Part shown: positions 1-24,000 of the stretch, piece by piece
How positions within the stretch are numbered: the stretch's first letter is position 1
Layout of the letters: each line of letters opens with the position of its first letter
Assembly (NCBI RefSeq): GCF_004340665.1
Contig: NZ_SLWO01000005.1
Coordinates: forward strand, 312,614 to 336,613
Reading direction: 5' to 3'
DNA: 24,000 nucleotides
Source: Pedobacter psychrotolerans
GTDB lineage: Bacteria; Bacteroidota; Bacteroidia; Sphingobacteriales; Sphingobacteriaceae
The notes under the pieces: model-generated
Told to the model about the DNA's origin: nothing
Seen by the model: the letters and a program-made list of their open reading frames with translations, nothing else
Database searches by the model: none
Program-made: the position numbers and the translations under genes

Positions 1-83
1 ACTACTTGGGTGATGTTGGCTATTACCGTTCTATAAATCAAACCGATAATGCGGTGAAACAGGCGTTGGCCAATCTTCAATAA
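1..83 (+). CDS. 3-prime end of an unidentified CDS (partial, enters from the left window edge)
   Basis: Open frame from nt 3 reads YLGDVGYYRSINQTDNAVKQALANLQ, with stop TAA at 81-83. Too short to assign a family. Confidence 0.25.
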   Translation, partial: YLGDVGYYRSINQTDNAVKQALANLQ

Positions 84-101
84 TTAAAAGCCCCGCTCCT
101 A

Positions 102-610
102 TTAAATTTTGATTTCAAATAAGCTCAGGCTTATTCCCTCATAATGCTTTGGTAAACCATATGTTTTTTCCATTGTAACTACACCAACATAATTAAAGCC
201 GCAGTTGGTATAATACTCCAATAGCTTTTTATTATCTGCCCAGATATCCATTCGGATAAACTTAAGGTGATTTTCTGTGGCAAATGCCCTGGCCCAGGTG
301 ATAATCTGTTTAACAAAGGAAAGGCCTCTAAAATCTGGATGCGTAACGATCCGATGAATGTAGATTGCATCATGATCGCGATCGCCCCAAATAAGTTGAT
401 CGTTAAAGGTTACCGCAAAAACACAAGCAACTTCATCATTAACAAAATTTTATACTGGCGATTTTCTGCTATTTCAGTTCCCACCAATTCTTTACTGAAA
501 CCTTGCCAATGTTTATTGAAAACTTTTTTCTGATGGGCAACAGCCATTTCATAGAAATCAAAAATCATATCCAGATCTGATGGCTGGCTGTTGGCTACTT
601 GGATTTGCAT
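102..610 (-). pseudogene. GNAT-family N-acetyltransferase interrupted by a frameshift (or a sequencing error)
   Basis: The ORF at 410-610 (MQIQVANSQPSDLDMIFDFYEMAVAHQKKVFNKHWQGF...ENRQYKIL) stops early. Shifting frame near 442-447 continues as NDEVACVFAVTFNDQLIWGDRDHDAIYIHRIVTHPDFRGLSFVKQIITWARAFATENHLKFIRMDIWADNKKLLEYYTNCGFNYVGVVTMEKTYGLPKHYEGISLSLFEIKI, with a stop at 102-104. The total span is 509 nt, which is not a multiple of 3. The HRIxxxPxxRGxxxxxxLI segment resembles GNAT motif A. Confidence 0.6.
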
Positions 611-665
611 GCTGCAAAGGTAAATAGATTCTTCTTTTGGTGATCAGCAAAATGCTTAAATTTAA

Positions 666-716
666 ATAGTCATCGGATGAATATTAACATAGCATGTATG
701 TTCATCCGATGACTAT
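666..716 (-). terminator. Long perfect hairpin just downstream of der, a candidate terminator
   Basis: A 16-bp perfect inverted repeat, atagtcatcggatgaa (666-681) and ttcatccgatgactat (701-716), with a 19-nt loop. It lies 10 nt after the der stop. The trailing T-tract on the minus strand is weak (ttaaattt). Confidence 0.4.
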
Positions 717-725
717 TCTTTCACC

Positions 726-2027
726 CTATTTTTGTCTGAAGAAAATCTGAATCGGTGCACCAGAAAAATCAAAATGCTCTCTCAATTTATTTTCAATAAA
801 ACGTTTGTACGGATCTTTAATATACTGAGGCAGGTTACAGAAGAATGCAAACATGGGTGATGTTCCGTTGATTTGCGTAATGTATTTAATCTTAATGTGC
901 TTTCCTTTTAACGCTGGCGGTGGAAATTTCTCAATCAATGGCAACATTACATCATTTAATTTTGATGTAGGAATTTTCTTACTTCTGTTTTTAGCTACCT
1001 CTAAAGCAACTTCAATAGCTTTAAAAATTCTTTGTTTATTTAATACAGATGTAAATACAATGGGCACATCTGTAAATGGACGAACACGCTCATGAATCTG
1101 CTCTTCAAAAGCCTTCATCGTTTGTGTGTTTTTCTCAATCAAATCCCATTTATTCACTAAAATGACAATACCTTTTTTATTCTTTTCTGCTAAGTGGAAA
1201 ATGTTGATATCCTGACTCTCGATTCCTTCCTGTGCATCGATCATCAATACCACCACGTCAGCTTCTTCCAAAGCCTTAATGGTACGCATTACTGAATAAA
1301 ATTCCAGATTCTCTTTAACCTTCGTTTTCTTACGTAAACCTGCAGTATCAATCAACATAAATTCATGACCAAATTGGTTGTAATGAATTTTGATTGAATC
1401 GCGGGTGGTACCAGCATTAGCCGTTACAATGTTTCTTTCTTTACCAATCAGTGCATTAACCAAAGATGATTTACCTACATTCGGGCGACCAGCAATGGTA
1501 ATTTTTGGCAATTGATTTTCTTCTTCTGGAATATCTTCAAAATGTTTAACCACATCATCCAATAATTCTCCGGTGCCAGAACCAGTCATGGATGAAAGGG
1601 GATAAATTTCACCCAATCCAAAACCGTAAAAAGTACTGATTTCACTATATAATGCAGTGTTGTCTACTTTATTGGCACACACAAAAACTGGTTTATTACT
1701 GCGGCGAAGTACCTGGGCAATATCATCATCTAAATCAGTGATCCCCGTGGTTACATCTACCATAAAAACCAAAACACTGGCTTCTTCAATGGCGATCATT
1801 ACTTGCTCGCGGATAGCAGCTTCATATACATCTTCAGAGTTAGCCACATAACCACCAGTATCAATTACGGTAAATTGACGGTCTGTCCACTCCCCTACGC
1901 CATAATGCCTGTCGCGGGTTACACCGCTTACGTCATCTACAATGGCTTTACGACTTTCAGTTAATCTATTAAAAAGGGTGCTTTTGCCTACGTTTGGCCT
2001 GCCTACGATGGCGATAATATTACTCAT
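726..2027 (-). CDS. der: Ribosome-associated GTPase Der/EngA (double GTPase domain plus KH-like C-terminal domain)
   Basis: 433 aa with two G domains. G1 motifs are GRPNVGKST at residues 9-17 and again at residues 180-188. DTGG and DTAG, and NKVD and NKWD motifs are also present. The [22 protein letters not shown] start is typical of Der. Confidence 0.95.
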
Positions 2028-2146
2028 GGGTGTTCTATTGATAGTTAATGGCTTATAGTTAACGGTCGTGGCGCTTAAGCAAGCTGCTTAAACTATTTGG
2101 CTATCAGCCATTGACTATCAACTACTAACCGTAGTATTTCGGGCTG

Positions 2147-2175
2147 CAAAGGTACGGTTAATTATCGTAACCAAA
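2147..2175 (-). promoter_or_regulatory. Bacteroidota sigma-A type promoter candidate upstream of der
   Basis: On the minus strand, TTTG lies at 2175-2172, followed by a 17-nt spacer and TAccTTTG at 2154-2147. The site overlaps the 3-prime end of era. The same extended box, TACCTTTGCAGC, is also found at 610-621. Confidence 0.35.
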
Positions 2176-3054
2176 GCTTTTTAAGTAGTTCTTTTTACTT
2201 CTCCAATCTGGAATCACTTTAACAAACAGTTCCAGAAACACCTTTGAATCTAAAAATTTCTCAATTTCTATCCGTGCTTCTGTACCCACTTTTTTCAGCA
2301 TGCTGCCACCAGTACCAATGAGGATATTTTTTTGAGAATCGCGTTCAACCACAATTTCAGCACTAATCCTCACCATCTGTCCTTTGCCATTTTTAAGCTC
2401 TTCATGTTTAAAACTCTTCACAATCACCTCTGTGCTATAAGGAATTTCTTTTTGATAATTCAGGAAGATTTTTTCCCGAATAATTTCCGAAACGAAGAAA
2501 CGCTCAGAACGATCTGTTAAATCTTCTTTATCATAATATGGCGGATGCTCTGGTAACATTTCTAAAACGCGCTCCAATAAGCCATCAACGTTATGCTTAT
2601 GCAAAGCCGATATGGCATAAATGGAAACAGGATTTAACTTTTCCTGCCAGTAAGCAATTTTCTCATCAACCTGCTCCTGTAATGCTTTATCTATTTTATT
2701 AATCAGTACAATGGTTGGAATATCTCTGTTCAGGATTTTATCAAGCACATCGTCTTCATCATGCGTTTCATTGATATCTGTTACAAATAAAAGTACATCG
2801 GCATCGGTTAAAGAACCATTTACAAAGCTCATCATACTCTCCTGCAAGCTGTATTTTGGTTTAATGATACCCGGGGTATCAGAAAAAACGATCTGATATT
2901 CTTCCTCATTTACGATCCCCAGAATACGATGTCTTGTGGTTTGCGCTTTAGGAGTAATAATGCTAAGTCGCTCGCCTACAAGCACATTCATGAGGGTAGA
3001 TTTACCTACATTTGGTTTACCTATTATACTAACAAAACCTGCTTTATGCGCCAT
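2158..3054 (-). CDS. era: GTPase Era (GTPase domain plus KH domain)
   Basis: [31 protein letters not shown] and a C-terminal KH-like region. I prefer the ATG at 3054 over the ORF-track start at 3087, because Era proteins begin just before the G1 motif and the extra 11 aa (MCCKFFLKNIL) look non-native. Confidence 0.93.
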   Translation of the reverse strand: MAHKAGFVSIIGKPNVGKSTLMNVLVGERLSIITPKAQTTRHRILGIVNEEEYQIVFSDTPGIIKPKYSLQESMMSFVNGSLTDADVLLFVTDINETHDEDDVLDKILNRDIPTIVLINKIDKALQEQVDEKIAYWQEKLNPVSIYAISALHKHNVDGLLERVLEMLPEHPPYYDKEDLTDRSERFFVSEIIREKIFLNYQKEIPYSTEVIVKSFKHEELKNGKGQMVRISAEIVVERDSQKNILIGTGGSMLKKVGTEARIEIEKFLDSKVFLELFVKVIPDWRSKKNYLKSFGYDN

Positions 3055-3075
3055 TAAAATATTTTTTAAAAAAAA

Positions 3076-3106
3076 TTTGCAGCACAAAGAAACGAATTAT
3101 ATCTTT
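3076..3106 (+). promoter_or_regulatory. Bacteroidota-type promoter of tRNA cassette 1
   Basis: -33 TTTG at 3076-3079, a 19-nt spacer, and -7 TAtcTTTG at 3099-3106. It lies 62 nt upstream of the tRNA. Cassette 2 has the same geometry. Confidence 0.5.
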
Positions 3107-3167
3107 GCATTCCAATTCGGAAACAGAGTTAAGGATTTAATTCAAAGAAAAAACGAGTTGTATATAA

Positions 3168-3243
<76 letters not shown>

Positions 3244-3326
3244 AAATGCAGTCTGAAGTTGTCAGTACCAAGTCCAAAGTCATCAGACTCCAGACTAAGA
3301 ACTAAAGACTCAGGACTTATTTTAAT

Positions 3327-3398
3327 GGCCCGTTCGTCTAGGGGTGAGGACGCCAGATTTTCATTCTGGAAACAGGGGTTCGATTCCCCTACGGGCTA
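3327..3398 (+). tRNA. tRNA-Glu (anticodon TTC), no encoded CCA
   Basis: ggcccgttcgtctaggggtgaggacgccagattTTCattctggaaacaggggttcgattcccctacgggcta. The acceptor stem ggcccgt pairs with acgggct (G1:T72 wobble). The T-arm is ggggttcgattcccc. Confidence 0.9.
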
Positions 3399-3410
3399 CA
3401 CTAATTACAG

Positions 3411-3453
3411 AAAGTTGATTTAAAGCGATACCGCTGACGATCAACTTTTTTTA
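3411..3453 (+). terminator. Intrinsic terminator candidate after tRNA cassette 1
   Basis: A 9-bp stem, aaagttgat (3411-3419) with atcaacttt (3440-3448), a 20-nt loop containing an inner agcg/cgct stem, then a T7 tract to 3452. Confidence 0.5.
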
Positions 3454-3984
3454 GTTAAAGGCATCTTGAGTTTGAGAATTTTATCTTTTGATATCTATCC
3501 CATTAATTTAACGAATATAGCATCAAGCTATTTTATATTTACTGAAAACTCCGAAATTTTAATAGACCTGAAGATGATGGATGCTTCAATCAATAGACAT
3601 CTTTAGAAACAGAGAAATTATATTTTTTACCCAGTAAAGCAATAATCTATTTTGTAGTGCCTGATTTACCCACATCTTCAATTTTGATGCGGGTAAACAG
3701 GGCTTGCAATCAACATAACTAACCAAAAATTATAATAGACTGTGATATTAATTTAAATGAATAAAAGAGCAAATATTATTATTTAGACTAATTATAAACA
3801 AAGGAACAAATTGATGATCATTATTCCAAATATTTTGAGGCAAAATTGATTTTAGATCTAAGGATAAGCATACAAAATACTGATAATCAATCATAAAATC
3901 ATTCCTTGAAAGTTCTTCAAAGATTCAGATTTTAAAAGACTGAAAATACCTATCAAAAATATTTTAAATTTTCTTTGTAGATGA

Positions 3985-4015
3985 TTTGCAAGTATCAAAA
4001 CAATTCATACCTTTG
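3985..4015 (+). promoter_or_regulatory. Bacteroidota-type promoter of tRNA cassette 2
   Basis: -33 TTTG at 3985-3988, a 19-nt spacer, and -7 TAccTTTG at 4008-4015. It lies 37 nt upstream of the tRNA. Confidence 0.5.
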
Positions 4016-4051
4016 CACTCCTTCAAACAAAGAAAATTTGAAGATATAGAG

Positions 4052-4127
<76 letters not shown>

Positions 4128-4210
4128 AAAGGTAGTCTAAAGTCGTCAGTACCAAGTCCAAAGTCATCAGACTTCAGACTAAGAACTAAAGACTCAGGAC
4201 TTATTTTAAT

Positions 4211-4282
4211 GGCCCGTTCGTCTAGGGGTGAGGACGCCAGATTTTCATTCTGGAAACAGGGGTTCGATTCCCCTACGGGCTA
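4211..4282 (+). tRNA. tRNA-Glu (anticodon TTC), second identical copy
   Basis: Identical 72-nt sequence to 3327-3398. Confidence 0.9.
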
Positions 4283-4286
4283 CTGG

Positions 4287-4332
4287 AAAGCGCTGAACAA
4301 CAGTTAATTACGACTGAATCAGCGCTTTTTTT
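4287..4332 (+). terminator. Intrinsic terminator candidate after tRNA cassette 2
   Basis: A 10-bp stem, aaagcgctga (4287-4296) with tcagcgcttt (4319-4328), then a T7 tract to 4332. Confidence 0.55.
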
Positions 4333-4523
4333 ATACTATCGATCTTTATTTTACATCAACATTTATTGTACTAAGCTTAAGAACTCCTATCCACACATCA
4401 ATGGATAATGATCTATTTAGCGCAGACAGGTTTATTTCTGAATCCTTTCGTTTATTCAATCATTAATTATGAAAGTTGTTCAGGCTTATCTAACTTATTC
4501 CTCGTCTTCATAATATTCTGAGT

Positions 4524-4586
4524 TCATTTCGGGATTAGGTGTGTATTTCGGTGAAAGTGACCCCTCTGTTTCGGGCCAAACTGGCC
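4524..4586. repeat. Left cluster of about 21-nt TTTCG-N-AAA-N-TG-N-CC units (transposase-binding-site-like)
   Basis: Units are catttcgggattaggtgtg (degenerate), tatttcggtgaaagtgaccc and tctgtttcgggccaaactggcc. They are inverted relative to the cluster at 4885-4973. Confidence 0.5.
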
Positions 4587-4884
4587 ACCAAATTGATTAC
4601 CGGATGATGCACATCTAAGTTCCTTTCCCTCTGAACAAATATACACTTCGGATCCAAATCCATCTTACTGCCGGATTTATCCTCAATTCAGATCTTTCTA
4701 GCGATCAAAATCCATTCGCAGGTACTGGAACGCGTAAAAAAACGCCATATCCCCTTCAAAACAGCGAAGTGACCGTAGTCCATCCCTAATAGTAGATATG
4801 CTCCCAGGAGCCTTTATTTTATGCAGAAATTGAAAAATTATTCTCGAAAGCCAGTTGCGAAAAAAGCTGATCGAAAGATCAGAA

Positions 4885-4973
4885 CGGCCAGTTTGCCCCG
4901 AAACAGGTGGTCACTTTAAAGCGAAATGGGATGACAGTTTAAATGCGGAACGGCTGGCCATTTTTGCCAAAAT
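4885..4973. repeat. Right cluster of four about 21-24-nt units, inverted relative to 4524-4586
   Basis: Units are ggccagtttgccccgaaacag, gtggtcactttaaagcgaaatg, ggatgacagtttaaatgcggaacg and gctggccatttttgccaaaatg. The innermost unit is the reverse complement of 4566-4586 at 20 of 21 positions. Confidence 0.5.
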
Positions 4974-5124
4974 GCCCAGATTATGCTCATAAAACATAAT
5001 AAAATCGATTAAAGGGCTTAAAAAAGACAAAAAATGGATAAAAAGAAACAGCTCTTCAATCCGCTTATCAGCCCAGCATTAATAAATAGTAGCCAATTCT
5101 GGGATGTCTTTCCATGTCGAAATA

Positions 5125-5155
5125 TTTGAGAGATTTAAACCTCCTAATAAATTTG
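5125..5155 (+). promoter_or_regulatory. Promoter candidate for the NTPase-RES gene pair
   Basis: -33 TTTG at 5125-5128, a 19-nt spacer, and -7 TAaaTTTG at 5148-5155. The geometry matches the two tRNA promoters. It lies about 110 nt upstream of the ATG at 5265. Confidence 0.35.
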
Positions 5156-5264
5156 ACATTAATGAGCAATTAATCTTTCCCCTTGTATTAAAGTAACATT
5201 TGAAGGTTTTCTAAACATTTGAAAAATCCTTAGCTTAGGAGAATCTATTACTTAACACTCCATA

Positions 5265-8200
5265 ATGCCTAATACAAGAGAAATCATCCTTTCCGCATTG
5301 GAATGGTTAACAAAAAAACTAACGGTTCAATCAAGTGCATCCGGAAAAGTCGCTCTAAAGACCACTGATCTTCTAGAGGACCTTACCCCTAGGGTTGACC
5401 CTGTAAGCACTAAAAACTATTGCGATGCAATTCATTGGGCATTGCAAAGGCCCAACGTGTTAAATATTGCGCTTTCCGGACCGTATGGATCAGGCAAGAG
5501 TACTATTTTAAGTTCTTTGCAGGCAAATGATAAGGGCCATAAATTTTTGTATATCTCCCTTGCCTCTTTTAAGGATACTTCGCTGGTTCAGGATAGCTCC
5601 ATTATCGGGCCCCGCTTACCGGGGGAGACTAGAAGGGAATTTATGGAAGAGCAGCAACTGATCCATGAGATTCATAAGCAGATCGAGTTAAGTATTTTGC
5701 AGCAAATGCTATACAAAGTGTCAGGGAGTGAACTACCTCAATCCAGATTCAAAAGGATTATTAGCCTCTCGGGTAAGATGATGTGGGCACAGGCAGTATA
5801 CATACTTTTCTTTTTAATGAGCGCGGTGTTTCTGTTCAACAAGACATTTAGGGACGATCTCTACCATTGGAAACACATGTCGTTCATCTTGGAGGTGCTA
5901 TTACTGGTGGCGACGATGATCATCTTTTCAGCTGGGGTAATTTATATTGGCAGAGCAATTATCAATTTTCTATATACATCTAAGTTTAGCAAGATTAATC
6001 TCACCAGCGGCGAGATCGAGATCTCCAAGGATATTGATGGTTCTGTATTGAATAAGTACCTAGATGAGATTATTTACTTTTTTGAAAAGACAAAGTATGA
6101 TGTAGTGATCATTGAGGATCTGGACCGCTTTAACGATCCAGAAATCTTTACTAAGCTCCGGGAGATCAATATGATGATCAACAATTCTGAGCAAATCCAT
6201 CCGATGAGGGTCAAGTTTATCTATGCCATCAAGGATGACATCTTCCAGGACAAGAATCGAACAAAATTCTTCGATTTTATTATTCCTGTCATTCCACATT
6301 TAACAGCTGCGAACTCGCTAGATGTATTGCTGCCTAAGATGGCCAAACTAAACCTTAATCCACCATTTAACCAAAAATTCCTATATGACATCATGCTCTT
6401 TGTGGATGATATGAGGATACTGATCAATACCTATAATGAATTTGTACTTTATCAGCACAATCTAAAGCATCCTGAAAATCAATTAGTCCCTGAAAAACTA
6501 TTTGGTATAATGGTCTATAAGAATCTTTTTCCCAATGACTTCGCCAAGCTCCATATTCGCGAGGGTGATATTCCTAATACCTTTGATCGAAAGGCATCTT
6601 ACATTATAGAGCAATCCAAAATACTTGATGCTGAAATGCTAGAGATCGAGGAGCAATTGGAGAAGAATGGGCTTGAAAAACTTCAAAATCTAGCAGAGCT
6701 TCGCAAGGTGTTCATCATGGCATTAATCAGTACCTTTCCAACGGCACTGGCAATAGAGGTATCAGGCAGGAAAACATTTACTGAACTTCAACAAGAAACC
6801 GTATTCGATGAGCTTAGGCTAATCCCAAATATTCACTATTATACTAGGACATTAAACGATACCCAAACTCCATCAAAGATAAGCTTTGCTGAGGTTGAGC
6901 GAAAAGCAGATGCCGGTGATTATGTACAGCGTCGACAGATAATCATTTCCTCCGCTCAGGATAATCAAGGGAAGCTGAGAAATAGGCGCGATGAGATTGC
7001 CCAAATGTTAAAGCGGATCAACAGTGCTCCCTTAAAATCCTTGTTTAAGGATAACAAAAAAGCGCATGAGTTCTTTCCAACATTAGTTAAAAAGCCAATC
7101 CTACGCTATCTGATCAGTGGTGGGTATATCGATGAGATGTATGAAATCTATATTTCCCATTTTTACAATAAAAGTTTAACTGCAACCGATCTTGTATTTC
7201 TCAAGAAACTAAAAAACCTCGAGAAATCTAATTATGCCTATAGTATTCAGAAACCAGTCGAGCTTTTACACCGAATGGCCGACGAGGATTTTTTGCTAGA
7301 GGAAGCGCTCAACTTTAAATTGCTTGATTTTCTAATCCAGAATAAAGCTACCTACTCCATCCCCTATAATAACATTTTTAAATTGTTGGCAGATGATAGC
7401 ACGACTAGCTTGGAATTTACTAGGGGCTATCTCTCTATAACAAAAAATATTACTGGTTTCATTGAAAAGATTACCACAGCATATCCTAAGTTTTGGTGGA
7501 CCGTAAGAAGCCTAACTAAGTATGGCGTTGATCAACAATTGTTAATCATGACTACTATGATCAAACACTGTGATATGAACACCATCCACGCACAAAATAC
7601 AGACGAATCAATTAAGCATTATTTGCAGGGAGATACAACAGACTTTATTCTTCAGTTTCCAAACAAAAAAGACCATCATAGGGTAATGAATACAGTCAGA
7701 AACCTCAATGTACATTTCCAACATATGACTTCTGCTGCATTCTCTTCTCCACTATTTAAGAGTATTTATGAACAAAAGTTTTTTACTGTCTCATACGATA
7801 TGATTAAACTAATGTTCAGATTTTGTGTTGGGAAGAACCCTATTGCTATGGAGGAGTTTGAGAATGCAAACCTCACTACAATTAAAAAGTATAATTGCCA
7901 GCCACTTTTTGAACATATTGAATACCATTTGGACTTATATGTTTCCTTGGTTTCTCTAGAGATGGAGAATAACAAGAATGAATCTGTAGAAATCATTAAA
8001 ATGATGCTTTCTAAGCTTAAAAATGAAGAGAATAGGCTCAAAGTAATTGAGCATCAAAAAACGACATTACCCTCTTTCAAGGATATAGATGTTTCGCTCT
8101 GGTCAACACTAGTAGAAAACAATAAAATTCTTTCAAAATGGAAGAATATAGAGCAATATTACGTCGAAAAAGGAGGACTGGATCAGGAAATGATAATGTA

Positions 8201-8969
8201 CATCAATAAAACCAAAACCTCTATGCTTTTATGGGTGGACGACATTGACATCACTATTAATTCTAAAGCCCACGAATTACTTCTTTCAATAATAAATGAA
8301 CCAAAAATAACGGATACAGCTTTCACCATGTTAATTGGGAAAATAAGATATAAATTTGAAGCAGAAGATATATTCAGTTCAGCGCCAGAGGCCCACCTAC
8401 GAATGCTAATTGATAATGGCAACATTGTGCTAAACAGTTTCAATTTTAATGCATTATCGACTTTTGAAAATGATCTAAAAATAGCATTGGTCAAGAAGAA
8501 TTTCAGTAGCTTTTCTAAACAGTCCGAAATATTTTCACTAGTTAGTCAGGAATGGGTAAGATTAATCCAGTTAAAGCCAACTAATACTCAAAAGGAAAAA
8601 ATCATATCGATGATTCCCATTTCAAGTATAACCGGATACTTTCTAGCTAACCAACTAACCAAGTTATTATTAGCAAAGAATGGGAAGCGTACCGAATTTG
8701 ATTTTATTGTCAAGTTATTCGGTTTCGGCAATAATCCTATGGATAAAGTTAAATTATTGAACCTTTATGGAGAAAATTATTCAAAAGAACAATTAAGAGA
8801 ACTTTTACTAGCAATGGGCGGGAAATACGAAAAAATTAGTCCGGGTTCATTCCCCAGGCTAGATGCCAATCCAGACCATAAAAGGATGCTTTCTCTATTA
8901 TATGACAAAAAACTTGTGAAAGAATTTCCATTAAGAAACAACAAATTTGTTGTATTACCTGCCAAATAA
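5265..8969 (+). CDS. YobI-like / KAP-family P-loop NTPase with two transmembrane helices inserted in the NTPase domain and a C-terminal region of about 940 aa with no recognisable domain
   Basis: 1234 aa. Walker A is GPYGSGKST (aa 72-80, nt 5478-5504). Hydrophobic helices are at about aa 172-191 (MWAQAVYILFFLMSAVFLF) and 205-229 (MSFILEVLLLVATMIIFSAGVIYIG). The Walker B-like motif YDVVIIEDLDRF (aa 278-289) is followed by EIFTKLREIN. This order is the KAP NTPase signature. The size and layout match what I recall of the B. subtilis YobI family. Confidence 0.8.
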   Translation: MPNTREIILSALEWLTKKLTVQSSASGKVALKTTDLLEDLTPRVDPVSTKNYCDAIHWALQRPNVLNIALSGPYGSGKSTILSSLQANDKGHKFLYISLASFKDTSLVQDSSIIGPRLPGETRREFMEEQQLIHEIHKQIELSILQQMLYKVSGSELPQSRFKRIISLSGKMMWAQAVYILFFLMSAVFLFNKTFRDDLYHWKHMSFILEVLLLVATMIIFSAGVIYIGRAIINFLYTSKFSKINLTSGEIEISKDIDGSVLNKYLDEIIYFFEKTKYDVVIIEDLDRFNDPEIFTKLREINMMINNSEQIHPMRVKFIYAIKDDIFQDKNRTKFFDFIIPVIPHLTAANSLDVLLPKMAKLNLNPPFNQKFLYDIMLFVDDMRILINTYNEFVLYQHNLKHPENQLVPEKLFGIMVYKNLFPNDFAKLHIREGDIPNTFDRKASYIIEQSKILDAEMLEIEEQLEKNGLEKLQNLAELRKVFIMALISTFPTALAIEVSGRKTFTELQQETVFDELRLIPNIHYYTRTLNDTQTPSKISFAEVERKADAGDYVQRRQIIISSAQDNQGKLRNRRDEIAQMLKRINSAPLKSLFKDNKKAHEFFPTLVKKPILRYLISGGYIDEMYEIYISHFYNKSLTATDLVFLKKLKNLEKSNYAYSIQKPVELLHRMADEDFLLEEALNFKLLDFLIQNKATYSIPYNNIFKLLADDSTTSLEFTRGYLSITKNITGFIEKITTAYPKFWWTVRSLTKYGVDQQLLIMTTMIKHCDMNTIHAQNTDESIKHYLQGDTTDFILQFPNKKDHHRVMNTVRNLNVHFQHMTSAAFSSPLFKSIYEQKFFTVSYDMIKLMFRFCVGKNPIAMEEFENANLTTIKKYNCQPLFEHIEYHLDLYVSLVSLEMENNKNESVEIIKMMLSKLKNEENRLKVIEHQKTTLPSFKDIDVSLWSTLVENNKILSKWKNIEQYYVEKGGLDQEMIMYINKTKTSMLLWVDDIDITINSKAHELLLSIINEPKITDTAFTMLIGKIRYKFEAEDIFSSAPEAHLRMLIDNGNIVLNSFNFNALSTFENDLKIALVKKNFSSFSKQSEIFSLVSQEWVRLIQLKPTNTQKEKIISMIPISSITGYFLANQLTKLLLAKNGKRTEFDFIVKLFGFGNNPMDKVKLLNLYGENYSKEQLRELLLAMGGKYEKISPGSFPRLDANPDHKRMLSLLYDKKLVKEFPLRNNKFVVLPAK

Positions 8970-8995
8970 TTAATGAATAACTAATAAGAGAAATC

Positions 8996-10456
8996 ATGAT
9001 TGAGGGTAACCATGTTTGCCATAAATGTATCAGCGATGAGTTTTTATCCACTGAGGTAAAAAAAATGGGAAAGTCTAGATTGTGTAGCTATTGCCAACAT
9101 AAACGCAAAGGTTATACATTAGAGGAAGTTTCGGATCGGGTTGAAAAGGCGTTTTTCGAACATTATGAACGGACGCCAGAAGAACCGTCAGAATACCAGT
9201 ATTGGATGCAGCATGCCGATAAGGAGTCGAACTATCATTGGTATCGCGAGGGCGAGCTAGTGGTAGATATCCTTGAAAATGACTTAGGTTTTGAAGCAAA
9301 GCTTGCCAATGATATTAGTGAGAATTTAAGAGACCGATACGCTAATTACGGATCAGATGAAATGTATGAGGAGACCGAATTTGGTTCCGAGAGTCATTAC
9401 GAATCAGCTGGCATAAGTGATAGGGAATGGCAAGTACAGCAGGATGCATTTGATCGGTCATTACGAGCAGAAGCGCGGTATTTTAATGAGCCGTTAAGGC
9501 AGTATCTTCAACAGATTTTTGAGGGAATTGACGAATTAAAGACCTACGGGCGAAAAACTGTTATTACGGAGGCTGGGCCTGGTCGGGAAATTACAGGACT
9601 GTTTCGTGCAAGGGTATTTCAAAATGAAAATCAATTATTGGAAGCATTAAGTAAGCCTGATCAGCACCTAGGATCACCCCCCTCAAGGTTTGCTATGGGT
9701 GGAAGAATGAACGCAAGGGGCATCTCTGTATTTTACGGAGCATCTAATCCTAACACAGCCCTAGCAGAGGTCCGTCCACCCGTTGGCAGTTTGGTTGCAG
9801 TAGCAAGCTTTATATTACTCAGACCAGTTAGGCTACTGAATTTACCTATACTGGCTGAGCACCATGCCTCGGGCAGTGTCTTTGACCCCAATTATTTGGG
9901 AAGGAAACAAAAAAGTCTTTTTTTAAGGAACCTCAGCCAAAAGCTTATTGTTCCAGTGATGCCTGATCAAGAGGATTTTGATTACCTGCCTACTCAGGCA
10001 TTGGCCGATTTTCTCTCCTCCCACCCAATACTAAGCCTCGACGGCATTGTTTTTCCATCTGTACAAACTGAGGGAAAAGGTGGCAATATAGTTTTATTCC
10101 ATAAGGCAGCAAGAATTTCAGCTATAGAACTCCAAAATGGTGATTCCATTAGGGCTTCAGCAAGAGATTATGATGAGGATGACGAATATGAATCATACAG
10201 CGTACTTGAGGTTAAGGGCAACAAAATTCCTGTGCCAAAGCCGATGACCCACCTGAGGGACAATACTGGTCAGTACCATTTCGATAAAAAAATTGAACCT
10301 ATTCAGGATGATCGAATCGAAACACTAAGTGTAAATTATAAATCAATGCAGGTACATCGGATTAAGGGGATAGAAATCCTCAAAGAATCGTTTGATGTGA
10401 GTCATCGGGTGGCAAAACCTGTAGTCATCAAAGAGTCTAATGTGAGAGATTTTTAA
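8996..10456 (+). CDS. RES-domain protein with an N-terminal Cys4 zinc-ribbon domain (resembles the HEPN/RES-associated NTD1) and an acidic C-terminal extension
   Basis: 486 aa. CHKC (aa 8-11) and CSYC (aa 30-33) are present. The RES signature is GGRMNARGISVFYGASNPNTALAEVRPP (R237, E258) plus DGIVFPSVQ (S355). It starts 27 nt after the NTPase stop. Confidence 0.85.
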   Translation: MIEGNHVCHKCISDEFLSTEVKKMGKSRLCSYCQHKRKGYTLEEVSDRVEKAFFEHYERTPEEPSEYQYWMQHADKESNYHWYREGELVVDILENDLGFEAKLANDISENLRDRYANYGSDEMYEETEFGSESHYESAGISDREWQVQQDAFDRSLRAEARYFNEPLRQYLQQIFEGIDELKTYGRKTVITEAGPGREITGLFRARVFQNENQLLEALSKPDQHLGSPPSRFAMGGRMNARGISVFYGASNPNTALAEVRPPVGSLVAVASFILLRPVRLLNLPILAEHHASGSVFDPNYLGRKQKSLFLRNLSQKLIVPVMPDQEDFDYLPTQALADFLSSHPILSLDGIVFPSVQTEGKGGNIVLFHKAARISAIELQNGDSIRASARDYDEDDEYESYSVLEVKGNKIPVPKPMTHLRDNTGQYHFDKKIEPIQDDRIETLSVNYKSMQVHRIKGIEILKESFDVSHRVAKPVVIKESNVRDF

Positions 10457-10856
10457 GCTTACATTTAAGACTTGGTAATTTTGATTTTGAACATTCAGTA
10501 TAGCCGTTGATTTTTTTAAATAATCTTCCGTAGTCATATATGGAAGCTGACACCTAGATCAAGTCTAATAGATTTATTAGGATTATCGACAATAACTGCT
10601 ATTTATGTTTATCAAAACAGTCCACTGTATATAGAAATCATAGATTTTGATAAACCTCATAAACATTCAAAACAAGGAAATTAAATTCTAGTTGATAAAA
10701 TAAGTATTAATTCATTTTTGTTTTATAAATTTCTTACTTCTAATAAAGAACCTATTCATAATAGTAGTGACACTCGTTTCCCCTATTACATCCCCCACTC
10801 GTTATTATCTAGCAGGTTCATGCGAGAAAGCGATAGGAAATAAGAATTTAACTAGC

Positions 10857-10871
10857 CCCCTACGGGCTACA
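10857..10871 (+). repeat. Isolated copy of the 3-prime end of tRNA-Glu (att-like direct repeat)
   Basis: cccctacgggctaca is identical to 3386-3400 (tRNA-Glu copy 1 T-arm/acceptor 3-prime half plus 2 nt). It is identical to 4270-4283 over 14 nt. The following bases (ttaatcaa) also resemble the flank of copy 1 (ctaattaca). Confidence 0.6.
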
Positions 10872-10886
10872 TTAATCAATGTCAAA

Positions 10887-10918
10887 ACCTGCAAATCAAA
10901 CATTTGCAGGTTTTTTTT
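10887..10918 (+). terminator. Strong intrinsic terminator
   Basis: A perfect 10-bp stem, acctgcaaat (10887-10896) with atttgcaggt (10902-10911), a 5-nt loop and a T8 tract to 10918. Confidence 0.75.
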
Positions 10919-11142
10919 ATTAATATCAAAAACCTGCCTTATTCATCTCTGATTGTAAAGTGTCACCTCGGTGGCATGGGCAGAATAATCGGTTTTTGCT
11001 TCATCCATCAAACTCAGCGCATCTACCTTAATGGATGCAATCTAACGATAAGCAAAACGGTCGAAATTCGACATCATTGGGCTGCACGCTGTGCTGATTA
11101 AAACTTACGAGCCAGCAACAAGCTTTTTTTTCATACCTGTAA

Positions 11143-11997
11143 CTATTGGGTGATAAGTGCCATCACTTTTAAAGCGGCCTTGTCGCCGTTAAAAAGATCC
11201 AGGTCTACCTGACCGGCCACGCCCGTTACCGCCCCGCCTCCAGAATATTGCCAGATGCGATAGTCCTGCCATGAACCAAATAATCCCGGCGGGTTAGATT
11301 GATAAGATGGCACCCATAACGGGTAATTTGGAAAAGAAACGCCGTTAAAATATTCAGCCCAGAACGATTTTGCGGTATAGATCATCGGTGTGCGACCAGT
11401 TGCAGATGAAAGTTGGCTGAGGCAGTCCTGAATCAGCTGCACGCAGGCGTTCTTATTGTTCAGGATGTACTGGTTCATGGCCTGGCTCTGCCCATCATTA
11501 GATCCGACCTGCCATTCGATATCCAGCACCGGCGGTAAAGTGCCCGGGACAGTGAAATCAACGCCGCAGGATAAAAAGTTCTGCATCTGCGTGGCGGCAG
11601 AATCCTGAAAGGTTAAAAAATGATAGGCACCAAATATCAGTCCCTGCTGCCTGATGGTTGCCATATACTGCGCCAGTGTAGGGTCTTTAAAGCCTGCACC
11701 CTGACTGGCTTTGCAATAAATAAACTGGATATGCGGCGATAACTGACTCCAGTTGATGTTGCCGGTAAAATGGCTGATGTCCATGCCTTGCGGCACCAGC
11801 TCATCCAGCACGGCCCAGGTGGCCGGCCCGGCAACGCCGTCGGCACTTAACTGATGGTCCTTTTGAAATTGTGTAACGGCGGCCTGGGTACCCGGGCCAA
11901 AGTTACCATCGATAGAGAGTGAATAATGGAGAAACGAGAGTGCTCTTTGCAGCATAAAAACCTCGCTGCCTGATGAGCCGATTGAAAGTGTTTGCAT
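11143..11997 (-). CDS. Peptidoglycan-binding domain plus GH25 muramidase (endolysin-like lysozyme), no obvious signal peptide
   Basis: The N-terminus GSSGSEVFMLQRALSFLHYSLSIDGNFGPGTQAAVTQFQKDHQLSADGVAGPATWAVL fits the PG_binding_1 pattern. GMDISHFTGNINWSQL...FIYCKASQGAGFKDPTLAQYMATIRQQGLIFGAYHF...VLDIEW fits the GH25 pattern. The N-terminus MQTLSIGSSGSE is not hydrophobic. Confidence 0.85.
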   Translation of the reverse strand: MQTLSIGSSGSEVFMLQRALSFLHYSLSIDGNFGPGTQAAVTQFQKDHQLSADGVAGPATWAVLDELVPQGMDISHFTGNINWSQLSPHIQFIYCKASQGAGFKDPTLAQYMATIRQQGLIFGAYHFLTFQDSAATQMQNFLSCGVDFTVPGTLPPVLDIEWQVGSNDGQSQAMNQYILNNKNACVQLIQDCLSQLSSATGRTPMIYTAKSFWAEYFNGVSFPNYPLWVPSYQSNPPGLFGSWQDYRIWQYSGGGAVTGVAGQVDLDLFNGDKAALKVMALITQ

Positions 11998-12050
11998 AAG
12001 ATAAGATTTAGATGAATGAATATATTAAGTTTTAACGGGTATTGCAACAG

Positions 12051-12827
12051 CTATCCGTAAAATGCATTACCTCCGCTGCTTGTATGAACGGGAGGAGTTT
12101 GTACAGCCGCGGGGGGCTGATATGGATGGATTGCAGGTGCTGGCGCGGCCGCGGGTGTGTAATTAGGAACGCCGGTTTTTGGTGTGCCCTCAGCCTCGTT
12201 TTCTCTTGATCGGATAGCCACAAATATGGCACTGCTAATGCCCATTAACATAAGTAAAGTATCGCTTAACTCTGGCAAACCACAGCCTGTTTTAATTTCT
12301 CCTATTTTGTAAAGGTAAATACTTACGCCTACCATGGTCCATACAACGTGCTGAAACCGGTGAATGCTGATGCCTAAATCATCTGATAATATATCCGTAA
12401 AGAAGCCTAGCGAGGGCGTATTCTGATGTCTTGGTCGCTGATCTTTTATTTCGCGTTTATCGATGATTTTGGACGTGACCGCAGTACATGAAAAAATCCC
12501 CAATAGCACCAGTGCCGTTTGATTTATTTCAGTTTCGGAACAATCGCCCTTAAACAGTGAAAGGTACAGATAGGAACAGGATATGACCACAGTCCACAAT
12601 CCCAACTGTACCTTTTCTAAACTGTAAGGAGACGTAATATTTTTCGGTGACTTACTCAAGTTAATGCTATCAGGTCTGATAAATCCGTCATCATTTTCAA
12701 CATCTTCGCGAAGCAATAATGTATATTTCCCAAGTAAGACAAACGAAAGGATAATGGTTAATATACCGGCTATGGCCAGCAATGATTCCGAATTGGCAAA
12801 AGTTACGAATAGCATTTTCAGATACAT
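12051..12827 (-). CDS. Polytopic membrane protein (about 5 TM helices) with a Pro/Ala-rich C-terminal tail
   Basis: Hydrophobic segments include LLAIAGILTIILSFVLLG, LGLWTVVISCSYLYLSLF, ALVLLGIFSCTAVTS, VVWTMVGVSIYLY and LLMLMGISSAIFVAI. The tail reads TPAAAPAPAIHPYQPPAAVQTPPV. No family recognised. Confidence 0.6.
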   Translation of the reverse strand: MYLKMLFVTFANSESLLAIAGILTIILSFVLLGKYTLLLREDVENDDGFIRPDSINLSKSPKNITSPYSLEKVQLGLWTVVISCSYLYLSLFKGDCSETEINQTALVLLGIFSCTAVTSKIIDKREIKDQRPRHQNTPSLGFFTDILSDDLGISIHRFQHVVWTMVGVSIYLYKIGEIKTGCGLPELSDTLLMLMGISSAIFVAIRSRENEAEGTPKTGVPNYTPAAAPAPAIHPYQPPAAVQTPPVHTSSGGNAFYG

Positions 12828-12914
12828 TAAATTTGCTTATATAATTGTTTTATTGATGATAGTTGGCTTATGGTTTAAAAGAATTTCCAGATGAACTTTT
12901 ATCGATGTGACATA

Positions 12915-13622
12915 TTACTGCCCATTAGCCACTATATTACTGAGCAGGTCAACATGTGCCTGATTAAGATCGCTTAAGGGAGTGCAAATATTTCCAAAAT
13001 CAGCGTAGCGCTGATTAAATCTGAACTGCAAAGTTGGCTGCACGCCTGATGGTTGTGGAAATGTTTCAATACAAACGAAGTTATTATTCAGGAGTGGCAC
13101 TTCTATCCACCAATGTGTTTCATTGGGCCCATAAGGTATTCCGTCTTCCCCTGCATCGTCATAATGCATCACCATTATATAATTAGCTGACTGGCCTGCT
13201 TCAATATACCCCAGTGCGGTGCTGATATTGTTACATACCCAAGTCATGGCCTCTTCCCGGAATTGTCTCCAGATTGTCCAGTCGCCCTGATTATGTGGAG
13301 CATATGGGTCAAACTCCATAATATACTGATGCCCCTGTATTAGGGTTTGCAGAATTTGCTCTTGCGACCAATAAGAAGCCGGATCAGGATTGATACCCAA
13401 TAATATGGTGTCAAAAGCATTCGCAGGCCTGTGAATAATGGTTGGCGTGTTTTGCTGGTTATAGTTAATGTTATCTAATAAACCAAAAAGTGCCCATTTC
13501 CAACAGGAAACGTTGTCTGGCGTAAACCCATCTGGCAAATTAGCGAGTTGTATAGTAGCCCCGGGGCTTGCCTGTACATAATTATTTAAGGCATTAATAA
13601 TAGCCTGAGTTAGTTGTGGCAT
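12915..13622 (-). CDS. Hypothetical protein (235 aa), Trp-rich, no family recognised
   Basis: A long ORF co-directional with its neighbours and without low-complexity sequence. No motif I can name. Confidence 0.55.
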   Translation of the reverse strand: MPQLTQAIINALNNYVQASPGATIQLANLPDGFTPDNVSCWKWALFGLLDNINYNQQNTPTIIHRPANAFDTILLGINPDPASYWSQEQILQTLIQGHQYIMEFDPYAPHNQGDWTIWRQFREEAMTWVCNNISTALGYIEAGQSANYIMVMHYDDAGEDGIPYGPNETHWWIEVPLLNNNFVCIETFPQPSGVQPTLQFRFNQRYADFGNICTPLSDLNQAHVDLLSNIVANGQ

Positions 13623-13747
13623 AAGGTTATCTTTTAAGGCATTGTATAAATTTGCTGCATGTGCCCCACTACTTTTATTTATTTTTATAATAGTGGTACC
13701 TGTTGTTTAATTTCAACATGTTGTAAAAAGACTAGTCAAAATGATTA

Positions 13748-14422
13748 TCATTTAAACAGATTACTTGGCCCTTGCGGAGAGCCGAACATTGACGTAGCAT
13801 ACTGAAAAGTTGGTGTAGGCAAAGGGTTTGGTGTACCAAAAATATTCATTGGAAGTGTTGGCAAGGTGTTTTGTAGAAATCCGTCAACACTTGTACTTTC
13901 ATTACGATATGGAAATGGATAAACCAAACAGGTAGCACCCCATTTTTGCCATAAAATTTCAAACCCTTTCTCTTTAATAGCCTTTTCAACATACTCAGGA
14001 GAAATACATATGCCAACGGCAATTCTGCGGCCTAGCACACCACATCCTTTCAGTTTTTCAACATCACGGCTTAGGCCAGGACTAAAATTTTGCCGGTTTT
14101 CCAGGGATTCACACTTTAATTCTACCAATAATATTTCCAAAGTACCGTTGTCAAAAATCATATCTGCTTTTTGACCTAACTTTGCAAAACCCGGACTTAG
14201 CATCGTTTTATTATTATTCTGTAACAAACTGGCAGTTACGTTGCCTGATACCGCTTCGCGTAAAAAGCCTCTAGGCTGGAATTCCATATTCTTTATATAT
14301 AGAGATAAATCGGTTTGAGCCCAAGGTTCCCAACCCCCTCTAAGCTCAGCGAGTGATGTGAAATCTTTGCCTCTTGCGTCACACCATTTGGTGACAATAT
14401 CATAAAAGGTGTAATAATTCAT
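13748..14422 (-). CDS. Hypothetical protein (224 aa) with a possible PD-(D/E)xK nuclease-like motif
   Basis: KADMIFDNGTLEILLVELKCES has the D...ExK spacing typical of the restriction-endonuclease fold. This is pattern-level only. The C-terminus is Pro/Gly-rich. Confidence 0.5.
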   Translation of the reverse strand: MNYYTFYDIVTKWCDARGKDFTSLAELRGGWEPWAQTDLSLYIKNMEFQPRGFLREAVSGNVTASLLQNNNKTMLSPGFAKLGQKADMIFDNGTLEILLVELKCESLENRQNFSPGLSRDVEKLKGCGVLGRRIAVGICISPEYVEKAIKEKGFEILWQKWGATCLVYPFPYRNESTSVDGFLQNTLPTLPMNIFGTPNPLPTPTFQYATSMFGSPQGPSNLFK

Positions 14423-14433
14423 AGTTGTCTTGT

Positions 14434-14658
14434 TTAATGTTGGCTTCCGAATGGCGACTTGCCGCCAGGCCCTCCCGGGGTCAGTACAGTTGTTTTGGTC
14501 AGTACCATTGGCGAAACTGTTATGTGATCAAATTTATTAGCATAGTCATCGTACCAAACACACTTTACAATGCCCTGAGCAACGTTTGAAACAGTCATTA
14601 CTGGCCCGCCTGAAATGAGTTTGACCACATCGCCCTGATTAAATATTGTTTGTGCCAT
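14434..14658 (-). CDS. DUF2158 / YodC-like small protein
   Basis: FNQGDVVKLISGGPVMTVSNVAQGIVKCVWYDDY matches the GDxVxLxSGGPxMTV...C.WYD pattern of the E. coli YodC family. Confidence 0.65.
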   Translation of the reverse strand: MAQTIFNQGDVVKLISGGPVMTVSNVAQGIVKCVWYDDYANKFDHITVSPMVLTKTTVLTPGGPGGKSPFGSQH

Positions 14659-14691
14659 TTCTTTGCTTTTTAGTAATTTTCAGCTGATTTA

Positions 14692-15102
14692 TTATTGCGC
14701 ATTTGTAGTGCTGCCTGTGTTATTCAATGCACTTTCCGCATTTTTTACACTTTGCTGAGCAGCCAGCATGGCCGCATCAACATTGGTGTTTACCGTGTTT
14801 ATGGCTTGCTGAATAGGGTTGATTACGGGTGGTGCCACCGGTGTAACAGCTGCTGCGGCTTGAGGCTGTGCCTGGTCATTAACCATTTGCAAACTACTTG
14901 CGGCGAGTGCCTGGAAACTACTATCAACCTGCGATTGCATCGCTTGTATAGCCTGTTGTTGAATGGTGGCAATCTGCGATTTAAGATCGCTGATTTGTTG
15001 CTGCATGACCTGATGAGGCGACATTGATGGTGCCGCGGCTGGCTGATTATCGGGCACAACTGGTGTACCCCCTATATTAGGAGAATCGCTTTGCTGTTGC
15101 AT
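14692..15102 (-). CDS. Gln/Ala-rich, probably coiled-coil protein (136 aa from ATG 15102; the ORF-track start at 15168 would add 22 aa)
   Basis: MQQQSDSPNIGG...QQQISDLKSQIATIQQQAIQAMQSQVDSSFQALAASSLQMVNDQAQPQAAAA. The heptad-like Q/A-rich composition is co-directional with the reb array. The upstream extension MVKGGGTINRCCPHSNHLKNIT looks non-native. Confidence 0.5.
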   Translation of the reverse strand: MQQQSDSPNIGGTPVVPDNQPAAAPSMSPHQVMQQQISDLKSQIATIQQQAIQAMQSQVDSSFQALAASSLQMVNDQAQPQAAAAVTPVAPPVINPIQQAINTVNTNVDAAMLAAQQSVKNAESALNNTGSTTNAQ

Positions 15103-15201
15103 AGTAATGTTTTTTAAGTGATTGGAATGAGGACAGCACCTGTTTATGGTGCCGCCCCCTTTAACCATTTCCGTTCCTTTTGGATCCGGTGTAAAGACGG
15201 C

Positions 15202-15471
15202 TTAAGAGCCGAAAATTTGTTTGGTACCCACGGCATCAGATGCCGTATCGATTGAATACAACATGGTTACACCCATAGTAGTAGCGGCCTGTGCGGTAAT
15301 GTTACTTTGTTGTTGACTGCTGGTGGCGTTGTGTGCTGCATTAGCCAATGCCTGTGCGGTGGCCTGGTACAGGTTGCCCATTGCAATTGCAGGAGCATCA
15401 CCCAATACTTTGGTGTTTGCCTGGGTTACAGAGTCGGTGATCTGATCGTTTACTGAAGTTGGAAAAGCCAT
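15202..15471 (-). CDS. rebB: RebB-family R-body protein, tandem copy A (89 aa)
   Basis: MAFPTSVNDQITDSVTQANTKVLGDAPAIAMGNLYQATAQALANAAHNATSSQQQSNITAQAATT matches my recollection of the RebB (Pfam Killing trait) consensus VNSQITDsVTQ.N.kVLGeAPA.AmG.lYQ...A...A..NAv..QQ. Confidence 0.85.
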   Translation of the reverse strand: MAFPTSVNDQITDSVTQANTKVLGDAPAIAMGNLYQATAQALANAAHNATSSQQQSNITAQAATTMGVTMLYSIDTASDAVGTKQIFGS

Positions 15472-15507
15472 GATAAAGTTGTTTTAAATGATTAATTCGT
15501 TTTGGTT

Positions 15508-15795
15508 TTATTGCCCAAGTACTTTACCCGGAGCATAGATTTTTTTGGTACCCACGGCATCAGAAGCGGTGTCGATAGAATACAGGGTGGTTACGCCCAT
15601 GGTGGTTGCCGCCTGCGCCGTAATATTACTTTGCTGCTGACTGCTGGTGGCATTGTGTGCCGCATTGGCCAAAGCCTGCGAGGTAGCCTGGAAAAAATTG
15701 CCCATCGCGATAGCTGCCGCATCACCCAATACTTTGGTGTTGGCCTGGGTCACCGAATCGGTGATCTGACTGTTTACTGCTGTTGGAAAAGCCAT
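15508..15795 (-). CDS. rebB: RebB-family R-body protein, tandem copy B (95 aa)
   Basis: Same family signature. The C-terminus is extended (KKIYAPGKVLGQ). Confidence 0.85.
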   Translation of the reverse strand: MAFPTAVNSQITDSVTQANTKVLGDAAAIAMGNFFQATSQALANAAHNATSSQQQSNITAQAATTMGVTTLYSIDTASDAVGTKKIYAPGKVLGQ

Positions 15796-15818
15796 AACTG
15801 TTTAGATTTAAGGTTAAA

Positions 15819-16085
15819 TTATTGATAAATCATATGGGTGCCCACGGCATCTGATGAAGTATCGATCGAATAAAGGGTGGTCACTGCCGAGGTGGTAGAA
15901 GCCTGCGAGGTCATATTGGTTTGCTGCTGACTGCTGGTAGCATTATGCGCCGCATTGGATAATGCCTGTGAGGTAGCCATAAAGAGATTGCCCATTGCCA
16001 TGGCCGGCGCATCGCCCAGTACCTTGGTGTTGACTTCGGATACCGAATCGGTGATCTGACTGTTTACTGCTGTTGGAAAAGCCAT
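15819..16085 (-). CDS. rebB: RebB-family R-body protein, tandem copy C (88 aa)
   Basis: Same family signature, subtype SxVN / MATSQALSN. Confidence 0.85.
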   Translation of the reverse strand: MAFPTAVNSQITDSVSEVNTKVLGDAPAMAMGNLFMATSQALSNAAHNATSSQQQTNMTSQASTTSAVTTLYSIDTSSDAVGTHMIYQ

Positions 16086-16115
16086 AACGGTTTAGTTTTA
16101 AGGTTAAAAACTGGA

Positions 16116-16382
16116 TTACTGATAAATTTTACGGGTACCTACCGCATCAGATGAAGTATCTATCGAATACAGGGTGGTAATGCCCGATGTGGTGGCCGCC
16201 TGTGCCGTAATGTTGGTTTGCTGCTGACTGCTGGTGGCATTGTGTGCCGCATTGGATAATGCCTGCGAGGTAGCCATAAAAAGGTTACCCATTGCCATTG
16301 CCGGCGAATCACCCAAAACCTTGGTGTTAACTTGCGATACAGAGTCGGTGATCTGGTCGTTTACTGCTGTTGGAAAAGCCAT
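16116..16382 (-). CDS. rebB: RebB-family R-body protein, tandem copy D (88 aa)
   Basis: Same family signature, subtype SxVN / MATSQALSN. Confidence 0.85.
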   Translation of the reverse strand: MAFPTAVNDQITDSVSQVNTKVLGDSPAMAMGNLFMATSQALSNAAHNATSSQQQTNITAQAATTSGITTLYSIDTSSDAVGTRKIYQ

Positions 16383-16422
16383 TTTTGTTTGAATTTAAGT
16401 GTGAATTTATGGTTGATTATTT

Positions 16423-16689
16423 TTAAGCGAATATCTGTTTCGTACCTACCGCATCAGAAGCGGTGTCTATTGAATACAAAGTAGTTACACCCATGGTGGT
16501 TGCCGCCTGCGCCGTAATATTACTTTGCTGCTGACTGGTTGTGGCATTATGTGCTGCGTTTGCCAGTGCCTGTGCGGTTGCCTGAAAAAGATTGGCCATT
16601 GCGCTCGCCGGAGCAACGCCTAATACCTGTGTGTTTGCCTGGGTCACCGAATCGGTGATCTGACTGTTTACTGCTGTTGGAAAAGCCAT
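16423..16689 (-). CDS. rebB: RebB-family R-body protein, tandem copy E (88 aa)
   Basis: Same family signature, subtype TQAN / QATAQALAN. Confidence 0.85.
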   Translation of the reverse strand: MAFPTAVNSQITDSVTQANTQVLGVAPASAMANLFQATAQALANAAHNATTSQQQSNITAQAATTMGVTTLYSIDTASDAVGTKQIFA

Positions 16690-16717
16690 AATTGTTGTTT
16701 TTTATTGTTATTAATGA

Positions 16718-24000: not shown

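Follow-up and report, generated by a model that had tools for sequence, protein, structure and literature searches.

Tandem homologues of the single-protein anti-phage systems Tmn and aRES in a tRNA-Glu islet of Pedobacter psychrotolerans

Introduction

Two adjacent genes of Pedobacter psychrotolerans, encoding an NTPase and a protein with a RES domain, raise the question of whether they constitute one defence system or two. The combination of an NTPase with an effector is common among defence systems. An earlier note on this DNA had proposed that the pair forms an uncatalogued coupled module, in which the RES protein is regulated by the NTPase, acting as a sensor or switch. To answer the question, we analysed the stretch of 24,000 nucleotides that contains the two genes (hereafter, the window) and the neighbourhoods of their homologues.

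Tmn was reportedly the subject of an earlier publication, dated 2020. It is now described as a self-contained protein without a conserved operon partner (Wu et al. 2026, bioRxiv 10.64898/2026.03.01.708804), and the family has been shown experimentally to defend alone. A match to the PADLOC Tmn model was the operational definition in that 2026 Tmn census (bioRxiv 10.64898/2026.03.01.708804). aRES was described in a January 2026 preprint as a stand-alone RES NAD+ phosphorylase defence, which defends alone in E. coli and has no conserved operon partner (Osterman et al. 2026, bioRxiv 10.64898/2026.01.28.702374).

Results

The two genes lie in an islet at the 3' end of tRNA-Glu

The earlier note had placed the two open reading frames correctly (Table 1). 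They do stand in close tandem, although the gap was 26 nt and not 27 nt as it had been given. The last 14 nt of tRNA-Glu (CCCCTACGGGCTAC) recurred exactly on the right side of the genes, where 0 recurrences were expected, and the 6 nt 3' of this right repeat were similar to the 6 nt 3' of the first tRNA-Glu copy. The adjoining tRNA-Glu is copy 2 of a tandem tRNA-Met/tRNA-Glu pair, in a region with a 239-nt duplication (3161-3399 and 4045-4283) whose copies are 97% identical. The two genes are carried by an islet of approximately 6.6 kb (approximately 4284-10870), which is integrated at the tRNA-Glu 3' end and bounded by the 14-nt repeat. If these boundaries are right, the empty site would consist of tRNA-Glu followed directly by ATTAATCAATGTC...

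Table 1. Positions of the islet features in the window
Feature	Positions	Strand	Remarks
tRNA-Glu (UUC)	4211..4283	+	ARAGORN; Rfam tRNA, 63 bits
Left 14-nt direct repeat, attL-like	4270..4283	+	CCCCTACGGGCTAC, the tRNA-Glu 3' end
MITE-like element	4545..4927	.	42-nt imperfect inverted repeats
Bacteroidetes-type promoter candidate	5125..5155	+	TTTG-N19-TAAATTTG; 110 nt 5' of the Tmn ATG
Tmn homologue	5265..8969	+	1234 aa; locus in Pedobacter psychrotolerans
Intergenic spacer	8970..8995	+	26 nt; no terminator, no promoter match
aRES homologue	8996..10456	+	486 aa; directly 3' of the Tmn homologue
Right 14-nt direct repeat, attR-like	10857..10870	+	exact copy of the tRNA-Glu 3' end
Intrinsic terminator-like hairpin	10884..10914	+	13-bp stem, then T run

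Between tRNA-Glu and the first gene (4284-5264, 981 bp), we found no ORF of at least 60 aa, with the exception of a 64-aa ORF that overlaps tRNA-Glu and reaches into the segment as far as 4307. The MITE-like element in this segment, whose inverted repeats are 74% complementary and 299 nt apart, is possibly a mobile-element remnant. Among all compared loci, its inverted repeat was matched only in the other assembly of the same strain. Megablast of the locus against plasmids gave no match.

The repeat at tRNA-Glu bears out the earlier description of the segment as island-like and tRNA-adjacent. In contrast, AT richness, which had also been claimed, was not distinctive; the GC content was 37.4% in the islet, 39.6% in the window and 36-37% in the housekeeping genes der and era. 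The GC contents of the Tmn and aRES genes were 36.7% and 42.2% (GC3 0.40 vs 0.37). Because this difference sits in codon positions 1 and 2, GC content was dropped as an argument for separate origins of the two genes.

The two genes are probably transcribed together

A sigma-70 promoter scan (18 sites vs 23 expected) was uninformative because the genome is of the Bacteroidetes, and it was replaced by a search of the whole window for the Bacteroidetes-type pattern TTTG-N19-TAnnTTTG. The search returned 6 sites vs 1.3 expected, a number that was reached in 0 of 100 shuffles, and two sites other than the one listed in Table 1 stand 5' of tRNA operons. The listed site was the sole match upstream of Tmn or aRES, which agrees with the earlier claim of a single promoter candidate before both genes. 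No match to the pattern indicated a promoter of its own 5' of aRES, and the first terminator 3' of aRES is the hairpin just outside the right repeat. Judged from the sequence, Tmn and aRES are probably co-transcribed from one promoter. A single transcript appears very likely because the gap is short, only one promoter was found and no terminator was found between the genes; a spacer of this kind would imply read-through transcription into aRES.

The first gene encodes a predicted divergent Tmn

The first protein matched Pfam YobI-ATPase PF20693 (E 2e-116, residues 52-436), as expected from its earlier identification as a KAP/YobI NTPase. Further, it matched the PADLOC Tmn model PDLC02220 (E 5e-80, 268 bits; residues 17-1028 of the protein and 6-1055 of the 1273 positions of the profile), which is a match at the level of the profile. 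As in Tmn, the YobI/KAP NTPase core has a Walker A motif (GPYGSGKS, 72-79) and a Walker B motif (VVIIEDLDRF, 280-289), between which two hydrophobic, predicted transmembrane helices are inserted (172-195 and 202-237; Kyte-Doolittle windows >1.6). GPYGSGKS, with K78, and EDLDR (284-288) were invariant in 20 homologues.

The Tmn hallmarks that we considered were variable alpha-helical (solenoid-like) C-terminal arms, a total length of approximately 1200-1270 aa and decameric assembly. The first protein fits Tmn in its length of approximately 1230 aa and has a long C-terminal region that would correspond to the variable arms. This region diverges from canonical Tmn, as would be expected of such arms, and the alignment to the PADLOC profile leaves out the last approximately 200 residues. 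Compared with the enterobacterial Tmn of pM63-1, a canonical Tmn that scored 2002 bits on the PADLOC model, the first protein was 31% identical (E 5e-61), over residues 38-666 only. A further difference is that gene 1 is followed at 26 nt by another defence gene. Its family shares with Tmn a stand-alone occurrence among variable defence-island neighbours, and the host phylum Bacteroidota is already known for Tmn (7% of occurrences). We therefore assigned gene 1 as a predicted divergent Tmn, a member of a catalogued single-protein defence. Because the C-terminal arms are the specificity determinant of Tmn, its phage trigger probably differs from that of enterobacterial Tmn.

The second gene encodes a predicted aRES

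The second protein matched Pfam RES PF08808 (E 1e-18, 68 bits with a cut-off of 23, residues 233-377), and the RES domain reported earlier was thus present. The match to PF18870 (HEPN/RES-NTD1) was under the Pfam cut-off for this sequence (E 1.4e-3, 19.4 bits, cut-off 27.4). PF18870 and RES were both matched by 24 of the 24 aligned family members (best PF18870 E 2e-10). An N-terminal CxxC...CxxC zinc-ribbon and HEPN/RES-NTD1 region is followed by RES (approximately 200-377) and a beta-rich C-terminal region. The AlphaFold model (pLDDT 81) likewise has extra regions besides RES, at 1 to approximately 180 and approximately 384-473.

The protein was collinear from residue 1 with two validated aRES proteins, those of E. 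coli UC5 (35% identity, E 1e-71) and K. pneumoniae (33% identity), and the CxxC...CxxC motif was included in this N-terminal alignment. The six residues mutated in the aRES study, R182, R184, R215, Y225, E236 and S334 of UC5, correspond to R204, R206, R237, Y247, E258 and S355, and in the family each of these was either invariant or conserved to at least 90%. Accordingly, the residues singled out in the earlier note were well chosen, in the NTPase (K78) as in the RES protein, in which, among 24 homologues, R237 and E258 were invariant and S355 was at least 90% conserved.

The preprint defined aRES as proteins of 300-600 aa with RES and PF18870 at an HHsearch probability >80%. Gene 2 encodes 486 aa with PF08808, and PF18870 was present at the level of the family, as detected with Pfam profiles. 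The aRES list of the preprint includes Pedobacter and Mucilaginibacter members (bioRxiv 10.64898/2026.01.28.702374), and Mucilaginibacter polytrichastri, whose protein belongs to the family of gene 2, stands on it. In its conserved residues, the absence of an antitoxin and its defence-island setting, gene 2 resembles aRES, and we assigned it as a predicted member of this stand-alone RES NAD+ phosphorylase defence. It differs from the tested enterobacterial aRES in its low identity (33-35%) and belongs to a sub-branch in which the nearest relatives are 47-49% identical. Further, in this locus it lacks a separate promoter and probably shares a transcript with Tmn. Searches of PDB with the Tmn and aRES family profiles gave nothing significant, and NCBIfam gave no useful match for either protein.

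No same-strand ORF of at least 60 aa adjoined aRES and the small ORFs had no Pfam match, consistent with the earlier statement that no antitoxin-like ORF is adjacent to the RES gene. No small neighbour of aRES homologues was conserved across 78 loci, and Rfam detected no RNA within the islet. Gene 2 shares with type II RES toxins (Xre-RES, MbcTA, ParST and NatRT) the RES catalytic domain, with its NAD+ phosphorolysis or ADP-ribosylation chemistry. However, those toxins are short, have a single domain and are encoded beside the gene of a small antitoxin (Xre-HTH, MbcA/COG5642 or ParS), whereas gene 2 encodes additional domains and stands without an antitoxin.

The pair is not conserved

Tmn was found beside aRES homologues in 0 of 80 genome loci, and RES beside Tmn homologues in 0 of 80 metagenome loci, of which 52 extended 1.5 kb or more downstream. 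The pair was also absent from 38 viral loci, and it was absent around the five closest RES and the three closest Tmn homologues examined. It could not be traced in close relatives because the databases searched contained no homologue more than 49% identical to gene 2 or more than 34% identical to gene 1. Neither gene had another conserved neighbour: none was conserved beside aRES in 78 loci, and the neighbours of its homologues were varied defence genes; none was conserved beside Tmn in the 80 metagenome loci, and the three closest Tmn homologues had differing neighbours. The neighbours of the closest homologues of both genes included CBASS, Abi_alpha, nSTAND3, Mrr, a TIR protein and PIN-TPR.

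On the Klebsiella plasmid pM63-1, Tmn and aRES are 2.3 kb apart, with two opposite-strand genes between them. Of 210 plasmids that have DNA in common with one Tmn-aRES region, only one carried both cassettes; in enterobacterial plasmids, the Tmn block and the aRES block assort independently, and a breakpoint lies between the two. The adjacency on pM63-1 is a single joining of two cassettes that circulate independently. As a second case of Tmn-aRES proximity, it could hint at a non-random association.

Thus, the co-occurrence that the earlier note had put forward as a check on its proposal was not observed in the RES, Tmn or viral loci. The note had named a lack of co-occurrence and prior cataloguing as findings that would count against it, and both were made gene by gene: the pair was absent from the RES, Tmn and viral loci examined, and each gene belongs to a named family.

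Discussion

We consider it very likely that Tmn and aRES, which stand in tandem in the islet and are probably transcribed together, are anti-phage systems of one protein each and independent of each other. The identities, architecture and conserved catalytic residues of the two proteins, the absence of any partner conserved with them and the limits of the islet are the results on which this reading builds, and the biochemical activities are carried over from the two papers. Judged by its homology with the E. coli protein that has been characterised, Tmn would be a membrane-embedded YobI-family NTPase, the variable cytosolic C-terminal arms of which would recognise a phage protein. Once triggered, it would burn ATP and export Mg2+, leading to collapse of the cytoplasm (plasmolysis) and stalling of the phage. 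aRES would be a RES enzyme that acts alone; it would stay silent in uninfected cells and, upon infection, convert NAD+ by phosphorolysis to nicotinamide and ADPR-1''-phosphate, which would arrest the cell and starve the phage. From its sequence alone, aRES is predicted to be held inactive within its own polypeptide, probably via the N-terminal HEPN/RES-NTD1 region; it would need no antitoxin because the inactive state is kept within the same polypeptide. The earlier suggestions that both are conflict or defence genes, and that the RES protein would be an NAD+-targeting abortive-type effector without an antitoxin gene, agree with this assignment to the Tmn and aRES families. Some observations weigh against our reading. 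The 26-nt gap, one promoter and no terminator are also what a true two-gene system looks like, and the PF18870 score of this one sequence is below the Pfam cut-off. Further, this pair could not be followed into close relatives, and the second proximity, on pM63-1, may point to a non-random association.

It is possible but unlikely that self-sufficient Tmn and aRES reinforce each other facultatively in the Pedobacter operon. Doubtful to the same degree is the more detailed form of this idea, in which Tmn-driven ATP collapse, Mg2+ export and phosphate release provide a signal or potentiator that switches on aRES. Such synergy would parallel the awakening of Gabija and Septu I by Tmn; as in the synergy of Tmn with Gabija, Septu I or PrrC, Tmn here adjoins a further effector system of the abortive type, one that is otherwise silent. 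Probable co-transcription and the second, independent proximity on pM63-1 are in its favour. Further, the aRES preprint names no trigger, and inorganic phosphate is a co-substrate of RES (bioRxiv 10.64898/2026.01.28.702374); that phosphate rises through ATP hydrolysis is our own inference. However, unlike the known partners of Tmn, aRES has no known ATP-sensing component, nor does it have a recognisable nucleotide-sensing domain, and it protects E. coli alone. Nor was the pairing enriched in the loci examined (0 in 160 loci and in 38 viral loci), and both cassettes were on just one of the 210 related plasmids. If synergy were true, aRES would gain a metabolic-state trigger, and the model of Tmn as an upstream alarm would widen from nucleases to NAD+ depletion.

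It is very improbable that the two genes form an obligate abortive-infection system, with the membrane NTPase as the sensor of infection that controls the RES effector. The shared strand, the short gap and single promoter, a RES protein without an antitoxin and the frequency of NTPase-plus-effector logic in defence are consistent with it. In contrast, the pair was conserved in neither direction, the cassettes are separable on plasmids, and both families are experimentally self-contained, with the full phenotype of either gene alone already shown for homologues. The proposal that the NTPase regulates the RES protein in a coupled module was thus not supported, and we read the position of aRES 26 nt after Tmn as islet packing.

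It is scarcely credible that the islet is stabilised by a toxin-antitoxin or addiction module, with the RES protein as toxin and an unannotated small ORF, an RNA or Tmn as antitoxin. The classical RES proteins MbcT, ParT, Xre-RES and NatT are type II toxins, but the protein of 486 aa has extra N- and C-terminal domains that short RES toxins lack. Next to the gene there was no small ORF with a Pfam match, the islet contained no Rfam RNA, and no small neighbour was conserved across 78 loci. Moreover, E. coli tolerates homologues on their own as long as it is not infected (bioRxiv 10.64898/2026.01.28.702374).

We concluded therefore that the locus is not a new two-gene system, because each gene belongs to a described single-gene family; two known single-gene defences stand side by side, and the claim of an uncatalogued pairing does not hold. 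The correct annotation is Tmn plus aRES, rather than a novel system of NTPase and RES. Because aRES is not yet among the systems recognised by PADLOC 2.0 (2023), automated tools would leave the RES gene as an orphan effector beside an NTPase, which invites its misreading as part of a coupled system. The divergent Bacteroidota representatives, 31-35% identical to the tested proteins, could serve for probing trigger specificity. Further, as a natural and probably co-transcribed pair, Tmn and aRES of P. psychrotolerans would be a handy test bed for whether the ATP collapse caused by Tmn awakens NAD+-depleting defences.

Gene 1 and Gene 2 Are Predicted Members of the Tmn and aRES Families

The two plus-strand ORFs were accurately observed in the earlier note. 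They are separated by a 26-nt spacer, and a second, independent assembly of P. psychrotolerans contains both at full length and in the same order. The 486-aa product of gene 2 matched an NCBI protein of P. psychrotolerans with 100% identity, in line with the origin of the window. The public NCBI annotation of gene 1 ("putative membrane protein YobI", 1017 aa) starts at M218. Translation from there would drop residues 1-217 (window 5265-5915), among them the Walker A motif and TM helix 1; both the window and the independent assembly contain the complete, uninterrupted 1234-aa ORF. Thus, the 1017-aa model is probably a start-codon miscall.

Gene 1 matched the Pfam YobI-ATPase family (E = 2e-116) and the PADLOC Tmn model (E = 5e-80, residues 17-1028). 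Walker A (GPYGSGKS, 72-79) and Walker B (EDLDR, 284-288) were invariant (n = 20 homologues), and between them lie two hydrophobic helices (172-195 and 202-237), which is the hallmark of KAP/YobI proteins. Gene 1 was 31% identical over residues 38-666 (E = 5e-61) to Tmn of the Klebsiella plasmid pM63-1, which matched the PADLOC Tmn model end to end (2002 bits). The C-terminal part of gene 1 has diverged, in agreement with the prediction from the Tmn family description. Judged by sequence, gene 1 is a divergent new member of the already named Tmn family. Tmn is a decameric, self-contained sensor-effector, the cytosolic arms of which bind a phage protein, T2 RIIB; it then raises ATP turnover and exports Mg2+, leading to plasmolysis (Wu et al., bioRxiv 10.64898/2026.03.01.708804). 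The same study found no conserved operon architecture in the family, 7% of whose occurrences are in Bacteroidota.

Gene 2 matched the Pfam RES domain (E = 1e-18) and, weakly, HEPN/RES-NTD1 (E = 1.4e-3); both were matched by 24 of 24 aligned homologues. The family is large (>1,900 matches, mostly about 490 aa), and its invariant residues include C8, C11, C30, C33, R204, R206, R237, Y247 and E258, the four cysteines forming a predicted zinc ribbon. The domain calls of the earlier note (YobI and RES) were correct, as was its choice of K78 in the gene 1 Walker A and of R237, E258 and S355 in gene 2. Osterman et al. (bioRxiv 10.64898/2026.01.28.702374) apply the name aRES to stand-alone proteins, 300-600 aa long, that combine RES with PF18870 and are encoded in defence islands; in their experiments three enterobacterial members protected E. 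coli by converting NAD+ to nicotinamide and ADPR-1''-phosphate. Gene 2 aligned from residue 1 with aRES of E. coli UC5 (35% identity, E = 1e-71) and K. pneumoniae (33%, E = 8e-65), and the six residues mutated by Osterman et al. mapped to identical residues. Mucilaginibacter polytrichastri, one of our gene 2 homologue loci (L043), appears in their gene list, as do Pedobacter species. The AlphaFold model (pLDDT 81, pTM 0.72) has the RES core between an N-terminal alpha/beta and a C-terminal beta region, and a PDB fold search with it returned no significant match. Gene 2 is thus assigned, on alignment, as a divergent new member of the already named aRES family.

The Genes Lie in a Small tRNA-Linked Islet

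An exact second copy of the final 14 nt of tRNA-Glu lies beyond gene 2 (0 expected), and the bases after this repeat resemble those after tRNA-Glu copy 1. Such a pattern is characteristic of elements inserted into tRNA genes, and it delimits an islet of about 6.6 kb. The locus was thus island-like and tRNA-adjacent, as the earlier note had it, but not notably AT-rich compared with host core genes. No integrase is encoded in the islet, and in its first 981 bp (4284-5264) the sole ORF of at least 60 aa is one overlapping tRNA-Glu. The inverted repeats at its left end look like a MITE-like element or IS remnant; among the other loci fetched, they were present only in the second assembly of this strain.

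Co-transcription of the two genes is likely, since no terminator lies between them and the first strong one follows gene 2. Their GC3 values were similar; composition therefore speaks neither for nor against separate origins.

Features of the window around the Tmn and aRES homologues
Feature	Position	Strand	Remarks
der and era	left flank		housekeeping GTPase genes
Promoter matches	3076-3107, 3985-4015		Bacteroidetes-type, one before each tRNA pair copy
tRNA-Met(CAT)/tRNA-Glu(TTC) pair	3161-3399 and 4045-4283		duplicated in tandem 884 nt apart, 97% identical across 239 nt
Inverted repeats	4545-4586 / 4886-4927		imperfect, 42 nt, 74% complementary, 299 nt apart
Promoter candidate	5125-5155		Bacteroidetes-type, sole such site before either gene
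Gene 1 (predicted Tmn)	5265-8969	+	1234 aa
Gene 2 (predicted aRES)	8996-10456	+	486 aa
14-nt repeat of tRNA-Glu	10857-10870		
Terminator	10884-10914		first strong one
GH25 lysozyme	11143-11997		with PG-binding domain, flanks RebB array
Gene block	12051-18803		contains RebB array
Six tandem RebB paralogues	15202-16942	-	74-95 aa, PF11747, E = 1e-25 to 1e-31
AraC regulator	19094-19942		flanks RebB array

Separately, the RebB ("killing trait", R-body) paralogues, in a region of higher GC (45-49%), are also flanked by several genes without a Pfam match. The region thus resembles a locus for R-bodies (refractile bodies), here in a member of the genus Pedobacter.

No Conserved Pairing of Tmn and aRES in the Loci Examined

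The earlier note proposed that the NTPase is coupled to the RES effector, which was unsupported by co-occurrence in 80 + 80 + 38 loci. Gene 2 relatives were encoded in 366 genome stretches; in the best 80 of the 366, tblastn detected no Tmn within 10-kb flanks, and all-against-all clustering of neighbouring ORFs revealed no conserved neighbour (largest family in at most 6 of 78 loci). RES was absent from 80 metagenome loci of Tmn relatives, 52 of which have at least 1.5 kb downstream, and these also lacked a conserved neighbour; the commonest families occurred in just 4-5 loci, two of them, by eye, resembling type I restriction-modification subunits. The two genes were never together in 15 aRES and 23 Tmn loci on viral contigs. 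The nearest aRES relatives (47-49% identity) adjoin Abi_alpha/DUF6236/nSTAND3, resolvase and PDDEXK genes, or a CBASS operon, and the nearest Tmn relatives (32-34%) adjoin Mrr, a CAP12-type TIR protein, PIN-TPR-GreABC or resolvase. A tRNA or tmRNA gene lies within the fetched 10-kb flanks of four Sphingobacteriaceae aRES loci (L001, L003, L007, L041), as would be expected if aRES commonly resides in tRNA-linked islands.

Plasmids of enterobacteria frequently carry members of either family, with matches in 797 and 635 records. The K. pneumoniae IncF plasmid pM63-1 (NZ_CP063864.1, 8670-16310) carries a canonical Tmn and an aRES 2.3 kb apart, with two genes on the opposite strand in between, of which one bears the annotation RelB/DinJ antitoxin (326 aa). 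When this 7.6-kb region was searched by megablast, just 1 of 210 matching plasmids carried both cassettes. The Tmn block occurred without aRES in about eight Klebsiella plasmids; the aRES block lacked Tmn in each of the other 31 listed plasmids that matched aRES (from E. coli, Shigella, Salmonella and Enterobacter), and the same probably holds for most of 170 further records. Because the blocks recur separately and part abruptly at query position about 6066-6070, the cassettes are shuffled independently in defence hotspots. Their separate circulation and the sharp junction point to a site where defence cargo is often recombined.

Two Independent Defences as the Best-Supported Reading

The earlier note was right about the defence context, as both genes match named anti-phage families. 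We consider it highly probable that two independent single-protein defences are packed into one small islet, each gene acting as described for its own family. We propose that aRES would be held inactive in cis until infection and would therefore need no antitoxin. Facultative synergy is an unlikely alternative. In its favour, other defences are awakened when Tmn makes ATP collapse (Wu et al., bioRxiv 10.64898/2026.03.01.708804), and the aRES study names no trigger. Obligate coupling of Tmn and aRES is very improbable, and a role of gene 2 as the toxin of a toxin-antitoxin module slightly more so, since the conservation data and the published stand-alone activity contradict both.

The finding is ordinary in kind, because both genes are divergent new representatives of families that already have names. 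In the PADLOC check proposed earlier, gene 1 matched a model and gene 2 did not. PADLOC-DB 2.0.0 gave no match for the window aRES (8996-10453) or for a near-canonical enterobacterial aRES (L205, i.e., pM63-1, 14811-16307). PADLOC 2.0 has no model for the aRES family, which is why gene 2 seems an uncatalogued effector, and aRES genes stay unannotated in pipelines built on this release. The remaining interest lies in this annotation gap and in the possible synergy between Tmn and aRES.

Follow-up and report, generated by a model that had tools for sequence, protein, structure and literature searches.

The DNA analysed here (the window, 24,000 nucleotides of a Pedobacter psychrotolerans contig) carries, as read from its genes alone, an R-body (reb) gene cluster. 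R bodies are spring-like protein ribbons. Eight matches to the RebB family (Pfam PF11747) lie above the cut-off on a single strand at C5:327851-331626, equivalent to positions 15238-19013 of the window, and no second locus of this kind was found in the genome. The features of the cluster and its borders are, in order of position:

10884-10914, no strand assigned: palindromic hairpin of 13 bp with flanking A/T runs (terminator scan and sequence)
10943-11134, minus strand: remnant of a fam6 lipoprotein pseudogene (three-frame translation against the intact copy of Pedobacter sp. PF22-3)
11143-11997, minus strand: GH25 muramidase, 284 aa, with PG_binding_1 at aa 9-64 and GH25 at aa 72-260
12051-12827, minus strand: MEM, a five-helix inner-membrane protein of 258 aa (hydropathy, alignments and AlphaFold2 model)
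12915-14658, minus strand: variable accessory cassette of o235 (12915-13622), o224 (13748-14422) and a DUF2158 protein (14434-14658) (Pfam, tblastn synteny, blastn)
14692-15168, minus strand: o158, a helical protein rich in Q and A, encoded next after the reb array in loci L053 and L130 and in every window-type cluster
15202-17415, minus strand: reb array, seven RebB-family genes with products of 88-95 aa (five genes), 74 aa and 148 aa, the longest having a P/T/S-rich tail (Pfam PF11747)
17423-19013, minus strand: conserved reb accessory genes o342 (17423-18451) and o108 (18477-18803) (synteny)
18891-19013, minus strand: small RebB-like ORF, the eighth RebB match (Pfam, genome scan)
19048-19055, minus strand: Bacteroidetes -7 box TAnnTTTG upstream of the first reb-cluster gene (consensus match only)
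19094-19942, minus strand: AraC-family regulator (Pfam HTH_18), conserved beside the cluster in L045-L049 and L130

AraC-type HTH proteins were also the commonest family next to distant reb arrays. The box at 19048-19055 was the only canonical -7 box detected by a pattern search with this degenerate consensus in the minus-strand intergenic spaces of the cluster, and it is a candidate for the promoter of the operon. The interval from the reb genes to the MEM-muramidase pair contained neither a terminator above chance nor a canonical Bacteroidetes -7 box, in scans that stood at chance level for both sigma-70 promoters (27 vs. 24.3) and intrinsic terminators (13 vs. 10.6). At the opposite end, the hairpin at 10884-10914 is likely a bidirectional terminator that ends the minus-strand unit. 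We infer from this arrangement that the pair would be co-transcribed with the reb genes.

The product of 11143-11997 is, judged by its domains, a GH25 muramidase with a PG_binding_1 domain and predicted activity. The Glyco_hydro_25 profile (PF01183) matched residues 72-260 over profile positions 1-180 of 180 (E 1.6e-39, 136.5 bits against a cut-off of 27), a full-length match above the curated cut-off, and PG_binding_1 matched residues 9-64 (E 4.3e-19). The protein also matched endolysin families in PHROGs, as strongly as E 1.4e-42. The best solved relative in PDB alignments was cellosyl (1JFX, E 7e-25), which has the same GxD(I/V)SH and VLDIE motifs, corresponding here to D73, D159 and E161, the equivalents of which we take to be the catalytic residues of cellosyl. 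The N-terminus, formed by the PG_binding_1 domain, is not hydrophobic, and with a maximal 19-residue Kyte-Doolittle mean of 1.0 no signal peptide was recognized by hydropathy. Pfam, PHROGs and hydropathy thus agree with the original prediction of a muramidase of endolysin architecture without a secretion signal.

MEM is encoded directly upstream on the same strand, 53 nt from the muramidase gene (45-55 nt in relatives). With hydropathy peaks of up to 2.54, it was the sole protein or ORF (30-160 aa or more) of transmembrane-grade hydrophobicity on the minus strand between 10900 and 19100, and thus the only membrane protein of the reb cluster. Its AlphaFold2 model (pLDDT 78.8, pTM 0.72) has long helices at residues 13-35, 70-92, 103-128, 155-177 and 189-209, followed from about residue 215 by a Pro-rich, disordered tail that ends in FYG, matching the roughly five transmembrane segments and the Pro-rich tail that had been foreseen for this gene. 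A conserved loop was detected in the alignments at aa 132-159 (PRHQNxPSxGFFxDILSDDxGISIHRFQ), and 12 columns were invariant in the 50 sequences of alignment A2, in which the MEM of the window is the reference row (L70, Q74, W78, D145, D149, G152, R157, F158, Q159, P185, G196 and S198). K/R residues number 5 in loop 36-69, 6 in loop 122-157 and 3 in the tail, but 1 in loop 94-102 and 2 in loop 177-188. This distribution, by the positive-inside rule, and the lipoprotein N-terminus present in many homologues both place the conserved loop in the cytoplasm. We therefore infer an N-out/C-in topology, in which the conserved loop and the Pro-rich tail would be cytoplasmic, on the side of the muramidase, and only two loops of about 10 residues each would be exposed to the periplasm.

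No family match was obtained for MEM in Pfam, PHROGs or NCBIfam, no relatives were found by motif scan in the 2.9 million viral contigs of IMG/VR or by tblastn in the 50,697 phage genomes of INPHARED, and its model had no fold match by Foldseek in the PDB or BFVD. MEM therefore cannot be placed in any holin family. Its homologues form at least 260 sequence clusters, all of them unnamed, and MEM is, on the basis of these searches, an undescribed Bacteroidota protein family. The holin analogy proposed originally for this gene stands as far as the multi-pass architecture and the holin-like position are concerned, but not with regard to a known holin family, a phage relative or a fold match. The length of MEM (258 aa), its five helices, its strongly conserved cytoplasmic loop and the lipoprotein signal of many of its homologues are atypical of holins.

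In relatives, the gene order continues from the GH25 gene to fam6 and then to fam5, which encodes 110 aa (synteny). In the window, fam6 is interrupted by two in-frame stop codons and cut short at its 3′ end, and fam5 is missing; given these losses, the module of this genome may be incomplete. Intact fam6 was modelled by AlphaFold2 as a four-helix-bundle lipoprotein, with structural matches to generic helical bundles only, and fam5 has no N-terminal transmembrane segment. Assignment of both as spanins was rejected because of the four-helix bundle of fam6, the missing N-terminal segment of fam5 and the decay or loss of both genes here. Just beyond the hairpin lies a tRNA-linked island repeat (10857-10871), and a blastn breakpoint with respect to Pedobacter sp. 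R20-19 was found at 10857.

The order reb…MEM-GH25 recurs in Pedobacter sp. R20-19, P. sp. PF22-3, P. alluvionis, P. terrae and Mucilaginibacter sp. Bleaf8, and also in at least two distinct metagenome variants, and it holds although the genes between the reb array and MEM vary. In a Chitinophagaceae MAG (L053), five reb genes are followed by o158, a DUF2158 gene and MEM, and then by a divergent GH19-like gene, whose 337-aa product had no Pfam match and is classed as GH19-like from hhalign only (91.6%, E 8e-7, C-terminal half) and weak PDB motif matches. A MEM with a peptidoglycan hydrolase, outside any prophage and beside reb genes, was thus found in at least five genomes and several metagenome contigs. 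It had been anticipated that the idea of a release cassette would fall if the pair were linked to reb genes in no other genome; the linkage was found in five, besides the metagenome contigs. As the genome of the window has just two GH25 genes in 5.2 Mb, chance adjacency of MEM and GH25 is negligible.

These data bear on the possibility that the pair is a decaying prophage lysis cassette that lies beside the reb genes by chance. The matches of the muramidase to PHROG endolysin families would agree with such an origin, as would the nearby tRNA-linked island and the pseudogene, which mark a recombinogenic site. However, apart from the muramidase no phage-type gene was found in the window, where PHROGs otherwise matched only the DUF2158 protein, of unknown function, as had been noted originally for the surroundings of the pair. 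Moreover, MEM is missing from phage collections, the identity of the muramidase to phage endolysins does not exceed 35%, no MEM-GH25 pair was found in a recognizable prophage, and the arrangement is intact and conserved between genera. A prophage remnant was rejected on these grounds as highly improbable.

The comparison with R20-19 further revealed that its locus is otherwise 88-97% identical, but has the accessory cassette and the first ~65 codons of MEM replaced by unrelated genes, with blastn breakpoints at about 12632 and 14731. The variable accessory cassette of the window is shared with Mucilaginibacter sp. Bleaf8. The GC content of the muramidase gene is 0.51, compared to a mean of 0.40 for the window. 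The cluster is a mosaic, as shown by the GC content of the pair and by the recombination breakpoint inside it.

Such a hypervariable interval, swapped as a cassette together with the start of MEM as toxin/immunity cassettes often are, could suggest a function in secretion, either as a non-lytic, type-10-like route for o224, o235 and their equivalents or with the muramidase as an antibacterial cargo and MEM as its immunity or escort protein. Holin-dependent non-lytic secretion has been documented (PMC9527704, PMC13284979), and a protein with eCIS_core (PF13699) is encoded further along the Chitinophagaceae locus. On the other hand, R bodies are much too large for non-lytic export, and no recognizable toxin domain was found in the accessory proteins of the window with Pfam, PHROGs and NCBIfam. 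A periplasmic immunity protein is likewise disfavoured, because the conserved parts of MEM would be cytoplasmic and its two periplasmic loops so short. A secretory or effector role is thus considered improbable.

To place the pair in a wider context, 55 Bacteroidota loci with a MEM homologue were collected from GTDB. A signal-less muramidase adjoins MEM in 23 of them, and these enzymes belong to three unrelated families: GH25 (n = 5), GH19 or GH19-like (n = 7) and GH108 with PG_binding_3 (n = 11). Of the proteins inspected (GH25, the GH108 representative and GH19), none had an N-terminal hydrophobic signal. All 23 muramidase-linked MEMs fall inside one clade of 33 tree rows (support 100/97). 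The exchange of GH25, GH19 and GH108 beside MEM implies non-orthologous replacement, a pattern typical of holin-endolysin pairs. P. alluvionis and P. sp. PF22-3 have two MEM paralogues each, one reb-linked with a GH25 muramidase and the other with a GH108 enzyme of its own, and signal-less GH108 and GH19 muramidases recur beside MEM outside reb loci. In 12 of the 33 core-clade loci there is no muramidase within 10 kb and the neighbours are only fam6, fam5 or bestrophin-like genes, so MEM has no strict need of a muramidase.

It is conceivable, then, that MEM and the muramidase form, together with fam6, fam5 and in many cases a LuxR-type response regulator and a bestrophin-like channel, a general Bacteroidota module for autolysis, vesiculation or wall remodelling, one paralogue of which merely co-travels with the reb genes on a mobile island. 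About 48 of the 55 MEM loci are away from reb genes, a bestrophin-like gene is near 15 and a response regulator near 13 of them, the GH108-linked MEM has a stable chromosomal setting beside unrelated metabolic genes in several Pedobacter species, and the mosaic nature of the cluster is in line with this explanation too. Yet the order reb-MEM-muramidase spans two bacterial orders, GH25 and GH19-like enzymes, and swaps of the intervening genes, and the reb-linked MEMs form a separate clade (100/100) sharing the C-terminal FYG motif, which is missing in other MEMs. The pair also lies on the strand of the reb genes, the gaps are short and no terminator was detected, and GH25 or GH25-like genes are found even in reb clusters without MEM. 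An independent, merely co-travelling module is thus unlikely, though it is the alternative to which we give most weight.

The reb clusters without MEM are two other loci of Bacteroidia, G726, where a signal-less Rv2525c_GlyHyd-like gene immediately follows o158, and G707, where a gene for a GH25 lipoprotein adjoins the reb genes. In the flanks of 31 distant metagenome reb loci, GH25 was the commonest non-regulatory Pfam family (3 loci) and Rv2525c-like genes were found in two further loci, so that at least 5 of the 31 have a GH25 or Rv2525c-like gene within ~6-10 kb; this count is a lower bound, as at least one such gene was missed by ORF picking and the 25 commonest families were listed. No MEM was found in the 31 loci, and about 26 of them have no muramidase-MEM pair. 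A universal link between reb genes and muramidases was therefore not supported and, as the pair is missing from most distant reb loci and from the proteobacterial ones surveyed, it is not required for R-body function.

A secreted GH25 lipoprotein, as in G707, or an Rv2525c-type protein without a membrane partner fits a modification of the wall better than holin-triggered lysis. The muramidase could accordingly be exported in limited amounts to thin or open the sacculus, so that the rigid coil fits or the R body, once triggered to extend, can break through the envelope, with the cell remaining intact until ingestion. The dispensability of the putative accessory genes fam6 and fam5 in the window would be compatible with such priming, and so would the classical model, in which the R body itself ruptures the bacterium after ingestion (PMC8322103). 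However, all-or-none lysis systems are built in this way, from a signal-less enzyme with a wall-binding domain plus a partner in the membrane, and wall priming is considered quite unlikely.

Compared to phage holin-endolysin(-spanin) cassettes, the pair has in common a signal-less wall-binding hydrolase encoded directly after a membrane protein, the interchangeability of the hydrolase family (GH19, GH25 or GH108) beside one membrane partner and, in intact copies, a lipoprotein gene in the next position. In contrast to them, there is no phage context for MEM-GH25, MEM has no counterpart among known holin families or folds and is 2-3 times the size of a classical holin, its cytoplasmic loop is strongly conserved and many of its homologues bear a lipoprotein signal, fam6 is modelled as a four-helix bundle and not as a spanin, and no spanin gene was found here. 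CidA and LrgA are chromosomal, non-phage membrane proteins proposed to control the access of murein hydrolases and programmed lysis. MEM differs from them in size and number of helices and has no sequence, Pfam or fold similarity to them.

On the above data, there is about an even chance that the reb operon has recruited a non-phage, holin-like partner and a cytoplasmic muramidase that serve autolytic release or breaching of the wall, and we are equally divided on whether the pair is the core of a Bacteroidota-specific envelope-breaching module at the 3′ end of the operon. Under this autolytic reading, transcription of the reb cluster would start at the candidate promoter in front of the first reb gene, probably controlled by the adjacent AraC-type regulator, and R bodies would assemble in the cytoplasm, where the muramidase, devoid of an export signal, would build up in folded form. 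MEM would enter the inner membrane so oriented that the conserved loop and the Pro-rich tail face the cytoplasm, and it could be triggered by its own concentration, by loss of membrane potential or by a stress such as ingestion, upon which it would permeabilize the membrane or conduct the muramidase through it. The enzyme would then dock to the sacculus via PG_binding_1 and cut the glycan strands with its GH25 domain, so that the cell would burst or its weakened wall would let the unrolling R body break out, a sacrificed subpopulation thus freeing R bodies and any co-encoded cargo. More tentatively, and below an even chance, MEM may found a cellular, non-viral and Bacteroidota-specific class of holin-like gatekeepers for folded, signal-less GH19, GH25 and GH108 enzymes, whose FYG-bearing, reb-linked subfamily would make programmed suicide cells of R-body producers.

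The route by which R bodies exit and the content that they deliver have been an open question since the work on Caedibacter, and in P. aeruginosa PA14 expression in a subpopulation was proposed, with speculation on producers as 'kamikaze' cells (PMC8322103). The conserved muramidase-MEM pair at the reb operon offers a specific exit path, open to knock-out tests in soil bacteria that can be cultured (Pedobacter and Mucilaginibacter); if true, the gatekeeper reading would explain how free-living bacteria get R bodies and their payload out of the cytoplasm. The association of MEM with three unrelated families of signal-less muramidases points to it as a possible new and non-phage means by which endolysin-like enzymes cross the inner membrane in Bacteroidota, a phylum in which little is known of the machinery for lysis and autolysis. 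Should the pair prove lytic, it could further be of use for inducible lysis in Bacteroidota and in R-body biotechnology.

Precedents exist for dedicated lysis cassettes that release intracellular weapons from specialized subpopulations (PMC10847048; P. aeruginosa Lys and holins, PMC8131026). In Yersinia entomophaga, a type 10 secretion or chromosomal lysis cassette releases the Tc toxin (PMC10847048, PMC10101115), and as in that cassette the genes described here would be lysis-type functions domesticated beside a large intracellular weapon, for which lysis of a subpopulation is also proposed. The Yersinia genes and Serratia ChiWXYZ are, however, recognizably phage-derived (holin, endolysin and spanins) and their function has been shown experimentally, whereas here just the hydrolase has phage-like relatives and the function is deduced from the genes. 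ChiWXYZ is a comparable domesticated lysis cassette. The pyocin (tailocin) cluster of P. aeruginosa encodes holins and the GH19 endolysin Lys, which cause explosive cell lysis (PMC8131026, PMC12329726). It resembles the present pair in joining genes for a cytoplasmic endolysin and its membrane partner to those for a protein machine that cannot be secreted, with altruistic release as the use, proposed in the present case, but it belongs to another phylum, has another membrane protein and is wholly of phage-tail origin; reb genes have no phage relatives (PMC3583457).

With the reb loci described for Caedibacter pKAP298, P. aeruginosa PA14, Azorhizobium and the proteobacterial synteny groups 1 and 2 (PMC3583457, PMC8322103, PMC5527310), the cluster of the window shares multiple RebB-family genes, lineage-specific accessory genes and a dedicated regulator. 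The cluster of the window ends with a muramidase and MEM. In the survey of proteobacterial loci, the conserved partners and a prophage search included no lysis gene (PMC3583457), and the literature searched contained no description of a reb locus with a gene for lysis or a muramidase. In the same literature, Reb homologues in Bacteroidota had previously been reported only for Kordia algicida.

The reb genes, which encode R bodies, belong to a co-directional minus-strand cluster running from 19942 down to 11143, and this is the single reb locus of the 5.19-Mb genome. Upstream of the five-helix membrane protein (MEM) and the GH25 muramidase, the cluster comprises seven RebB genes together with conserved accessory genes and a regulator of the AraC family:

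15202-17415, minus strand, seven RebB (PF11747) genes, upstream of MEM and GH25
12051-12827, minus strand, MEM, 258 aa, with strongly hydrophobic segments, 53 nt upstream of the muramidase
11143-11997, minus strand, GH25 muramidase, 284 aa, last gene of the cluster
10943-11134, minus strand, remnant of fam6 (a lipoprotein gene) directly 3' of GH25, carrying two stop codons in frame and cut short at its 3' end

From o108, a reb-cluster gene, through GH25 all genes are on a single strand, with gaps of 7-40 nt inside the array and of 33, 33, 11, 125, 87 and 53 nt toward the 3' end. Generic promoter and terminator scans of the region stayed at chance level. Across all intergenic spaces, just one canonical Bacteroidetes -7 box (TAnnTTTG) was located; it lies at 19055, 5' of the first ORF in the reb cluster, and a 13-bp palindromic hairpin was found at 10884-10914, beyond the 3' end of the cluster. 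This arrangement is compatible with, and points weakly to, one long operon from the reb genes to GH25. An eighth RebB-like ORF (18891-19013, minus strand, open frame of ~52 aa) is situated between o108 and the AraC gene, a short way downstream of the -7 box, and its equivalents were called at 47-54 aa in metagenome relatives. In relatives fam6 and fam5 (a 110-aa protein) come after the muramidase; fam5 is gone from the window, and Pedobacter sp. R20-19 keeps just a fam6 fragment, without fam5.

The muramidase was originally described as a signal-less, peptidoglycan-binding GH25 enzyme, and this description held: Pfam detected PG_binding_1 at aa 9-64 (E 4e-19) and, at aa 72-260, a GH25 domain matched over its full length (E 1.6e-39), and hydropathy analysis revealed no hydrophobic N-terminus. 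Among solved structures, its best relative is the Streptomyces muramidase cellosyl, with which it shares identical GxD(I/V)SH and VLDIE motifs (D73, D159 and E161 here). By sequence it is an ordinary member of the GH25 family. It is also matched by PHROG endolysin families. A prophage remnant is nevertheless hardly credible as the origin of the pair, since phage context was absent around it, as the original prediction had noted, and MEM relatives were found neither in IMG/VR nor in 50,697 phage genomes.

MEM had been proposed to be a roughly 5-TM protein with a Pro-rich tail, in agreement with the AlphaFold2 model obtained with 50 homologues as input (pLDDT 78.8, pTM 0.72), which shows five long helices (13-35, 70-92, 103-128, 155-177 and 189-209), an additional short helix (142-147) and a disordered Pro-rich tail. 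No other minus-strand ORF between 10900 and 19100 contains a TM-grade segment. MEM had zero matches in Pfam, PHROG and NCBIfam and no structural neighbour in the PDB or BFVD (best E >0.4, TM-score <0.25), and all 260 MEM clusters retrieved among 5.8 billion proteins are labelled 'hypothetical' or 'lipoprotein'. The family has twelve invariant residues (L70, Q74, W78, D145, D149, G152, R157, F158, Q159, P185, G196 and S198) and a conserved motif, PRHQNxPSxGFFxDILSDDxGISIHRFQ, in the interval between helices 3 and 4. Many members carry an N-terminal lipoprotein signal, absent in the window copy and in its reb-linked Sphingobacteriaceae relatives. Lysine and arginine residues number 5 in loop 36-69, 6 in loop 122-157 and 3 in the tail, and 1 in loop 94-102 and 2 in loop 177-188. 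These counts, together with the lipoprotein N-terminus, suggest an N-out/C-in topology, in which the conserved loop and the tail would be cytoplasmic and the conserved C96 and C182 periplasmic.

A MEM homologue was present in 15 of 201 genomes of the same bacterial family, and scanning GTDB with a single genome for each species yielded 55 loci, nearly all from Bacteroidota, whose 20-kb contexts were annotated by tblastn, clustering and Pfam. Four classes were distinguished. In class A, MEM is reb-linked: five Sphingobacteriaceae loci (Mucilaginibacter sp. Bleaf8, P. alluvionis, P. sp. PF22-3, P. terrae and P. sp. R20-19) have GH25 beside MEM in the order reb...MEM-GH25, then fam6 and fam5, and one Chitinophagaceae MAG (L053) has the order rebx5-o158-DUF2158-MEM-GH19-like, where o158 and DUF2158 are reb-cluster genes and the C-terminal half of the last, 337-aa protein matches the GH19 profile (hhalign 91.6%, E 8e-7). 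In class B (11 loci), MEM adjoins a 189-aa muramidase of GH108 plus PG_binding_3 architecture. Class C (about 18 loci) shows the order fam6-fam5-(bestrophin-like PF14023)-MEM; a LuxR-type response regulator is frequently present as well. Six of these loci contain a GH19 endolysin-like gene of 200 aa (PDB E 3.6e-37), one copy being frameshifted. Class D comprises about 18 loci with distant MEM-like genes, at which no muramidase was recognised.

Thus, MEM is paired with a signal-less muramidase at 23 of the 55 loci, the enzymes belonging to three families that are unrelated to one another; the GH25, representative GH108 and GH19 sequences inspected lacked an N-terminal hydrophobic signal. All 23 paired MEMs fall within one clade (33 tree rows, support 100/97), in which the reb-linked Sphingobacteriaceae copies form their own subclade (100/100), and P. 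alluvionis and PF22-3 each have two MEM paralogues, every one with its own muramidase. As the hydrolase family swaps beside a constant membrane partner, as in holin-endolysin cassettes, MEM and the muramidase probably cooperate, and by this analogy the swapping is the strongest evidence here for it. Strict dependence is counted against by 12 of the 33 core-clade loci, with no muramidase within 10 kb. The classes lacking reb genes would also suit an R-body-independent envelope module hitch-hiking with reb genes, an unlikely reading that has to be set against the recurrence of reb linkage.

In Chitinophagaceae, Sphingobacteriaceae and Spirosomataceae a chromosomal module recurs in the order (histidine kinase)-LuxR-type response regulator-fam6-fam5-bestrophin-like membrane protein-(GH19 endolysin-like)-MEM (L050-L052, L054-L059, L062, L063, L066, L067, L070, L072 and L094), and looks like an undescribed regulated envelope or autolysis system. 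One such contig (L059), labelled Williamsia sp. (Actinomycetota MAG), carries the typical Bacteroidota fam6-fam5-bestrophin-MEM module at 57% identity and is therefore probably mis-binned. Very distant MEM-like genes occur in Acidobacteriota and Vulcanimicrobiota MAGs (L099/L095).

When linkage to reb genes was checked in other genomes, the pair was found reb-linked in five of them and in metagenome contigs, the latter keeping the order reb...MEM-GH25, with MEM 70-71% identical and with different genes separating it from the reb array. A PF11747 search, independent of MEM, showed reb clusters to be rare among 800 Bacteroidia genomes. MEM was absent from two such clusters: in one, from another family, a signal-less Rv2525c_GlyHyd-like (GH25-like) gene lies directly 3' of o158, and in the other a GH25 lipoprotein adjoins the reb genes. 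At L130:6984-8858, in another Bacteroidia family, the reb cluster is followed by a GH25-like gene and then by an AAA ATPase, whose N-terminal region is of the winged-helix type, and two large proteins of unknown function. In 31 distant metagenome reb loci of at least 8 kb each, MEM was found at none; among the 25 commonest families listed, GH25 was the commonest non-regulatory Pfam family in the flanks (at least 3 of 31 loci), Rv2525c-like genes occurred in at least 2 more, and about 26 had neither, the GH25 and Rv2525c-like counts being lower bounds as at least one gene was lost in ORF picking. Therefore, the MEM-GH25 pair is an accessory of particular reb lineages and not a universal component. 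According to the proteobacterial survey by Raymann et al., reb loci have hypothetical proteins as conserved partners and lack nearby prophage genes, and a term search of it returned no description of a lysis gene (PMC3583457). The literature searched contained no account of a reb locus with a lysis module, and for Bacteroidota it mentioned Reb homologues in Kordia algicida only.

The pair may be likened either to holin-endolysin cassettes or to type-10-like release systems, from which it differs in that MEM is not a recognised holin, the pair has no phage context and no spanin is present; fam6, considered as a spanin, was rejected because it is modelled as a four-helix-bundle lipoprotein. The proposed self-lysis release cassette is partly supported: the gene identities, the missing signal peptide, the architecture of MEM and two recurrent linkages, of MEM to muramidases and of muramidases to reb genes, are shown. 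The best-supported reading, to which we assign an even chance, is that MEM and GH25 were attached to the reb operon and serve R-body release by lysis or wall breaching. MEM, through a putative permeabilising or translocating activity, would give the cytoplasmic, wall-binding enzyme access to the sacculus; the pair would be placed under the reb operon in this lineage, with presumed co-transcription and timing; and producing cells would burst or turn breachable, releasing R bodies and co-encoded proteins. Non-lytic wall priming is improbable given the likeness to lysis cassettes. Precedents exist in Yersinia entomophaga, where a lysis cassette frees a large intracellular weapon from a specialised subpopulation (PMC10847048), and in the Lys and holins of specialised P. 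aeruginosa subpopulations (PMC8131026), and R-body producers were earlier proposed to be 'kamikazes' (PMC8322103). MEM-GH25 may represent a lysis-type module that has been domesticated and tied to an intracellular weapon, and its membrane component is undescribed. R-body release becomes directly testable in culturable bacteria, and MEM stands out as a candidate for a new family of muramidase-gating proteins.

A blastn alignment to Pedobacter sp. R20-19 gave 96.7% identity for 14731-23377 and 88% for 10857-12632, with no DNA similarity across 12633-14730. This last segment, spanning the first ~65 codons of MEM, the reb-cluster genes o235, o224 and DUF2158 and the 3' end of o158, is unlike R20-19 yet common to Mucilaginibacter sp. 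Bleaf8 (about 75% identity), so that the cluster is a mosaic whose middle cassette was exchanged between lineages, with one breakpoint inside MEM. The reb genes and GH25 have a GC content of 0.48-0.52, compared with 0.40-0.45 for the cassette and MEM and 0.40 for the whole window. The exchange of this variable cassette would fit a part for the pair in secretion or effector-immunity, a reading that is very doubtful. A tRNA-linked island with YobI-type NTPase and RES genes (4284-10856) is missing from R20-19, where its flanks meet at the tRNA repeat.

All reb-linked MEMs (window, L045-L049 and L053) end in FYG (window aa 256-258), a possible docking motif that is missing from the ends of non-reb copies. 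In L053, the region 3' of the reb-MEM-GH19-like genes (4411-7843) encodes a proline-rich repeat protein matching PAM2, two ~163-aa paralogues and a 608-aa protein whose N-terminal part is an eCIS_core domain (PF13699), possibly cargo or toxin genes.
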